From positions 392,242 through 456,241 of the forward strand of contig CAZALK010000001.1 in NCBI GenBank assembly GCA_964486045.1: a stretch of DNA of 64,000 nt, given 5' to 3'. The notes under the pieces are model-generated. The model was given only the letters and a program-made list of their open reading frames with translations, ran no database searches and was not told the origin of the DNA. The stretch comes from an uncultured archaeon. GTDB lineage: Archaea; Asgardarchaeota; Lokiarchaeia; Sigyniarchaeales; SOKP01. Of the stretch, positions 1 to 64,000 are shown in pieces. Both the position numbers and the translations under genes were made by a program. Within the stretch, counting starts at the first letter, position 1. The number at the start of each line of letters is the position of its first letter.

Positions 1-646
1 ATTTAAGGAACGCCACATTAAATCCTTTTATTTCTACGATAATCCTATTGCAACTGGGACATCGTGGCGAGTACTCGGGAAACCAGTGTCCTTTTATGTT
101 TGGCATCTGCTTAAGCATGGCATTGAATTTCAATTTCTCTAAATCTTTGTTACCCACTTGAAGTAATTGTTGCTCTTCGGCAATAGATTTTCCTTTTGGT
201 GCCAAGACCATTAAGAATTTCATTTTTTTTGGTTTATTCAACAAAGATAATGTTCGTAAAATCGCCTCTTCTTTATATTGATTAAATAGCTTTCCTAGCT
301 CTGGAGGTGCTAATGCAGCTAGAATGGCTTGAGGTTTCTCTTTTTTTTCAGTTTTTTGAAACAGGAACTGATACATTCGATTTTGGTCATCACAAGCCCA
401 AAGAAAATTAAAACTAGAAATATCATAATCCTCATCATTAGGTCCAACTATTCTTTTAATACATTCTGTCCATGAATAATGTTTGAAATTATACAAGTTT
501 GAGAGGATATCATCGAAAAACTCAGGTTCAATTACAGGAAAAGTTTGAAATATATTTTTTAATGAAAATAATTTTACTTGAGTTAAATTTTTTGAACTAA
601 GTTTATCCCAAGGTGTAAATAGTTTAACATTAAAAAAAACATTCAT
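1..646 (-). CDS. Hypothetical protein, 3' end outside the window, with CPSC Zn-ribbon-like motif
   Basis: Manually translated open frame from ATG at 646: MNVFFNVKLFTPWD...GHWFPEYSPRCPSCNRIIVE; runs off the window edge. Confidence 0.7.
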   Translation of the reverse strand, partial: MNVFFNVKLFTPWDKLSSKNLTQVKLFSLKNIFQTFPVIEPEFFDDILSNLYNFKHYSWTECIKRIVGPNDEDYDISSFNFLWACDDQNRMYQFLFQKTEKKEKPQAILAALAPPELGKLFNQYKEEAILRTLSLLNKPKKMKFLMVLAPKGKSIAEEQQLLQVGNKDLEKLKFNAMLKQMPNIKGHWFPEYSPRCPSCNRIIVEIKGFNVAFLK

Positions 647-733
647 ATAATATCAATAAACACTATGTTTAAAAATTGATTTTATATGATAAATTAATAT
701 TTTTTAAAAATTTCATTCAATAGAATATTATTT

Positions 734-1903
734 ATGTCTTTAATTTGGGATACTAAAGCTGATGTCGTACATAAAGGAGACGAATTAAGAGATGTCTCGC
801 CTTCATATGATAAAACTTATATGGATAAAGAAGGGATTACCCATTATGTATTCAGCAATATTATGTTTAATAATCCCAGATATAGTATACCCTCAAACGA
901 TATTAAACTTTTCGAAAGATTCATCGATGGTGGTTCAAGGGAATATCCTTCTGATGGAAATATTCCTACAGATTTAGTAGCGGGGGAAGCGAGGATTATT
1001 TTAAAAGAGATCACTAAAATATCTAAAAATCCTAGAGCAACTTACCATAAAGAAGCTTTTGAATCATTGCAGAAAGGTAAGCTTGCAATAATAAGAGGAA
1101 CCGTGAAATTATATTTAGGTAAATTTACGACAAGAGATTGGAGAAGAAAGAGGTTTACGGATGATATAGATTTCTGGATGCACAAGATTGAATTATTAGA
1201 ACATGTGTTAAAGAAAACTGGTTGGGTAAGGAATAAGAAAACACGTGAATGGGAAAAAAAAGTGTATTGGAATAATCCTTTTTCGAATGAAAGAGAAGAG
1301 CATGTACTTGTCGCATCTAACGATATTAATCAAGCTCTTGATTTTGGTGGAGGGAGTTATCTTGATGGTACTTCTTTAAAGGATATTTTTAAAAAGAAAA
1401 TTAAAAGAGGACATGATGTTGATATTAGTGATATTATTAATGTAGCCATGGTTTTCAATAAATCAGAGGGTTTTGCAGTTGATAAATGGTATGAAGGGTG
1501 GGATGCTTTTGAGGAAAGTGCAAATACTCGAAGTACAAGAACTATTTCAAATTTAATAACTCTAATAAGGCATTCTTTTTCAATTGCACATTATCTTGAA
1601 AGAGTAGGGAATGTATTAATTAAACTCCACGATTTGATTTTTGATCAAATTATATTTCCGAACCAAAAAATTGTAAAAATCACTCGAGTTTCAGTTCATT
1701 GGCAAAAATACCTAAAAAGACATGGTCCAGACATTACAAGGGAATTAATTCATAACTATATTTTTGAACAAGGTCATTTCAAGTTATACTATTCAAAAAA
1801 TCTCAAGCACTTTGGAGAAAAAGTGCTAGAGCTATTGAATTCTAGGTTATTGAACGCTAAAGTAGTTTTTGAAATAGAAAAAGAAGATTACCTCATTTAT
1901 TAA
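734..1903 (+). CDS. Putative nucleotidyltransferase-fold protein (AbiEii/DUF2204-like motifs)
   Basis: IIRGTVKLYLG...RRKRFTDDIDF (RxTxDxD) and KIKRGHDVDISDI; paralog of the next ORF. Confidence 0.55.
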   Translation: MSLIWDTKADVVHKGDELRDVSPSYDKTYMDKEGITHYVFSNIMFNNPRYSIPSNDIKLFERFIDGGSREYPSDGNIPTDLVAGEARIILKEITKISKNPRATYHKEAFESLQKGKLAIIRGTVKLYLGKFTTRDWRRKRFTDDIDFWMHKIELLEHVLKKTGWVRNKKTREWEKKVYWNNPFSNEREEHVLVASNDINQALDFGGGSYLDGTSLKDIFKKKIKRGHDVDISDIINVAMVFNKSEGFAVDKWYEGWDAFEESANTRSTRTISNLITLIRHSFSIAHYLERVGNVLIKLHDLIFDQIIFPNQKIVKITRVSVHWQKYLKRHGPDITRELIHNYIFEQGHFKLYYSKNLKHFGEKVLELLNSRLLNAKVVFEIEKEDYLIY

Positions 1904-1996
1904 TGTATTCTTAGCATATAATAATCGAATTGTTTTAAGAGAAATGTAGATTTAATAAAATAGCAATTTTAGCACATCTAATTAGTTGTTGGAAAT

Positions 1997-3145
1997 ATGG
2001 AAGGGATTTGGGACTTAAGGACAGATGCTGTTCAAGAAGGTGACAAGTTAAGAGATGTATCCCCTATTACTCATAAAACTAGAATTGATGAAAATGGTTA
2101 TACGCATTATCTATTTAAAGGACAACTATTTAAAACACCTTCTTACAGAATTCCAGAGGATGATTTTAAATTATTTAGAATGTTTTTAGATGGCGAGGCC
2201 CTAATTTACCCCTCGGATGGAGACATACCCTTAGATATTGTTGCTGTAGAAGCTAAAAAAGTTTTAAACTACATCGTTACATGTTCCTTAAATTTAAACT
2301 CCCCCTATTATAAGGACGCTAATATTTCTTTGAAAAATGGTAAAAAATCTTTAGTGAGAGGTGCTTTAAAGTTATATTTGGGCAAATTTACAACCAATGA
2401 TTGGAGGAGAAAACGTTTAACCGGTTCAATTGATTTTTTTACGTTTCAGGTGAGTTTGTTAGATCATTCATTAACACAGATGGGCTGGTTGAAAAATAAA
2501 GAGACTAATTATTGGGAAAAAAATCTACAATGGTCCGATCCTGACAATCCAAAAGTATTATATGATGTGGTTTGTAAAGCAAATAACCTTAACCAATTAC
2601 TCGATTTTGTTGCTGAAAATTATTTTGAGGGAACGAAACTTAGAGAAATTTTCATTACAAAACTAAAACGTGGACTTAATGTTGATTTAAATGATATAAT
2701 TAATGTAGTTCTATGTATTTATGATTCAAATAGTAAAAATAAAGGAGAGTGGGATGATGTGTGGGAATCTTTTGAAGTGACCACAAATACTCGAGACGCA
2801 AAAATTACTTCAAATATAATTAGCTTATGTTGTTTTTCATTAGGTATTGCTGATCATTTAGAACGAATTAGCTTTGCCTTAGATAAGCATCATATTAAAA
2901 TTTTTGACAAAAAAGAATATCTTGATCAATCAATAAGAAAAGTTAGTAGAAAATTAATGAACTGGAGAAATGATCTCGAGGGAAATGGTCCAGAAGTAAC
3001 AAGAGATATGATTCATGAGTTTTTACTTAAACAAAAAGAGGAAAAGCTAAAACATGTGAGAAATTTAAGAACTTTTTCGCAAGATATTTTAAAATTGCTT
3101 AATTCTAAATATGAATATCTAAAAATTATATTTGAAATTGATTAG
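1997..3145 (+). CDS. Paralog of 734-1903 with degenerate NTase motif
   Basis: Colinear similarity (IWD..D.V..GD.LRDVSP; YPSDG.IP.D; KLYLGKFTT.DWRRKR) but RLTGSIDF instead of RFTDDIDF. Confidence 0.6.
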   Translation: MEGIWDLRTDAVQEGDKLRDVSPITHKTRIDENGYTHYLFKGQLFKTPSYRIPEDDFKLFRMFLDGEALIYPSDGDIPLDIVAVEAKKVLNYIVTCSLNLNSPYYKDANISLKNGKKSLVRGALKLYLGKFTTNDWRRKRLTGSIDFFTFQVSLLDHSLTQMGWLKNKETNYWEKNLQWSDPDNPKVLYDVVCKANNLNQLLDFVAENYFEGTKLREIFITKLKRGLNVDLNDIINVVLCIYDSNSKNKGEWDDVWESFEVTTNTRDAKITSNIISLCCFSLGIADHLERISFALDKHHIKIFDKKEYLDQSIRKVSRKLMNWRNDLEGNGPEVTRDMIHEFLLKQKEEKLKHVRNLRTFSQDILKLLNSKYEYLKIIFEID

Positions 3146-3659
3146 TTAATTGCTCTGCCTCATGCTTAGATTCACCATCTTTTAAAAATCGTTCGCTTGT
3201 TATACCATGAAGTAGTGAAAATCCAACAACTGAAATCAGAGACAATATCCCCGCTAGATACCACACCCAGTTTGGTCCAAGATTTTCCATTACCATTCCA
3301 GCGCCTAAAATCCCAAACAGATTAGGAATCGTCCAATGGAAACCATAAATCGCCATATACCGTCCTCGTTTATCTTCAGGAGCAAAAAAAGCAGCTGTGG
3401 CTTGTCCAATAGGTGCTACAATCATCTCCCCAACGGTAATAATAATCATTGCTATAAAAAACAAATATGTCTCAGAAACAAAGCCGTACATACTAAATCC
3501 AACTAGATAGAAGATGGTTCCAATTGCCATCATTTTCATGGGAGCATATTTTGAAATTTTTCTGGTTATCCAGAATTGAAACAGCACTACCATAAGTGCA
3601 TTCATACTTAATAATAAGCTAAAATTCTGAACGGGAAATTCATGAACATCCCGTAAAAA
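3126..3659 (-). pseudogene. 5'-truncated MFS transporter (C-terminal half only)
   Basis: TM helices and APEDKRGRYMA motif; frame extends upstream as FLRDVHEFPVQNFSLLLS and meets a stop near 3660; N-terminal half absent. Confidence 0.7.
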
Positions 3660-3961
3660 TTAACGATGTTTATGGTGTTTTACATAATAATTTTTAATAT
3701 TTATAGATAAATTTATTGAACTTTACTTGAACTATGAAACGAGGAATTTTGGTATAAAAAAAGAAATTGCTCCCTCAATTTTAAATCTTTAATTGAATGG
3801 GAGAAATAAATAAATAGGCTAGTCTGATAAGCGAAATAAAGAAGAAAATTAACGATAATAATTTAAAAATTCTTTTAATAACAATTTTTTTATGGGAAAA
3901 ATTTTGCTATGAAATGTACCAATGGAAATAATATAATTATTTTGTTATCTTTATAAAAATA

Positions 3962-5215
3962 GTGAAAAAAATGTATGATTATTTATTAAGTGAAGAAAAT
4001 AAGATATTTAGAGAAGAGGTCCGAGAGGTAGTAAAAAACTCTGTATCACCCACTTTGTTAAAAAAAATGGATAAAGATGAGATACAATACCCAGCAGAGT
4101 GGTTACAAGAATTAGCAAAGCATAACTTAATAGGAATAAGGTTTTCAAAAGCGTATGGAGGACGAGGATTAAATTGGGAGAGCGAAATTATTGCTCTAGA
4201 AGAAATTGGAGTACTTGGGAGTTCACTCGCATGTTTATTTTCATTGCCAAGTATATGTGGAGAAGCACTTAATAAATTTGGAACGAATTTTCAGAAGGAG
4301 AAATACTTAAAACCTATGTGCGAAGGAAAGAAGTTCACGGCAGAAGCTTTAACTGAGCCACGAGGTGGGTCTGATTTCTTTGGTTCTACATGTACAGCTG
4401 TAAAGGAAGGCGATGATTATATATTAAACGGGGAAAAAAGATTTGTAGTTGGTGCAGAAGGTGCGGATTTTTTCTTGGTTTATGCAAAAACAGATTTTAG
4501 TCAAAATGTAGATTCTCGTCAATCACTGAGTTTATTTATTGTAGATAAAAGTGATGATTTAATTGTTGAATATCTTTTTGGGTTGCTAGGAACCCGTGGT
4601 GGGGGAGCAGGACGTATTAAGTTTAAGGATGTAAAAGTACCGAAAAAGAACATAATCCTCGAAGAAGGTGCAGGAGGTCAAATTTTTTATCAAATGATGG
4701 TTCCAGAGAGGTTGACAACTGCGTCTGGCTTTATAGGACTAGCACGAGCAAGTTTAAGAATTGCAACTAAATATAGTACAAAAAGAAAAGCTTTTGGGCA
4801 AACAATTAAAAACTTTCAAGGTGTTAATTTCAAAATTGCAGATAGTATTACTCTTTTAGATGCAGTAAGAGCTATTGTTTTTAATACAGCTAAAGTCATT
4901 GATTCCGGAGCTCCGGCCTCATTGCAGAGACGATTAGTATCAGAATCGAAAAAATTTTCAACAAAGTCATGTTGGAAGATTATCAACAATGCAATGCAAA
5001 TAATGGGTGGAATAGGCTACACTACTATCTACCCGCTTGAAAGATTATTAAGAGATGCCAAAATTGGAGAGATTTGGACGGGAACCACTCAAGTGATGAA
5101 TATGATCATCGCACATGAATATTACAAGGAAATTTTAAGCGATAAGTGGATTGGACGAGATATAGAACAAGACGCTATTGATGCTGATCATGATGAAGAA
5201 AAGCACTATGGTTAA
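3962..5215 (+). CDS. Acyl-CoA dehydrogenase
   Basis: ALTEPRGGSD, LNGEKRFV, RKAFGQ, QIMGGIGY motifs. Confidence 0.95.
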   Translation: MKKMYDYLLSEENKIFREEVREVVKNSVSPTLLKKMDKDEIQYPAEWLQELAKHNLIGIRFSKAYGGRGLNWESEIIALEEIGVLGSSLACLFSLPSICGEALNKFGTNFQKEKYLKPMCEGKKFTAEALTEPRGGSDFFGSTCTAVKEGDDYILNGEKRFVVGAEGADFFLVYAKTDFSQNVDSRQSLSLFIVDKSDDLIVEYLFGLLGTRGGGAGRIKFKDVKVPKKNIILEEGAGGQIFYQMMVPERLTTASGFIGLARASLRIATKYSTKRKAFGQTIKNFQGVNFKIADSITLLDAVRAIVFNTAKVIDSGAPASLQRRLVSESKKFSTKSCWKIINNAMQIMGGIGYTTIYPLERLLRDAKIGEIWTGTTQVMNMIIAHEYYKEILSDKWIGRDIEQDAIDADHDEEKHYG

Positions 5216-5282
5216 AAATCATCGTGAAAGATGCGTTTCACGATCATTTTAAAAAACAATTTAAATGCTTTAGAAAGAGATT

Positions 5283-6740
5283 TCAGCTTTTCTTGAATTC
5301 TTTGAATAAACTTCTCATTTTTAAGAAAGAATTAATAAAGGCTAAAAGTCTTCTTGGGTTCAAAAGAAATAGCAATCCTCGAGTTTTAAGTAAACGTTTA
5401 CCTGAAGCTTTTAAATTATTAACGTATTTTAATTCTCTATAAGAGTAATATAAGAGATCATATAATTGTTTTGAGCTTAATTGATGAGTTTTAATAACAG
5501 GATAAAATACTGTATAATTAGACCATTCTTTGGAAACAATTAAACTTTGCTGATCTAATTCTTCCATTACAACACTTCCGGGAAATGGGGTTAATATCAC
5601 AAAACTCACTATATCTACATCCACATTCTTCATATATTTTATTTCTTTAACAACATCTTCTTCTGTTTCATATAAATCAAGCCCAATAATTAAATTCCCT
5701 AGGACAATTAGATTATTCTTGTGTAAAATTTTTAGTGCTTCAACCACTTTTTTAAATTCGAATCCTTTTCTCGTTTCTTTAAGAGATTCTTCATTAATAC
5801 TTTCTATCCCTATAAAAACAACCCAGAATCCTGCTTGAGCCATTTTTTTTACCATTTGAGGTGCCTTTACAATAGAATCTACCCTAATTTGTGCAAAAAA
5901 TTTAAAATCATTAATTTCTTTTTTTTGTTTACATTCAATTATTCTTTCACACAAATTTTCAATTCTTTTAGTGTTTGCAGTTAAATTATCGTCTACAAAA
6001 AAGATATCTGTAATTTTTCTATTTTGAGAGATCAATTTTAATTCTGTAATAATTTTCTCAATTGGTCGTGCCCTCCATAATTGATTATTGAAAACATGAG
6101 TTGTACAAAATTTACAACTGTAAGGACAACCCCTAGAAGTTTCCACCGTTTCTAATCTCACTGTAAACATTTTATATTTGTTTTTCTTTGTTAGTTCTCT
6201 TGCTGGATATCTTATATTCTCAAAGTCTTTTATTAATGGTCTATCAGGATTATGAATTATCTTTCCATTAGATTTATAGGACATCCCTTCTACACCTTCA
6301 GGAGTACCTTTAATGACAAATTCTCTAAAAGTTAATTCTCCTTCTCCTCTTACTAATATATCAACCTCATTGATATTTAGTGTTGAATTGGGCTCAAAAG
6401 TGGGATGTCGCCCACCAAATATCACAAAACAATTTGGATTAACCTTTTTTACGATCTTTGCTACATCAATTGAGATTTTTAATGCTGCAGATACAAAAAC
6501 AGAGATTCCAACTATATCGGGATTAAATTTTTCAATTTTTTTTTTGATTTGTTTACTGGATAAGTTTCTTACTTTTGTATCAAGAATTTCAACATCAACA
6601 TCTAAATCAATTAAATAGCTAGCGATATATGATAAATTTATTGGGGGAAAATCCATATTTAAATAATCCCATCCAATTGTTCTATAATTTGGTTTGATAA
6701 GTAAAATTTTTTTTCGGTGAGGATTCTGTTTTTTTGACAT
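5283..6740 (-). CDS. Cobalamin-binding radical SAM protein
   Basis: N-terminal B12-binding domain (GGRHPT, VRGEGE); ETSRGCPYSCKFC; FFVDDN. Confidence 0.9.
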   Translation of the reverse strand: MSKKQNPHRKKILLIKPNYRTIGWDYLNMDFPPINLSYIASYLIDLDVDVEILDTKVRNLSSKQIKKKIEKFNPDIVGISVFVSAALKISIDVAKIVKKVNPNCFVIFGGRHPTFEPNSTLNINEVDILVRGEGELTFREFVIKGTPEGVEGMSYKSNGKIIHNPDRPLIKDFENIRYPARELTKKNKYKMFTVRLETVETSRGCPYSCKFCTTHVFNNQLWRARPIEKIITELKLISQNRKITDIFFVDDNLTANTKRIENLCERIIECKQKKEINDFKFFAQIRVDSIVKAPQMVKKMAQAGFWVVFIGIESINEESLKETRKGFEFKKVVEALKILHKNNLIVLGNLIIGLDLYETEEDVVKEIKYMKNVDVDIVSFVILTPFPGSVVMEELDQQSLIVSKEWSNYTVFYPVIKTHQLSSKQLYDLLYYSYRELKYVNNLKASGKRLLKTRGLLFLLNPRRLLAFINSFLKMRSLFKEFKKS

Positions 6741-6755
6741 TTCTTACTCCACTAT

Positions 6756-8288
6756 TTAGTCCATAAGTTTGGTGATTTCAGTTTGTAAATCTACCATATG
6801 GTTTAGATTGCCTGATCTTATTTGTTTTATGTTTTTCTTTTTGATTCCTTTTAGGTTATTCAAGACAATTTTTTTCCATTTTAAATAGCTTGTAATTGCA
6901 TTGTAGATTCTTGAGGGTCGGAGTGTATAAGAATATCCTCTTGATCCAACAGTTCGACGAAATAATTTAATCTTATTACTTAAATTTCCCGCATAGAATC
7001 CAACAGCATAAAATCCAAGAAAAAGTAACTTTTTTAGAATTTCAGGCGAGAAGTTATTAGTTTTGATTACTGGGGTTAGCCAGTTAAAATTATCATACTC
7101 TTCTGTGAGGAGCATTTTTTTCTCTTTCATTTCTTTGTAAAAACCGGTTGCAGGAAAGGGTGTTAGTAATGTAAAACTTGGTAAATCTAAAGTTAAATTT
7201 CCAGTTCTATTAATAGTAGTAAGGACATCTTTTAAAGTATCATCAATATCAGCTCCTAAAATGACATTTCCCATAACAATTATTCCATTTTTATGTAAAA
7301 TCTTTATTCCTTTCTCAATATCATCCATTTTGCATCCTTTATCAACAAACTTCAATCGTTTATCATCTGTAGCTTCAACACCAACCAAAACAAGCCAAAA
7401 ACCTGCTTCTGCCATCAATCTAATAATTCGTGGACGTCTTGCAATTGAATCCAGGCGTCCTTGAAAGAAGAAATGTAAATTTTTTTTTATTCTCCCACCC
7501 CTTTTACCTTTAATTATTTCTAGACATAATCTCCCAACACGTTGCATATTAACAAGAATATTATCGTCTACAAAAAATACATCTTTAACTTTTTTGTTTC
7601 TTGACACAACTTCCAATTCTTTAATTATATTTTCGACTGACCTTGCTCTCCAAGTTCGGCCATAAACCACATTAGTACTACAGAACTTACACGCTTGTGG
7701 ACATCCACGGGATGTTTCTATAGCATCACAGTTCATATTAAATATTTTATAATTGTAATCTTTAACCAAATGACGAGCTGGCAACTTTAACTCATTTAAA
7801 TTTTTCAAAAATGGTCTGTCTGGATTGTTGATAATTTTACCATTCTTTTTATATGATAATCCGTCAACATTTTCCGGGGTACCCTTCTCAATCAGTTCAC
7901 GGAAAGTAAATTCGCCTTCTCCTCTAACTAAAATATCAATCCATGGAGATGACAAAGTTTGCTCAACTGCTAAAGTAGGATGCCACCCCCCTATTACTGT
8001 TGTTGCCCCATATAATTTTGCAACTTTTGCATGCATGAGCACAAGTTCAATTGCACTAGTAACTGGTACGGATAAACCAACTAAATCAGGTTTGTACTCT
8101 TCGATTTTTTTTTTAACTTGTTGAAGATTTAAATTAGCAGCTTTAGAATCTATAATTATTACATCTACCAAATCTTCTACATATGCAGCGATATATTCAA
8201 GAGCCAAGGGGGGAAAAGCAGAATCATAAAAATCATAACCAGTAGTACTGAAATTAGCAACTAATAATAAAATTTTTTTCCATTTCAT
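6756..8288 (-). CDS. Cobalamin-binding radical SAM protein (paralog)
   Basis: GGWHPT, VRGEGE, ETSRGCPQACKFC, FFVDDN. Confidence 0.9.
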   Translation of the reverse strand: MKWKKILLLVANFSTTGYDFYDSAFPPLALEYIAAYVEDLVDVIIIDSKAANLNLQQVKKKIEEYKPDLVGLSVPVTSAIELVLMHAKVAKLYGATTVIGGWHPTLAVEQTLSSPWIDILVRGEGEFTFRELIEKGTPENVDGLSYKKNGKIINNPDRPFLKNLNELKLPARHLVKDYNYKIFNMNCDAIETSRGCPQACKFCSTNVVYGRTWRARSVENIIKELEVVSRNKKVKDVFFVDDNILVNMQRVGRLCLEIIKGKRGGRIKKNLHFFFQGRLDSIARRPRIIRLMAEAGFWLVLVGVEATDDKRLKFVDKGCKMDDIEKGIKILHKNGIIVMGNVILGADIDDTLKDVLTTINRTGNLTLDLPSFTLLTPFPATGFYKEMKEKKMLLTEEYDNFNWLTPVIKTNNFSPEILKKLLFLGFYAVGFYAGNLSNKIKLFRRTVGSRGYSYTLRPSRIYNAITSYLKWKKIVLNNLKGIKKKNIKQIRSGNLNHMVDLQTEITKLMD

Positions 8289-8442
8289 TTTTTTATATGA
8301 TTTGATTTAATTAAAATAATTAAAAATAATTCTTCTTTTATCTTAGAATAATATAATGAAACCTTTTTAGTTTAAAGATTTGTAGAAAAATAGTTTTTAA
8401 AAAAATTCATTAGATTCTTATTAAATAACTCTCGAACGTTTC

Positions 8443-9600
8443 TTATTTTTGTTTTGATAAATATCTAATTTTGACTAATAAATCGCGTAATTCCATTTTA
8501 TCATTATCAGGGGTAATATATTTTTTTTTAACGCCTTCTGAGAGGGGAACTGTTTCCATTCTATTACCTTGAAGAGAAACCATTTTTCCAAAATTACCCT
8601 TCAAAACAAGCTTCATAGCTGCTAATCCAAATCTTAAGCCCAAAATCCTATCAAATGAATTTGGTGTTCCGGCACGCATAGTGTGACCAAGAACTACACT
8701 TCGACATTCAAAATCTACCCCATTTTTCTGGAATTCTTGTTTTAAGTCATCTCTTAGGTCTAATTCATCGACAATTATTTGAGATATATTTAGCTTTACC
8801 AATAGTGGATTGCCGAATGTATCTTTTGGTAATTTATCTAATGTTTCTTTTGAAATAGTTTTAAAATCTCGATTTAGCGATTCAGGGTTTGGGTAAGCAC
8901 CTTCGGATATAGCTATTATATGATGTTTATAACCCGCATTAACTCTATTTTTTAGAACATTAATCACGTCTTTTTTTAAATCAAAAGGTGTTTCTGGGAT
9001 TAAAATTATATCTGCTCCGGCTGAGATCCCACTATACATGGTTAAAAATCCCGCGTCTCTGCCCATTATTTCTACGACAAATACTCTCTGATGTGAACGA
9101 GCTGTGGTAGTAAGATTATCCATTGCATTAGAAGCTAATTGCGTCGAACTCCAGAAACCAAACGTATAATGTGTTCCTTGCAAGTCATTATCAATGGTTT
9201 TTGGCACCCCTACCACTTTTGCATTAGCATATTTATATAAAGTATCGGCAACTCCAAGGCTATCATCGCCGCCTATTGCTATTAAGGCATCTATTCCCAA
9301 CTCGCCAAACTTGGAGGTTAATTCTTTGGCAATCTGTTCTTTTGATGATCCGCCTTTAAACGGATTTGTCCTGCTAGTAAACAATAATGTACCACCAATA
9401 GTATGTAAATCGTCGTGCTCGGCAATGTTCAGTGGGATCGTAAGATTCTCAATAAAACCTTTCCACCCTTTTAGAATTCCTACACATTCAACATTGGCTT
9501 CATAAGCTTTAAGCATGATCCCGTAAATTACTGAATTTAAACCAGGACAGTCTCCTCCACCGGTTAAGATCCCAATTCTTTTTATTTGAGTTCCCATCAC
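8443..9600 (-). CDS. pfp: 6-phosphofructokinase (PfkA family), probably PPi-dependent
   Basis: TGGGDCPG, MGRDAG; GGDD plus PKTIDND is the PPi-type signature. Confidence 0.85.
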   Translation of the reverse strand: MMGTQIKRIGILTGGGDCPGLNSVIYGIMLKAYEANVECVGILKGWKGFIENLTIPLNIAEHDDLHTIGGTLLFTSRTNPFKGGSSKEQIAKELTSKFGELGIDALIAIGGDDSLGVADTLYKYANAKVVGVPKTIDNDLQGTHYTFGFWSSTQLASNAMDNLTTTARSHQRVFVVEIMGRDAGFLTMYSGISAGADIILIPETPFDLKKDVINVLKNRVNAGYKHHIIAISEGAYPNPESLNRDFKTISKETLDKLPKDTFGNPLLVKLNISQIIVDELDLRDDLKQEFQKNGVDFECRSVVLGHTMRAGTPNSFDRILGLRFGLAAMKLVLKGNFGKMVSLQGNRMETVPLSEGVKKKYITPDNDKMELRDLLVKIRYLSKQK

Positions 9601-9672
9601 TTTTCACATATAACGGAATTGATTTTATAAAACATTAGATAAAATCATATTTTATATTTATTCTAATTCATT

Positions 9673-10209
9673 TTACTTAAGTTTTTCAAACTTATATTTT
9701 GATTTATCATGTGGAATTATATAGCTCCCTCCTTGAGTGTCAGTGATTACTAAAGTAAATTTTAATTGTCCTTTCATAGCTTCTTTCATATCATTAAGGA
9801 GTTCCTCAATTTCAAAAATTTGTTGATCATCTTCCTCAAGACTATTCCTATAAATTGAAACTGCATTTTCAAAACGAAGTAATATACCTTCCACATTAGT
9901 ATAGTAGAAATCTGCTCTTGGGCCTGGTTCTACCAACAACTCAAGTTCTGGGATTTCTAATTTCCCCATCGGTGAACGGTATATTTTTGATTTGAGATCT
10001 GTTTCATTTGAAACTTCAAGAGTTATAATTCCAGAATCCCTATTTGTCGTAAGAGGGATGATATCATTTTTAAGAAAACTACATTTATCACATTCAAATT
10101 TCAAAATCAGCATTTTATCTTTATCTGGTAGATCGTACACTGCTTTATTGATTTTAATTATTCCTTTTGTGCAAGCAGGACATTTAATTGAATAATCTTC
10201 TTGTGTCAT
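9673..10209 (-). CDS. ZPR1 zinc-finger protein
   Basis: CPAC...CDKC, IPELELLVEPG, TNVEGIL. Confidence 0.9.
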   Translation of the reverse strand: MTQEDYSIKCPACTKGIIKINKAVYDLPDKDKMLILKFECDKCSFLKNDIIPLTTNRDSGIITLEVSNETDLKSKIYRSPMGKLEIPELELLVEPGPRADFYYTNVEGILLRFENAVSIYRNSLEEDDQQIFEIEELLNDMKEAMKGQLKFTLVITDTQGGSYIIPHDKSKYKFEKLK

Positions 10210-10607
10210 ATTGACGAGATCAGATGTTTCTTTAATTTAAGATATTGATTGATAATTAAATAAAAGTTCCATCCTTTTTTTCCTTTGGCTAATTTGATAT
10301 TTATATTGATTTTATGATTGAGATGCCTTAAAATTATAAAACTATTTCGAAAATTTTTTATTGATCTCATTTTTTTACGTTATTAGTAAAAGAATAGTTT
10401 ACTATTAGATAATAATATAAAGTTGTGTGATTCTAATGATTAAGAATAAAATTCATCCATTAAAAATCATAAGCATTATATTATTAATAGTGCCTTTACT
10501 TATTTTAGTATAGGAAACTACTTGGCAACTAAAAAATCAATCGGTTTCTACGTTTTTAATGGTTGCACTGAGAATATTACGTACAAAAATCATAGAAGTG
10601 GAAAAAA

Positions 10608-11183
10608 TTGTCGAATGAAAAAATAGTGGAAATAACAATGCATTGCAGAGGTGGTCAAACTTGTATAACGGGAAGTCAATTATTGGCTAAGATGGCGTTT
10701 GAAAAAGGTTTTAAAGATACAATAGCTATTCCAATTATAGGAGCTGAGAGGAGAGGAGCTCCAATACAAGCTTTTACAAAGGTCTCAAAGGTTAAAACAA
10801 TTAAAACATACGACAGTGTAGTGAATCCTGATTATATACTATTGTTTGATATATCATTATTAGATATACCAAAAATTAGAGCGTCTATAAAGGAAGGAGT
10901 CACTCTCATTGTAAATAGCCCTGATCCAATAGACCCAGATGGATTCCCAAAAAATGTAAAGTTTTTTATAGTCGATGCTACAGGGATTTGCATTAAAAAA
11001 GAATTCATGCATTCTAGTGGCCCTATTTTAAATATTCCAATGTTAGGTGCTTTTGGTAAAGTCACAGGTTATTATGATTTAAAAATTATGGAAAAAGTTA
11101 TTAAAAAAGAATTTGGTGAAAAGAAAGGAGAAAAGAATATGAGTGTCGCTAAAGATGCCTACGAGAGTGTGAGAGGGAGTTAA
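10608..11183 (+). CDS. porC: 2-oxoacid:ferredoxin oxidoreductase gamma subunit
   Basis: RGGQ, GAERRGAP, NIPMLGA; operon context. Confidence 0.9.
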   Translation: MSNEKIVEITMHCRGGQTCITGSQLLAKMAFEKGFKDTIAIPIIGAERRGAPIQAFTKVSKVKTIKTYDSVVNPDYILLFDISLLDIPKIRASIKEGVTLIVNSPDPIDPDGFPKNVKFFIVDATGICIKKEFMHSSGPILNIPMLGAFGKVTGYYDLKIMEKVIKKEFGEKKGEKNMSVAKDAYESVRGS

Positions 11184-11185
11184 TC

Positions 11186-11539
11186 GTGTCGAAATCAAAA
11201 TCACAAAAATGGAAAAATATTAATAAATCAAAAAAAGAACGTCCAAAACTTCAAGAATATAAAAATTGGAAAGAATTGCCACCCATTCCCATTTCCTTGC
11301 CTATTGAGGGAAGTATTGGGACCACTGGAGACTGGAGAACTTTTAGACCCGTAATCAAGGAAAGCTGCAATCAATGCGGTCTCTGTTTTATTTTTTGCCC
11401 AGAAGGCGTAATAAGGAGAAAAGAAGATGGATCTTTTGAAATTGAGCTTAAATATTGTAAGGGCTGTGGAATATGTGGTAAGGAATGTCCATCAAATTCA
11501 ATTGAAATGATTAGAGAGAGTAATATACACGATGGCTGA
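11186..11539 (+). CDS. porD: 2-oxoacid:ferredoxin oxidoreductase delta subunit
   Basis: TGDWRTFRP; two 4Fe-4S motifs. Confidence 0.92.
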   Translation: MSKSKSQKWKNINKSKKERPKLQEYKNWKELPPIPISLPIEGSIGTTGDWRTFRPVIKESCNQCGLCFIFCPEGVIRRKEDGSFEIELKYCKGCGICGKECPSNSIEMIRESNIHDG

Positions 11540-12788
11540 AGCACAAAAAGATTTTATCCAAGAAAGAGAAACCAAAATTATTAAAGGAAATGTAGCAGCT
11601 GCTTATGCCGCAAAATCAGCGCGCGTTCAAGTAATCAGTGCATATCCAATAACTCCTCAAACTACTGTTGTAGAAAAATTGTCTGAATTTGCGGACAACG
11701 GAGAAATGCCTGGAACTCAATATATTCGGGTTGAATCCGAGCATAGCGTTTTTGCTTCGGTTGTGGGTGCTAGTAAAGCAGGAACGAGAACTTTCACAGC
11801 TACCTCAGGTCAAGGCATATTTTATGCTCATGAAATGATTCACTGGGCTGCTGGAGCGAGACTCCCTATTGTTGTTGCGATTGCTTCGAGAGCTCCAGCT
11901 CCTCCTTGGAATATTTGGGCAGACTTTACTGATGTGCTAAGTCAAAGGGATACAGGATGGATGAGTTCATTTTGTGCCTCTCATCAAGAAATTTATGACG
12001 AGATTTTAATGTCTTATAAAGTGTGTGAAGATCATGAAATATTACTTCCAAAATTTATAGCGTATGGTGGTTTTATTCTATCTCATACATCAAAACCAGT
12101 TATAATCGAAGACCAAGATCTTGTAGATGAATTTCTACCTTCTTTACCTGGTGAAGAGGGATGGCCTCATATATGGATAGATCCTAAAAGACCTATGATG
12201 TTTGGAAATCTTATTATGCCGTCAAGTTTTTATTATGAATTTAGGATGAAAATTCATGATGCCTTTATAAGAGCAAAAGAAAAAATTAAAGAAGTAGCAA
12301 TTGAGTTTGAAAAGACATTTGGAAGAGAGTATGGAAACGGATTAATTCAAGAATACCATTTGGATGATGCGAAAATTGGTGTTGTAATTTATGGTGATTT
12401 AGCATTGCAGATGGAGCAAGCTATTGATGATTTGAGGGAAGAAGGATATAAAGTAGGTATGGTAAAGTTAAGGCATTTTCGACCGTTTCCCGTAGAAGAT
12501 ATAATAGACTCAGTCAAAAAAGTTGATATTATTGGGATTATTGATAGAGCAACAGCATTCGGATCTCAAACTGGTGGTCCTGTCAGTTGTGAGGTAAAAT
12601 CAGCTTTACATGGTACAGAAGTGAAAACTAAAGTTTTACCAATCATCAATGGATTAGGAGGAAGGGAAGTTTCTCTCGAACAACAAAAAAATCAATTAAA
12701 GATGTTGGTAAAATTAGAAGAAACTGGAGAGTTACCAAATGACATTTTGCATGGAACTCTCTGGGATGGGTTATTGGAGGTTGAATAA
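11532..12788 (+). CDS. porA: 2-oxoacid:ferredoxin oxidoreductase alpha subunit
   Basis: AYPITPQT, VESEHS, FRPFP. Confidence 0.93.
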   Translation: MAEAQKDFIQERETKIIKGNVAAAYAAKSARVQVISAYPITPQTTVVEKLSEFADNGEMPGTQYIRVESEHSVFASVVGASKAGTRTFTATSGQGIFYAHEMIHWAAGARLPIVVAIASRAPAPPWNIWADFTDVLSQRDTGWMSSFCASHQEIYDEILMSYKVCEDHEILLPKFIAYGGFILSHTSKPVIIEDQDLVDEFLPSLPGEEGWPHIWIDPKRPMMFGNLIMPSSFYYEFRMKIHDAFIRAKEKIKEVAIEFEKTFGREYGNGLIQEYHLDDAKIGVVIYGDLALQMEQAIDDLREEGYKVGMVKLRHFRPFPVEDIIDSVKKVDIIGIIDRATAFGSQTGGPVSCEVKSALHGTEVKTKVLPIINGLGGREVSLEQQKNQLKMLVKLEETGELPNDILHGTLWDGLLEVE

Positions 12789-12791
12789 GAG

Positions 12792-13733
12792 ATGGTAACC
12801 CTAAAAGAAGCGTTAGATTCATGTCAAGAAGAGCTTTTCCTCCCGGGCAACTCTTGCTGTGCTGGTTGTGGTCTTGAGATTGCGCTTAGATGGGCAATGA
12901 AAGCTTTAGGTCCTAATACAGCACTTGTTACCCCCGCTTCATGTTTAAATGTTGTTATTGGGTTATGGCCCAAAACGGCACCAAATTTTCCATTTACGAA
13001 TATGGCATTTGCGGCCGGAGCAGCAGCAGCTACAGGAATGAAAGCTGCCTTCGATGCAAAAGCTTATAAGTTCCCAAATAGAGGATGGGATGAAATAACT
13101 ACGTTAGTGTTTGCGGGAGATGGAGGTACAGCAGACATAGGTATTCAAGGTCTAAGTGGAGCTGCAGAAAGGGATACAGATATAATATATTGTTGTTATG
13201 ATAACGAGGCATATATGAACACTGGAATTCAGCGTTCTTCAAGCACCCCTCACGGAGCAATAACTACCACCACAACTCTTGGAAAAGAAAGGTTTAAGAA
13301 AAACCTTCCTGCTATTTTAGCAGCACATGATATACCTTATGTTGCAACTTGTAGTATAAGCGACCCACTTGATATATATGATAAATTTAAAAAAGCTAAA
13401 TCGATTAAAGGTTGTAAATATATCCACATTTTAGCTCCTTGTCCTCCTGGTTGGGGTTTTATTTCGGAAAACTCAATTGAAGTCGCACGATTGGCTGTAA
13501 AGTCAGGTTCCTGGATATTATTTGAAGTTGAAAATGGTATTATGACTTTATCTAAGCAGAGTAAAGCGTTAATAGATGCTTCTAAGAGAGTTCCATTAGT
13601 TGATTATCTTTCTAAACAAAAAAGGTTCTCAAAAATTTCCGAAAAGGATTTAATAGAACTCCAAGGAAGACTGAATCAGAATTGGGAAAAAATAACCGTA
13701 GAATTGAGTTGTCAAGAGGAATACTCAAAATAA
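12792..13733 (+). CDS. porB: 2-oxoacid:ferredoxin oxidoreductase beta subunit
   Basis: CAGCG, GDGGTADIG, DNEAYMNTGIQRS. Confidence 0.93.
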   Translation: MVTLKEALDSCQEELFLPGNSCCAGCGLEIALRWAMKALGPNTALVTPASCLNVVIGLWPKTAPNFPFTNMAFAAGAAAATGMKAAFDAKAYKFPNRGWDEITTLVFAGDGGTADIGIQGLSGAAERDTDIIYCCYDNEAYMNTGIQRSSSTPHGAITTTTTLGKERFKKNLPAILAAHDIPYVATCSISDPLDIYDKFKKAKSIKGCKYIHILAPCPPGWGFISENSIEVARLAVKSGSWILFEVENGIMTLSKQSKALIDASKRVPLVDYLSKQKRFSKISEKDLIELQGRLNQNWEKITVELSCQEEYSK

Positions 13734-13964
13734 ATTACAAATTTTTTCAATCTACACTTTTCATTGTTAATTTTTTTAGTATGACATTTACAACTTGTTA
13801 ACAATTCTTCACAAAATGAGCTAAAAGAAAAAAATTTCTTTTTCAAATTTGAAATTCTGCACTCAATAATATCATTACCTCTGATCTAATAAAACAAATT
13901 TATAATTAATATTGATTTTTTCAATTTAATGAACTTAAATATAGAACAAACTTAGCTAATATTA

Positions 13965-14624
13965 ATGGGATTTTTAGTAAAGCTTGCTGGGAAAGAATTG
14001 AAGGAAATATCCTTCTATTTAGAGATTGCTGTTGAAAATATTATTGAGGGAAAAATAATTTCTTTTCCCACTAATTCAGTTTATGGTATCGGAGGTAACC
14101 CCTTAAATTTAAATGTAATCAACAGATTATATGATATTAAGTTTCGAGACAGATCTAAAGGGTTTCTGTTATTGGCTTCTGATATTGAAGAAGCTTTAAA
14201 AATTGCTGAATTTAACGACTTAGCTCATAAATTAGCGAACCATTATTGGCCAGGTCAGTTAACACTAATATTAAATAAAAAGGCCCAAAATATAATACCA
14301 CCAGAAGTCACTGCCTTTAAAACCACTATTGGTTTGAGAGTTCCTGAGAATGAAATTATTTTGGAAATATTAAATATTTTGAAATCGAAAGGACATCTTG
14401 GAGTTATTATAGGCACTTCAGCAAATTATTCAGGAGAACCTCCGTGTATTAGTGGGGGAGAAGTTGCAAAAAAAGTATTAAGTCCGATTGATCTAATCAT
14501 TGATGGTGGTAAATCTAAATCCCAACTTTCAACTACGATTGTAGACTGTTCGACATCAGAACCAAATTTCTTAAGAATAGGGAAAATACCTCAGGAAGAG
14601 ATATTAGAGCTTTTATCAAAATAA
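13965..14624 (+). CDS. sua5: Threonylcarbamoyl-AMP synthase (Sua5/TsaC)
   Basis: FPTNSVYG, WPGQLT, TSANYSG, STTIVD. Confidence 0.92.
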   Translation: MGFLVKLAGKELKEISFYLEIAVENIIEGKIISFPTNSVYGIGGNPLNLNVINRLYDIKFRDRSKGFLLLASDIEEALKIAEFNDLAHKLANHYWPGQLTLILNKKAQNIIPPEVTAFKTTIGLRVPENEIILEILNILKSKGHLGVIIGTSANYSGEPPCISGGEVAKKVLSPIDLIIDGGKSKSQLSTTIVDCSTSEPNFLRIGKIPQEEILELLSK

Positions 14625-14638
14625 TGAAAGTGATATAA

Positions 14639-15154
14639 ATAAAAAATTTTAATTTATTAATTTCAACTTCTAGATATAATGAGACAAATTCCTGTGCAGA
14701 ATTATGGTTTACTCTACTAATATGTGGTGATAAATATCCAATAATATCAAGAATAACGTTTCCTGGGTTAATTACTGCATTAACTGAGATTGATGCCAAA
14801 ACAGTAATCCAAAAAATCCGAAAAATATTGAAAAATGATACCCAATTTTTCCAATATATCCTGAAAATTGTCCCTATAGATTATGTGTGTGAATCTAACA
14901 CTAAAAAATTAGCAAATTTGATACAGGATAATTATAAAACATATATTAAGGATAAAGATTCTTTTAAAGTGGTTTTAAAGCGAAGGAAACATGAGAAAAT
15001 AGAAAGGCATACGTTTATTGAACGAGTCACCAAAGGTATCAATAATAAAGTTGATCTTGAAAACCCAGATAAAGTAATTAGGATTGAAGTATTAGGGAAT
15101 TTTAGTGGTGTGTCCTTTTTAGAGAAAAAAGAAATCATTCAAAGAGATGAGTAA
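14639..15154 (+). CDS. THUMP-domain protein; frame open from ATA at 14639
   Basis: KNFNLLISTSR...ILKIVPID...KVDLENPDKVIRIEVLG; the track start at 14828 truncates the domain. Confidence 0.8.
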   Translation: MKNFNLLISTSRYNETNSCAELWFTLLICGDKYPIISRITFPGLITALTEIDAKTVIQKIRKILKNDTQFFQYILKIVPIDYVCESNTKKLANLIQDNYKTYIKDKDSFKVVLKRRKHEKIERHTFIERVTKGINNKVDLENPDKVIRIEVLGNFSGVSFLEKKEIIQRDE

Positions 15155-15161
15155 GGACTGT

Positions 15162-15866
15162 TTAAGTTGATTTTATTTTTTCTAAATTTAGTAAGGCCAT
15201 TTTTTCACTGATTAGATCAAAGATCACCATTGATATATCACTTAGGTTGCTTTTCAGCTTATCCCGATTAATGTTTTTAATTCCATAAGATTTTAATACA
15301 GAGCTAATTTGAGAATCAGAAAATTCATAAATTTGTATAATTTCAGTAATCTTCTTAGGCGTCAAGTCATTTAAAGTAATATCTATCTCGTGTGCGCTTA
15401 GAAACTCTAATAAATCATTAAGAATATTTTTAAGGTTATTAATGGGAGAGATAATGCAGGTTGTAAATTTACCCTTATTTAAATCATCAGAATCAAGGCC
15501 AAATAGTTTAATACCCCTACTTATTTGCCTATGGGTTGACAAATATAATATTAATTCAATAGCTTTCTTATTAGATATAAGAGTTTCATGGAATAGAGCT
15601 TTTTGCAGATAATAACATGCTACAAATATATGTTCCTGGTTTAAAACATATTTATCTTTAATTATTTGTATTGTCGATTCTTTGTTTTTATTTTGAAGTT
15701 CTTCAATCTTTTTAAAAAAATAATTTGATGCTTCTTCTTGGTCAGAAAGTTCCTTAACTTCCATAAATTTTCGTAATTCAAATTCTATCTGACTAATTCC
15801 AATAAAATATTTTAAATCCATTTCTTTAATATAAAATTCTTTTACAATCACACAGGTAAACTCCAT
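15162..15866 (-). CDS. cgi121: KEOPS subunit Cgi121
   Basis: ELILYLSTHRQISRGIKLFG motif. Confidence 0.8.
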   Translation of the reverse strand: MEFTCVIVKEFYIKEMDLKYFIGISQIEFELRKFMEVKELSDQEEASNYFFKKIEELQNKNKESTIQIIKDKYVLNQEHIFVACYYLQKALFHETLISNKKAIELILYLSTHRQISRGIKLFGLDSDDLNKGKFTTCIISPINNLKNILNDLLEFLSAHEIDITLNDLTPKKITEIIQIYEFSDSQISSVLKSYGIKNINRDKLKSNLSDISMVIFDLISEKMALLNLEKIKST

Positions 15867-16636
15867 GAAAAGAATTCAGGCATTAGATTAAAAAATATTT
15901 TTAAGATTATAAATGCTGTGAGAAAGAATATCAAATAGAGAGTAAAAATCCAATCCTTTAAGGAGTATTTAATAGTATAATAATATGTACGTTCTTTGTT
16001 ACTCCCAAATGCTCTTGATTCTAGAGCTTCTGCTACATTAAAAGCTCTTTTAATTGAACATATAATCAGTGGAATTAATAAAGGAAATAAATTTTTAATT
16101 TGGTTAATAATCCCTTTTTCTTGCATTTCATACCCTCTACTTTGTTGAGCGTCTATGATATTTTGAGCTTCTTTTGCGATTGTTGGTACAAATCTAAATG
16201 CTAATGAGAAAGCAAATGCAAATTCATACGGTAGTTTCATTGAAATTAAAGATAAAGCTAAATTATTCGGATCCACAGTCAAAAAAAAGATTGAAAATGC
16301 AGAAACCATTATGAAAATCCTCAGTATCATAGCAACTGAAAAAGACAAGGAGATAAATAATGTGTTTAAAACTATTATAAAAATGACCAAGAAAGATAAA
16401 CCGCTTAGACTTTTAATCCATTGCCTAAAAATTTTTCCAATAATTACCAGCGGGATTAGACTTAGAAATATTATCAATAAAGGAACAATTTTTTTGAATA
16501 ATAACCCTATAATCGTATAAATTATAGCCAGAAATAGCTTAGCGCGAGGATCTAAATTATGTAAAAAAGATTCCTTTTTCATAAATTTAAAAGCATTAAG
16601 AAATTCTAAAGACATGTAATCTACCTCTTTAAACAC
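15848..16636 (-). CDS. ecfT: ECF transporter T component
   Basis: LDPRAKL, AFRFVP, AQQSRG, ALESRAF. Confidence 0.92.
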   Translation of the reverse strand: MFKEVDYMSLEFLNAFKFMKKESFLHNLDPRAKLFLAIIYTIIGLLFKKIVPLLIIFLSLIPLVIIGKIFRQWIKSLSGLSFLVIFIIVLNTLFISLSFSVAMILRIFIMVSAFSIFFLTVDPNNLALSLISMKLPYEFAFAFSLAFRFVPTIAKEAQNIIDAQQSRGYEMQEKGIINQIKNLFPLLIPLIICSIKRAFNVAEALESRAFGSNKERTYYYTIKYSLKDWIFTLYLIFFLTAFIILKIFFNLMPEFFSWSLPV

Positions 16637-17495
16637 TCCTTGAGTTGTTTTTAATAAATTGTATTAAATATTCGGTTACATCAGATTTCGAAAATAATGT
16701 ATCAGTGTTTTGAAAACCGTTCATTTGTAAAGCTAACGATAATTGTCGAGATTGTGGTAATACAAGTGATGCCTTTTCAATTAATTCCTCACCATTTAAT
16801 ACTTTTTGTGTAGGTCCATCTGCAATTATCTTCCCATCTGCCATTAAAATTGTTCTTGGTATATGTTCAAAGGCGAATTCGATATTATGGGTAATAATTA
16901 TTATTGTTTTGTCATTTTTTCTTTCTTTTTGGATTAAGCTTAGGAAAAATTCAATCTCTCTCGCATCTTGTCCTAACGTAGGTTCATCGAAGACTAAAAT
17001 ATCTGGATTTCTACAAAATATTGAAGCGATAGCTAATTTTTTTGATTCCCCTCCTGAGAGATTTAGAGGAGAACGGTCTTTATATTTCTCAAGATTGAAT
17101 TGTCTTAAAATTTTATTTGTTCTTGTTTGACTCTCTTCTTTATTTAAATTAAAACTTTTTAAAGAAAATTTAATTTCATCCTCCACTGTGTTAGCAAAGA
17201 GCTGATGAGACGCATTTTGAAATATTAACCCCACTTTTTTTGATAATGTCGCTATTGTAGTGGTTTTTATATTAGTGTTGTTAATATAAATATCACCTTG
17301 TGTTGGTCTGATTAGCCCATTTAAAGTTCGTATTAGCGTTGTCTTACCTGCTCCATTTTTACCCATAATTCCAACGAGTTCTCCCCCATAGAGATTTAAA
17401 TTGATGTCTTTTAAAGCAGCAGTACCATTCGGATATTTATAAATAACATTTTTGATCATTATCAGAGGTAATTCTGTGCTTATATAACTCACCAT
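16629..17495 (-). CDS. ecfA2: ECF transporter ATPase
   Basis: GKNGAGKT, LSGGE, FDEPT. Confidence 0.9.
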   Translation of the reverse strand: MVSYISTELPLIMIKNVIYKYPNGTAALKDINLNLYGGELVGIMGKNGAGKTTLIRTLNGLIRPTQGDIYINNTNIKTTTIATLSKKVGLIFQNASHQLFANTVEDEIKFSLKSFNLNKEESQTRTNKILRQFNLEKYKDRSPLNLSGGESKKLAIASIFCRNPDILVFDEPTLGQDAREIEFFLSLIQKERKNDKTIIIITHNIEFAFEHIPRTILMADGKIIADGPTQKVLNGEELIEKASLVLPQSRQLSLALQMNGFQNTDTLFSKSDVTEYLIQFIKNNSRSV

Positions 17496-17504
17496 TTATT
17501 TTTG

Positions 17505-18344
17505 TTATATTTTTTTCAAGATTTTTATAGCGTCTGGGATTGAATGAGGAATCCGTCCCTCAAATAAGTTTTCTTCTCTTAATTTCATAAATATTGAATA
17601 AATTACTGGTTTGTTTAAATTTAATTTTTGGAAATTGTCCCCATTGATGACTTTTTCTAGTGAATTTATTTCAATAACTCCCCCATCTTTCATCAAGATC
17701 ATTTGGTCCGCGAAAGGGAGCAACAAATCCAATCGATGTTCACTTATCAGAATTGTAATTTTTCTTTCTAATTGAATCTCTTTCAAAAGGTTAATAATCT
17801 TTTTTGCCATTTTGGGATCTAATAATGCAGTTGGTTCATCTAAGATTAAAAGTTTTGGTTCTAATACTAAAATTGAAGCAATTGCAACCCGTTGTTGTTC
17901 ACCTCCACTTAATTCGAAGGGTGCTTTATCGAGAATGTGTTCTATCTCTGTCAATGAAGCGCTTTCTTCGATTTTTTGAGCAATTTTTTTTTGGGGTATA
18001 CCCAGATTTTCTAAACCAAATGCTATTTCGTGTTCTACACTCATAGCAATTAACTGATTTTCCGGGTTTTGAAAGACTATACCTACTTCAGTTGATAAAT
18101 TAGCAACAGATGTTTCAACTGTGTTTATTTCATTTATAAATACTTTACCCTTGTAAAAACCAGAATAAAATTGTGGAATTAAGCCATTCATACACCTAAT
18201 TAAGGTAGTTTTGCCAGAACCAGTTTCTCCACAGAGCAACACGAAATTGTCGTTTTTTTCTATTCTTAAATTAATGTTGTTTAAAGCATACTCTTCATTT
18301 CCTTTATAACGATAAAAAAATTTTTCGAATCTTATTAAATCCAT
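17505..18344 (-). CDS. ecfA1: ECF transporter ATPase
   Basis: GETGSGKT, FQNPENQ, LSGGEQQR. Confidence 0.9.
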   Translation of the reverse strand: MDLIRFEKFFYRYKGNEEYALNNINLRIEKNDNFVLLCGETGSGKTTLIRCMNGLIPQFYSGFYKGKVFINEINTVETSVANLSTEVGIVFQNPENQLIAMSVEHEIAFGLENLGIPQKKIAQKIEESASLTEIEHILDKAPFELSGGEQQRVAIASILVLEPKLLILDEPTALLDPKMAKKIINLLKEIQLERKITILISEHRLDLLLPFADQMILMKDGGVIEINSLEKVINGDNFQKLNLNKPVIYSIFMKLREENLFEGRIPHSIPDAIKILKKI

Positions 18345-18394
18345 GCGTAAAGTAAATCAAGTTTCAATTTTGAATTATAATAATCCTTGATTAA

Positions 18395-19417
18395 TTAAAA
18401 TTTAGATCGCAAAATCAGTTTTATTTTATCCACGATTTTAAACAGATAAGTATCTAAACTAGTTTCAAAAGTCAATGCTGCAGCACCATCATGTCCTCCT
18501 CCACTTCCCCCAAGATTATTTGAAAGTTCTTCAAAAATTTTTCCTAAATGCAATCCGGTTTTTAAACAAATACTTTTCTTGGCCCTGCTATGGATCACAT
18601 ATTGATTTTTCTCCTTTGAATGAGTAATGCAAACATCACACCCTATAGATATTATAGCTGTAGCAACTTTAGCACCAAAACTACTAACATTAGTTATCCC
18701 TATTAAATATGATCCTTCACGAATTAGTTCTAATCTTTGCAAGCCTTTAATTTTTGCTATTTTTTCTGAGATATTGACATCTCTATTCAATAACAACTTA
18801 ACTTCTTGAAAATTTAAATCCTTACCTAATAATCCAGCAATATTTTTTATTGTATTATTGGTTCCATATTTAAAAAAGCCAGAATCAGTTAAAATTGCGG
18901 TAATCACGAGATATTTATATGGAAGAGGTAAATCTAGAGAAAAATTCTCAAAAAATGTTAAGATGATTTCAGCTGTAGAGGAAAAATCATCATCTATTAA
19001 ATTTAGATGACCCAAATTTGCATTATCTGATTTCTCTTCATTGTAGTGATGGTGATCAATGATAATATAAGGGATTCCTATTTTTATTGTTTCTTTTTCT
19101 CCGTTAAATCGTATTTGACTAATAGAATTTGCATCAATTATAAGGCACACATCGAAATTCATGAGATGTATATCCTTCCGATAAGAAAAATTAAAATTGG
19201 GGAATTTTTTGTTAAACTTAGACATGTATATCTTGGTAGTTTTTGTTAATTCTGACAAAAAAATGGAGACATTGGGATTTTTTAGATATTCAAATAAAAA
19301 GAATTTGAAAGCAAAACAAGATGCGAGCCCATCAATATCTACTAAATCATGGGTAGCGATAATGATTTTCTTGCCTTTCAAATAGGTTAAAACATCATTA
19401 AACTTTGAGTTTAACAT
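18395..19417 (-). CDS. DHH/DHHA1 phosphoesterase
   Basis: HDLVDIDG, IDHH, TDSG, GGGHDGAA. Confidence 0.9.
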   Translation of the reverse strand: MLNSKFNDVLTYLKGKKIIIATHDLVDIDGLASCFAFKFFLFEYLKNPNVSIFLSELTKTTKIYMSKFNKKFPNFNFSYRKDIHLMNFDVCLIIDANSISQIRFNGEKETIKIGIPYIIIDHHHYNEEKSDNANLGHLNLIDDDFSSTAEIILTFFENFSLDLPLPYKYLVITAILTDSGFFKYGTNNTIKNIAGLLGKDLNFQEVKLLLNRDVNISEKIAKIKGLQRLELIREGSYLIGITNVSSFGAKVATAIISIGCDVCITHSKEKNQYVIHSRAKKSICLKTGLHLGKIFEELSNNLGGSGGGHDGAAALTFETSLDTYLFKIVDKIKLILRSKF

Positions 19418-19425
19418 AAAGTCAT

Positions 19426-19791
19426 TTAAGCGCCTTTATTTTGAAGATCAGACTGAATAGAATTAGTTAATGTTTTAATTTGATTTTCCAATCTTGATTT
19501 TTTCTGATCTAACGTTTTTAATCTCATTTCAAGAGTTACTTTTAGGCTTTTCTTCTCATCAAGCAACTTATTTTTTTCACTTAAAATAAGAATTCCTCCT
19601 AAAGACTTGTAAACCACCGTGTCATCTGAGCTAATCTTTTCCAATTCTTCAACTGCAAATTCAGTTTCTCTAAGATAAGAATCTGTCTGTCTTCTTTGAG
19701 TCTCGATAATTTCAAAAGTTTGTTGTAAGTTAGCTAAATTCTGGATCTTATTTTTTTGTTCTTCATCTAAATCATCAAGATTAATTGTCAT
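19426..19791 (-). CDS. pfdB: Prefoldin beta subunit
   Basis: Coiled coils around VYKSLGGILI; exosome operon context. Confidence 0.9.
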   Translation of the reverse strand: MTINLDDLDEEQKNKIQNLANLQQTFEIIETQRRQTDSYLRETEFAVEELEKISSDDTVVYKSLGGILILSEKNKLLDEKKSLKVTLEMRLKTLDQKKSRLENQIKTLTNSIQSDLQNKGA

Positions 19792-19846
19792 ATATTCTCT
19801 TCCTTATTCCTGATTTAAATTATTGGTTAATGTAATATTCTTTTTC

Positions 19847-20119
19847 TTAAGTAATTTCTGTTATACCTATAGTATTATCAATTATCTTCCCAAAACTTAT
19901 AATTTCGTTAACCGATGCCCTAAAAGCCGTGATATCATTACTCTCGATTTTAAAAAAAAGGATGTCATGGGTTTTTTTCTCTATTAAAACTTTAGAACGT
20001 TTAGTTTGTAACTTCTCTATCTCAGGGATGAATGAGTTGTAAGATATATCTCGACTCTCAGAATTATTAAATTTTAATTCTATTAGTGATTCAATTGAAA
20101 AAATTTTACTTTGATTCAT
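19847..20119 (-). CDS. pcc1: KEOPS subunit Pcc1
   Basis: IESNDITAFRASVN motif; operon context. Confidence 0.85.
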   Translation of the reverse strand: MNQSKIFSIESLIELKFNNSESRDISYNSFIPEIEKLQTKRSKVLIEKKTHDILFFKIESNDITAFRASVNEIISFGKIIDNTIGITEIT

Positions 20120-20412
20120 TATTCTTCAATCGCTTCTAATTCTCTTTGCTTACGTTTACTTATTCGGAAGGACTCAGCCCCACGAGGAGTTTCGATAAAA
20201 TATGCTCCACCAGTAAAACGTGCACCGCATTTTTTACAGTGCCAAATTCCTGTTGATATTCTATGTGTAGTACCTTTAGTTTGGCACTTTGGACAGATTA
20301 AATCTCCTTTCATTTTTTCTAAAATAAGTCTCCAACGTTTTCTGAGTGTAGATCCATATCTAGCTTGGAAACGCCCACTTATGCCAACTTTTTTCGTAGT
20401 CAGAAAAATCAC
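20119..20412 (-). CDS. rpl37ae: Ribosomal protein eL43/L37Ae
   Basis: TKKVG...RYGSTLRK, CPKC, GIWHCKKC, FTGGAY. Confidence 0.97.
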   Translation of the reverse strand: MIFLTTKKVGISGRFQARYGSTLRKRWRLILEKMKGDLICPKCQTKGTTHRISTGIWHCKKCGARFTGGAYFIETPRGAESFRISKRKQRELEAIEE

Positions 20413-20646
20413 ATCAATATTTTATATGATTTTAATTTTTAACTGTAAATTAATTTTACGATTTTCTTCCAAATCTATCCTTCTTCAATTTTTAGGTGTT
20501 TTTGAAATGGTTAGGATCAAAAATCCCTATGGAACGTTTAAAACTCTAAGAGAAGGTAAATTAATTTAAGACAAAAATATAACTGACAACTAATAACGTT
20601 ATAGGCATTTACTTAAAAAGAATAAAAAAGAATAAAATAATCTATC

Positions 20647-21474
20647 TTAGTTAATTTTAGATTGGTATTGAGTTAAATTTAACTGTTTTCGCAATTTTTG
20701 ACCCATATCTATTGATCTTTTAGCTAGCATTTTAATTTCATCAATTGAAAATGTCGCTACCCCACTTTTTTGGATTGATGTTATCTTATTTTCTGTAACT
20801 GAGATTGAAATTCTCCCTTCACAAACCATTTCTTCAGGTAACTTTGGATCTGAAAAGATAATATCATCAATTTTTCCATAGGTAAACGCAAGTGGTAGCT
20901 CATTTACTAAATCTTTTCCTGTTAAATATTTTCCTGTCCATTCTAGTCCGTTATCTCCAATTTTACCCTCAGGAATGTGAGCGGATAGTAATGTAGTTAG
21001 CGCACCTATAGCTCCGGCATCAATTAAGTTCCCATCGTGATTCAATACATACATATCAACGAAAAGTATATAAACAGCTTCCTTTTCCTTAATACAAAGT
21101 TTTTTAGTCTGAACACAATCTGCGTGCCTAATTCCACGATCAACAACTCGAGCTAATTCTATTGATTGTTCATCTGGGGGGCCTCTTTCAAACAAAGGGG
21201 ATGCTAATGGAAGTAACTCCGCCATAACAGTACAAACACCCTCGTCTGGGAGATCTGGGAAGGGTGTCCCAACATCGTATTTTATACCAGTTATTATCCT
21301 GGTATCTCCTAATAAAACATCTGCAGAACCTTCAGCTGAAGCAATAACATCACTTTTAATTTCAACTTTCCGTAAATCCCAAATCCCTCTTCCATCAATC
21401 CGTTCTTCTTTTCGCAAATTTGATTTAATATAATTCTTTTCAATTCTTGAGACAATACGTTTAATATTCATCAT
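20647..21474 (-). CDS. rrp42: Exosome subunit Rrp42
   Basis: RIDGRG, GPPDEQSIELARVVDRGIR. Confidence 0.95.
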   Translation of the reverse strand: MMNIKRIVSRIEKNYIKSNLRKEERIDGRGIWDLRKVEIKSDVIASAEGSADVLLGDTRIITGIKYDVGTPFPDLPDEGVCTVMAELLPLASPLFERGPPDEQSIELARVVDRGIRHADCVQTKKLCIKEKEAVYILFVDMYVLNHDGNLIDAGAIGALTTLLSAHIPEGKIGDNGLEWTGKYLTGKDLVNELPLAFTYGKIDDIIFSDPKLPEEMVCEGRISISVTENKITSIQKSGVATFSIDEIKMLAKRSIDMGQKLRKQLNLTQYQSKIN

Positions 21475-21476
21475 TG

Positions 21477-22247
21477 TTATTCTTCACCCTTTCCTTTATT
21501 TTGATTTTCTCCTTGTAAGGGAATATATTTACTTTTTAAAGTTTCTAATTGCATTTTGTGTATTATACTCAGCGCTTCTTTGGATTTATCTAAGAAACCA
21601 GTCAATTCATCTAAATCCATATCTCCATCAAATTGAAGTAGTGAAATTTCATCGTTATACCAAGTAATGGCGATTGGGAGATCTGCTTCTCCTGCTTTAT
21701 CTTCAATTCCAGAAAGATCTATAACACTTTTTCCATCAATCTTACCCACTGCTATAGCTGTGACTAAACTTTTCATAGGAATTCCTGCATCAGCCAAGGC
21801 TAAAGCTGCTACTGTAGTACTCGCGCATCTAGTTCCCCCATCTGCATCCATAACTTCAATGAAAACTTCAAAACTCGTACCCGGATACAATTCGAGAAAT
21901 AAAATTGGCTCTAAGCAGTCTCCTATAACCATAGATATTTCTTTCTCTCGACGTCCTGGAGCTGGTCTCTTCCTATCAAAAACTGAAAATGTAGCCATTC
22001 TGTAGAATACTCTAAGCACTCCTCGATCTGGTTTAGCTAAATGATGAGGATGTACTTCTCTCGGACCGTAAACGGAAGCAAAGACTTTATTATTTCCCCA
22101 TTCTATATAGGCTGAACCATCTGCATTTTTAATTACGCCTACTTCCATCTTGATGGGTCTTAATTCGTCTAGATCTCTCCCATCAAGTCTTTTTCCATCC
22201 TTGCGAAACAATTTTTCAGGATATTCATCTTTAATAATTAGTGGCAT
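21477..22247 (-). CDS. rrp41: Exosome subunit Rrp41
   Basis: RLDGR, VYGPREVHP, DGGTRCA. Confidence 0.95.
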   Translation of the reverse strand: MPLIIKDEYPEKLFRKDGKRLDGRDLDELRPIKMEVGVIKNADGSAYIEWGNNKVFASVYGPREVHPHHLAKPDRGVLRVFYRMATFSVFDRKRPAPGRREKEISMVIGDCLEPILFLELYPGTSFEVFIEVMDADGGTRCASTTVAALALADAGIPMKSLVTAIAVGKIDGKSVIDLSGIEDKAGEADLPIAITWYNDEISLLQFDGDMDLDELTGFLDKSKEALSIIHKMQLETLKSKYIPLQGENQNKGKGEE

Positions 22248-23093
22248 TTATTCTAGACCTCTTATTTTTTTTTCATTTATTATGAATTCTTGCATCCGGT
22301 CTGTTAAACCTACCGTATGAGCTTCATCTTCTATTTTCCTTATTGATTCAATTAATAATCTCTCATGTGCAATGTCTTCCCCTTTTAACCAAATGCGCCC
22401 ATTTTGAGTGACAAAGATGTTACACTTAGTTAAATTCTTTAACATTTTAATCATTGAACCACTACGACCTATGACTCTAGGAATTTTTGGTGGATCGATT
22501 GAAATTATAATCCCATTATTTCTTATCCCTAGATATTTTCCGACTGTGGTTAGTTCAGGTTTGTTGATTCGATCAGCCGATAAAATTTTTACTATTAAAA
22601 TATCTCCTATATCGAATTTACTGGTATTTGCATCCTCTTGACTATAACCTCCGCCGCCTCTTCCTCTCCCACCTCCACTTCCCCTACCGCCTCCACCTCC
22701 TCTGAAAGATCTTGATTTATCTCTCTTTATTGTATTTCTGGGTTTGAGAGTGCCAAAATCTTTTGCGTTAATATCGCACTTGTACTTCACAGGATTTTTA
22801 TCAACAATAAGAGCTATAACTTTATCGCCAGGTCTTGGTGTATAAAAACCCCTAAGAGGAATCACATTTATATAATTCTTGGATATTCGCTTTAAACCAA
22901 TATTTAATGATATTATTTTATTTCTTTCACTATTATATATCGTCCCTCTCCCAGGTAGAAAACTTTTTGTGTCTTCTGTTAATACTTCTCCCGGTACAAC
23001 TACTTCTCTTGAAAATTCGTCATCCTCGAATTCTTCATATTCTTCCTCGTTTGAATCTTTATCGATGATGTCATCTTCTGTTTCATTTTCCAT
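22248..23093 (-). CDS. rrp4: Exosome subunit Rrp4 (S1+KH) with acidic N-tail and RGG insert
   Basis: VVPGE, YTPRPGD, KIPRVIGRSGSMI, QNGRIW. Confidence 0.92.
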   Translation of the reverse strand: MENETEDDIIDKDSNEEEYEEFEDDEFSREVVVPGEVLTEDTKSFLPGRGTIYNSERNKIISLNIGLKRISKNYINVIPLRGFYTPRPGDKVIALIVDKNPVKYKCDINAKDFGTLKPRNTIKRDKSRSFRGGGGGRGSGGGRGRGGGGYSQEDANTSKFDIGDILIVKILSADRINKPELTTVGKYLGIRNNGIIISIDPPKIPRVIGRSGSMIKMLKNLTKCNIFVTQNGRIWLKGEDIAHERLLIESIRKIEDEAHTVGLTDRMQEFIINEKKIRGLE

Positions 23094-23177
23094 AATTATT
23101 CACACTCTTTTTTTACTGTCATAAACCTAACTAATGCAAAAAAATAACATAATGAGAAGTATTTACATATTTTCAGG

Positions 23178-23981
23178 TCAGGATTTCAAAACTTTAGTTT
23201 GAACTCTCCCATGTGTGAGTTTATTTAATTTATCAATTAATTCCATCTGCAACCCCGCAGGTAAACTAACTATAGAGGCCCAAGAACCATCAGATTGCCA
23301 TTCTTCTTTCTTAATTTGTGCTAATTGGGCTACAATATTATATCCTTTGGCAGTAAAGGCTGAAGGTAGTTTAATTGCCATCTCCACTTGTTCCATGCGA
23401 ATTGGAATGATAACACGAATACCTTTGACAACATCGTCAACTTGTTCTTCAGCATTTCTCATCAAATCAATTTTCACCTTTGCTTCTTCGATGGCTTTCT
23501 CTATTCTCTGATAAGGATGAGGTTTCTTATTTTGTGGATTAATAGCATTTTTACTAATAATTGTAATTATTTGTTTCAGTTTTTTTTTTCTCTCATCTTC
23601 TCTCTGAGTTTTCGTCCAGTGCATATCCCCGTCGATTAGAATTTGTCCTGCGATTCTCCTTCCTTCAGTTGTATTAAAGACAGCTTCCATATCACCGTCT
23701 GTGGCTTTCTTTCCTCTCCTCAAGTCTTCAAATACGGTAAAGCTTTCAAATATTAGCCCTAGATCGATCTTATTACTATTTAAAATTTCATCAACACTAA
23801 GTCTTGATTTTTTTTTTCCAGACTTTAAACGATTTTCGATTTCTTCCCGAATAAATTTCTTTGCTTCCCAAGCTTGCTCTGGATCCATTAACATTTCGAA
23901 ACGTCTGCCAGACTTCTCAATACGTCCAATGATATACCCACTTAAATCAATCCTTGCTCGGTCAGTTGGTCGATCGATCAT
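23178..23981 (-). CDS. sdo1: Ribosome maturation factor SBDS/Sdo1
   Basis: INPQNKKPHP, IPIRME, LPAGLQ. Confidence 0.93.
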   Translation of the reverse strand: MIDRPTDRARIDLSGYIIGRIEKSGRRFEMLMDPEQAWEAKKFIREEIENRLKSGKKKSRLSVDEILNSNKIDLGLIFESFTVFEDLRRGKKATDGDMEAVFNTTEGRRIAGQILIDGDMHWTKTQREDERKKKLKQIITIISKNAINPQNKKPHPYQRIEKAIEEAKVKIDLMRNAEEQVDDVVKGIRVIIPIRMEQVEMAIKLPSAFTAKGYNIVAQLAQIKKEEWQSDGSWASIVSLPAGLQMELIDKLNKLTHGRVQTKVLKS

Positions 23982-24099
23982 AATATAACTTCTTTAAAAT
24001 ATAACTTGACTTCCCTTGATTTCTTCCTAAGTATTTCTTTTATCTTTCCGTTAATTGATAAATATAAAGAGCTTAAACCTTGATACATTATATACTATT

Positions 24100-24825
24100 T
24101 TAGGGAGTTGAAATCTTAGTTAACAACTCTTCCTTTTCATCCAAACTTAATAGTTTAAAAGTTTTATCTTCTTTCAATATAAAAGCAATATCACACGTAT
24201 TCTTATTTAAGGCATCTCCCATTGTTTCCTTTAAGGCTCTTAAGGACAATAGTTTTAATTCCTCATCACTCAAATCATCTTTATAATGTTCTTCTAGGTA
24301 ACCTCTTGCTTCAACCGCGTTGGCTCCAATTGCAAACGCGAAATATGCCCAAAATGCTCCGCTTGGGTCTGTTAAATACAAAGAAGGCTTTCCATCGTTA
24401 TCTATTCCAGCAATCAAGAATGAAACTCCAAAAGGACGTACTCCCGCATTTTGGGTAAATACCTGTTTATATTCACATATATTTAGAGTGCTATCCTTTA
24501 TTGATATTGTTTCATCGTAATTTAACAAGTTAACCTGGGCTTGTATTCTGGCGCGGTCTATTAGCACTCTTGCATCACTAGTCAGTCCAGAGATGGCAAC
24601 CCCGATATGGTCATCTATCTTAAAGATTTTTTCTGAACCAATGATTTCCTGAAGTTCAGAACTTTTTTTTTCTACGACAAATACAACCGAACCTTTATTT
24701 TTACATACAATTGCGGTTGTTCCTCTGCGGACAGCTTCAATGGCATACTCTACTTGAAAGAGCCTCCCTTCTGGAGAAAATTGAGTAATTGCCATATCGT
24801 AACCGCGGCCTGCTTGCTGAAACAT
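24100..24825 (-). CDS. psmA: Proteasome alpha subunit
   Basis: GYD.AIT.FSPEGRLFQVEYA, RPFGVS, TDPSG. Confidence 0.97.
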   Translation of the reverse strand: MFQQAGRGYDMAITQFSPEGRLFQVEYAIEAVRRGTTAIVCKNKGSVVFVVEKKSSELQEIIGSEKIFKIDDHIGVAISGLTSDARVLIDRARIQAQVNLLNYDETISIKDSTLNICEYKQVFTQNAGVRPFGVSFLIAGIDNDGKPSLYLTDPSGAFWAYFAFAIGANAVEARGYLEEHYKDDLSDEELKLLSLRALKETMGDALNKNTCDIAFILKEDKTFKLLSLDEKEELLTKISTP

Positions 24826-25370
24826 AACTTTTCATAAACCTCCTACATGTATTTATAGATTTGGTTAAATCCTGAAATATTTAATTACTTCTTTTTTATA
24901 TTATTTTTTTTTTTTGTTTCTTTTATTAAAGGATGAAATAATTATTGAAATTTATATTTTGTCTATATACGGTATAAATTTTCACTATACAACCTCTAAA
25001 ATTTTATTATACAAAGACAAACAGTTCATCATATCATGAACTAATAAGAATTTAGTTCAAATCCTTGTGAGGAATTTCAAAGTTAATTTATATATTTTTT
25101 ACTCACAACTATTTATGTATTCGTTTTTAATTATTGATTCTGTATAATTTATAATTACGAAATTAATTGCCTGTTCTAAATCTTTCGTATCTAAAGAAAA
25201 AATTAAAGTTTGAATAAGAAGGAAAATATGGATAATAATGAAAATGAGGGGTAAGAAAACGATAACAAAAATTTTTTTAAAGGAACATTTGTTTTCTTCA
25301 TGTAATTCAAACTGTTATAGTATCGTTATAACCTCTTTGAGACAAAATTAAAATATGAAAGATAATTAGC

Positions 25371-25790
25371 ATGCCGGTTGAATTATCTTTGTCTGTCATC
25401 TTAGCCCTAAAAAAAGTCACTCCTGAGATTGAAAATAGAGAGTTCTTGGAGAATTATGTAGTAGCTCGTTTAGGGTCTTTGTTTGAGAAACTTGGTGTCA
25501 ATGATAGTAATGCAAGTTCGTTCAAAATCCTAGACTATGATGCTGAATACTTAAACGAGTATTGTGGAATAGATGTTAAAGATTTAATTGACGATTATAC
25601 TTTTGTAGAGGGTGATGTGTTGTATTATGATTCAGGAGGTTGGGATGGACAACCACCCCCAACAGAGGAAGAATTGTTAGAAGACTCATTCTATCGATTT
25701 TTTTATCATGAAGTGGGGGAGACTGATAAGCGCATTAAATTAGTAGGGGATGAATTAATTTTACTTAGTTCTGCTATAGTTGGGGGATAA
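25371..25790 (+). CDS. Hypothetical acidic protein
   Basis: 139-aa ORF, no motif recognised. Confidence 0.55.
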   Translation: MPVELSLSVILALKKVTPEIENREFLENYVVARLGSLFEKLGVNDSNASSFKILDYDAEYLNEYCGIDVKDLIDDYTFVEGDVLYYDSGGWDGQPPPTEEELLEDSFYRFFYHEVGETDKRIKLVGDELILLSSAIVGG

Positions 25791-26019
25791 TAAAGGAAAT
25801 CAATTGTTTTTTTTGTTTTAATAAAAGATTTTTATCTTCTCACCACAAAAAAAGGAAAACTACTTACTATGTCAAATGATTTACAGAAATAATAATTTTA
25901 ATAAATAGTTTAAAAAAAGGGGAAAATTTGAAATGAAATCAAATAATAAGAATAGTAGGCGTAAGAGTGTTTAATGTATTCGTTTTTAATAATTTTTTTA
26001 ATTTTTTTAATCATATGTC

Positions 26020-27498
26020 TTACCTAGAAGATTTAAAAAAGCGTAACTCTTCTATTGTAAAAAGTTCTTTATTTTTAGGAAGATACCACATCAACTTCCT
26101 TCGCGCTTGTCCATCGCTTTCAGAAAATCGACTTTTAAACTCCTCTCGAATAGGTGTTCGAAATTTTTGCCAGTTGGATTCATACAATTTTCTTAAAACT
26201 GGAAAAATTACCGTTGTGGGAAGTAATTTACTGCGATAATTATTAGCCTCCCATTTTTGAATTATTGAGATAGCATCATCAATCCCTTTCTCGGAATAGA
26301 ACTTGGCTACATTTTTTCCCTTCATATAGACATATGAAACTCTGTCATTAAAATATTTTAGGGTTATATCCTCATTTATTTGATATTCTTTTAATTTCTT
26401 AAATTTTAATAAGTCGTAACCCCCCCCAATTGCGAGATTAAATTCTGTTCCAGATACTTTTCCATAACAATATAATAAATTCCCAACTTCAAATGGATTT
26501 TCCTTGAAATAATTTAGAAAAGTAATTACTTCAAGCCTATCCATTTCAAATTCAACATCTTCTTCACTTAATTCATGTGGATTCTTAAATGAAGGAATGA
26601 TGAGAACATCTTTTAATATAAATCTAATTTCTGCGTTTTGGAAAACTATTCCTTTATAATTTCCAGATTTAATCTCTTCTCTGGGAATATTTTTGATTGA
26701 CGCGACTCTTCCTCGATAGACAGTTATCTTCTTTTCTTCTAACGATGAAAGGTTAGTCTTAACAAGAACTTTATCTTGATTTAAATACTTCTTAATGACA
26801 GAATCGATATTTGGAATACTATTTTCTCTTAGTTTCTCTAAAATTGGGATTGCAAGGGATTTATTCAATAACTCTTTCGCAAAACCCCCTTGCACCCATT
26901 TATTTAGTGATATTATTAAATTTCTAAGGGCTAATACCGCTTCACTTTTATAGTAATTGGTTTTATAGAAAGCAGGAAGCTCTTCCAATGAAGTATCACA
27001 GATAAAAATATTGACTTTCCAATAGTCAAATCTGGAATTGAAACCAGAAGGATCTTGGGAATGTTCTAAATTCAGTGAAATATATTCATTTAGATAATAA
27101 TTATGTGAACAACCAAATTTATCAACATAATAATTAAAAAAATCATCAGGAAACTCAGAAAATAAGCGATAAACCCTTAGGATATTAAATGTTTCACTTA
27201 ATGCTTTAAATACAGAATCAAGTGCTCCATATCCAATTTCAGTACGAGAGAATGCTCTTAAGAAATCAATATTATAAAGTAAATATCTTAAAACAGATGG
27301 ATCTTTTTGGGAGAATAATCTACTAACAGATCGCCTAAAAGAGTTAGGTAATCTTTTGTACTCCGCTACTCTAAGATTCTCCACATACCAGTCCTCCTGC
27401 AATTTCTTTAACTCTAAAAGATCTTTCTTTATCACAGGATCCGTGATATCTTTTAGAATTTCTTCTTCATGAAGCATGATATCTGACTCATCATACAT
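26020..27498 (-). CDS. Hypothetical protein with two degenerate copies of the domain found N-terminally in 33892-35100
   Basis: YYLNEYISLNLE...KWVQGGFAKELLNKSLAIPILEKL and EYQINEDITLKY...KWEANNYRSKLLPTTVIFPVLRKL. Confidence 0.6.
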   Translation of the reverse strand: MYDESDIMLHEEEILKDITDPVIKKDLLELKKLQEDWYVENLRVAEYKRLPNSFRRSVSRLFSQKDPSVLRYLLYNIDFLRAFSRTEIGYGALDSVFKALSETFNILRVYRLFSEFPDDFFNYYVDKFGCSHNYYLNEYISLNLEHSQDPSGFNSRFDYWKVNIFICDTSLEELPAFYKTNYYKSEAVLALRNLIISLNKWVQGGFAKELLNKSLAIPILEKLRENSIPNIDSVIKKYLNQDKVLVKTNLSSLEEKKITVYRGRVASIKNIPREEIKSGNYKGIVFQNAEIRFILKDVLIIPSFKNPHELSEEDVEFEMDRLEVITFLNYFKENPFEVGNLLYCYGKVSGTEFNLAIGGGYDLLKFKKLKEYQINEDITLKYFNDRVSYVYMKGKNVAKFYSEKGIDDAISIIQKWEANNYRSKLLPTTVIFPVLRKLYESNWQKFRTPIREEFKSRFSESDGQARRKLMWYLPKNKELFTIEELRFFKSSR

Positions 27499-27821
27499 TT
27501 AATTATGCACCCTTTCTTTAGAAGAAAATATCTTTCAGTTGTATTATATTTTACACCTTTGGTAATGAATAATAAATTAGTTATTATTTTAAGAGTTATG
27601 ATTCGACTTCGTACGAAAATTTTTTAGTTCTCTACTTGATGAATTAGACAATTCATAAATTGAAGAGAAAATCTTCCATTTGGGTTGATTATTTTTGGAA
27701 TTGATGAGTTTATTAGTTGTTAACTAAATATTTTGTTTAAATATTTTAAAAAAAGGGGAAAATTTGATTGAAAAGAAAGGTTAAACAGCTTTTGTTATCT
27801 TAATCTTTATCTAAAGGGGTT

Positions 27822-28193
27822 TTAAGACCATGCAACTTTATTAATAAAAATTGACCATTCTAAAATAATCAAACCTTCATCTCTAGTATGAGCCAGAAGA
27901 TAATCTCCATCTTTTGTAATTGAGCCAACAATGTTACCTTTTCCACCAACGATATTTTTTGCAGCAAGTTGGATATCATCGTTTTTTAGGATAGCAAATC
28001 GGAGGTTCTGAAACATAACAGCGGGTTCGTTTGTTTTCCATGCAGAAAGAATTGCTTTAGCTTCTTCATTTGTTAATTGAAAATCTCCTGACTTGTGGAT
28101 GATATCTCCTTCGGTATTTAATAGGAAAATTTCTTCAATTCCCTCTTGCTCCCTTAGAGCTTCGACTAATGAACGAAATCTTTGTTCTTCCAT
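27822..28193 (-). CDS. Profilin-like protein (Asgard type)
   Basis: 123 aa; IFLLNTEGDII, FQNLRFAIL, AAKNIVGGKGNIV resemble the Loki profilin pattern. Confidence 0.6.
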   Translation of the reverse strand: MEEQRFRSLVEALREQEGIEEIFLLNTEGDIIHKSGDFQLTNEEAKAILSAWKTNEPAVMFQNLRFAILKNDDIQLAAKNIVGGKGNIVGSITKDGDYLLAHTRDEGLIILEWSIFINKVAWS

Positions 28194-28361
28194 ATTTTTT
28201 TCATCATTTAAAATAATTCTGTTTTAAGTTATATTGAAAAATAAAAATATGGTAATTTAAGTCTTTTTAGAAATAAAAATACTGTATTATGATGAGATGG
28301 GAAAAGTATTTTACTTTCCACATATTAAATTCCTTATATTCCTTTTGTTTCCAACTATTCT

Positions 28362-29156
28362 GTGTTCATCATGGTAAAAACCCTTGTTTTATTTGACCAA
28401 ATTTATAATATCCCTAAAGCTAGGCAGAAAGAAGACGTGTTTCTGAGATATTTAAAATATATAAAAGAACGTGTTAAAGGATTTCCAGATACATCTTTAA
28501 AAATAAAAAAATTACGGGAATTTGATAAAAGATTTGAGGTGTCTATCAATGGACCTGAAGAAGTTTTCGTGTACAATATATTGAAAAAAGAAATAGGAAA
28601 CATAAAGGAGTTTAAAGACATTAATGAAGGCGCTATTTATAATGGTAATCTAACTGAGGTGGGGAAAGTTGGTTTTGGATTATTTGTAGATTGTGCCTTT
28701 ATGAATCCCAAAGTAGATGTATTAATAAATTTACACACACTTCGAGAGCAACTATGCCAAAGAAGGGAAAAATCTTTAAAACAAATAATTGACGCATATG
28801 ATTTTATTGATCATTTTCCTGTTCATGTAAAGATTCTTAAAATTGATAGAGACAACTTAAAAGTGCAAGGAGAACTCGCTCCAGATTCTCTAAATCTATT
28901 CAAAAAGATTTTAGATGAAAATCTTGAGGCTGTTTTTTTAAGTGGAGAGACAAAAGGACAATTTAAAAAAGCAATAACTAGAAAAGGTCACTTCCGAGAT
29001 ATCATAACTGTTAAAAGATTCGGATTTTTAGAAAATATGATATTATTAAAGGAGGATTCTAATGCTCCTGGTATAATCTCCCATATCGGTCCAGAGTTGG
29101 AAAATTGTAAATTTAGTGCGTTACGGCCTAATAGGATTAGAAAATTATTCAATTAA
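28362..29156 (+). CDS. DUF2110-family archaeal protein
   Basis: GKVGFGLFVD, FIDHFPV, KGHFRDI, NAPGIISHIG. Confidence 0.75.
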   Translation: MFIMVKTLVLFDQIYNIPKARQKEDVFLRYLKYIKERVKGFPDTSLKIKKLREFDKRFEVSINGPEEVFVYNILKKEIGNIKEFKDINEGAIYNGNLTEVGKVGFGLFVDCAFMNPKVDVLINLHTLREQLCQRREKSLKQIIDAYDFIDHFPVHVKILKIDRDNLKVQGELAPDSLNLFKKILDENLEAVFLSGETKGQFKKAITRKGHFRDIITVKRFGFLENMILLKEDSNAPGIISHIGPELENCKFSALRPNRIRKLFN

Positions 29157-29169
29157 GTAAATGTATTAG

Positions 29170-29243
29170 TGGGCCAGGAGAGACTTGAACTCTCGACCTT
29201 CTCGGTGTAAGCGAGACGTCATACCAGACTAGACCACTGGCCC
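29170..29243 (-). tRNA. tRNA-Val(TAC), no intron
   Basis: Cloverleaf: GGGCCAG/CTGGCCC, anticodon arm TCTCG-CTTACAC-CGAGA, TTCAAGT. Confidence 0.95.
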
Positions 29244-29627
29244 AATTTTGTTTTTTACTTATAAATAGGATAAATTCTAAGTAAAATTAAAATTTTTGGG
29301 TGGAACATAAATAGATACTAAAATCACCTAAAAACTGTTAAATAAATTCATTAATTTGGGATTTAATTGGTAATATATTATGTTAAATCAAATAAAAGTT
29401 CAGGGTGGGATTTTCAAGAAAATGCTAATTGTAGTTTTCATTTTCTTATTTGGGGGCTTATTTCAAATTTGAGTCGACTAATTCAAATCTATGAAAATTA
29501 CCTTCTGATATTGGGAATTAATTTACTAATCAATCCCAGTGCACATTTTTTTAATTCTGGTATTTTAATTTACATACAAATATTATTATAGGTGACGAAA
29601 ACCCAAGCTCAATTCAACTAATGGAGG

Positions 29628-30383
29628 ATGATATTATTGACTACAAAAACTCAATTACAATTAAGAGAGCGCGTGTTGGACATAATGAAGATTAATGATT
29701 CATTTTTAGACGCGTGTTTGCTAATGTTGTTTGAACAACAAACATTTGATGAACGGCAAATAAAAAATAGTGTGCATCGAAACACAATTGGGTTTAACAG
29801 ACCAGACGCCTACCTGCTTTCCGATTATTCTGTTTGGAAGTTAAACTTCCCGGATAGATCAATAAACGGAGAATTAAAAACTACTTTAATTAACAAGCTT
29901 GAAAAGTATACTTTGCAATTATCATCTTACAGAGAAGTTGTAGCCGCATTAGACGGCTTAAAGGATCCAACATCAATTGTCACGCGTGTCAAGAATGAAA
30001 TAGACGTTGATAAATTAGATCCAACCACTTTGCTTAAAGATTATTTAAATTATAAAAAAGTGGAACGAAAAAAAGAATTAAGAGAACGGACTAAAAAGAA
30101 AAATGAAGAAGAACGACACAAAAAGTTAGGGTTAACTCACGACATTATTATGGGGGCCATTGTTGAAATCGAACCAAAAGCTTTAAAGATCAAAACAACC
30201 TTTGAAGATTTCGAGATGGATCTCTGGTTTCCAAAATTTAGCATCATTAAGGGATATAAAGAAGAACTCAATATTTTCCAAGAATTTATGATCAAGAAAA
30301 GAATGTTTTCTTATAAACTCGAAGATGCCCTTGGTAAAAAGATATATCACGATACGCTCCAAACTAATAGATTTAGAAAGTAA
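29628..30383 (+). CDS. Hypothetical protein between two tRNAs
   Basis: 251-aa ORF with GGAGG RBS; QTFDERQ...NTIGFNRPDA motif. Confidence 0.7.
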   Translation: MILLTTKTQLQLRERVLDIMKINDSFLDACLLMLFEQQTFDERQIKNSVHRNTIGFNRPDAYLLSDYSVWKLNFPDRSINGELKTTLINKLEKYTLQLSSYREVVAALDGLKDPTSIVTRVKNEIDVDKLDPTTLLKDYLNYKKVERKKELRERTKKKNEEERHKKLGLTHDIIMGAIVEIEPKALKIKTTFEDFEMDLWFPKFSIIKGYKEELNIFQEFMIKKRMFSYKLEDALGKKIYHDTLQTNRFRK

Positions 30384-30654
30384 ATGGCCTCATCGTCGTC
30401 ATTCGACAAAAAATATTACTCTTGCGAATGATTTTATGGAATTATGAATTGGAATATCGGTTATCTCGTTATAGCGCTAAAAACAGCGTTGAAGAAGATC
30501 ATGACGTGTTACAAGAATTTATCATTTCAACTTCCATGTTAGAAACTAAGAAACAAGATGTGATAAGACTTAAAGATCAAACTCTTCATGCGTATCAACT
30601 TTAGATGATTCTTTAGATTAATATAGAAGATTTGAATATATTGAAATGTATAAG

Positions 30655-30815
30655 CGCCCAGGGTGGGACATTCAAGAATATGCGAAATGCGTTTCTTTTC
30701 GAACCCACGTATCCGTTGGACACTGGATTAGCAATCCAGCGCTCTACCGAGCTAAGCGACTTTCTTTCAGCAATCTAAGGGATTGATGAACTGAGCTTCG
30801 TTTAATTTCCCGAGC
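30655..30815 (-). tRNA. tRNA-Ser(GCT) with T-loop intron (30669-30697) and a 49-nt insertion (30760-30808)
   Basis: GCTCGGG/CCTGGGC acceptor, CTGGA-TTGCTAA-TCCAG, long variable arm, GTGGG/CCCAC T-stem, G73; perfect BHB at 59/60. Confidence 0.8.
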
Positions 30816-30875
30816 ATAAAGTTGTAATTAATTATAACGATTTGAAATTTTAATATTTTATCATAAAATCTGGGT

Positions 30876-31433
30876 TCATGTGGTTCTGTCAAAAATTGAA
30901 TCTTTATTGCTTTTAACTTTATCTAAAAATAATTCGACTTCCTTTAGAGATCTAAGTCTAATAGTTTGTATGTTCGAATAATCACCTGATTCAATTAATG
31001 CTTCATACCTCTTTCTGACCTTTCTATGGGTTTTTATAGTCCAAAGCACAATAGAATCCTTACTAAACAAACTTTTTAACGTCTCTATATTTCCTGTGCC
31101 ATACCAGAGTTCTTCTCTAGTTATGATTCTCTTAATAGCTCTTATGACTGCTTGGTACAATGCACGAATGAAACTTAAATCAAGCCAAATGACCGTATTA
31201 ACACTTTCCCATTTTATGAAAGTGGATCTTGTGTAATTACCATCCAATATCCAATTGTCATCTTTTAAAGCCAAACTCAATTTCGAAAAGAATTCTTCAT
31301 CAGTAGGGTAAGACCAATTCGGTCCCCAAAACAGTGAGTCCATTTCGATATAGGGTATAGATAAAGTACTAGACAATCTCTTGCAAAAGGTTGTCTTACC
31401 GGTTCCACTTGTTCCTACCACATTTATTTTCAC
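30876..31433 (-). CDS. Adenylate-kinase-like P-loop protein (FlaR/topology-modulation family)
   Basis: GTSGTGKTT, DSLFWGPNW, WILDGNY. Confidence 0.85.
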   Translation of the reverse strand: MKINVVGTSGTGKTTFCKRLSSTLSIPYIEMDSLFWGPNWSYPTDEEFFSKLSLALKDDNWILDGNYTRSTFIKWESVNTVIWLDLSFIRALYQAVIRAIKRIITREELWYGTGNIETLKSLFSKDSIVLWTIKTHRKVRKRYEALIESGDYSNIQTIRLRSLKEVELFLDKVKSNKDSIFDRTT

Positions 31434-31855
31434 AATTTATTCCCCTCTATACATCTCCCCACAAAGCAATTTTTACATCTATTCATTAATACATAAACTT
31501 TTTTACTTTGAATGATGTCGGAATTAGGTATGAATCTATTACCTAAAATTTCATTTATTAACTCAAGATTCTCTTCCAATTCTCATCACTCCCTTATATT
31601 TATTATATTTAGGATTTAAGATGTTCTATTTTCAATATAACAACTCAAAATTTTAATAATTTATTAGAAAATAAGATTTCGTGCATATGTATAAAAAATT
31701 AGAGAATTAGAAATTGCTGTATTCATAAATCTTTTCAGAAATCATTTTTTCAAATACAAGCTACTATACTGGTTTAAAAAATATTAAGATTACCACAAAT
31801 AATACCTAGTGTTAAGATAAGCACCTTAAATTTAATAAAAAATTAGATAAAAGAT

Positions 31856-32266
31856 TCAAATGTTTTTATATCTAGCAAGAACTTCGTCAAATCCATTGTA
31901 ATCCATGAACCCTACTTTTTTATACGCTAATTTGCCATTTTTAATGATTATAAGCGATGGAATGCTAGTAATCTTGTATTTCCACGAAATCTTTTGATCA
32001 TTACCCGTATTTACCTTTGCAAAAATATAATCATTCCGATATTTGTTATGTATTCTTTCAAATATTGGTAAAAATGCTTTGCATGGGCCGCACCATTCAG
32101 CCCAAAAGTCTAATACCATATTTACATTAGGATAATCATCTAAAAATCTGTTAATTTCTTTAAGAAATCCAAAATCTAAAATCTTTTTAGGTGCAATTTG
32201 AGTGTTTTCTAATACTTCTGACTTTAACGTCTCAAGGATATCTGTATCATTTTCAAACATAATCAT
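31856..32266 (-). CDS. trxA: Thioredoxin
   Basis: DFWAEWCGPCK, SIPSL. Confidence 0.9.
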   Translation of the reverse strand: MIMFENDTDILETLKSEVLENTQIAPKKILDFGFLKEINRFLDDYPNVNMVLDFWAEWCGPCKAFLPIFERIHNKYRNDYIFAKVNTGNDQKISWKYKITSIPSLIIIKNGKLAYKKVGFMDYNGFDEVLARYKNI

Positions 32267-32624
32267 AAAATCTCATTATGCAATTGATAATTTTCTAATA
32301 AATAATTTACAATTTGAAACAAATTTGACTTATTATATTAATATTGTAACTCTACATATAAATATGTGGGTAAATTTTCCACATAGTTCTAATGTAATAG
32401 CCATTGTGGTTATAGATTTCGAATTTGTATAAAATTGGATTAAGGATTTTATCGATAAAGACTAATCTGAAGATAAGGTGATATTATTATTGATCATTTT
32501 ATTGTTTTTCCTCAATTTTGGGTGGGACAATTTCAGTTTTCAATATACTTTCTTGTATATTTTGAAAATTTTCACCTATTGATTTTATATCAAAAAACAA
32601 AAAATAAGAGAAAAATGAATTATT

Positions 32625-32681
32625 TTATTCAGATATAATTTCAAATACCATCTTCTCAATTATGGGCTTTTTGGTGTACTT
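32625..32681 (-). pseudogene. 3' remnant of a JAB paralog
   Basis: Encodes KYTKKPIIEKMVFEIISE* versus RYTKKPVIEKMVFEIISE* in 33228-33716. Confidence 0.8.
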
Positions 32682-33227
32682 GTTTAGATGTCGTTTTTCT
32701 TAGTGTTCAAAAAATCTTCTAATTCTGTTATCATTTCTTCTGTTGAAGAAAAGCTGTTCGAAAGAACAAAGTATACATATTTATTACCCTACACTAAATA
32801 TTTTTTCTTGCAATCGCAGAAACAGAATGATAACATCCCTTTTCATATCAAAATAAATGAAGGACTAAGGGAGCTATGGTTAATAAAATATTTCCCCTTT
32901 TTCTTCTCCCACTTAATATTAACTCTAAGTGCATTAGGTAGTGAACTTATATTGATATTAGGTTTATTTAAGATGACAGTGAGTAATGACATTAGAAAAA
33001 CTTTGACTTTTCCCCCAAATTTTGAATATTTATAATCCTTCAAATTTGAGGTTTCTTTAGTTTTAAAATGAAATGTTGGTTGAGTTTGTAATAATATTTT
33101 AATTATGGAGCATTCATTAGTGCCCTTAATTTCTCTTTATATGCACAGAGCCTGAGCCTAATTTAAAGAAAAATATAAATTTTATGGTGTATTTATTCTT
33201 ACTTGAAAGACTTGAGATGGTAAAAAT

Positions 33228-33716
33228 ATGAGTATGGCAAAAGATTTTCGTTATTTAATACCTGAGAGTTTGTATCAAGAGATTACACAAAAATGCACCG
33301 ACGAATATCCTGCAATCTGTCATGGATGGATTTTTGCTGAGCGTAAAGAGAATTTCGGCATATGTAGTAAATATATTATGAATCCCGACTTACGTAAGAA
33401 TAAAGTTCATATTAAACCAAGAAGTTGGATGAGATATAAGAAATCCAAGATATATAACATGCGGAAATTCAAGCAGGAGCTCGCAGTGGACATCGTATGG
33501 CAATTCCACTCCCATCCAAGTGGAAATCCTAAACTACACGCTATAGACAAGAGGATCCTGAAATACTTGTCCAATGGCGTTATGATTATTATAATCCCAG
33601 CCGTTCCAGATAAAGAACCAGAACAGACCGCACACCTCTTAGGCTGGTACTATGACAAGCGATACACAAAAAAGCCGGTTATAGAGAAAATGGTATTTGA
33701 AATTATATCTGAATAA
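33228..33716 (+). CDS. Divergent JAB/MPN (JAMM-like) protein
   Basis: FHSHPSGNPKLHAID (HxH-x10-D), EYPAICHGWI. Confidence 0.75.
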   Translation: MSMAKDFRYLIPESLYQEITQKCTDEYPAICHGWIFAERKENFGICSKYIMNPDLRKNKVHIKPRSWMRYKKSKIYNMRKFKQELAVDIVWQFHSHPSGNPKLHAIDKRILKYLSNGVMIIIIPAVPDKEPEQTAHLLGWYYDKRYTKKPVIEKMVFEIISE

Positions 33717-33891
33717 AACACATTTTTTTAACCAAAATCTTAAGTGTATTGGGTAGTGAACTTATAAAAACTTCAAAATCAAACTAAAATCAAAATTTTT
33801 CTATTTTTTTCTATATCAAATTACAAATCAAATTACAAATCCATGGTCAACCTAAATTTTAAATAAGTATGAAATTATTTATGGTATAGCA

Positions 33892-35100
33892 ATGAAGGAA
33901 TATCGCATAAACCAGTTTCTCTCAGTGCGATTGGAGAGAGAGCCTTGGGTTGAAAAAAAGACCATGATATACGTGGCGGGACAACCGTTTATTCAGTGTA
34001 AATCCCTTCTTTTAAATATTCCTATTTCTGAAATCGCCACATTTGACGAGATAGAGTCTATTGACGAAGCTGCAGAGAAAGCGAATGTTTTCGTGGAAAA
34101 AGAAATGCAGAAAATTGAAATTACTCCCGAAGTGGAGTTCTGGGGACATTGCTCTAATTTACAAGTGTGGTATGAGAATGGGTATGATACACATCTTCTT
34201 CATTCCAATATTGCCTTTCCACTGTTGGGCAAGTTGAGTGAGGTAGGAGATCCCCTTGCCAAAAAAGTATTTCAAAAAGAGATATTTAAGCGGTATGAAG
34301 AGGGAACTGAAAAAACTCGAGAGTTTATAAGAAACGGAGGTGTTTTGAACTATTTACCAATAGAGGAGCAGATGAACTTGTTACTGGATACCGAGAATTT
34401 AATAGCTTTAATGGAAATAGCCGAAGAAGTATGGCCTGAAATCGACATTTATGAGATAGTTCAAGATCTGATAAACGAAGAAAGAGTAAAATTAGAGAAT
34501 AGGAGAGTTATAAAGTTAGATTTCTCTGGTTTAAGCTTAGAATTAGTAAAATTTCCAAAAGCAATTCTGGATCTCGAATCTCTAAGGTATTTTGTTTTTG
34601 GTGGGAATTATATTACAGAATTACCCGAAAATATTAATAAATTAAAGAATCTTAAAGAATTAGAAGTGAGTTCTAATAAACTAACCTGCTTACCAAAATC
34701 AATTTGTGAAATAACATCGCTCGAAAAATTGTGGTTAGGTGAAAATAAAATCCATAACTTACCTGAAAATATTGGAGATTTTACTAATTTAAAAACATTA
34801 GACTTAGGATTAAATCAATTAAAAGAACTTCCAGAGTCATTTTCTAAATTAATATCACTTGAAGATCTCTCTCTTTCAAGTAATAAATTGCAAGCTATAC
34901 CAAAATCATTTTGTAAACTAAAATCTCTTAAACGGCTTTCTATCTCAAGTAATATCCTAAATAAACTACCAGAATGTATAGGGGATATGCCTTTACTCGA
35001 ATATTTAGATGTTAGTAGCAATCCACTCGCAAACAACCTAGAAACTGTAGAAAAATTAAAAAAGTCTAAAATAAAAAAAATAGATGGAATTGGAAATTAA
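33892..35100 (+). CDS. Leucine-rich-repeat protein with Loki-type N-terminal domain
   Basis: About seven 23-aa LxxLxLxxNxLxxLP repeats; N-terminal FWGHCSNLQVWYENGY...AFPLL. Confidence 0.9.
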   Translation: MKEYRINQFLSVRLEREPWVEKKTMIYVAGQPFIQCKSLLLNIPISEIATFDEIESIDEAAEKANVFVEKEMQKIEITPEVEFWGHCSNLQVWYENGYDTHLLHSNIAFPLLGKLSEVGDPLAKKVFQKEIFKRYEEGTEKTREFIRNGGVLNYLPIEEQMNLLLDTENLIALMEIAEEVWPEIDIYEIVQDLINEERVKLENRRVIKLDFSGLSLELVKFPKAILDLESLRYFVFGGNYITELPENINKLKNLKELEVSSNKLTCLPKSICEITSLEKLWLGENKIHNLPENIGDFTNLKTLDLGLNQLKELPESFSKLISLEDLSLSSNKLQAIPKSFCKLKSLKRLSISSNILNKLPECIGDMPLLEYLDVSSNPLANNLETVEKLKKSKIKKIDGIGN

Positions 35101-35319
35101 ATTAACGAACTTATCGAGTTAACTCCTGAATTTTAGTCTTTAAGCCAAATCCAAGCCTAAACACCCTGACAAGGTCTAGGGCGTCATCGAGCATATAGAT
35201 TGGCCAGCAATCCTCAAAATTCCACACAGTATGGCCGTCTTTTTTATTCCATTGTGCTTGCAACGTGTTGTAGATCTGCTCACAAGCTTTGAAAAGAGCA
35301 AATTAGGCATTAGTGCAAA

Positions 35320-35439
35320 GTGTAATCTCTTGATACAAACTCTCAGGTATTAAATAACGAAAATCTTTTGCCATACTCATATTTTTACATCTCAAGTAGG
35401 AATCTATGTACCATAAAATTTATATTTTTCCTTAAATTA
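35320..35439 (-). repeat. Inverted copy of the JAB promoter and first 20 codons
   Basis: 35320-35388 is the exact reverse complement of 33220-33288; near-identical promoter blocks at 33159-33188 and 35410-35439. Confidence 0.9.
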
Positions 35440-35555
35440 CGGGAGAGCTCTTTAGATATATAGAGAAAATAAAAAAACATTTATTTTGCTAGATATAATC
35501 TATTTTTATAGATGTAAATTTTTCAACAAAATGAAAAAAAAATTATTTTAAATCA

Positions 35556-35657
35556 GCAGATGTAGCCTAGCTGGTAAGACGCTGGCCTTGAGTATCTTAT
35601 GCAATCAAGCAAGCCAGTGCGCGGAAGCGCTCGGGGGTTCGAGTCCCTCCATCTGCG
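35556..35657 (+). tRNA. tRNA-Ser(TGA) with canonical 37/38 intron (35593-35611)
   Basis: GCAGATG/CATCTGC, CTGGC/GCCAG, BHB helix CTTG/CAAG, long variable arm, G73. Confidence 0.92.
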
Positions 35658-35683
35658 TATTTGAATTAATGGTATTTTTTAAA

Positions 35684-35757
35684 GGGCTATTAGCGCAGGC
35701 AGGTAGCGCAGCAGGCTCTTAACCTGACGGTCGGGGGTTCGATTCCCTCATAGCCCG
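35684..35757 (+). tRNA. tRNA-Lys(CTT)
   Basis: GGGCTAT/ATAGCCC, GCGC D-stem, loop CTCTTAA, TTCGATT. Confidence 0.93.
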
Positions 35758-35855
35758 TATTAATTCTTTTTTATGATATATTAATAATACTTTGTTATAA
35801 CCTAATTAGATTAGTTTACGAAATAAGAAGAAGTAAAGTCTATATACTTTTAGCC

Positions 35856-36848
35856 TTAAAAATACTGGAATAATATTTCAAAATCAGAAAAATCAAATGG
35901 TTTTAATATATATCCATCTGCTCTAGTTTCAGCCATTTTCTTTTCGACTTCAGACCCGGGAATAGCTGTTAGCAAGAAGATTGGTACTTCTTTATATTTA
36001 TGATGATCTTTAATCATTTTGCAGATTTCATAGCCTGAGATATCAGGCAAAATGATGTCTAATAAGATCAATTTAGGTATGCCTCCTCTTATTTCCTCTA
36101 AACCCTTAGTACCACTCACTACCCCCTTGCATTTAAAACCCTTACTTTCAAAGTAACTTGTTAATAACCGGATAGTGGCAAGGTCATCTTCAATAAGCAA
36201 AATATCGTACTGATGTTCAACGTCTTCTGTTTTAATATTATCGAGAATAGTAATAATTTTGTTCTCAAGCAGCATAGACTGGTCGAAAATGTTCTTTATA
36301 GTTGATAGCACATCCGGTTCTAATTCTTCTTTATAATTCTCTAAGAGTAGTTGACTGAAACCTTTTATAGTTGTTAGTGGTTCCTTTAAAGCATGTGATA
36401 TATTGGAAATTGTTTTTTCATTCATCCCATGTAATCCCCCACTTAAAAAATCGGATTTTTGTTCAATATAATAATCAACACTATCTCTTATTAATGCAGA
36501 AATTGTTGAATATTCATGGGAATTCTTGAAATCTTGCCATTTTGCTTTTGTATCTTCGGATACGTAAAGGGATATTCTTTCTTTATCCCTATCATAAATT
36601 TTTTCACCTTTTAACCATTTCTTAAATCCCTCTGTTATAGAACCACGCCATATAGCGTATTTGTCTGTTCTATCTTGGTATAATACCATCAACTCTTTTA
36701 TCTTTTCGCTCTTTAAATCTATTTTAGCTATATCCTCATCTGTGAAACTTAATTTTTCTGAATCATCTTCTAAATCTTTAGAGCTTTTACTGTTAGATTT
36801 GCTTTTTTCTCCCGGAATTTCTTTTTCCTCTCTTTCTTTTTTAAACAA
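35856..36848 (-). CDS. RHH-HisKA-receiver regulator lacking HATPase
   Basis: RISLYVSEDTK...TISALIRDSV; ISHALKEPLTTIKG; LLIEDD/LLDIILP/KPF. Confidence 0.8.
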   Translation of the reverse strand: MFKKEREEKEIPGEKSKSNSKSSKDLEDDSEKLSFTDEDIAKIDLKSEKIKELMVLYQDRTDKYAIWRGSITEGFKKWLKGEKIYDRDKERISLYVSEDTKAKWQDFKNSHEYSTISALIRDSVDYYIEQKSDFLSGGLHGMNEKTISNISHALKEPLTTIKGFSQLLLENYKEELEPDVLSTIKNIFDQSMLLENKIITILDNIKTEDVEHQYDILLIEDDLATIRLLTSYFESKGFKCKGVVSGTKGLEEIRGGIPKLILLDIILPDISGYEICKMIKDHHKYKEVPIFLLTAIPGSEVEKKMAETRADGYILKPFDFSDFEILFQYF

Positions 36849-37137
36849 TAACTTTATTTATCTATTTAATATAACAAATAATTGTAATTTCAATTTTGTA
36901 TACTATTAATTAAAATTGATAACCGTAGTTGTAATTTATTCCTTTTTTTATAAAATTTATCATTCAGAAAATGGTTGTTTACAATATTTTGTATTTTCTT
37001 ATCAATTTATATATCTTACTTAAGTTAAATGATATAAATATTATTGTATTATCCCTTTAAAAAGACCAATTTATATACGTATAAAATAAGTAAAGGAGCT
37101 TTCAATTACTAATTTTTTAAAACCTAAGAATAATTGA

Positions 37138-38031
37138 TTATTTTTCTTCCTTCCTCTTGTTGTTTAAAATTTCGAAGATTACTTCAAAATCAGAAAAATT
37201 GAAAGGTTTTAAAATATAGCCATCCGCTTTAGTTTCTTCCAAATTCTTCTCTACTTCAGAACCCGCTATCGCTGTTAAGAAAAAGACAGGAATATTCTTA
37301 TATTCTTTATCAGATTTAATTGTTTTACAAATATCGTACCCACTCAAATCTGGTAAAATAATATCTAACAGTATTAGGTTTGGAATAGCATTTCCTAACT
37401 CTTCTAATCCTTTCGAACCACTAACAACTCCTTTACATTTATATCCTTTACTTTCAAAATAACTCTTAATTAGACGAATTGTTGCAAGATCATCCTCTAT
37501 CAATAAAACCTCATGCTCAGGTTCAACCTTAATGTTGTCTAAAATACTAATTATTTTATTTTCAAGAAGAACACTCTGCTCAAATATATTTTTTACAGTT
37601 TCTAGAACTTGGGAATTTAATTTTTCTCGGTAATTTTCAATAAGTAATTGCGAGTAACCTTTAATTGAAGTTAAAGGCTCTTTTAAAGTATGAGAAATGT
37701 TAGAAATTGTCTTAGGATTTAACATGGATAAATTGTGATCACCTTTAAACCCTTGACTTTCAATATATGACTCAACAGCTTCCCTTATAAGCTTCGAAAT
37801 AGTGGTGCCATCACTTTTAGTATATTCTAACCATTTAGCTTTAGTATCATCTGATACGTATAGTGAAATTCGCTCTTTTTCTCTATGATAAATTTTTTCT
37901 CCCCGTTGCCACTTTTTAAATCCTTCTGTTACGATGCCACGCCATACGGAATACCTTCCAGTTTCATCCTCATAACGATTCATTTCTTCAGTCTTCTCTA
38001 TGGAATTATTATCTATTTTTATAAAATCCAC
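37138..38031 (-). CDS. RHH-HisKA-receiver regulator (paralog)
   Basis: Same three modules; frame stays open upstream to about 38151. Confidence 0.8.
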   Translation of the reverse strand: MDFIKIDNNSIEKTEEMNRYEDETGRYSVWRGIVTEGFKKWQRGEKIYHREKERISLYVSDDTKAKWLEYTKSDGTTISKLIREAVESYIESQGFKGDHNLSMLNPKTISNISHTLKEPLTSIKGYSQLLIENYREKLNSQVLETVKNIFEQSVLLENKIISILDNIKVEPEHEVLLIEDDLATIRLIKSYFESKGYKCKGVVSGSKGLEELGNAIPNLILLDIILPDLSGYDICKTIKSDKEYKNIPVFFLTAIAGSEVEKNLEETKADGYILKPFNFSDFEVIFEILNNKRKEEK

Positions 38032-38862
38032 GTCATCTAGTTTAGTTTCAGATTTGTCTGATGATTTCTCTTGGTTCCTTTGAGGAGGAATTTTTTGACC
38101 ACTAAATGCTGTAATTAGATGTTGTTGAACACTTAATAAAAGAACTTGTATTTAATGTTTTTTTATTAGGTAATAATTACGAGATGGCAATATGAATAAT
38201 AAAAAAGTAAAGATTTTTGACTAAAATTTAGAACATCCGAGTTTTGTGGTAAAAACATCATTAAAAATAAATATAGTTATTACATTGAAGATATAAAAGT
38301 TTTTTTTATTATATTTGAATGATCAATCAAACTCAAAACAGGTACTAAGTTGACACGTGTTTTGAAATCTCAATTGACTTTTTTTGATGTTTGGAAAAAA
38401 AAAGTTATTTTATATATTTGATTTGGTTTTAATTGCTTAATTCTTGGTTCGGTATTAAAACCTTCGTGAGTAAAAAACATTTCTCTAATTTCTTCATTAT
38501 CATTTTTGATATTTATTATATCAATTTCTTTCATTAGAAAATTACGTCTTTTAAATTTCTATGCTTTAAAATTACATTCGATGTTCAATCTGTTTAAAAT
38601 TAATAATTTAATAATCTACAGATCAATTTATTGTTGATACTTATTATTTATTAATTCCATAGAGCTGTATCTAACAAATATGATTGTTGAGATTTTCTTA
38701 ATAATAATGCCCTTTCAATTATCTTTAAATATTTATTTAGGTATACAAAAAGATTTATAATTCTCAACTTTCATTAATTTATTGTAGTTATCTTTTGATT
38801 TGAGATAAATCATTGTATTACTCAAATCCTTTATGTCATGGGTTTTTTAAGAGAGATATAAG

Positions 38863-39315
38863 ATGAAAGTAAATAAGATACTGATTAAGCCTAATAAAAT
38901 TGGAATAGATTTAATTCTATGTCCTAAAACAAATCTGTATTTGCAAGACTTGTATTGCCGTAGATGTTCATATTATAAATTAGATAATGAAAAATTCGTT
39001 GAGTGCACTTTTACAGGACATAGATATGGCAAGTCTGATCCTATTAAAGATAGAATAATTCAAAATCTTTCAAGTTCATTTATCACAGAACTTCCTATTG
39101 ATAATAACTCTAATATCAACAATGTTAATATTGAAAATAGAATGAACAATTTTACAGAAAGGCTCCAAAATTCTAAATCACTTAACGCTAAAAATGAATT
39201 GAAGAAAGATCTCTCTCAATATATGAAAAAAACAAATCTCTCTACAAGATTAGAGAGGATTAAAAAAATTTCTTTAGAAACTGAGGAAGATAGTGTTGGA
39301 AGTTCCCATATCTAA
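38863..39315 (+). CDS. Hypothetical protein with Cys-rich putative Zn finger
   Basis: CPKTN...CRRC...VEC. Confidence 0.6.
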   Translation: MKVNKILIKPNKIGIDLILCPKTNLYLQDLYCRRCSYYKLDNEKFVECTFTGHRYGKSDPIKDRIIQNLSSSFITELPIDNNSNINNVNIENRMNNFTERLQNSKSLNAKNELKKDLSQYMKKTNLSTRLERIKKISLETEEDSVGSSHI

Positions 39316-39884
39316 ATCCTTAATTCTAAATATTTCTAAATGCATTTCTTACTTTTTACACAAATAAATATTGCAAGCTTTTTTTACCACAAATAGTAAT
39401 TTATCCAAAAGTGCTGAAAAAAGGTATAACAAGTCTTTTTACCAAAATATAACTTTAAAAATATAAAAAGTTCTTAACAATTTAGTGTTACAAAAATGTC
39501 TTTGCCCCTTTTTTAACCCGAAAGCCCGACGAATTTCATTCTTCCAGTGAGTTTTTACCAAAAAGATATAACATATACTTAATATGATGTTATTTCAATA
39601 TTAACTCAATAATGCTTTTTTACATTGTTAATTCTATAAATATTACAACAAAAAAATTTTACCTAGACAAATTGTTATACAAAAGATGATTCATATATAA
39701 AGGAATTTTTATAACGAAAACATTTATATATGAAATAGTGATCTATTATTATAACCAAAAAAAATTTGAATACCAAATTTCTATTGGTGTACAAAAAAAG
39801 GATTTTTTGGTAGTGTGTGAAAAAATAACGATTATTAACATAAAAAAAAATTTAAACATAAGATTTGGGAAAAGGTAAAGAAAC

Positions 39885-40775
39885 ATGGTCGTAGAAATAA
39901 TTCCACAGACAAGTTTTTGTCCTGAGTGTGGCGGGGGTACTATATCTATCCACCAAAGAGGGGAGACAGTTTGCCAACAATGTGGTTTGGTTGTAGGTGA
40001 GAAAGAAGTAGACATTTCTCATAGTGGCATAAGAGCCTATTCAAAGCAGGAGAAGGATAAAAAAGAACGGACAGGCTGCCCTATATCTATTTTAATGCCA
40101 GATATTGGGTTGAGCACTATAATTGATAGAACTAAAATTAAAAATCCAGATTTGAGGAGAGCAGCTAAATGGAACACGCACTTATCATGGGAAAAGAGGA
40201 ATATGCTTATAGCCATAACTGAATTGAAGAGAATTGGCGGCAATTTAAATTTTCCTGAGCGTGTGAAGAAGGCAGCAGTTCGTCTTTACAAAGAAGTATT
40301 TAAAAAGAATCTATTAAGGGGTCGGTCTATAAACGGGATGATCGCGGCGTGTGCGTATTATGTATGCAAGAAAGAGCGAGTTCCAATAACCCTTCAGGAG
40401 ATATTAGGTGAGGCATCGATTAATGATAACATAGTGAAGAAATGCTATAAAATTTTAGTACGAGAGCTGAACTTGAAATCTCCGCATATCGATCCAGTTG
40501 CGCTAATTCCGAGGTATTGTGCTGATTTAGGGCTAGATATCCATGTAGAGAAGGAAGCAGTTAAAGTATTAAAGAATTTTATTGCGACAACTTCTATTTG
40601 CGGAAAAGATCCAAAAGGGTTGTGCGCAGGGTCTATTTATTTAGTCGCAAAGCTAAAAAACAAAAAAGTAAGTCAAAAGGATATTTCAAGAGTTATCGGA
40701 GTCACTGAAGTAACTCTTCGTTCAAGATATAAGGAATTTTTACAACATATTAGTTTCAATTTTAATACAAACTAA
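39885..40775 (+). CDS. tfb: Transcription initiation factor B
   Basis: CPECGG/CQQCG Zn ribbon, RGRS, GKDPKG, VTEVTLRSRYKE. Confidence 0.96.
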   Translation: MVVEIIPQTSFCPECGGGTISIHQRGETVCQQCGLVVGEKEVDISHSGIRAYSKQEKDKKERTGCPISILMPDIGLSTIIDRTKIKNPDLRRAAKWNTHLSWEKRNMLIAITELKRIGGNLNFPERVKKAAVRLYKEVFKKNLLRGRSINGMIAACAYYVCKKERVPITLQEILGEASINDNIVKKCYKILVRELNLKSPHIDPVALIPRYCADLGLDIHVEKEAVKVLKNFIATTSICGKDPKGLCAGSIYLVAKLKNKKVSQKDISRVIGVTEVTLRSRYKEFLQHISFNFNTN

Positions 40776-40955
40776 TTATTTTATTTTTCTTTTTTATAGG
40801 GTATAGGGTAAGGTTGAAGGTTAGATTTCCGAACTTAAATGAAATTGTTTAAGTTTTATTGAACCTTGAATGTTTTGTTACTTGTTTTGTTACTCTCGGT
40901 AAAATAAGTTATCGCTAAAAGATTGATTGAAGCGTGAGTTTTAGAGTTTTTTAGT

Positions 40956-41678
40956 TTAGTTTTGATGTCCAGTTCTTCTCGCTGCTATTTGTCCAACCTT
41001 TCTACCTGGGGGAGCATTACGGGATGTCGTTGTTGATTTATGTGGTGACTGTTTTGCTCCACCGCCATAAGGATGAGATACTGCATTCATAGCTACACCC
41101 CTCACCACAGGCCACTTCTTTGCTTTTGATTTTTTGTAATGAAATTTATTTCCAGCTTTAAGGAAAGGTTTGTCTGTACGACCTCCACCAGCAACTACAC
41201 CAACAGTAGCTAAGCATTTTTCATGTATCCATTTAGTTCTCTTCGAACGAAATAAGAGCTCCACTTTATTTCCGGATTTATTTCTCACAATTGCCGCAAC
41301 TCCAGACGCTCGTGCGAATTTTCCGCCGTCCTGAGGAGAAGACTCAATATTAAAAACTAAGGTTCCAAGTGGTATTTCTTTTAGTGGTAAGACATTTCCA
41401 ACTTTAATTTCAGTTTCGGAAATAGTTTGGATAAATTCATCCCCTTCAAAAATTCCTTCAGGTGGAAGCCATAATGATTTTTTACCATCTTTGTATTTAA
41501 TTAAAGCAACTGGGGTACCTCTTCCGGGAGAGTGTAAAAGTTCAATTACCTTAAATCGAAATTCATTTTGTCCTTCTAAAAATGGGCGATATTTTACAGC
41601 ACCTATATGACGATGTGAAGGAGATCGAAATGGTAAACTTCCTCGACCTTTTCGCTGAGCAAGTATTCGTTTTCCCAT
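40956..41678 (-). CDS. rpl2: Ribosomal protein uL2
   Basis: MGKRILAQRKG, RGVAMNAVSHPYGGG, PPGRKVG. Confidence 0.97.
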   Translation of the reverse strand: MGKRILAQRKGRGSLPFRSPSHRHIGAVKYRPFLEGQNEFRFKVIELLHSPGRGTPVALIKYKDGKKSLWLPPEGIFEGDEFIQTISETEIKVGNVLPLKEIPLGTLVFNIESSPQDGGKFARASGVAAIVRNKSGNKVELLFRSKRTKWIHEKCLATVGVVAGGGRTDKPFLKAGNKFHYKKSKAKKWPVVRGVAMNAVSHPYGGGAKQSPHKSTTTSRNAPPGRKVGQIAARRTGHQN

Positions 41679-41809
41679 AAAACTACACAATATTTTGTTG
41701 ATGTGAATTTAAATTATTTCAACTATAAATTTTTTATCATTTTTGGGAAGATTTGATGTATAGTACATGATTTTAAGTTTTCTTGCTATTTCCTTAAGGA
41801 AAAAAGATT

Positions 41810-43168
41810 TTAGAGTTTATTATTTCTGAGAAGATCATCGATATTATAATTAAACGCATTAGGTAGTTCTCTCTCTATAAATTCTCCCGCGATGTTTTGA
41901 AGAAGCAAGTCTTTAATTTCTTCTGGATTATTTGTCTGCCCTAGCACCCAACCTAGCTTAGCATACCCAACTTCTGGCAATAGATTCCTACCGGGGATAA
42001 CACCCATATTTTGTAATTGTCTTCCAGTAGAATATACATTCATTCCCACAAAACCGTGTAGAGTTTGAGTAGTCATAAGAATGGTTATTCCTTCTTGAAT
42101 TGCTCTTTCGATCGAGTCATAGAGGGTTGTAGGTACATGACCTAATCCAGTTCCGGCTAAAACAATTCCTTTGTATCCTTTGTCAGTGAAAAAGTCGATC
42201 AATTCATTGTTAATTTCAGGATATGAATAAATAAGAGTGATTTTCTTTTCGAACTTCGTATTTGCCTTTGTTTCTGATTTGGATCTTTTTCTATAATCTT
42301 GAGTAAACATTTTAATTTCTCTATTTCTCACCATTCCTAATGGAATACTATTAATTGTTCTAAAAGTGTCTCTAACAGAAGAATGCATTTTTCTTACTAG
42401 TGTTCCTCGGTGGATTAAAGCATAGTCGTGAGATGAAGATCCCATCATTGATACAACGACTTGAGCGATATCAGAATTAGCAACGGTAGCAGCATTGATT
42501 AAATTTAAAGCGGCATCGGAGGATGGTCTATCAGAGCTTCTTTGACTTCCGACCAATACTACAGGAATTGATAAGTCCTTGAGCATAAATGACAAAGCAG
42601 CGCTCGTAAAAGACATCGTGTCTGTACCATGCCCTATCATAATTCCATCAACACCAGAATTGGCGGCATCCTCAACTTTTTTTGCTAATTTCTGCCAATA
42701 TTCATGCTTCATATTCTCTGATAAGATTTCAAAAACCATTTCACATTCAAGATTACATATTTCAGCTAATTCTGGAACAGCACTAAATAATTCTCCTGGT
42801 GTAAAGGAAGGAATTACTGCACCGGTTGTATAATCTAATCTTGAAGCGACTGTTCCACCAGTCCCTAAAAGCATTACATTAGGGAGTTCTTTATTTTTTG
42901 GAAATTCTTTCTTGGGGATTTTATAAAGTGCTTCTCTTTTTCCAATTTTTTTTATTTCTTTTATATCTGATGCTCTGATACCGATATTATAATTGTTTTC
43001 TAACTTTATTTCAATGTATTCTGGAGCGGAGTATTCTGTTCTTGGTAATACAATACCTTCATAGTCTGTCTTTTCTGTTTTAATTTGAATAATATCCCAT
43101 ATTTCAACATTATTGTTCTCTAGGAGTTTTTTCCCTTTTCCCTTATAACCTTTTAACTTTTCTATCAA
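41810..43168 (-). CDS. gatD: Glu-tRNA(Gln) amidotransferase subunit D
   Basis: TGGTVASR, HGTDTM, QRSSDRPSSD. Confidence 0.96.
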   Translation of the reverse strand: MIEKLKGYKGKGKKLLENNNVEIWDIIQIKTEKTDYEGIVLPRTEYSAPEYIEIKLENNYNIGIRASDIKEIKKIGKREALYKIPKKEFPKNKELPNVMLLGTGGTVASRLDYTTGAVIPSFTPGELFSAVPELAEICNLECEMVFEILSENMKHEYWQKLAKKVEDAANSGVDGIMIGHGTDTMSFTSAALSFMLKDLSIPVVLVGSQRSSDRPSSDAALNLINAATVANSDIAQVVVSMMGSSSHDYALIHRGTLVRKMHSSVRDTFRTINSIPLGMVRNREIKMFTQDYRKRSKSETKANTKFEKKITLIYSYPEINNELIDFFTDKGYKGIVLAGTGLGHVPTTLYDSIERAIQEGITILMTTQTLHGFVGMNVYSTGRQLQNMGVIPGRNLLPEVGYAKLGWVLGQTNNPEEIKDLLLQNIAGEFIERELPNAFNYNIDDLLRNNKL

Positions 43169-45088
43169 TTATTTCAACTCCTTCATTTTCTCATTTATAG
43201 CACTATTTAGTTCTCTTGAAACTACAGCCCCGTCTATTTTACCTCTGACTTTTTTCATAACTTCTCCCATTAAAGGCCCTTTTGCCCTCATTTCTTTTTC
43301 TTTTATTAACTTAATATTGCTGTTTACAATTTGAATTATTACTTGCTTCAAGTCTTCTTCTGTTATGCTTCCTAACTTTAAATTTTCTTTTATTTGCTTG
43401 ATAGATAGTTCCGGAGATTCTGCTTTTAAACTCATAAATTCTTCTACTGCTTCCTTACTGATTTCTTTGTTTTTTAAAAGGGTAAAGAGATTTATATAGA
43501 AATTTTCATCTATATTCTCAACTGTTTTCCCCTCTCTCCTTAAAGCCTTCGTAGTTTCTAGTAGAGTAGTAATAATAAGTGAAGGATTCTCTGAATAAAT
43601 TGTGATTAAATTATTGAATATTTTGATATTTCCTGTAAAAATCAGCTCTTTTATCAATCTTTCCTCTGTTTTGAATTTTATTGAATAATCTTTGATTAAA
43701 TCCCATGGATATTCAGGGAGATTTTTTGAAATTTCATCAATATCTTCTTCAGTATTCATAATTGCTTGTGAATCTGTGTCTGGATATAATCTTGCCCCTC
43801 CGTGTAACTCTCGCAAAAATTCAGTTTTTCCGTTTTCAAGAGCTCTTCTAGTTTCGGGAGGAACTCCTTTGAATGCTTCCTTTACCCTATTAATAGTCAC
43901 TATGAGAGCCTTCTCAATTTCTTTTTTAGTTCCTAATATCAAAACAAAGCAGTCTCCATCTCGTGAATCTAATTTTTCTTTAATTTTTAAAATATCATCA
44001 TCTGGGATTTTATAATTCTTTAAATCTTCATCGGAATGTATAATTCCTTTTAAACCAGAGATTAACGTGACTTTACTACTAATTTCAGTGCCAAACCGGT
44101 AATCTTTCATTAATTCTTTCCCAAATAGACCTTGAAATCCAATAAAGTTAATCCCAAATAATTTTTTCCCTGATTGAATCGCTTTAGAGAGAAAGTTTGA
44201 TTTAGAATTTTTCATTAAATTAGTAAGATCAACAGGATTTTCTGAAATACTCTTAGGGTTTAAGTTTCTTTTCTTTAATTCATCTTTGAGTTCAATTAAT
44301 TTTAACTGTCGTGAAATTTCATTAATAATTAAGACTGGGATCCAGTCTAGTTTTTGGACCCCTTTAATTTCAATTCTGGTTCCTGCTGCAATACTGACAT
44401 TAATATCTTGTCTAATCGATCCAAGAACCTTCTTTACTTTTGTTGACCATAATAATAATCCAATTCTTTCAGCAGTTTCTCGACATTCTTCAGGATTACG
44501 TATATCAGGCTTAGTAGTAACCTCTACCAATGGAATTCCAAGACGATCTAATCTGAAAAAGTTAGTTTTTTTCTCTGTTTTTATTTTCCTTGCAGCATCT
44601 TCTTCTAAGCTTAATAGATCTATGCCTATTTTTTTTCCATTCTCTAACGTAAGAAATCCGTCGGTCCCAAGTATCATTGTACGTTGAAACCCACACGGGA
44701 CACTCCCATCAAGGTAATTTTTTCTACAAACATGCATCTCTTCAATGATATTTGAATTAAGAAGTAAGGCAATTTCTAGCGCAATTTTTCTAGCTTCTGT
44801 ATTACACTCAAAAGGGGGAGTTTCATCAATTTCGTAAGTACATACGACATCATTGTAACCTTCATAAACAATGCCCATTCCTTTTTGGTACTCAGTTAAC
44901 ATTGCTTTATCATAATTACCTAGTTCTCCAAGGACAGGACGCATAGTTCGCTTAACAGTAAAATCTGGTTCTCTAGTACCTTGGAGATTTGAGGGACACC
45001 GACAAAATAACTTAGTATCCGTGTCTAATTGCTGGTGAATCTCAAGCCCGCACTTAAGCCCCAGTTTTTCATAATTAAACTCTTCCAT
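43169..45088 (-). CDS. gatE: Glu-tRNA(Gln) amidotransferase subunit E
   Basis: GLEIHQQL, LEEDAAR, LDRLGIPLVE, IRQDINVSI. Confidence 0.96.
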   Translation of the reverse strand: MEEFNYEKLGLKCGLEIHQQLDTDTKLFCRCPSNLQGTREPDFTVKRTMRPVLGELGNYDKAMLTEYQKGMGIVYEGYNDVVCTYEIDETPPFECNTEARKIALEIALLLNSNIIEEMHVCRKNYLDGSVPCGFQRTMILGTDGFLTLENGKKIGIDLLSLEEDAARKIKTEKKTNFFRLDRLGIPLVEVTTKPDIRNPEECRETAERIGLLLWSTKVKKVLGSIRQDINVSIAAGTRIEIKGVQKLDWIPVLIINEISRQLKLIELKDELKKRNLNPKSISENPVDLTNLMKNSKSNFLSKAIQSGKKLFGINFIGFQGLFGKELMKDYRFGTEISSKVTLISGLKGIIHSDEDLKNYKIPDDDILKIKEKLDSRDGDCFVLILGTKKEIEKALIVTINRVKEAFKGVPPETRRALENGKTEFLRELHGGARLYPDTDSQAIMNTEEDIDEISKNLPEYPWDLIKDYSIKFKTEERLIKELIFTGNIKIFNNLITIYSENPSLIITTLLETTKALRREGKTVENIDENFYINLFTLLKNKEISKEAVEEFMSLKAESPELSIKQIKENLKLGSITEEDLKQVIIQIVNSNIKLIKEKEMRAKGPLMGEVMKKVRGKIDGAVVSRELNSAINEKMKELK

Positions 45089-45573
45089 TTTAAATCACAT
45101 ATTAATTAATTTCTCAAGATTTTAATGGATCATTTTCAAAAAAAGTTTGGGGTATTATGATAACTCGGTCTTTAATGATGTTCCCGTTTTTCTTCTCCCG
45201 TTGAATATTAATTCAAATTGCCTTAGGTGATGAACTTAAAATGAAAAAAAGAAAAGGTTGTAAGAATATTTTAGAATATAAGTAGAAGGAGTTACCCCTA
45301 ACCGATAAGTACTACTAAGCTTGTGGAAGAGAAAAAAAATCATAATAGGGTAGTGGGGTAATAGATTTCTTAGGGCTTTCTTATGATTTATGAAGAAAGA
45401 CAGATGAAAGAAATTAGGATTTTTTTTAACCTTATTTTTAACCTTAATAAATAATCTTAGTGTCTAACTTCTCATTAAAAATTTAAATTCACAACCCAAT
45501 GAACTTACGGAAATTAAAAAATCTTCCAAGAGAAAAAAATTATTTTTTCTGGATGAAAGAGGCAACCTTCTTA

Positions 45574-46281
45574 TCATTCAAAATTGTTTTTAGGTCTTTC
45601 CCTTCCTGACGGCTTCCCATCCTTCTCCCTCCTCTTATTATTATCTGTTTCCTTAAATACATTCATTAAATCTTCTGGAGTAATTTTTGAGGCTCTATCG
45701 AGATCTTTCTCCTGACGTAGACTTATCGTTCGAAATCCTAAATCATAACCTTCTTTATCTCTTCCGTATTCTTTGATCAAAGTCTTCCAGAATCCGATTT
45801 TTTCATCTCTTAAGGATTTTAGGACGTCTTTTATACACCGAATTGTCAATTCAAGATCACCCTCATACCCTATATCAAACTTAAGAGGAGTTAATGCATT
45901 TTGATGCACTCCCTCTACCAAATCGCTGGGTAAATAGAATTTGTACTCCTGTAACTCGCTTAGATGATTATTTAATGAATTTTCGAGACTCCTGCTCTCA
46001 TTAAGATCATCCAAACCAAAATTTTTAAATAGCGTATTAACAATATTCCCAAAGTCATCCTCAGATTCTTGAGAGTAATTATCTGTTAAGGCCTCATTTT
46101 TTATCAGATTAAAAAGCCCAAAAAAAATCTTGCGGCAAAGCTTAGAAACATGATGTACAAACGCCCAACTCTCATTAATAGACAAATCTCGATGTGAATG
46201 ACTACTTTCAGCAGTAATGCTAACTTTATATGCACCCTCGGTAAAAGGTGATATTCCTTCTTTCTCTTCCATTCTTATCAC
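45574..46281 (-). CDS. Hypothetical protein
   Basis: 235-aa ORF, no motif recognised. Confidence 0.55.
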   Translation of the reverse strand: MIRMEEKEGISPFTEGAYKVSITAESSHSHRDLSINESWAFVHHVSKLCRKIFFGLFNLIKNEALTDNYSQESEDDFGNIVNTLFKNFGLDDLNESRSLENSLNNHLSELQEYKFYLPSDLVEGVHQNALTPLKFDIGYEGDLELTIRCIKDVLKSLRDEKIGFWKTLIKEYGRDKEGYDLGFRTISLRQEKDLDRASKITPEDLMNVFKETDNNKRREKDGKPSGRERPKNNFE

Positions 46282-46333
46282 AATATAAATAATTATAATT
46301 TATGTCTCAATTTAAGCTACCTTTAAGGAAATG

Positions 46334-47410
46334 CTATTTCAAGTAATAAATTCCCTCAATTTCGGAGAGTTCTGAAGATTTTGAGAGATAATCAAACAAG
46401 TAATGTTTTTGTTCTTTATTTTTTTCGATTACTTGCTCAACCCGAAAGGATAGGTTCTTAATATTCTCAATTCTAATCCAATGTAGCTTATTAAAGAATA
46501 GTAATATTTTTGCGAAAAATTCTTCCTTCCTTCCAAATTTTCGTAATTGAATCTCGATATTCTTAATCCATTTATTAAATGCTATTTGATTTTTGAAGGA
46601 TATAAATATCTCATTATCCTCAGCTAACTTCATCCATAAATAAAAGTCTTTATCATCAAGCATTCTATTGTAATTTGTTATATAATCTACATTCTCTTCT
46701 ATTAGTTTTAGTCTTTCCTTCTTTGCTAGTTCCTCTTTATTAAACAAAAGATCTGTTTCAATGAGTTCAAATCTACAATAATAATCGTCCGGAGAATAGA
46801 TAAAATCTGTTACCCGAATACCTAATATTGCAAAGATAGCAGCGAAAAACTTACAGTTTTCAAAATGAAGATTCCTGTATTTTCCTATAAACTCCAGTGT
46901 TCCTCTAGCTGGTGCATTATTTTTACCTAAGTTCATTTCAATTCTCATATCTTTTGATACATTGGTCTTCGCATAGCGACTCCGTATCCTTTCGAAAAAA
47001 ATTTCGAGATCCTTAAAATTATGTGATCTGACTTCTCTTTTAAACATATCTAGATACATTAACAAAAAACGGGTATTGAATTCAAACGAAAAGGGGGAAT
47101 AACGATGGTCCTCTACAACCATTTCATAAAGCGGAATTGTAGCTTGAAAGGTAAACCGATCAAAAAATTTTTTAATTTTTTTATCTTCAATTTTTTCAAG
47201 ATCGTCTAGGGTCTTACCTTTTTTATATAGGCTCAAAAGTTTTTCCATAACATATCCATAGAAAGCTGAGACACTTTTGAACCTATCATCTTCTTGGTTT
47301 TTTTGGTGATTTACGTGTACATGCCTAATTATCCAATCTTTAAGCGCAGGACTAATAGAAATTGTTTGTTGTGCTGTTTTTTTATTTGAAAGGAATTTTT
47401 TTGATGACAT
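46334..47410 (-). CDS. Putative regulator with N-terminal RHH-like segment (paralog 1)
   Basis: KKTAQQTISIS..LK...RFKSVSAFY; colinear with 47760-48839. Confidence 0.55.
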   Translation of the reverse strand: MSSKKFLSNKKTAQQTISISPALKDWIIRHVHVNHQKNQEDDRFKSVSAFYGYVMEKLLSLYKKGKTLDDLEKIEDKKIKKFFDRFTFQATIPLYEMVVEDHRYSPFSFEFNTRFLLMYLDMFKREVRSHNFKDLEIFFERIRSRYAKTNVSKDMRIEMNLGKNNAPARGTLEFIGKYRNLHFENCKFFAAIFAILGIRVTDFIYSPDDYYCRFELIETDLLFNKEELAKKERLKLIEENVDYITNYNRMLDDKDFYLWMKLAEDNEIFISFKNQIAFNKWIKNIEIQLRKFGRKEEFFAKILLFFNKLHWIRIENIKNLSFRVEQVIEKNKEQKHYLFDYLSKSSELSEIEGIYYLK

Positions 47411-47759
47411 GATTAATAAAATAAAATTTTAACTAATTATTAAATATTTAGTAGATAAGATTTGCTAAATTTTTTAATTCATATTTCTCATTGATTAAGA
47501 AGATTGAATATTTACCAATTACCAAAATACATATTATCCATTACAATATTTTCATTATAAATTTCTTTACATTCACTTTTTTAACATATTTTTTCCATAT
47601 TTAAGATTTTTTAATCCTATCATATTACTTTTTAAAGAAATTAATATGATTAATAATTAGACAACAAAATCAAGGGGAATGACGGGATTCTTTAAGAAAA
47701 TTAAGACAAAAACCAGGGAATAAAAAAACAGGAATATAAAAGGTTGAGATCTATTTTCT

Positions 47760-48839
47760 CTATACCTCTAATTCCTTTTTTTTTAAATAATGCTTTCCAT
47801 TTGCTTCTGTAACAGAAGAATGCTTTGATAGGGAATTTAATAAAAATTCAATTTCATTTTGATATTTCATTTTGGATAATCTAATTTGAAATACCAACTC
47901 TTTCTCATTTTCAATTTCGATCCAATGAAAACTCTCAAAAAGCCTTAACATATTAAGATGGTAATCGTCTTTTTCCCCGAATTTCTCAATTTCACTTTCG
48001 ATTAAATTTACCCATTCCTGTTTTGTTTTTTCATTAATAAATGAGATTATAGCATTCTTATCTTCAGCAATTTTCATCCATAGGTAATAATCTTTATCCT
48101 CTATTATTCTTTTGTAATTAATAAGATAAGATAGATTATGTTCTATCACCTTGATCCTTTCTCTTTTTGCAAGTTCTTTTCGATAAGTCAAATCTGTAGT
48201 TTTTACACTAAACCTACAATAATTATTTTTTCTAGAATACATTAAATTAGTTATTTTTACTCCTAAAAGGCCGAATACGGCAGCAGACAATTTAATATTC
48301 TCAAAACTTAATTCTTTATATAGTCCAGTATACTCAAAAACTCCAGTCAGATTTTCACTACCTTTTCCAGTAAAAAGATCTAACTTGAATTCTTTAGAAA
48401 TATTGTTGGAAAGAATATAGTTTCTCATCCTATTGAAAAAGTTTTTAATACTCTTAATATCATGTACATCCATCTGGGATGTCCACAACCTTCTTAATGT
48501 ATAGAAAAAAAAGGGATTCTTTTCTATAGTAGGATTAGAGTAGCGATTTGGACGAACAGAAGGTTCGTAATAAGGAATTAGAGCACTAAAAGATACTTTT
48601 TCAAAAAAGTCTTTCATTTCACTATCAACAAAACTTTCAAAATCATCAAGTGTTTTTCCTTTATCAAAACAATCAAGAGATTTTTCCATGATACTAGTAT
48701 AAAAAGCTGAAATGCTTCTAAACCTTTTATCATTAGGATGCTTCTCATGATTAACCATGACGTATTCTTCAATTCTCCCTTTAAGTTCATGACTAATAGA
48801 AATTGTTTGTTGAGATGTCTTTTTTTTGATTGATGACAT
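47760..48839 (-). CDS. Putative regulator (paralog 2)
   Basis: KKTSQQTISIS...RFRSISAFY; shared YCRF, ELAK.ER and KD.YLWMK.AED. Confidence 0.55.
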   Translation of the reverse strand: MSSIKKKTSQQTISISHELKGRIEEYVMVNHEKHPNDKRFRSISAFYTSIMEKSLDCFDKGKTLDDFESFVDSEMKDFFEKVSFSALIPYYEPSVRPNRYSNPTIEKNPFFFYTLRRLWTSQMDVHDIKSIKNFFNRMRNYILSNNISKEFKLDLFTGKGSENLTGVFEYTGLYKELSFENIKLSAAVFGLLGVKITNLMYSRKNNYCRFSVKTTDLTYRKELAKRERIKVIEHNLSYLINYKRIIEDKDYYLWMKIAEDKNAIISFINEKTKQEWVNLIESEIEKFGEKDDYHLNMLRLFESFHWIEIENEKELVFQIRLSKMKYQNEIEFLLNSLSKHSSVTEANGKHYLKKKELEV

Positions 48840-49177
48840 TTTTTTGCCGATAACCCTATTTTTTGACTTGATATATATTATTATCTATTATATATTAAGT
48901 TATAAAAAAACCGAAATTTTTAAATAAAAGTAGAAATAGTTAACCACTTTTGTTTTTAGATGATACAATTTTACCAAGAAAAGTTGTAATAACTTAAAAT
49001 CTCCACGGGACTAAAAATAATATCTGGTTTCAGACTTTGCAGTTTTCAAATCCTAATACTATTATTTATATATAAGTTTAATAGAGAGAAAATTAGAAAA
49101 AATTCCTTGAAAATTAGGGGGAGGGAGTAAAATCTTATTTATCTCTTCTTTAGGAAGTATTTAAAAAGGAATATTCA

Positions 49178-50803
49178 TTAAAGAAGAGATTTAGAAACAT
49201 ATACTCCATCTAATTTATATCCTAACTCATAGAACCAATCTCTAACACCAATTCCGCTAATTACTGCTAACTTCTTGGCGTCAAAATTCTCAACAGATAT
49301 TTTTTCAGCCTCTTTCATCAATAATCTACCAAATCCCCGATGTTGGATTTGAGAGACTCGATTTGGCTTAAAATCTTTGGGAACCAACTCTCCGACAACT
49401 TTAATTTCCCTAACAATTAAAGTCCTTCCATCATTTAATTCTGTTCTGTGAGCGAATTTAGACGGTTTTCTTAAGCGTAAATAACCTAATAAATTTCCTT
49501 CATTTTTATTTTCATAAGAAAGGAAGACTTCATCACCTTGAGAAGCTTTATAATCTTGTCTATAGAGTTTCATTTGATTCAGAGATATATTATCAATAGT
49601 TTGATTTCTAGTAGTTATCCCATATTCTCTACATCTTATGCAATTACATTTCTTTCCTGATTTTTTTAACCTTTCATGGACGAGTTGCCTTAGATTGCTA
49701 TTTTTGCAACCAGCTTGTATCAAAGTGGCAGGAATATCTCTCATAATTCTTTGAATTCTTACATAAGAAGGAATTTTTTGTTTCACATTTGCGATCAACT
49801 CAATTAGTTCTTCTGTATCATATGGTTCATACTTTCCATTCTCCCACCAATCATATAAAACCGTTCCTTTAATTACCAGACAAGGATAAATTTTAAGCAT
49901 ATCAGGTCTGTATTGTGGATTGGAATAGAGAGTATTAAATAATTCGATATCTTTTGAATAGTTGCTCCCCGGAAGGTTTGGCATAATATGTGCGTTAACT
50001 TTTAATCCTGCATCTTTTGCGATTCTAATCGCTTCAATACTGTCAATTGAGGTATGACCTCTTTTAACCAATTTATAAATATCATCATAAACAGTTTGTA
50101 TGCCTAGTTCAACTCGGGTTGTTCCATAGCTGAGCATTCTGTCGACATGATTTTCTTTACAATAATCTGGTCGGGTTTCAATGGTAATTCCTATAACTCT
50201 TCTTTTGGAGCTTTCAGCGAGTTTTTTAACCTCTTCCAAGTTTATTGCTCGTTGTTCAATGGCTCCCTCAAGTGCACCCTTAATGAAATTTTGTTGATAC
50301 TCGAGATCTGTAGATAAGAATGTGCCACCCATACAAATAAGCTCAATTTTGTCTACACTATGACCGATGGCTTCCAAATCTCTGATCCTACTTTGAACTT
50401 GTTTATAAGGATCATAATTATTATGAATAGATCTCATGGCTGCGGGTTCTCGACCAGTATAGGATTGAGCTACTTTTTCACCTGGTTGTGAATCTTGTCC
50501 AGGACAGTAAATACAATTTCCTGGACATGGAAGTGGTTTAGTCATTATTGCTATAACAGAGACGCCAGATAATGTTCTAGTAGATCTTCTTTTCAGAATC
50601 GGGAGAACAATTTCTTTTTCGTCTGGAGTTGCATAATCCAAGATTGTCGCATTCTTAATAACTTTTTTGTAGTTATATCTTTTTCCTATTTTACCTTTAA
50701 TATTAGTAATTTTATGGCGCTTAGTTTTTGGGTTTTTTATTAGATAATTTATTACTTCCCTTGAAATTTTTCTTGCGTTGTCGTTATTTGTTGAGTCACT
50801 CAT
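49178..50803 (-). CDS. elp3: Elp3 tRNA U34 carboxymethyltransferase
   Basis: RTLSGV, CPGNCIYCPG, GGTF, CIRCRE, QHRGFG, ISGIGVR. Confidence 0.95.
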   Translation of the reverse strand: MSDSTNNDNARKISREVINYLIKNPKTKRHKITNIKGKIGKRYNYKKVIKNATILDYATPDEKEIVLPILKRRSTRTLSGVSVIAIMTKPLPCPGNCIYCPGQDSQPGEKVAQSYTGREPAAMRSIHNNYDPYKQVQSRIRDLEAIGHSVDKIELICMGGTFLSTDLEYQQNFIKGALEGAIEQRAINLEEVKKLAESSKRRVIGITIETRPDYCKENHVDRMLSYGTTRVELGIQTVYDDIYKLVKRGHTSIDSIEAIRIAKDAGLKVNAHIMPNLPGSNYSKDIELFNTLYSNPQYRPDMLKIYPCLVIKGTVLYDWWENGKYEPYDTEELIELIANVKQKIPSYVRIQRIMRDIPATLIQAGCKNSNLRQLVHERLKKSGKKCNCIRCREYGITTRNQTIDNISLNQMKLYRQDYKASQGDEVFLSYENKNEGNLLGYLRLRKPSKFAHRTELNDGRTLIVREIKVVGELVPKDFKPNRVSQIQHRGFGRLLMKEAEKISVENFDAKKLAVISGIGVRDWFYELGYKLDGVYVSKSLL

Positions 50804-50870
50804 TATTCAAGATGGATTATTAAGGCATCAGAAAAAAATTTTTACAAATTCCTTCTAATATTGGTGGAAA

Positions 50871-51749
50871 TTATTTTATCATGATTTTTTTACCTGTGAA
50901 ATCTCGTCGATACTTCCCCAAATCTTCCATTCTTCTCAAATCTTTAGATCTAAAAACAGGTCCATCCTTACAAACTAATAATCCTAATGGATCTATTGAA
51001 CATAACCCGCATAAACCACACCCACATCTCATTATTCGTTCGAGACTAGCCTGAAGTTCAATATCATATCTTTCACATATCTGGAATATCTTATAAATCA
51101 TTTTTTCGGGACCACAAGCATATACTATAATGTTGGAAATTTCATTTTTTGTATATTCATTAATTAGGCTTTCTAATCTTTTAGGAGCACGACCTTTAAA
51201 TTTAGAATTATAAAATTTCTTAACTGAAGACCCACCAATCTTAGCATCATCAAACTCTACACATAGGTTGATATCCGATTGACTAAGATTAAAATTTAGA
51301 AAATCCTCTACAAAAATGGCTTTGGATTCATCTTCTATAGCATTAATAAAGTGAAAAGCAATTTTGGAGGCATTTAATTTAGTAGCGAGGTATTTAAGCG
51401 CAGCATTCCCAAGTCCACCTCCGACTAATATAATATTTTTAGATCCATTATTTGGTAGTTTAAAATAATTACCTAATGGTCCTCTAACACCGATAAAGTC
51501 ACCTACTTCTAAATTATGTATCGTATTTGTACAATCGCCCACATTTTTTACTGTAATAGCCCAATTACCATTTTCATCAAAATCTGATAATGACATTGGA
51601 ATTTCATCGACTCCTGGTACCCATATCATGACAAATTGTCCTGGTTTTGGGGTTTTTGCATTAAAATTATTGAATGTAATGGTTTTTACCCCAACACATT
51701 CATCAATTATACTTTCAATTCTCACTGTTTTTATGGTGTTTTCAGTCAA
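50871..51749 (-). CDS. pyrK: Dihydroorotate dehydrogenase electron-transfer subunit
   Basis: PGQFVM, RGPLG, CGPEKM, MRCGCGLCGLC, CKDGPVF. Confidence 0.93.
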   Translation of the reverse strand: MTENTIKTVRIESIIDECVGVKTITFNNFNAKTPKPGQFVMIWVPGVDEIPMSLSDFDENGNWAITVKNVGDCTNTIHNLEVGDFIGVRGPLGNYFKLPNNGSKNIILVGGGLGNAALKYLATKLNASKIAFHFINAIEDESKAIFVEDFLNFNLSQSDINLCVEFDDAKIGGSSVKKFYNSKFKGRAPKRLESLINEYTKNEISNIIVYACGPEKMIYKIFQICERYDIELQASLERIMRCGCGLCGLCSIDPLGLLVCKDGPVFRSKDLRRMEDLGKYRRDFTGKKIMIK

Positions 51750-52668
51750 AATCGGGCACCTTTTGAGTTTTAAATTGATGGGATAAACCCTTAATATCCT
51801 TTATGGATTTGAATTTATTCTCTTTTAGATAATTAATTATTCCTTTATTAATTTCTGAAATAATTTCTGCACCATTATATAATGCGGTTCCAATTTGCAC
51901 CGCTGAAGCTCCAGCAAGAAAAAATTCCACCACATCCGCCCATGAATCTATTCCTCCACACCCTATAATGGGTATCTTTAAAACTTTATATAAATCATAA
52001 ACTTTTTTCACTGCAATTGGATGAATTGCTTTCCCAGAGAGGCCGCCACTTCCATGTGATAAAATTGGTCTTTTTGTGTTAATATCAATTTTCAATGCTG
52101 CTACTGTATTTATCGCTACTACTCCATTAGCACCTCCGTTTTCAGCCGCTATGGCTATTTCTTCAATATTTGTAACATTCGGGTTTAATTTGACAAAAAG
52201 AGGTATAGAAATCGTTTCTTTTAGAAATTTGATAAGTTCATTGGTTAAGTCTTTGTCAATGCCTATTGATGAAACTTCAGCATGTGGGCAAGAAATATTA
52301 ACTTCAATGGCATCTGCTCCAGCTTTTTCAGCCTTAGTTGCCACTTCGCAATAGATTTCGTTAGTCTCTCCAAACACACTTACTATTAGTGGAATGTTGT
52401 GATTTTTTATTTCCTTTATTTCGGAGACAAAATTTTCTATTCCAGGATTACCCAAACCAACTGCATTCATAAAAGTACCTGGATAGATCTCAATAATCGA
52501 GGGATTTTTGTATCCCTTTCTAGGTATAGGCCCTATAGATTTAGTAGTGACTGCACCTGCTCCGGAATCAATGACTCTTTTCATTGAAGAATAAGATACT
52601 CCCAGAATACCAGATGCTAAAATGATCGGAGATTTTAACTTTAAACCAGCGAGATTTATTTCAAGCAT
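51742..52668 (-). CDS. pyrD: Dihydroorotate dehydrogenase 1B catalytic subunit
   Basis: TTKS, NISCPH, KLNPN, GGLSG. Confidence 0.95.
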   Translation of the reverse strand: MLEINLAGLKLKSPIILASGILGVSYSSMKRVIDSGAGAVTTKSIGPIPRKGYKNPSIIEIYPGTFMNAVGLGNPGIENFVSEIKEIKNHNIPLIVSVFGETNEIYCEVATKAEKAGADAIEVNISCPHAEVSSIGIDKDLTNELIKFLKETISIPLFVKLNPNVTNIEEIAIAAENGGANGVVAINTVAALKIDINTKRPILSHGSGGLSGKAIHPIAVKKVYDLYKVLKIPIIGCGGIDSWADVVEFFLAGASAVQIGTALYNGAEIISEINKGIINYLKENKFKSIKDIKGLSHQFKTQKVPDFD

Positions 52669-53171
52669 TTTTTTAAGAAAATAATGATTATAATGTTATA
52701 ATAATTCTTTAAAATGGATTATAATTATCCAAAATACCATAAAAGCACTTTCATCTTAACCAAATCTTAATTATAATTAATATATTTTATTTAATATATC
52801 TTTTGATTTATTTAATTCTATAAAATAATTTTACTTCTTTAAGTTAATTAATATAGATTAACTTCACTAATAAAAATTTAAAAAAGAATCTTTAAATTTA
52901 TAACCGCAATAAAACCTTCTATAAACATAAAAAATTTATTAAATTTCTAAAATCTTTGATCTCTTCTAATAGTTTCTTGCTTCAAAATAAATATTTAATA
53001 GAATGACTTTCAACTTGGTTCTCACACTTTTTAGTAAAAAATAAAGGAGTATTAATTCTTAAATTTATAATTATGATTTCAATAACTGAATATATATAAT
53101 ATTTATTTCTCATTAGTAAATCATTATAGTCCATAAATTTATATTGATGAATTTCTTATATAATCATAGAA

Positions 53172-53253
53172 ACGGTCAGAGGGATGTGGGTTTTACTCAC
53201 TAACCTCAATCGCTGATTAGTAGAGATAATTATTTACTTTAATTATCCTCTAC
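53172..53253 (-). ncRNA. Candidate structured RNA downstream of the DUF3800 gene
   Basis: Hairpin at 53220-53253 plus GC-richer AGCGA-GAGG..GTGAGT-AAA-ACCCAC..CCTC-TGACCG. Confidence 0.45.
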
Positions 53254-54045
53254 TTACACTAATTTTTCCTGTATTATATCTAAGTAATCATTAGGATAAA
53301 TTTTCAATCCTTTTTGAAGACAATCGGGATATTTACGAAATTTATTTTTGATTAATTTGAAACAAATTTTATTTATTTCATCTAATTCCTCTGATCCTTC
53401 GCCGTAGCAAATATGTCTTAACCATCTTCTAACACAAAAAGCTACATTATCAGCTATTTGAATTCCCATGCTTTCCTTAGATTTTAGGAAATATATCTTT
53501 GGTACAATATTCCTTATTTTTATATAACTAGGATGTTCTTTTGAATAAATTGCTTTCTTTAATATATCTAATTTGTATTTATTCCATTCACCCTCATCAT
53601 CCATAAAAATAGTTAAAAAATCACATCGAGTTAATTCTTGAACAAACATTTGTAATCTTTCAATTAACATTAAATTAGCCCAAAATCTAGGATCTTTACC
53701 TTCTTCTAAATCCTTTTTAAACAGGGCTACAGAAATGATTGTAAGATTTAGACTTTCGATTATTTCAAGTCTTTTTTTATAGATCTCTAATCTTTGTTCA
53801 TAAGTTAATCGTTTAAATTCCTTTTTAATCTTATCTTTCTTTTTATTTTTTAATAACTCTTTGACATGGAATTCAACATCAGAATTTAATTTATATTTAA
53901 ACACTAATTGTTCCCTAAAATTAGACATTATAGTATCGATTTGTTGAAAATCCTCTTCTTTAATTAAAATTGCAGTCATTGAAAAAATCTTACTTTCATC
54001 ATTCATATGAGGAGATCCTGATTCATCTATGTATGCTAAGACCAT
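53254..54045 (-). CDS. DUF3800-family protein
   Basis: N-terminal YIDESGS and C-terminal SMGIQIADNVA. Confidence 0.85.
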   Translation of the reverse strand: MVLAYIDESGSPHMNDESKIFSMTAILIKEEDFQQIDTIMSNFREQLVFKYKLNSDVEFHVKELLKNKKKDKIKKEFKRLTYEQRLEIYKKRLEIIESLNLTIISVALFKKDLEEGKDPRFWANLMLIERLQMFVQELTRCDFLTIFMDDEGEWNKYKLDILKKAIYSKEHPSYIKIRNIVPKIYFLKSKESMGIQIADNVAFCVRRWLRHICYGEGSEELDEINKICFKLIKNKFRKYPDCLQKGLKIYPNDYLDIIQEKLV

Positions 54046-54377
54046 TTTTTAGTTTTACTTTTATTTTATTAGAATATCTATCTCTTTGAATTAAATAATT
54101 AATAAAAATATAAATTTATAAATTTAAATGATTTCATTTTAAGAATTTATTAAATTGGTCTAATTTTTGTATACTCTTTTTATTTTCACATATTGTTTCC
54201 TTTAACTTTTACCTATGTTTAACCCTTTTCCATATAAAAATTTAGTAGGTAAAATTTCACACTTAAAAGGGCTAAATAAAACACCTTAATAAATAGTAGT
54301 ATAATTAGAATTTTACCAGAAGTAAAAAAATAAATTTCATTAATTTGAAATTACTAGAACATTATTTTACATCTTTA

Positions 54378-54837
54378 TAATTTTTTTATTGGCGTAACAT
54401 CCTGACTTCTATCATTATGAGAATCCTTCCTATTTTTAAAATAGGATGGAAGAAGATAACACAGAGAAAGTGTCTAATCATTTCAATTTGAAATTGAAAT
54501 GAATTATTTATATGAGGATCCAATATTAGTTCAAATAAGATTGGATCTTTAACACAGAGAAAGTGTCTATACATAAAAGGCAAGTAAAAAAATTGCTTAA
54601 AAAAAAATTTAAAGCAATTTCAAATTAAATATAATTTAATTTCCACTCAAAACATTCACTCTATCTATATATTTAATACTATACCCTAAGAAAATGTAGC
54701 AGATGTGGTTGTTTATAATAAATAATTAATTAAATAAAAACAAATTAGGTTTAGGTAAAACCGTGTTTATAGTTTCTATAAACAAGGGTTCTTTGATTAC
54801 AATACTTCTTATATCTCCTCTTCCCATCTGGCAAATT
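54378..54837 (+). repeat. Structured non-coding element, copy L
   Basis: Blocks TAACATCCTGACTTC, AGAGAAAGTGTCTA (x2), a ~124-bp block at 54694-54817 and TTCCCATCTGGCAAATT are shared in inverted orientation with 58258-58665. Confidence 0.85.
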
Positions 54838-54923
54838 GATCAGTAAAAATATGTTAGTTTACTGTTATTATTAATATATTTATTTTACTTGCGATTTGCT
54901 TGATTTTCTCGGAGTCTGAAGAC

Positions 54924-55069
54924 GGGAAAATTTCCCTTCCAATTCTTTTTTTATGAGAATACTCTCTTTTCTCATGAGATTTGTGGGCATATTCTCTTTT
55001 TTAAGGGATAATCCCTTTTTTTAAACCTCTTCATACAATAAATCCCTTTATTTTAAGGGAATATCCCTT
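54924..55069. promoter_or_regulatory. Array of palindromic sites upstream of the parB cassette (parS/operator-like)
   Basis: AAGGGATAATCCCTT 55003-55017, AAGGGAATATCCCTT 55055-55069, GGGAAAATTTCCC 54924-54936, plus degenerate copies. Confidence 0.5.
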
Positions 55070-55100
55070 TTTCCTGCTAATTGGCTGAAACAAAATTAAT

Positions 55101-55208
55101 ATGGAAGGGGTTAGTTGGAAGGATATAGCATTAGGGTGGATACATAAACCTAAACCTAAACTTAAATCAAAACCAAAACCAAAATCAAAACCAAAAATCG
55201 AACAATAA
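55101..55208 (+). CDS. Small basic KP-repeat peptide (35 aa)
   Basis: MEGVSWKDIALGWIHKPKPKLKSKPKPKSKPKIEQ*. Confidence 0.4.
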   Translation: MEGVSWKDIALGWIHKPKPKLKSKPKPKSKPKIEQ

Positions 55209-55304
55209 TAATGTTTCTTTTTTTATAAAAAAAAAAACATTATTATTGATATTTTTTTAAAAATTTAAAAAATATAAAAATAAATAAAAAAAAGGTAATA
55301 AAAT

Positions 55305-55499
55305 ATGGAAAATAAAAATATTAAGATAGAAATGATTTCAATAGATGCTATAACTATTGATACAACCCAAGCAAGAAGGGGGGCATGGGAAGATGATGAA
55401 AAAGATAAAACATTAATAAATTCAATTAAAGGAATTGGATTAATTTATGATATTATTGTTAGACCTACCGATAGTGAGAAATATAATGGAAATTTTTAG
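55305..55499 (+). pseudogene. Truncated ParB N-terminal fragment
   Basis: ISIDAI...QAR...LINSIKGIGLIYDIIVRP; stops before the GxRR motif. Confidence 0.65.
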
Positions 55500-55549
55500 A
55501 AAAATTGATAATTAACTAAAATATAAAATAAACAAAAGGAGATAAAAAA

Positions 55550-56851
55550 ATGATAGAAAATATTCCTTTAGATAAATTAGTTGAAAATGATTATAACCCT
55601 AGAAAACATTTTGATGATGCTGCTATACTTAGATTATCAGAAAGTATTAATGAAATCGGTTTAGTGCAAGCATTAACTGTTAGAAAGATAGATGGAGAAA
55701 AATACGAAATTATTTGTGGTATGAGGCGATTCAAAGCAATAAATTTAATTCTTTTGGATTCTATTCCATGTTTAATAGTTGAAGCAACAGATCAACAAGC
55801 GAAATTACTTGCTTTAACTGAAAATCTCGAGAGGCAGAATTTAAACCCGATTGAAGAAGCCAGAGCATTTGTTAATATTTTAGATTGGAATCTTTTAAAT
55901 TTGAAAGATACAAAATATCAAAAAGGTATGGAAAAAAAAATAAAAGAATTAGGAAAAAATATAGGAATGAGTTCTGTAACTATTTATAATAGACTTAATT
56001 TGTTATATCTTCCAAAAGAAGTACAAGTTATGGTAGAAAATTATAATAGAGAAGCAAGAACAGGAATATCACAAAGTGCAGCATTAGAAATTACTAAATT
56101 AAAAGAAATTTCTAATGAAAAACAGCGATTCACGCATATGATTGATTTAGCAAAAACTTTTGATGGTGATATCAATAATCTTAAAGCACGAATAAAAAAT
56201 ATTTTAGAAAATATTAAAAAAACAGAAGATGTAAAAGAAAAAAAACTAGAACAATTAAGAGAATTATACGAACAAGCTATAAATGAATTAATAATAGTTT
56301 TCAATGAATCTATTGAAAAATTATTCCCTGAAGATATTGGAGAATACGAAAGTAATACAGAAATTGAAACTGCTTTAGCAAATAGCTATTTAGAATTAAC
56401 CAAATCTAAAGAAATAACTATGAAAGAAGATATTGAAAAAGATGAGGATGAAGAAAATATCAAATTTGCAATTAGTTTTTATGAGATGATTCATGATTTT
56501 TTAGAAAAATTTAAAAAAGACACACAATGGGAAAAATTACGAGAAAAACAAATTTCAATAGAAGATAAAATGGATAGATTATCGATTCATCTTCAATATG
56601 TAAAAGAGTCCCCGACTGATATTTGTGTTTATTGTGGAGCGGGTATAAATATTAATAAAATGGTAAAACAATTAAAAGAATATAAAGAAAAATTGATAGA
56701 AATAAATAATCACAAAAAGATTATAGATAAAGAAAAAAATAAAATTTCGACATGTGCAAGAAATTTAAAGAAAAAAATTGAATTTTATATTTCTAAAAAG
56801 GAATTTTACGAAGATTTAAAAAAACAAATGGAGGATGAGATTAGTATATGA
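55550..56851 (+). CDS. ParB/Spo0J-family protein with C-terminal coiled coil and CxxC
   Basis: YNPRKHF, IICGMRRFKA, ENLERQNLNPIEEA, HTH, then coiled coil with CVYCG. Confidence 0.85.
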   Translation: MIENIPLDKLVENDYNPRKHFDDAAILRLSESINEIGLVQALTVRKIDGEKYEIICGMRRFKAINLILLDSIPCLIVEATDQQAKLLALTENLERQNLNPIEEARAFVNILDWNLLNLKDTKYQKGMEKKIKELGKNIGMSSVTIYNRLNLLYLPKEVQVMVENYNREARTGISQSAALEITKLKEISNEKQRFTHMIDLAKTFDGDINNLKARIKNILENIKKTEDVKEKKLEQLRELYEQAINELIIVFNESIEKLFPEDIGEYESNTEIETALANSYLELTKSKEITMKEDIEKDEDEENIKFAISFYEMIHDFLEKFKKDTQWEKLREKQISIEDKMDRLSIHLQYVKESPTDICVYCGAGININKMVKQLKEYKEKLIEINNHKKIIDKEKNKISTCARNLKKKIEFYISKKEFYEDLKKQMEDEISI

Positions 56852-57543
56852 GTGAAGAAACAGTAGAAAGACGGGAATTTATAACTTTAATGTTAGATTA
56901 TGATGTTGGATTAGAAAAATTATTAAATACAAATTTAGAGAACGAAGGAATTGCAATATCTTCTTTTAATACTCAAGGAAGTAGTATTACTAGTGCAGAT
57001 GAAATAATTCCTGAAGGAGTTTTTATTATTAGAAGAACTATAGGAAATAAGTTTTATATGACTCGACAAACCATAAAATCAAGTAGAATTAATACATTAG
57101 ATATTATGAAAGAGGACTTTCAGAGAATTAGAAATAGAGCTTTACAAAATGATCCTACATTTGCAGGCAGAATATATTTTAATTCTATTAGCTTAGTAGA
57201 TATTGGGGATGAAACACGAATCCCTAGAATGGTAGTATTTACTAAAAATATACATTTAAAAGAAGAAGCACTTAGACGATTATTAATAGGAAAAAGTCAA
57301 ATGCCATTAGATGTTTTAGGAATATATAATTGTATTATAGACCCTGTCACAGGTGAATGGATAAAATTAAGAAGTCCCATAACACCTTTTCCTCAAAGAA
57401 TCGAAGCTTTAGATGTTTTGCATTATACTCCAAATGTTTTTAATTCTGATCTAACAAAAGCACGAAGATGTACAGGAGTAATGAAAGATGATAGAATTTT
57501 CGTAGCAGACAGTTGTGAAGAAATACCAAAAGATGTAATATAA
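56848..57543 (+). CDS. Hypothetical protein translationally coupled to ParB
   Basis: ATGA overlap, GGAGG RBS, 231 aa. Confidence 0.75.
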   Translation: MSEETVERREFITLMLDYDVGLEKLLNTNLENEGIAISSFNTQGSSITSADEIIPEGVFIIRRTIGNKFYMTRQTIKSSRINTLDIMKEDFQRIRNRALQNDPTFAGRIYFNSISLVDIGDETRIPRMVVFTKNIHLKEEALRRLLIGKSQMPLDVLGIYNCIIDPVTGEWIKLRSPITPFPQRIEALDVLHYTPNVFNSDLTKARRCTGVMKDDRIFVADSCEEIPKDVI

Positions 57544-57567
57544 CAATCGACTTTTTATAAAGAAATA

Positions 57568-57696
57568 TTACATTTCTTCTATTTCTGTTAAGAATTCTTC
57601 TGGTTCTTCCATTAATCCTTTTGCTATTTGACTTACAATCTTCTTTAAATTATATAATTCTTCTTCTATTTTATCTAATCGTTCTTCAATGGTTAT
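57568..57696 (-). CDS. Small acidic coiled-coil protein (ATA start)
   Basis: (M)TIEERLDKIEEELYNLKKIVSQIAKGLMEEPEEFLTEIEEM*; AAGGT upstream. Confidence 0.45.
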   Translation of the reverse strand: MTIEERLDKIEEELYNLKKIVSQIAKGLMEEPEEFLTEIEEM

Positions 57697-58257
57697 TTTT
57701 AAAACCTTTTAATTTATGTAATTTTACATTATATAAATATTCTTTAAAAATTTTTTATAATTACTTAACTCTTACACCACATTTAAGAGTTTCTCAATCT
57801 AAAATAAATATTTAAAGTAATCCATTTCTCTACTATTTTTATGAAAAAAAAATTGGAAATAAAGGGCACCTTTATTTCAACAAACATTGCAATTGCAATG
57901 TTTTTAGGGATTCCCTGAAAACCACCAATTCCCTATAAACTTTTGGACCAAAAGTTTCAACAAACAAAAAAATTTTTTGTTTCGACAAACACTAATAATT
58001 AGTGTTTTAACAAACTATAGAATTTCTCAATAATTTTAAGATATAAAGTTGAATCTATAGAGTTTCTCAATAGTTTCAAAAATTCAAATTAAAACTATTA
58101 AATATTTAATAGTTATTTTGAAAAAAAATTAGGATGGAGTGAGGGTATATCGAAATTTAACCCCAAAAATATATTCGCTGTTATTGGACATTTAAAATTG
58201 GATAGTAAAGATACTGATGCACAGAGGAAAATTATATCTGATTTAAAAAGGGTTGTA

Positions 58258-58665
58258 GAGATATAAGAAGTATTGTAATCAAAGAACCCTTGTTTGCAGA
58301 AACTGCATACAAGGTTTTACCCAAACCTAATTTGTTTTTATTAGATTAAATATTTAATATAAACTACCACATTTACTACATTAATTTGCCAGATGGGAAT
58401 AAGATCTTAAAATCCATGGTTTCTTTAGTACTAAAGAAATCCAGGTTTCAGAAAACCTTGGTAACTTTAGTACTAAAGTTACTAAGGTTTTGGAACATAT
58501 ATGAAGACAATTAATTTAGACACTTTCTCTTCTATTCCTATGAAGATACCATCCTTAAAACTTCTCTATATTGTCTTTTAAAATCCTTAGTAATTTTACT
58601 AGTAAAAAGACCAATATTTTATAAATTATGATGGAAGTCAGGATGTTATGGAATTAAAAAAATTA
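58258..58665 (-). repeat. Structured non-coding element, copy R (inverted)
   Basis: 58258-58295 is the exact reverse complement of 54780-54817; 58383-58399 matches 54821-54837; other blocks near 58517-58530 and 58628-58648. Confidence 0.85.
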
Positions 58666-59161
58666 ATTTCGTACTTTTTAAAGAGGAAAAGAATGGATTA
58701 AAATTTTTAATCCATCCTTTTTTTTTAAGAAAAAAACGCCTTTAAAAAGTTTAAAGGCGTTCTTTGTTTTTGTGTAAATTTCGTTTTAAATTTTTTCTTA
58801 AACGAAACTTTCATCATTTCAACCATTTAATTTCAAATTAATTGGTGTTGACAGTAAAAAATATGCTATAAATTTAGGAATTGATTTTGCGAATTATGTA
58901 AATTTAAATAGTTATTTGAGATGTATATAAATTTATATACAACTTTTTTTAAAAAATATAACACCCATGGGTGGTATTTTCCATCCTAAAAATAAATAAT
59001 TAAATATCTTCCCTATTTGTTATTACTTTTATCTATATTTTATCCAATAAGATATAAAATCCTTTTCACACATTTTTTTATATATAAGCATTATTCTACT
59101 TCACCTATTATATTATAGACTGAGAGGATTATTAGTTAGGTGTGTGAAGTGTGGGATTTTT

Positions 59162-59216
59162 GGAAACTATAATAAAACTATAAGGAAACTATATAGAAAC
59201 TATATTAAAACTATAA
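59162..59216 (+). repeat. Five 11-bp tandem repeats (nnAAACTATAw), iteron-like
   Basis: ggaaactataa taaaactataa ggaaactatat agaaactatat taaaactataa; followed by an AT-rich tract, next to the helicase gene. Confidence 0.75.
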
Positions 59217-59496
59217 TTAATATTTCACTATTTCGCTTATTATCTTCTTATTTTAATTTAGATGATCAATAAAAAATTAATTTTATTTAAAAATTTATAT
59301 ATGATCATCAAAATAAAAAAATAATATATAATACATAAAAAATATATACATATTTATTTTTAGATCATATATATTTATATTCTCAAAAATAGTTTTAAAA
59401 ATTGATAGGTAAAATTAATTATATTAATATCTTATATATGTGAGATATTAAAAGAAGGATTATAGTTTTAATATAGTAGGTTAGAGGTGGTTGTTA

Positions 59497-61782
59497 TTAA
59501 TATTTAAAATCTCCTTCCATAGCTTTCTTTTCTTCTTCGGTTAAATCTATACTTATACCAGAATCATCACTTGATAAAAATTCTCTTTTTATAAATATTA
59601 CTGCTCTTGATTTATCTATAGTTCTATAAGTATGTTCTATCCAATGTTTATCTTTTGCTGGTAATGCTTCTCTTAACTCTCCTGCTAACCCTTGAAGACT
59701 TCTTTTCCCTTCCCCATTTAATTTTAATAAAATATTAAAATCTCCTTTATTCTCTTGCGTAAAATAATAATCTCCTTTTTTATTCATTATAAGTTTATGA
59801 TTAATGTATCTTTTATCTTTTATTCTTGAAACTCTAGTAGTTTTTGTTTCTTCTTCTTCTTTTCCTTCCTTTTTCTTTATAATAATTTCCTTTTCACTAT
59901 ATATGATTTCTTCTTCATAATCTCTCGCTCTTCTACAATAATAATAAAATATTTGTAATATTGTTTTAGTTAAATTTTCTCTTGAACTCATTAATTTATT
60001 TGTTATATTATCTTTTTCTAAAATAATATCAAATGCCTTTTCAAATAGTTTAATACCAAACATAATAATCTGAAATATTTGTATTAATCGAGGATAACTA
60101 CCTAATAATTTTATTTCATCTTTATATTCCTCTTTAATAGATTCAAGTTGTTTTTCAACATCATTATTAGTCCAATCTTTAATTATATCATAAATTAAGC
60201 TAAAAAGTTTTATTTTTTCTAAAATTCTTTCTGCTTCTAACCATTTTGGATCAAGTGATAATATATCTGATGTATTAAAGAATAAATTAATAGATTTAGA
60301 ATTATAAGCAAGGTCAACAAATTCTTTAATAATTTCATTTGTATCTATACCAAGTGGTGCAGACATAAGACTTGATTGAGCTATATGAACTCCGTCTTTC
60401 TTCATCCTGTCTCTATAAAAATCATTAGTTGCCATTTCTTTTAAAATAGATATAGTATACTCATTTACTTTTTTAACTTCTTCAAAATGAGCGGGAAAAG
60501 TAGAACTAGTTATAATACCTGTTATTCGAGACGGTGAACTAAAATCACCAGAAGAAAATGGTTTATCATATATTTTATAGAATAATGTAGTAAAGAAGTC
60601 AAGAATTGCTGATTTACCTGTTTCTCTTTCACCAATTAAATTAAGTTGAGGAAATATTTTTAATATTTTTATAAAAGCCTTCCTAAAGGGTGCAGCCATT
60701 GACCAACCAATAATGATTGCCAGATTTATTGGTTTCATTTTTGTTAATTTAATAAATTTTTTCATCCATTTTCTTATTTTTAATTTTTGAGGCTTTGTAT
60801 ATTTTGCATATATTTTTTTAGCATTTTTATATGCCATAATTTGATAATGATTTGTTAATAGTATAGCCCATCCTTTTTCTTCTTCTGTTATAGGTAAAAC
60901 ACACCCATTATCAAATCCTATTGCAAGTTTAGCTGTTCTTGGTTCAAAAATGTCATCGGCACTATTAATTACCTTTTTCATTATATCTAATCCAAATCCT
61001 CCTTTATATATATCATAATTTAAAATAGAAAGTATCTCTTTCTTGCTTTGTGTATAATGAAAACGATTATTATATTTGAATGTAAATAACATTTTATCAT
61101 TTTTTTCATCATAAACTTTATACAACATTTCTAATTTTCCATTTAGAATTTCTGTTATACTTTCACTGAGTATACCACCAATTTCAATTTTCTTTAAATG
61201 ATATATTTTTTTATCAGTTATTATAATTGAATTTCCATCATAAGGTATAGTATCTATTTCAATTCCTTCTAATGTTTCTACTGATGCTGATGATGATGGT
61301 ATTATTGCTGTTGTTCTTGGTGTTTTTAGTGTTTTTTTTATTTCTTTTTCTTTATATTTTTCTCTCTTTCTTATTCTTATCCAATCTGCTTCAAAAGTAT
61401 CACCCACATATTCAAAATAATCATCTTTTAAATCTATAACTCTTTGGATAATAAAGGTTTTAACTGTTTTTTTAAAAGATGGATTAGCCTTAAGAGTTTC
61501 TGTTATAGCTGTATCAATATCATCAAATGATTCTATTGCATCTATAAAAGATTTTATTTTTTTAATATCTACTTTTTCATCGGGATCAATTTTAAACTTT
61601 GTACTACCAATTGTTAATTTCCTTGGTTCATCAGATGCAAGCTTAACATTTTTCTTCTTAGGAGCAGGTGTAGATAGTCTTTCTTCAACTGTTTTACCTT
61701 TAGAAGATTCTCGTCTACTTTCTAAAAATTCTTTGTCTTCAGCTGTTAAACCTTTATCTTCAGTCTTTTTTTCCTCTATCAT
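59497..61782 (-). CDS. Mobile-element P-loop NTPase, probable replicative helicase (DUF927/Cch-like)
   Basis: IIGWSMAAPF, Walker A GERETGKS, Walker B PAHFEE, MGE context. Confidence 0.65.
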   Translation of the reverse strand: MIEEKKTEDKGLTAEDKEFLESRRESSKGKTVEERLSTPAPKKKNVKLASDEPRKLTIGSTKFKIDPDEKVDIKKIKSFIDAIESFDDIDTAITETLKANPSFKKTVKTFIIQRVIDLKDDYFEYVGDTFEADWIRIRKREKYKEKEIKKTLKTPRTTAIIPSSSASVETLEGIEIDTIPYDGNSIIITDKKIYHLKKIEIGGILSESITEILNGKLEMLYKVYDEKNDKMLFTFKYNNRFHYTQSKKEILSILNYDIYKGGFGLDIMKKVINSADDIFEPRTAKLAIGFDNGCVLPITEEEKGWAILLTNHYQIMAYKNAKKIYAKYTKPQKLKIRKWMKKFIKLTKMKPINLAIIIGWSMAAPFRKAFIKILKIFPQLNLIGERETGKSAILDFFTTLFYKIYDKPFSSGDFSSPSRITGIITSSTFPAHFEEVKKVNEYTISILKEMATNDFYRDRMKKDGVHIAQSSLMSAPLGIDTNEIIKEFVDLAYNSKSINLFFNTSDILSLDPKWLEAERILEKIKLFSLIYDIIKDWTNNDVEKQLESIKEEYKDEIKLLGSYPRLIQIFQIIMFGIKLFEKAFDIILEKDNITNKLMSSRENLTKTILQIFYYYCRRARDYEEEIIYSEKEIIIKKKEGKEEEETKTTRVSRIKDKRYINHKLIMNKKGDYYFTQENKGDFNILLKLNGEGKRSLQGLAGELREALPAKDKHWIEHTYRTIDKSRAVIFIKREFLSSDDSGISIDLTEEEKKAMEGDFKY

Positions 61783-61912
61783 TCTTTTTCTCTTCCTCCA
61801 ACTTTAATACATAATACTCTACAGCCCTAAGTATAAATTGGGTCATAGTCTCTAATTCATTTTTAAGTATTTCAGCCCTATCTAATATATTTTTACTAAA
61901 AAGTATATTCAT
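61760..61912 (-). CDS. Small RHH/CopG-like protein
   Basis: MNILFSKNILDRAE...TMTQFILRAVEYY; overlaps the helicase start. Confidence 0.55.
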   Translation of the reverse strand: MNILFSKNILDRAEILKNELETMTQFILRAVEYYVLKLEEEKKNDRGKKD

Positions 61913-62021
61913 TCTAATAATACCTCTTCTTCTCTATTTTATTTTCTTTAAATTTATCCCTAAAATGATTAAAAATTTTTTTAAAACAATCATAAGAACC
62001 AGAATACCTATAATCTCTTAA

Positions 62022-62432
62022 TTAGTTCATTAACTCTTGAAAAGTTCCCATATAAACTGATTCATTTATCATTATGATAAATACATTTTCATCATTTTCT
62101 CTTTTAAAACCCAAAAATTGAAATTCTCCCTCAAATATTTGATGGCTATGTCCTCTTTTCTGTGTAATTCTATAAATTCCATCTCTTCTAATTTCTATAT
62201 AATGTGGATAAAAATCTATAATTTCTAATATTTTATTTTTACATTTTTTATTATTTAATTTAGTCTGAAGATAAAATTGCTCTTTATAAGATATCAGTTT
62301 AATCATTAAACTATCTATTCCATCACATAGAACATTTCTGGAAAATATAGGTATAGAATTAGTATATTCTCCTAATTTATCAAATCCATTTATCTTTATT
62401 GATAAATTGTATTTTCCTATTTTATTTATCAT
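62022..62432 (-). CDS. Hypothetical MGE protein
   Basis: 136-aa ORF coupled to 62429-62788. Confidence 0.55.
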   Translation of the reverse strand: MINKIGKYNLSIKINGFDKLGEYTNSIPIFSRNVLCDGIDSLMIKLISYKEQFYLQTKLNNKKCKNKILEIIDFYPHYIEIRRDGIYRITQKRGHSHQIFEGEFQFLGFKRENDENVFIIMINESVYMGTFQELMN

Positions 62433-62788
62433 TTTTTCACCATATCACACAATTTATTTTCAATAAATTTGCTTAAGAGTTTCTGAATAATATCGATGCT
62501 TTTAAAAACACTTTTAATTCCAAGGCAGACCCATCTCCGTATAAAGATAACAAAAGAAGCAGTATTAGATCCTTCCTCTTGGATAATGTTTAAGCTTATA
62601 ATTAAATCAAATTTTAATTTTCTCTTAAAACATCTCTTTTTCATATATAATGAATAGTTAGATTGGATTTCCTTTTTAAATTGCTTATAGGTTTTTAAGA
62701 TATTGGTTTGATTACAAATTTCGATATTATTATAAACTTCTACTAATTGTATATCCAGAATAAATTTACTCTCCCTATTTGGAGGCAT
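62429..62788 (-). CDS. Hypothetical MGE protein
   Basis: 119-aa ORF with GAGG RBS. Confidence 0.5.
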   Translation of the reverse strand: MPPNRESKFILDIQLVEVYNNIEICNQTNILKTYKQFKKEIQSNYSLYMKKRCFKRKLKFDLIISLNIIQEEGSNTASFVIFIRRWVCLGIKSVFKSIDIIQKLLSKFIENKLCDMVKK

Positions 62789-62790
62789 TT

Positions 62791-62949
62791 TTATTCCTCA
62801 ATTTTTTTAGAAAATATTTTATGTCGTATAAAAGTAGAGAGAGGTACATCTCCAGCCCTTTTTTTTAATTCTTTCTTTTCATCATTGGTAAGATATACAC
62901 AACAGTAAGCATTACGTTTTTCACTTTCTAATTTTCTTGTGTTTGCCAT
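62791..62949 (-). CDS. Small RHH (MobC-like) protein
   Basis: MANTRKLESEKRNAYCCVYLTNDEKKELKKRAGDVPLSTFIRHKIF... Confidence 0.6.
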   Translation of the reverse strand: MANTRKLESEKRNAYCCVYLTNDEKKELKKRAGDVPLSTFIRHKIFSKKIEE

Positions 62950-63218
62950 ATTTTAAAAATACCTATTTTTATAGTTTTTATATATATCAAATGTAATTTA
63001 ACTTAATATTTAAATGGAATTATTTTCTCTGTCAATTTATTGATTCCACTTATTTAATTAATTATTTTTTATTATGGGACTATTAGATGATTATTAAATA
63101 ATTATTAGTTCGTTATTAAGTGATTATTAAGTGAAGAAAAGATATAGAAATGATTAGGAGTTAATTTGTCTATTAAAATTAAAAAGATATGAGGATGAAG
63201 CAGCGAAACAAAAAAAAT

Positions 63219-63422
63219 TTAGATTTTATAATTCATTAACTTATTTATTATACTTATTAGATCTCTAAAAGTGTTTTTATTATCCTCTGTTAAATTATGT
63301 TGCTTTAGTTGATTCTCATAAAATTTTATAGCCGATTGTGCAACTGGCACAAAATAATTTTTATCATAGTTAGGTTGCTTCCAGGTACTCATATCCACAG
63401 GTATTTTTTCAATCTGTTCCAT
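63219..63422 (-). CDS. Hypothetical MGE protein
   Basis: 67-aa ORF in an operon. Confidence 0.55.
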   Translation of the reverse strand: MEQIEKIPVDMSTWKQPNYDKNYFVPVAQSAIKFYENQLKQHNLTEDNKNTFRDLISIINKLMNYKI

Positions 63423-63425
63423 TTT

Positions 63426-63857
63426 TTAATTCACCATTATTATTGGAATTGGTGGACTTACAAGTTCTTCAATTGGATTAATAGGTTTTAGGACATCATG
63501 ATAATTAAAATCCTCTGTAAAAATAACCTTTAATTCTTTAACTACAACATTGAATACTATTTTATATTCATTCTTGACTTCCTTAATTTCTTTTGGAATA
63601 TCCAAGTTAAGCTCTGAATCTCTTGAACCATTAACAAAGACTTTATGTTTAATTTGGTGTTTTAGAAAGTTGTTATCAAGTTCTAACTTCCTAACTCTGT
63701 TTAATAATTCCTCTAATATTGTATTGTTTAGTTGTTCTGGTTGTTCTTTTGATTTCTGTAATTGAATTATTCTATGGCATTTTAAACCATATCCACGTTT
63801 TATTGATTCAGGATTTTTTAAAATTCTATTACATCTTTTACATTTAATTTCTGACAT
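63426..63857 (-). CDS. DUF6011-like Zn-finger protein with coiled coil
   Basis: CKRCNRILKNPESIKRGYGLKC. Confidence 0.65.
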   Translation of the reverse strand: MSEIKCKRCNRILKNPESIKRGYGLKCHRIIQLQKSKEQPEQLNNTILEELLNRVRKLELDNNFLKHQIKHKVFVNGSRDSELNLDIPKEIKEVKNEYKIVFNVVVKELKVIFTEDFNYHDVLKPINPIEELVSPPIPIIMVN

Positions 63858-63860
63858 TTC

Positions 63861-64000
63861 TTACATCAACTCCTTGAAATATTCTTTGAATGCAAGCCAC
63901 ATGTTATATTTTGCATCCCATTTTATCTTGCCGTCTTTCTGCACTCCCCACACAGAAGAAATTGATTTGTCTAAATTATCAAACAAGACTTTTATGTGAG
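63861..64000 (-). CDS. Partial ORF (5' end outside the window)
   Basis: ...HIKVLFDNLDKSISSVWGVQKDGKIKWDAKYNMWLAFKEYFKELM*. Confidence 0.5.
   Translation of the reverse strand, partial: HIKVLFDNLDKSISSVWGVQKDGKIKWDAKYNMWLAFKEYFKELM

Follow-up and report, generated by a model that had tools for sequence, protein, structure and literature searches.

A predicted intron at position 6/7 and a spare acceptor strand in the tRNA-Ser(GCT) gene of a Loki-type archaeon

Organization of the tRNA-Ser(GCT) locus

The tRNA-Ser(GCT) gene located on the minus strand of the window, a 64,000-nt stretch of contig CAZALK010000001.1 of an uncultured archaeon, is real and very probably functional, and its acceptor 5' strand is found in two copies, each separated from the body of the tRNA. 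On balance, the reading favoured here is that a working tRNA-Ser(GCT) is produced after protein-mediated splicing of two introns, and that the upstream copy, GCTCGGG, acts in the leader as a surrogate strand which frees the real exon for splicing. Read from 30815 to 30655, the locus comprises GCTCGGG, a 12-nt spacer, GCTCAG, 30 nt and then G-TCGC with the rest of the tRNA (Table 1). Removal of the 30 nt at position 6/7 joins the inner GCTCAG to G7, giving GCTCAGG as in intron-less orthologues. When both introns (30790-30761 and 30697-30669) are removed in silico, ARAGORN calls an 83-nt tRNA-Ser(gct) with a score of 119.6, which is identical to an intron-less orthologue in 74 of 83 positions and exhibits a cloverleaf, the GCT anticodon, a long variable arm and G73. 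The best-supported prediction for the 5' junction, drawn from comparison of sequences, is GCTCAG-GTCGC with A at position 5, and not GCTCGGG-TCGC.

Table 1. Features of the tRNA-Ser(GCT) locus in window coordinates
Feature	Position	Strand	Basis
Putative archaeal TATA box TATTAAAA, preceded by an A-rich BRE-like run	30848..30855	-	sequence; putative function
Outer (spare) acceptor 5' strand GCTCGGG, proposed leader surrogate strand	30809..30815	-	allele comparison and folding
12-nt spacer	30797..30808	-	3' part pairs with tRNA nt 8-14; supplies exon-side helix h of the 6/7 motif
Exon 1, tRNA nt 1-6, GCTCAG; likely true acceptor 5' strand	30791..30796	-	invariant in 15/15 split alleles
30-nt intron at 6/7 (probable), relaxed BHB geometry	30761..30790	-	absent in about 100 family orthologues
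Exon 2, G7 to A59: D arm, anticodon arm, long variable arm, 5' half of T arm	30698..30760	-	sequence; ARAGORN on the in-silico product
Anticodon GCT	30732-30730	-	within exon 2
29-nt intron at 59/60, complete hBHBh' motif	30669..30697	-	sequence; polymorphic among orthologues
Exon 3, U60 to discriminator G73, with acceptor 3' strand CCTGGGC	30655..30668	-	sequence; CCA not encoded

The first-pass annotation of this DNA had described the acceptor strand GCTCGGG at 30815-30809, an interval of 49 nt (30808-30760) and then U8 at 30759, together with the 3' acceptor strand CCTGGGC and a hairpin TCAG..CAATC-CCTTA-GATTG-CTGA, and all of these are correctly placed. Its proposal that GCTCGGG is the sole partner of the 3' strand holds for a contiguous 7-mer, but the inner GCTCAG (30796-30791) together with G30760 also pairs, with one wobble as compared to two for the outer GCTCGGG. 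Both this second acceptor 5' strand inside the 49 nt and the intron at 59/60 were absent from that annotation. The latter exhibits a central helix TTCG/TGAA, an intron-side helix h' AGAA/TTCT and the T stem as h, as read from the sequence, and is present in some orthologues and absent in others. The inserted feature within the acceptor strand is real, but probably is not an intron of 49 nt: the unusual position was rightly recognized, given the contiguous GCTCAGG-TCGC in intron-less orthologues and the finding of this as the sole Ser(GCT) gene, while the boundaries are shifted to 30 nt at 6/7.

The host genome (5.18 Mb, 31% G+C, 99% complete, 7.8% contamination, 45 contigs) belongs to a group in which records matching the gene are mostly labelled Promethearchaeota, that is Loki-type Asgard archaea. 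A search of its 45 contigs, which do not form a closed genome, by anticodon-arm scan and pattern, BLAST, Rfam and nhmmer (with a profile built from 31 orthologues) revealed neither a second Ser(GCT) gene nor a joined 5' junction, and the other hits correspond to Ser(GGA), Ser(TGA), Ser(CGA) and other tRNAs. Neither ARAGORN nor Rfam at its gathering score calls the gene in the window; below this threshold Rfam scores only a 35-nt fragment and relaxed ARAGORN settings return only noise. Since ARAGORN misses the gene and Rfam detects it only below threshold, such genomes appear to be without a tRNA for AGY codons, which make up 30% of Ser codons and 20 per 1000 codons overall.

Distribution and conservation of the split acceptor strand

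Orthologues were sought with an anticodon-arm pattern in 135 genomes of the family, and the gene was found in 117. Among these, nine contain the split acceptor strand, seven in this genus and two in another, and the same layout is found in 13 of 14 metagenome hits. The acceptor strand was scored as contiguous at 101 family loci, 19 of which carry GCTCAGG directly before U8, and it is contiguous in the Ser(GCT) genes of all 15 genomes from other families of the order. Comparison of orthologous loci, which the first-pass annotation had suggested as a check, shows that the insert is real and polymorphic. Misassembly, which it had named as a possible source of error, is contradicted, as is chance, by the occurrence of the same layout in 15 distinct split alleles (from genomes and metagenomes) of independent assemblies.

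In the consensus of these 15 alleles, 10-12 nt that end in GA (AA in two) separate an outer GCT[C/T][A/G]GG from GCTCAG, and G7 follows after another 26-35 nt. The inner GCTCAG and G7 are invariant in all 15, with variation in the first intron base and the last two, as these are bulge bases that may vary. GCTCAGG also forms the acceptor 5' strand in 19 of the 21 genes that have this stem type and lack the intron. Four alleles have G5 in the outer copy and one has T4; these changes retain wobble pairs with the 3' strand, and neither is seen among the 21 intron-less stems. The invariance of inner GCTCAG and G7, set against these wobble-keeping outer changes, points to the inner copy as the exon and to the outer copy as a pairing partner only, although the context of the latter in the leader, AT or TT at -2/-1, is typical of intron-less genes. 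A spare 7-mer with 7/7 pairing is found in 15/15 split alleles and in 0/20 intron-less genes with the same 3' strand, in whose leaders the best match reaches 4-5 of 7 pairs; the 15 alleles probably descend from one cassette, in which case this co-occurrence of intron and spare strand does not constitute independent evidence. Among the alleles recovered, no split form with a different acceptor sequence, usable for co-variation, was found.

Assignment of the splice junction

Every junction able to yield the mature sequence was scored in the 15 alleles, and the inner 6/7 junction is the only one tested that gives a correct tRNA with in-register helices on both sides. Its central helix has 4/4 pairs in four alleles, 3/4 in eight and 2/4 in three (mean 3.07/4), with C2-G and U3-A/G kept in all. 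The exon-side helix h consists of 2 bp, formed by the leader GA at -2/-1 with U8 and C9, in 13 of the 15, and an intron-side helix h' of at least 2 bp directly follows the 3-nt bulge in 11. Deeper stems of the intron differ in sequence and retain pairing (CAATC/GATTG, ATCAACC/GGTTGAT, TCATTAGC/GCTAATGA). Summed over alleles, the 6/7 register scores 81 as compared to a mean of 29.6 and a maximum of 51 in 2000 sets of shuffled introns, a contrast that is overstated by the kinship of the alleles and implies no probability.

The allele in the window is among the weakest of the 15. The first-pass annotation could build no clear BHB here, and this holds even from the inner exon, where GCTC/AAGA gives 2/4 pairs, so that the canonical 4-bp central helix is lacking in this allele. 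The 6/7 junction nevertheless has both 3-nt bulges and, in register with them, the flanking helices: h' has 3 bp (TCA/TGA) followed by 5 bp (CAATC/GATTG), and h, with its AA leader, has 1 bp and becomes longer if shifted by 1 nt. Such geometry is ordinary though relaxed, and the suggested non-canonical mode of removal, in the sense of new chemistry, is not required. From the outer copy, no BHB can be built in this allele at 6/7 (central helix 2/4, flanking helix on neither side) or at 7/8 (2/4, no intron-side helix), as had been noted at the outset. Across the alleles the outer 6/7 junction never has h or an h' of at least 2 bp (0/15 for each), and the outer 7/8 junction has a mean central helix of 1.2/4. 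Removals from outer to inner copy at 1/2, 2/3, 3/4, 4/5 and 6/7 reach 1.9-2.2/4 with h' nearly absent. Shifting the register by one at each end gives good pairing (3.3/4) but a tRNA that is 2 nt short, while use of the TCAG/CTGA hairpin as the central helix, which is not conserved in orthologues, gives wrong ends. The intron is likely the 30 nt at 6/7 measured from the inner exon.

A different assignment, regarded as unlikely, takes the outer GCTCGG as the true exon and has the 49 nt removed in two stages to give a mature tRNA with G5. A short intron would be cut at the hairpin between outer GCTC and inner GAGC, after outer G6 and inner C4, and in stage two AG plus the 30 nt would be cut at a loose motif before G7; in a variant, two motifs would receive one cut each and RtcB would join the outer exon to G7. 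The GCTC/GAGC helix has 4/4 pairs in 13 of 15 alleles with a flanking helix of 1-4 bp, which makes a formally good hBH, and 5' and 3' sites can be separate hBH and HBh' entities (PMC4090602). The outer copy is moreover the thermodynamically preferred partner of nt 66-72 both before and after splicing, and its 5' end would mature first under the order of events in Methanopyrus, where tRNA ends are trimmed before intron removal (PMC3695527). However, the hairpin is an automatic by-product of the GA at -2/-1, which generates the palindromic GAGCTC, and it forms in the precursor at p 0.01 or less. A cut at the hairpin alone leaves a product 2 nt too long, and stage two has no adjacent flanking helix. 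Such a route does not explain why the inner TCAG is invariant and lies exactly 3 nt from h', and in this allele it gives a stem with two G-U pairs and a G5 not seen in intron-less stems of this type.

The distance from the promoter bears on the same choice. From the TATA-like element, which is kept upstream of Ser(GCT) genes across the family, it is 40 nt downstream to the outer copy and 59 nt to the inner G1, and the mode of the promoter-to-G1 distance in intron-less genes is 58-60 nt. This modal distance is occupied by the inner copy in one allele group and by the outer copy in another, the latter amounting to about half of the alleles and being in favour of the outer exon. As the distance divides by allele group, it does not separate the models.

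Folding of the precursor and the role of the upstream copy

When the precursors are folded, the partner of nt 66-72 is the outer copy in all 15 alleles (p 0.98-1.00) and the inner copy in none. When the outer copy is scrambled, the inner exon pairs with nt 66-72 at a mean p of 0.47 (0.62 in this allele). The first test of splice-motif formation showed no average gain, with central-helix pairing of 0.31 in the presence of the outer copy vs 0.28 without it. In a second test, devised after the first came out flat and employing forced central pairs and open bulges, the outer copy cheapens the BHB state by 1.4 kcal/mol on average and by 1.5 here, with a gain in 12 of 15 alleles and a loss in none. 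The duplex of the spacer with nt 8-14 has a mean energy of -2.6 kcal/mol as compared to -1.7 for shuffled sequences and -0.6 for intron-less leaders, and is weak in each single allele. After in-silico splicing, the outer copy still outcompetes the inner one by 0.7-5.9 kcal/mol (3.2 here), with secondary structure only taken into account.

These results also bear on whether the outer copy has a role at all. It is quite improbable that the 6/7 intron is real with the inner exon and the outer copy a functionless relic of duplication or recombination, to be trimmed off by RNase P. The neutral outcome of one folding test, the probable single origin of the cassette and the fact that the outer copy does gather changes are in line with such a relic, but its 7/7 pairing is kept in 15/15 alleles in spite of heavy divergence and length variation in the spacer, the leader upstream and the intron. 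An intron without a spare copy was not found either, though the search patterns could have returned such alleles.

Very improbable is an arrangement in which introns at 5/6 and 6/7 flank a micro-exon of a single base (inner G6), with the 5' strand made of outer nt 1-5, the inner G and G7: the 5/6 register has 3/4 central pairs in 15/15 alleles and the right product length, but h' is found in no allele, the mismatch at -1 is constant, C4-G pairing shifts the helix to the +2 register, and 3/4 alone is near chance. That the gene is a decayed or unspliced pseudogene, or one part of a split tRNA whose remainder lies at another locus, as the first-pass annotation had considered, is highly unlikely: the 2/4 central helix of this allele, found also in two kin alleles, and the chance of an unassembled copy in a contaminated assembly of 45 contigs, are outweighed by the lack of another gene or joined junction in the genome, by the intact arms, G73, promoter-like element and BHB of the second intron, and by kin genomes that keep the same layout. 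For a trans-spliced tRNA in particular, the pieces are all found, in the right order, in 161 nt downstream of a single promoter-like element, and no second piece was found in the genome; the 5' to 3' order equally rejects a permuted gene.

Proposed maturation pathway and the splicing machinery

With the 30-nt intron at 6/7 and the inner copy as the exon, the splice motif needs nt 1-4 paired with the intron and nt 8-9 paired with the leader, which makes the real acceptor stem impossible in the precursor. In the pathway proposed here, the upstream GCTCGGG would pair with nt 66-72 and form a surrogate acceptor stem, as computed from the sequence at hand. A side arm made of the spacer, the inner GCTC and the intron would then present a relaxed BHB, whose geometry is deduced from allele comparison. 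An (alpha-beta)2 EndA would cut after G6 and before G7, and RtcB, also encoded in the genome, would ligate the exons. Once the D arm and the elbow fold, the inner GCTCAGG may take over nt 66-72, this being the weakest step, and RNase P would finally remove the leader including the spare copy. The mature tRNA would begin with GCTCAGG and contain A5-U68.

Since the outer copy wins even after splicing, this hand-over would need the tertiary fold and an irreversible cut by RNase P, as expected from general tRNA biology. The tertiary fold is possible only with inner pairing, because nt 8-14 stay open to the spacer when the outer copy is paired. If ends are trimmed first as in Methanopyrus, the surrogate stem could allow early 3'-end maturation, and RNase P would then cut twice.

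The genome encodes RtcB ligase, RNase P RNA and two EndA subunits, one with the catalytic His and K59 and the other beta-like without the His. K59 of the alpha subunit aligns with K44 of Aeropyrum EndA (3p1z_B), the CSL lysine, a residue of the L1/CSL loop linked to cleavage of relaxed motifs and a mark of broad-specificity EndA (PMC5829648). By this alignment, the host EndA is predicted to be of the broad-specificity alpha-beta type with the CSL lysine.

Recombination and turnover at the locus

The distribution of the split form was followed on a FastTree phylogeny of two adjacent genes from 81 genomes, whose root is unreliable and in which G027 (split) is missing for lack of an EndA hit. Five changes are required: one for the clade with this genome, and the others for G010, G005, G112 and G121, which stand among neighbours without the intron. 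G005 (split) and G097 (contiguous) have a common upstream flank up to the promoter-like element, after which the whole leader differs, and the same is observed for G121 (split) as compared to G120 and G126, which have a different stem type. This suggests that recombination replaced a cassette of leader plus tRNA, instead of the intron simply being lost, allowing for possible binning errors, and cassette replacement would give the 15 alleles probably one origin. Within the host genome, a search for relatives of the 30-nt intron gave four matches at 8 mismatches vs 0-2 for shuffles. It is put forward tentatively, with chances a little short of even, that the 6/7 intron is tolerated by virtue of its own folding aid, consisting of the spare acceptor strand and the complement of nt 8-14, and that allele replacement behind a conserved promoter carries the cassette from one Loki-type archaeon to another, across two genera.

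Variation at this gene extends beyond the split form. Two unrelated acceptor stems of Ser(GCT), GCTCAGG/CCTGAGC and GCAATCG/CGATTGC, are both found in two genera and alternate between sister genomes, with 17 changes on the two-gene tree (loci L009-L026 and L095-L187), which suggests frequent allele replacement. Many orthologues (L153-L187 and others, in genera g28, g29 and g22) have a different intron of about 19-25 nt at the junction of the D arm and the anticodon arm, and 29-30-nt introns of several sequences at 59/60. Two Ser(GCT) genes (L158, L159) lie 9.8 kb apart on one contig (G128 C211) with near-identical promoters, and possibly bracket an integrated element.

The surroundings of the gene differ as well. 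tRNA-Val(TAC) lies within 60 nt after Ser(GCT) in 58 relatives, and here 1.4 kb separates the two (window 29243-30655). A 251-aa ORF without a Pfam match is located in between (29628-30383, plus strand) and is found beside the gene elsewhere only in G028, with 70% identity. A 185-aa P-loop kinase-like ORF (Pfam AAA_18; 30876-31433, minus strand) lies directly upstream of the tRNA promoter and was present at no other fetched locus. The flanks of this gene turn over quickly.

Other tRNA genes were observed alongside. A tRNA-Ser(TGA) with an anticodon-loop intron (window 35556-35657, plus strand), just upstream of tRNA-Lys(CTT), was missed by ARAGORN in the window and wrongly called Ala in intron mode, and Ser(CGA) at C7:160178-160282 of the host genome was miscalled Arg. 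A tRNA-Sec(TCA) gene is found at C15:137830-137917 of that genome, as expected in Loki-type archaea.

Comparison with known systems

Judged by its absence from orthologues, its geometry and the enzymes encoded, the insert would behave like the non-canonical BHB introns that tRNA genes of TACK and Asgard archaea contain. With the non-canonical, relaxed-BHB introns of Thermoproteales (classes of Marck and Grosjean 2003, via PMC4090602) it has in common the short hairpin form of the intron, a 4-nt central helix flanked by 3-nt bulges, multiple introns within a gene and an (alpha-beta)2 EndA with the L1/CSL loop; it differs in the 2/4 central helix of this allele and in that both the exon-side helix and the surrogate strand come from the leader. 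The most extreme acceptor-stem position in that review is 3/4, in Thermoproteales, and 6/7 is not among the positions it gives (PMC4090602).

Split and permuted tRNAs of Nanoarchaeum, Caldivirga, Thermofilum and Cyanidioschyzon (PMC3218864, PMC4090602) likewise use flanking transcript, as leaders or trailers, to build the splice motif. However, there the flanks pair with each other and form the intron-side helix, whereas here a cis leader would replace an exon strand in a gene that is neither split nor permuted. In the literature searched, no description of a spare acceptor strand in a tRNA leader was found.

A 2026 Asgard preprint mentions a few acceptor-stem sequences without detail. Its introns occur in the same phylum-level group and are likewise multiple, non-canonical, missed by annotators and gained recently in a patchy manner; what differs here is that sister genomes exhibit the whole leader-plus-intron stretch swapped behind a common promoter. 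Such a swap bears on how Asgard tRNA introns arrive, which the preprint leaves open, and cassette replacement, if true, would be a concrete route of arrival. If the favoured reading is true, the range of tRNA introns includes a position at which splice motif and acceptor stem are mutually exclusive, and a leader RNA element resolves this conflict. As the spare and the real copy differ at base 5 in this allele, A or G at base 5 of the mature tRNA tells the models apart.

What the first reader, a model, noticed from the sequence alone, without database searches (positions are those of the whole stretch)
54378..58665. Inverted pair of ~400-460 bp structured elements with covarying stems enclosing a ParB cassette
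Seen: copy L (54378-54837, +) and copy R (58665-58258, -) share blocks TAACATCCTGACTTC, AGAGAAAGTGTCTA (duplicated in L), a ~124-bp block and TTCCCATCTGGCAAATT. The intervals differ between copies but are filled with hairpins. One stem has two compensatory pairs (TATAG-TTT-CTATA versus TGCAG-TTT-CTGCA). CATCCT/AGGATG pairing is possible in both. The 17-bp block lies after the long block in L but before it in R. Between the copies are a palindrome array, a KP peptide, a ParB fragment, ParB-coiled-coil and an unknown gene. Inference: selection on folding, i.e. an undescribed large ncRNA pair or folded ssDNA recombination ends defining a mobile or invertible partition module. This is the best candidate for a novel system in the window.
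Basis: partly seen in the sequence, partly recalled or inferred. Interest (0 to 1): 0.85.

Follow-up and report, generated by a model that had tools for sequence, protein, structure and literature searches.

The report
Inverted palindrome-rich arms around ParB cassette
Two diverged, inverted copies of a gene-less, palindrome-packed DNA module bracket a ParB gene cassette inside a 27-kb mobile element integrated in a Lokiarchaeial chromosome; they are real, unique to this element and probably DNA-level control or maintenance sites, not RNA genes.

Summary
Copy L (54378-54840) and copy R (58258-58665, inverted) share a 125-nt block (89%), a 38-41-nt outer block, a 17-nt block whose position is swapped, and a 14-nt word. 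One stem differs by two compensatory pairs.

The pair lies in a 27.3-kb element inserted in the pyrD-nop5 spacer, which is empty in about 25 congeners. It sits in a variable cargo segment next to the likely replication origin. A third non-coding site, 7.6 kb further on, shares three of the short motifs.

These three sites are the only clusters of perfect palindromes in the 5.18-Mb genome (51-fold enrichment). Most of the palindromes run through their centre and show no wobble strand bias. That points to DNA-level symmetry, not RNA folding.

No Rfam family, IS-like feature, dif-like core or homologue was found in relatives, phage, plasmid, viral or metagenome collections. Homologous ParB cassettes in two other genomes lack the arms.

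The arms enclose the only genes of at least 60 codons that run against the rest of the element. Inversion is therefore plausible but untested.

Another first-stage note on the same DNA flagged the third site.

Verdict: a real orphan cis-element set, function inferred, moderately interesting.

The parts
52689..52706 (+). Left attachment-site core of the 27.3-kb integrated element. Its partner lies at window-equivalent 80015-80032, beyond the window.
   Evidence: An 18-nt direct repeat (17/18) sits at both junctions. The uninterrupted pyrD-nop5 spacer of congeners contains this sequence once.
53254..54045 (-). DUF3800 gene, cargo of the element, left neighbour of arm L.
   Evidence: Pfam PF12686, E 9.5e-17. 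No homologue was found in the cousin element by tblastn; an unrelated 325-aa gene occupies that position there.
54378..54840 (+). Arm L. It comprises the outer block 54378-54418, the 14-nt word at 54463 and 54556 (93-nt tandem), four perfect palindromes, the 125-nt block 54693-54817 and the 17-nt block 54821-54837.
54920..55075 (.). Palindrome array upstream of the ParB genes, a candidate operator or ParB loading site.
   Evidence: two of the genome's four copies of one 15-nt palindrome type lie here, as does the genome's only copy of a second palindrome type.
55305..55499 (+). 64-aa fragment of a different ParB N-terminal domain, probably the remnant of a replaced parB.
   Evidence: Pfam ParB_N, E 1.1e-6. 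It lies outside the stretch shared with the G101 cassette.
55550..56851 (+). ParB (ParB_N plus HTH_ParB) with a long C-terminal helical part containing a CxxC.
   Evidence: Pfam. It is 71% identical to a Lokiarchaeia ParB.
56848..57543 (+). 231-aa protein of unknown family, always paired with this ParB type.
   Evidence: It was found next to the ParB homologue in G101 (61%) and G065 (25%). There was no hit in Pfam, PHROGs, NCBIfam or the Atlas.
57856..58114 (.). Run of perfect palindromes. Four direct copies of a 10-nt word, the last three about 25 nt apart, overlap the left arms of the palindromes they precede. Two 40-nt direct repeats follow.
58258..58665 (-). Arm R. It comprises the 125-nt block 58258-58382, the 17-nt block 58383-58399, three copies of a 12-nt palindrome core (58424, 58466, 58595), the 14-nt word at 58517 and the outer block 58625-58665.
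59162..59477 (.). Likely replication origin of the element. Five 11-nt iterons (59162-59216) and an inverted arm (59436-59477) flank AT-rich DNA, just downstream of the 761-aa gene.
   Evidence: The iterons are conserved in the cousin element of G008.
59497..61782 (-). 761-aa backbone protein, possibly a primase/helicase-type replication protein.
   Evidence: 58% identical homologue in the cousin element. It resembles DUF927 clusters by language-model features only (a lead).

Best explanation
L and R are two diverged, inverted copies of one composite non-coding DNA module. The module belongs to an accessory, plasmid-like segment of a 27.3-kb element integrated between pyrD and nop5 of a Lokiarchaeial chromosome. 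With a third site 7.6 kb to the right, they form three palindrome islands that share element-specific words: a 14-nt word, a 13-nt quasi-palindrome and a 12-nt palindrome core.

I infer that they work at the DNA level. They would be arrays of binding or structure-forming sites for proteins of the element, such as its small AbrB-like and ribbon-helix-helix-like proteins, ParB or the replication machinery. They would organise the maintenance region: Rep-like gene, iteron origin, ParB cassette.

Shown: the repeats, their uniqueness, the palindrome enrichment and its through-centre character, the integrated element and its empty site, the variable-cargo position, and the opposite orientation of the enclosed genes.

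Inferred: protein binding, a role in maintenance or regulation, and that the inverted layout arose from, or allows, a flip of the enclosed 3.4 kb.
For: - The repeat pair is real and single.
- The element is integrated. About 25 congeners have pyrD next to nop5, about 78 nt apart, and att cores sit at both junctions.
- All four genome copies of the 14-nt word, all three copies of the 13-nt motif and 4 of 12 copies of the 12-nt palindrome core lie in L, R or the third site.
- The three sites are the only palindrome clusters in the genome: 23 palindromes in 4.36 kb against 0.104 per kb elsewhere.
- 16 of 23 palindromes have a loop of 0-1 nt, against 25% genome-wide, P about 1e-5.
- Stem extensions show no wobble strand bias.
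- Iterons next to R are conserved in the cousin element, beside a gene with DUF927-like features.
- Small AbrB-like and RHH-like ORFs flank the third site (identified by eye, not by a family search).
Against: - No binding or expression data exist.
- The palindromes belong to many different sequence families, so no single sequence-specific protein explains them.
- The hairpin conserved between L and R has a 3-nt non-symmetric loop, as a folded strand would.
- The compensated changes fit RNA or single-stranded DNA folding as well as they fit symmetric protein sites.
- They could also come from template switching within palindromes without any selection.
- No related element carries the motifs, so conservation cannot be measured.
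Confidence: 0.45

Rival explanations
1. Invertible segment. The arms are substrates for recombination, homologous or by the element's tyrosine integrase, that flips the 3.4-kb ParB cassette. This would switch its orientation relative to the origin and the neighbouring promoters, as in the yeast 2-micron plasmid or the phage Mu G segment.
For: The ParB fragment, ParB and the 231-aa gene are the only genes of at least 60 codons on the plus strand of the element, and they lie exactly between the arms. In the cousin element all cargo runs the same way as the backbone. The inner 38 nt of the long block and the 17-nt block are 100% identical while the rest is 84% identical. The chance of no difference in 38 nt is 0.011, as gene conversion at a crossover region would give.
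Against: No recombinase is adjacent; the only integrase lies about 20 kb away. The perfect stretch has no core-type structure: the best 11-nt arms match 7/11, as in 436 of 500 shuffles. Similarity to the att core is at chance level. The arms are only 89% identical and mostly not alignable. No reads were available to show both orientations.
Confidence: 0.2
2. Neutral relic. An old inverted duplication of non-coding DNA is decaying. The perfect palindromes and their compensated changes are produced by template switching (quasi-palindrome correction) during replication, not by selection.
For: The two compensated pairs in the L/R stem are adjacent and could be one event. Palindromes are symmetric through the centre, as a copying mechanism would make them. 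No homologue is conserved anywhere.
Against: Blocks of 85-100% identity are separated by unalignable DNA, which uniform neutral decay does not give. Short words are kept exactly at three sites and nowhere else in 5.18 Mb. Non-coding DNA of 1.1-1.9 kb persists at three places in a compact element.
Confidence: 0.15
3. A pair of structured non-coding RNAs of about 350-450 nt, transcribed inward from a TATA-like stretch in the outer block. The 125-nt block would be a conserved 3' domain and the middle a set of variable hairpins.
For: The outer block holds a T/A-rich stretch about 25 nt before the conserved 15-nt word. Folding z-scores are -2.7 to -5.0. All 14 differences in the long block are unpaired or keep pairing in the consensus fold, including two G-U/A-U or C-G/U-G changes on the L-plus strand. 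The random-substitution test gives P about 0.01.
Against: No Rfam match above noise. A covariance model found nothing credible in 134 family genomes; its one hit lies inside an ORF. Most stems are perfect Watson-Crick palindromes without loops and show no wobble strand bias. Both strands fold about equally well. With two sequences the consensus fold is fitted to the data.
Confidence: 0.1
4. Ends of a non-autonomous mobile cassette, with long subterminal inverted repeats or folded single-strand ends, that inserted into the cargo hotspot of the element.
For: The cousin element's homology breaks at 54298 and resumes at about 59160, so a 4.86-kb block containing L, the cassette and R replaces 2.0 kb of other cargo. 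A further 15-nt inverted word pair lies outside the arms at 54339 / 58828.
Against: No transposase or second copy exists in the genome or in about 160 relatives. No target-site duplication is visible and the ends are not sharp. The breakpoints lie 40-80 nt and 320-500 nt outside the arms. The ParB cassette occurs elsewhere without the arms.
Confidence: 0.08

Closest known systems
Repeat- and palindrome-rich non-coding maintenance regions (origin plus partition) of plasmids and archaeal integrated elements, including iteron origins downstream of primase-helicase genes
   Same: Long gene-less stretches sit next to a Rep-like gene and a ParB gene. They hold iterons with 11-nt spacing, many dyad symmetries and element-specific words repeated at several sites.
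   Different: There are three separate islands with many unrelated perfect palindromes. Two of the islands are large inverted copies of each other. No origin or centromere activity has been shown.
Inverted repeats of invertible segments (yeast 2-micron FRT repeats; phage Mu G / P1 C segments; fim-type switches)
   Same: Inverted repeats bracket a gene block that runs against the rest of the replicon, on an element that also carries partition functions.
   Different: No recombinase lies next to the arms and no recognisable core site was found. The arms are 89% identical at best and mosaic. Both orientations have not been observed.
Centromere arrays next to parB (F sopC, P1 parS, N15 scattered sites)
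   Same: Palindromic sites lie upstream and downstream of a ParB gene, some at several places on the element.
   Different: The motifs are absent near the 71%-identical ParB of G101, whose helix-turn-helix segment is nearly the same. No ParA is present.
Single-strand origins (ssoA type) of rolling-circle plasmids
   Same: Short conserved blocks are separated by hairpins that keep structure but not sequence, and the regions are a few hundred nt long.
   Different: No HUH Rep was detected. Palindromes are symmetric through the centre, and the arrangement is an inverted pair.
Conserved boundary (linker) sequences between exchangeable modules of mosaic phage genomes
   Same: Conserved non-coding blocks flank a cassette that differs between related elements.
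   Different: Here the two flanks resemble each other in inverted orientation, and no second genome with the same flanks is known.

Membership tests
Known RNA family (Rfam 15) | Match at or above a family's gathering score | tested here: not met
   Only tRNAs reach the gathering score in the window. Around the arms the best E-value matches score 28-29 bits against cut-offs of 49-90.
Structured ncRNA (generic) | Homologues with significant covariation supporting one strand's fold | tested here: inconclusive
   Only 2-3 copies exist. Compensated pairs are 2 (L/R) and 4 (R/third site), with nominal P of 0.01-0.02. The shuffle control has no power. No wobble strand bias was seen.
Insertion sequence / MITE ends | Multiple copies in the genome or in relatives | tested here: not met
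   One pair only in 5.18 Mb. None in 60 relatives by BLAST, in 134 family genomes by covariance model, or in phage and plasmid records.
Insertion sequence / MITE ends | Sharp terminal inverted repeats with a target-site duplication, and a transposase for autonomous copies | tested here: not met
   Similarity fades outward with indels. No direct repeat is visible at the flanks. No transposase domain was found in the enclosed genes.
Xer/dif-like or core-type tyrosine-recombinase site | Two imperfect inverted arms of about 11 bp around a 6-8-bp spacer (PMC2958812) | tested here: not met
   The best arms in the perfectly conserved inner stretch match 7/11. This is equalled or beaten in 436/500 (L) and 378/500 (R) shuffles.
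Site-specific invertible segment | Inverted repeats flanking the segment | tested here: met
Site-specific invertible segment | Dedicated recombinase encoded in or next to the segment | tested here: not met
   The enclosed and adjacent genes have no recombinase domain. The only integrase is at window-equivalent 78655-79953.
Site-specific invertible segment | Both orientations present in a population | not testable with these tools
   No reads were available. The protein cluster of this ParB has a single contig.
ParB centromere (parS) | Palindromic site that travels with the ParB type and is bound by it | tested here: inconclusive
   Motifs are absent from the 16-kb contig with the 71% ParB and from the G065 locus. 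The G101 contig ends 125 nt after the cassette. Binding is not testable here.
Integrated archaeal mobile element (tyrosine integrase type) | Integrase, duplicated att core, and an empty site in relatives | tested here: met
   Phage_integrase, E 2.2e-18. An 18-nt core lies at both junctions. pyrD is adjacent to nop5 in about 25 congeners. GC is 24-25% against 31% for the genome.

The most novel reading that the evidence does not exclude
The three palindrome islands are a DNA signal read by structure and not by sequence (cruciforms or hairpins on unwound DNA). In this reading the two inverted arms are the switch points of a flip-flop that reorients the ParB cassette relative to the origin of an Asgard mobile element. 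This would be a maintenance or regulatory device with no described counterpart in archaea.
Probability: 0.12. Interest if true: 0.75.

Novelty: new variant of a known kind. Interest (0 to 1): 0.42.

Why it matters
Mobile elements of Asgard archaea are barely charted and their cis-acting DNA is unknown. This element offers a sharply delimited set of candidate control sites: three islands, unique in the genome, that share exact words and sit next to a likely origin and a ParB cassette without ParA. If the arms bind element proteins or allow inversion, they would give a first handle on replication, partition or cargo switching in Lokiarchaeial elements. They would also be useful parts for building genetic tools for these organisms. 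If they are only decaying duplicates, the case shows how template switching can mimic covariation.

Tried and rejected
- Known RNA family: rejected.
- Spare inverted copy of the element's own att site, as seen by this scan in other islands: similarity is at chance level, 8 matches against 4.2 expected.
- DGR-type template/variable repeat: by eye, the differences in the alignment are of mixed base types and not restricted to adenines, and no reverse-transcriptase domain was found among the proteins searched.
- Coding remnant: peptides from all frames of the three non-coding regions have no paralogue in the genome.
- Arms as part of the ParB cassette: rejected, because the G101 and G065 cassettes lack them.
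- Homologue hunts that found nothing real: BLAST in 60 relatives; exact-word scans of viral, genome and metagenome collections (the six metagenome and four viral hits share nothing else); a covariance model; relatives of the Mini-A-like gene and of the 761-aa gene.
- Structure prediction of the 370-aa protein gave a poor model, pLDDT 50, so no fold search was run.
The 35-kb public contig with the 71% ParB could therefore not be read.
Full report
**Observation**

The inverted pair is real.
- The repeat finder and BLAST give a 125-nt arm pair at 54693-54817 / 58258-58382 (88.8%, E 1e-42).
- The outer pair is 54378-54418 / 58625-58665 (85-87%).
- A 17-nt block is perfectly identical at 54821-54837 / 58383-58399.
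- A 14-nt word occurs twice in L and once in R.
- The 17-nt block follows the long block in L and precedes it in R when R is read in the same sense.
- The stem inside the long block differs by two adjacent compensatory pairs, plus one broken pair in R.
- Between the blocks the two arms cannot be aligned, but both are full of hairpins. Folding z-scores are -2.7 to -5.0 on all four strands.
- The pair occurs once in the 5.18-Mb assembly.

**Context: an integrated element**

GC falls from about 31% to 24-25% between window 53,200 and window-equivalent 79,700. A tyrosine integrase sits at the right end, beside nop5 and fibrillarin. pyrD/pyrK lie at the left end.

In about 25 of 29 congeneric genomes pyrD and nop5 are divergent neighbours about 78 nt apart. 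An 18-nt core of that spacer is duplicated at 52689-52706 and at window-equivalent 80015-80032. The element is therefore about 27.3 kb, inserted in the pyrD-nop5 spacer.

Apart from the AbrB-like ORF of about 57 codons beside the third site, every credible gene of the element runs on the minus strand. The exceptions are the ParB fragment, ParB and the 231-aa gene, and these lie exactly between the arms.

**A cousin element**

G008 carries a related element at the same nop5 site, in the opposite orientation. Its integrase is 65% identical and its 761-aa homologue 58%.

Its DNA homology to this element stops at 54298 and resumes at about 59160. It resumes in an 11-nt iteron array just downstream of the 761-aa gene.

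Between these points G008 has 2.0 kb with three unrelated genes, all co-directional, and no inverted repeat.

The 761-aa protein resembles DUF927 primase/helicase-type clusters by language-model features only. With the conserved iterons and an inverted arm around AT-rich DNA, this suggests an origin at 59,160-59,480. L, the cassette and R thus form a variable cargo block next to the likely origin.

**The cassette**

ParB plus the 231-aa protein recur as a pair in G101 (71% and 61% protein identity) and in G065 (29% and 25%). The DNA match to G101 is 78% over 55530-57540, the two genes only.

Neither locus has the arms, any of the motifs, or flanking inverted repeats. The G101 contig ends 125 nt after the cassette, so its right flank is unknown.

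The helix-turn-helix segments of the two ParBs are nearly the same. The arms therefore belong to this element, not to the cassette.

**A third site and the palindrome islands**

At window-equivalent 66233-66551 (L006:2233-2552) a third non-coding site shares three things with the arms:
- the 14-nt word;
- a 75-nt module of R (77% identical);
- a perfect-palindrome version of the 13-nt core of the 17-nt block.

All four genome copies of the word lie in these three sites. So do all three copies of the 13-nt motif and 4 of 12 copies of a 12-nt palindrome core. R and the third site differ by four compensated pairs in one hairpin.

Counting perfect palindromes (arms of at least 9 nt, loop of at most 8 nt) gives these results:
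- 560 are in the whole genome.
- 23 lie in 4.36 kb of these three non-coding regions, a 51-fold enrichment.
- These regions are the only clusters in the assembly.
- Related elements have none.

**DNA or RNA?**

- 16 of the 23 palindromes have a loop of 0-1 nt, so they are symmetric through the centre. Elsewhere in the genome loop lengths of 0-8 nt are about equally common (25% at 0-1 nt). The binomial P is about 1e-5.
- A folded RNA does not need a self-complementary loop. A symmetric protein site, a cruciform or a copy-back mutational process does.
- Extending the stems gives 3 G.T, 2 A.C and 8 other mismatches, so no strand is favoured.
- No Rfam family matches.
- A covariance model of the long block finds nothing credible in 134 genomes of the family. 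Its one hit lies inside an ORF.
- Random-substitution tests give nominal P of 0.01-0.02 for the compensated pairs. The two L/R pairs are adjacent and could be one template-switch event. With two sequences the shuffle control is powerless.

**Recombination sites?**

The inner 38 nt of the long block are identical, and the chance of no difference is 0.011. This stretch has no 11-6-11 type dyad: the best arms match 7/11, as in most shuffles (definition from PMC2958812). Similarity to the element's att core is at chance level. No recombinase lies nearby.

**Searches elsewhere**

All of these were negative or chance-level:
- BLAST in 60 relatives;
- exact-word scans of viral, genome and metagenome collections;
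- blastn against phage and plasmid records;
- relatives found through the 761-aa and 370-aa proteins.

**Reading**

Most likely (0.45) the arms are DNA-level cis-acting modules of the element's accessory maintenance segment. They would be binding or structure-forming arrays near the origin and ParB, present as an old inverted duplication.

Inversion of the enclosed block is plausible (0.2) because of the gene orientation and the perfectly identical inner patches, but it is untested. A neutral relic shaped by template switching (0.15), an ncRNA pair (0.1) and ends of a mobile cassette (0.08) remain possible.

ParB-like genes are common and variable in Asgard elements (PMC11529989, PMC8813620). 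No paper among the four read described such arms.

Noticed in passing
window 52669-52706 and L006:15954-16070 (window-equivalent 79954-80070): A 27.3-kb element is inserted in the 78-nt pyrD-nop5 promoter spacer. G008 carries a related element at the same nop5 site in the opposite orientation, so this spacer is a recurrent integration site in the genus.
   Followed up: yes
L006:2854-3966 (minus strand): A 370-aa protein hits PHROG 6247 'DNA topoisomerase' (E 2.5e-38). Among its four homologues it keeps an invariant Glu, a DxDPxG motif and an Arg four residues before a Tyr. This fits the virus-borne Mini-A branch of Topo VI-A/Spo11-like proteins (PMC7671362). Pfam, NCBIfam and PDB sequence searches found nothing, and the AlphaFold model was poor (pLDDT 50).
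   Followed up: partly
window 59162-59216 and 59436-59477: Five 11-nt iterons and an inverted arm around AT-rich DNA lie just downstream of the 761-aa gene. They are conserved in the G008 cousin and are a likely replication origin. The 761-aa protein resembles DUF927 primase/helicase-type proteins by language-model features only.
   Followed up: partly
window 57876-58010: A 10-nt word occurs four times in direct orientation (57876, 57956, 57981, 58006); the last three are 25 nt apart. Each copy overlaps the left arm of a perfect palindrome whose outer 4 bp are constant and whose core differs. All four copies are among only 44 in the genome.
   Followed up: partly
window 55305-55499: A 64-aa fragment of a different ParB N-terminal domain sits just upstream of the intact ParB and outside the stretch shared with G101. 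It looks like the stump of an earlier parB that was replaced by recombination.
   Followed up: partly
L006:1903-2076 (plus) and L006:2615-2779 (minus): Two small ORFs flank the third palindrome island. By eye, one looks AbrB/SpoVT-like and the other ribbon-helix-helix-like. They are candidate binders of the shared palindromes. No family search was run on them.
   Followed up: no
window 58102-58266 (plus strand): An open frame of 54 codons without a start codon ends at a stop inside the inner edge of arm R. No paralogue exists in the genome. It is a possible remnant of a lost gene whose downstream region would be the 125-nt block.
   Followed up: partly
L078:3301-5701 (G008:C43): The cargo of the cousin element at the equivalent position includes, by eye, a TIR-like 325-aa protein and three small genes. 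Together with DUF3800 in this element, that suggests a defence or accessory cargo hotspot next to the origin.
   Followed up: no
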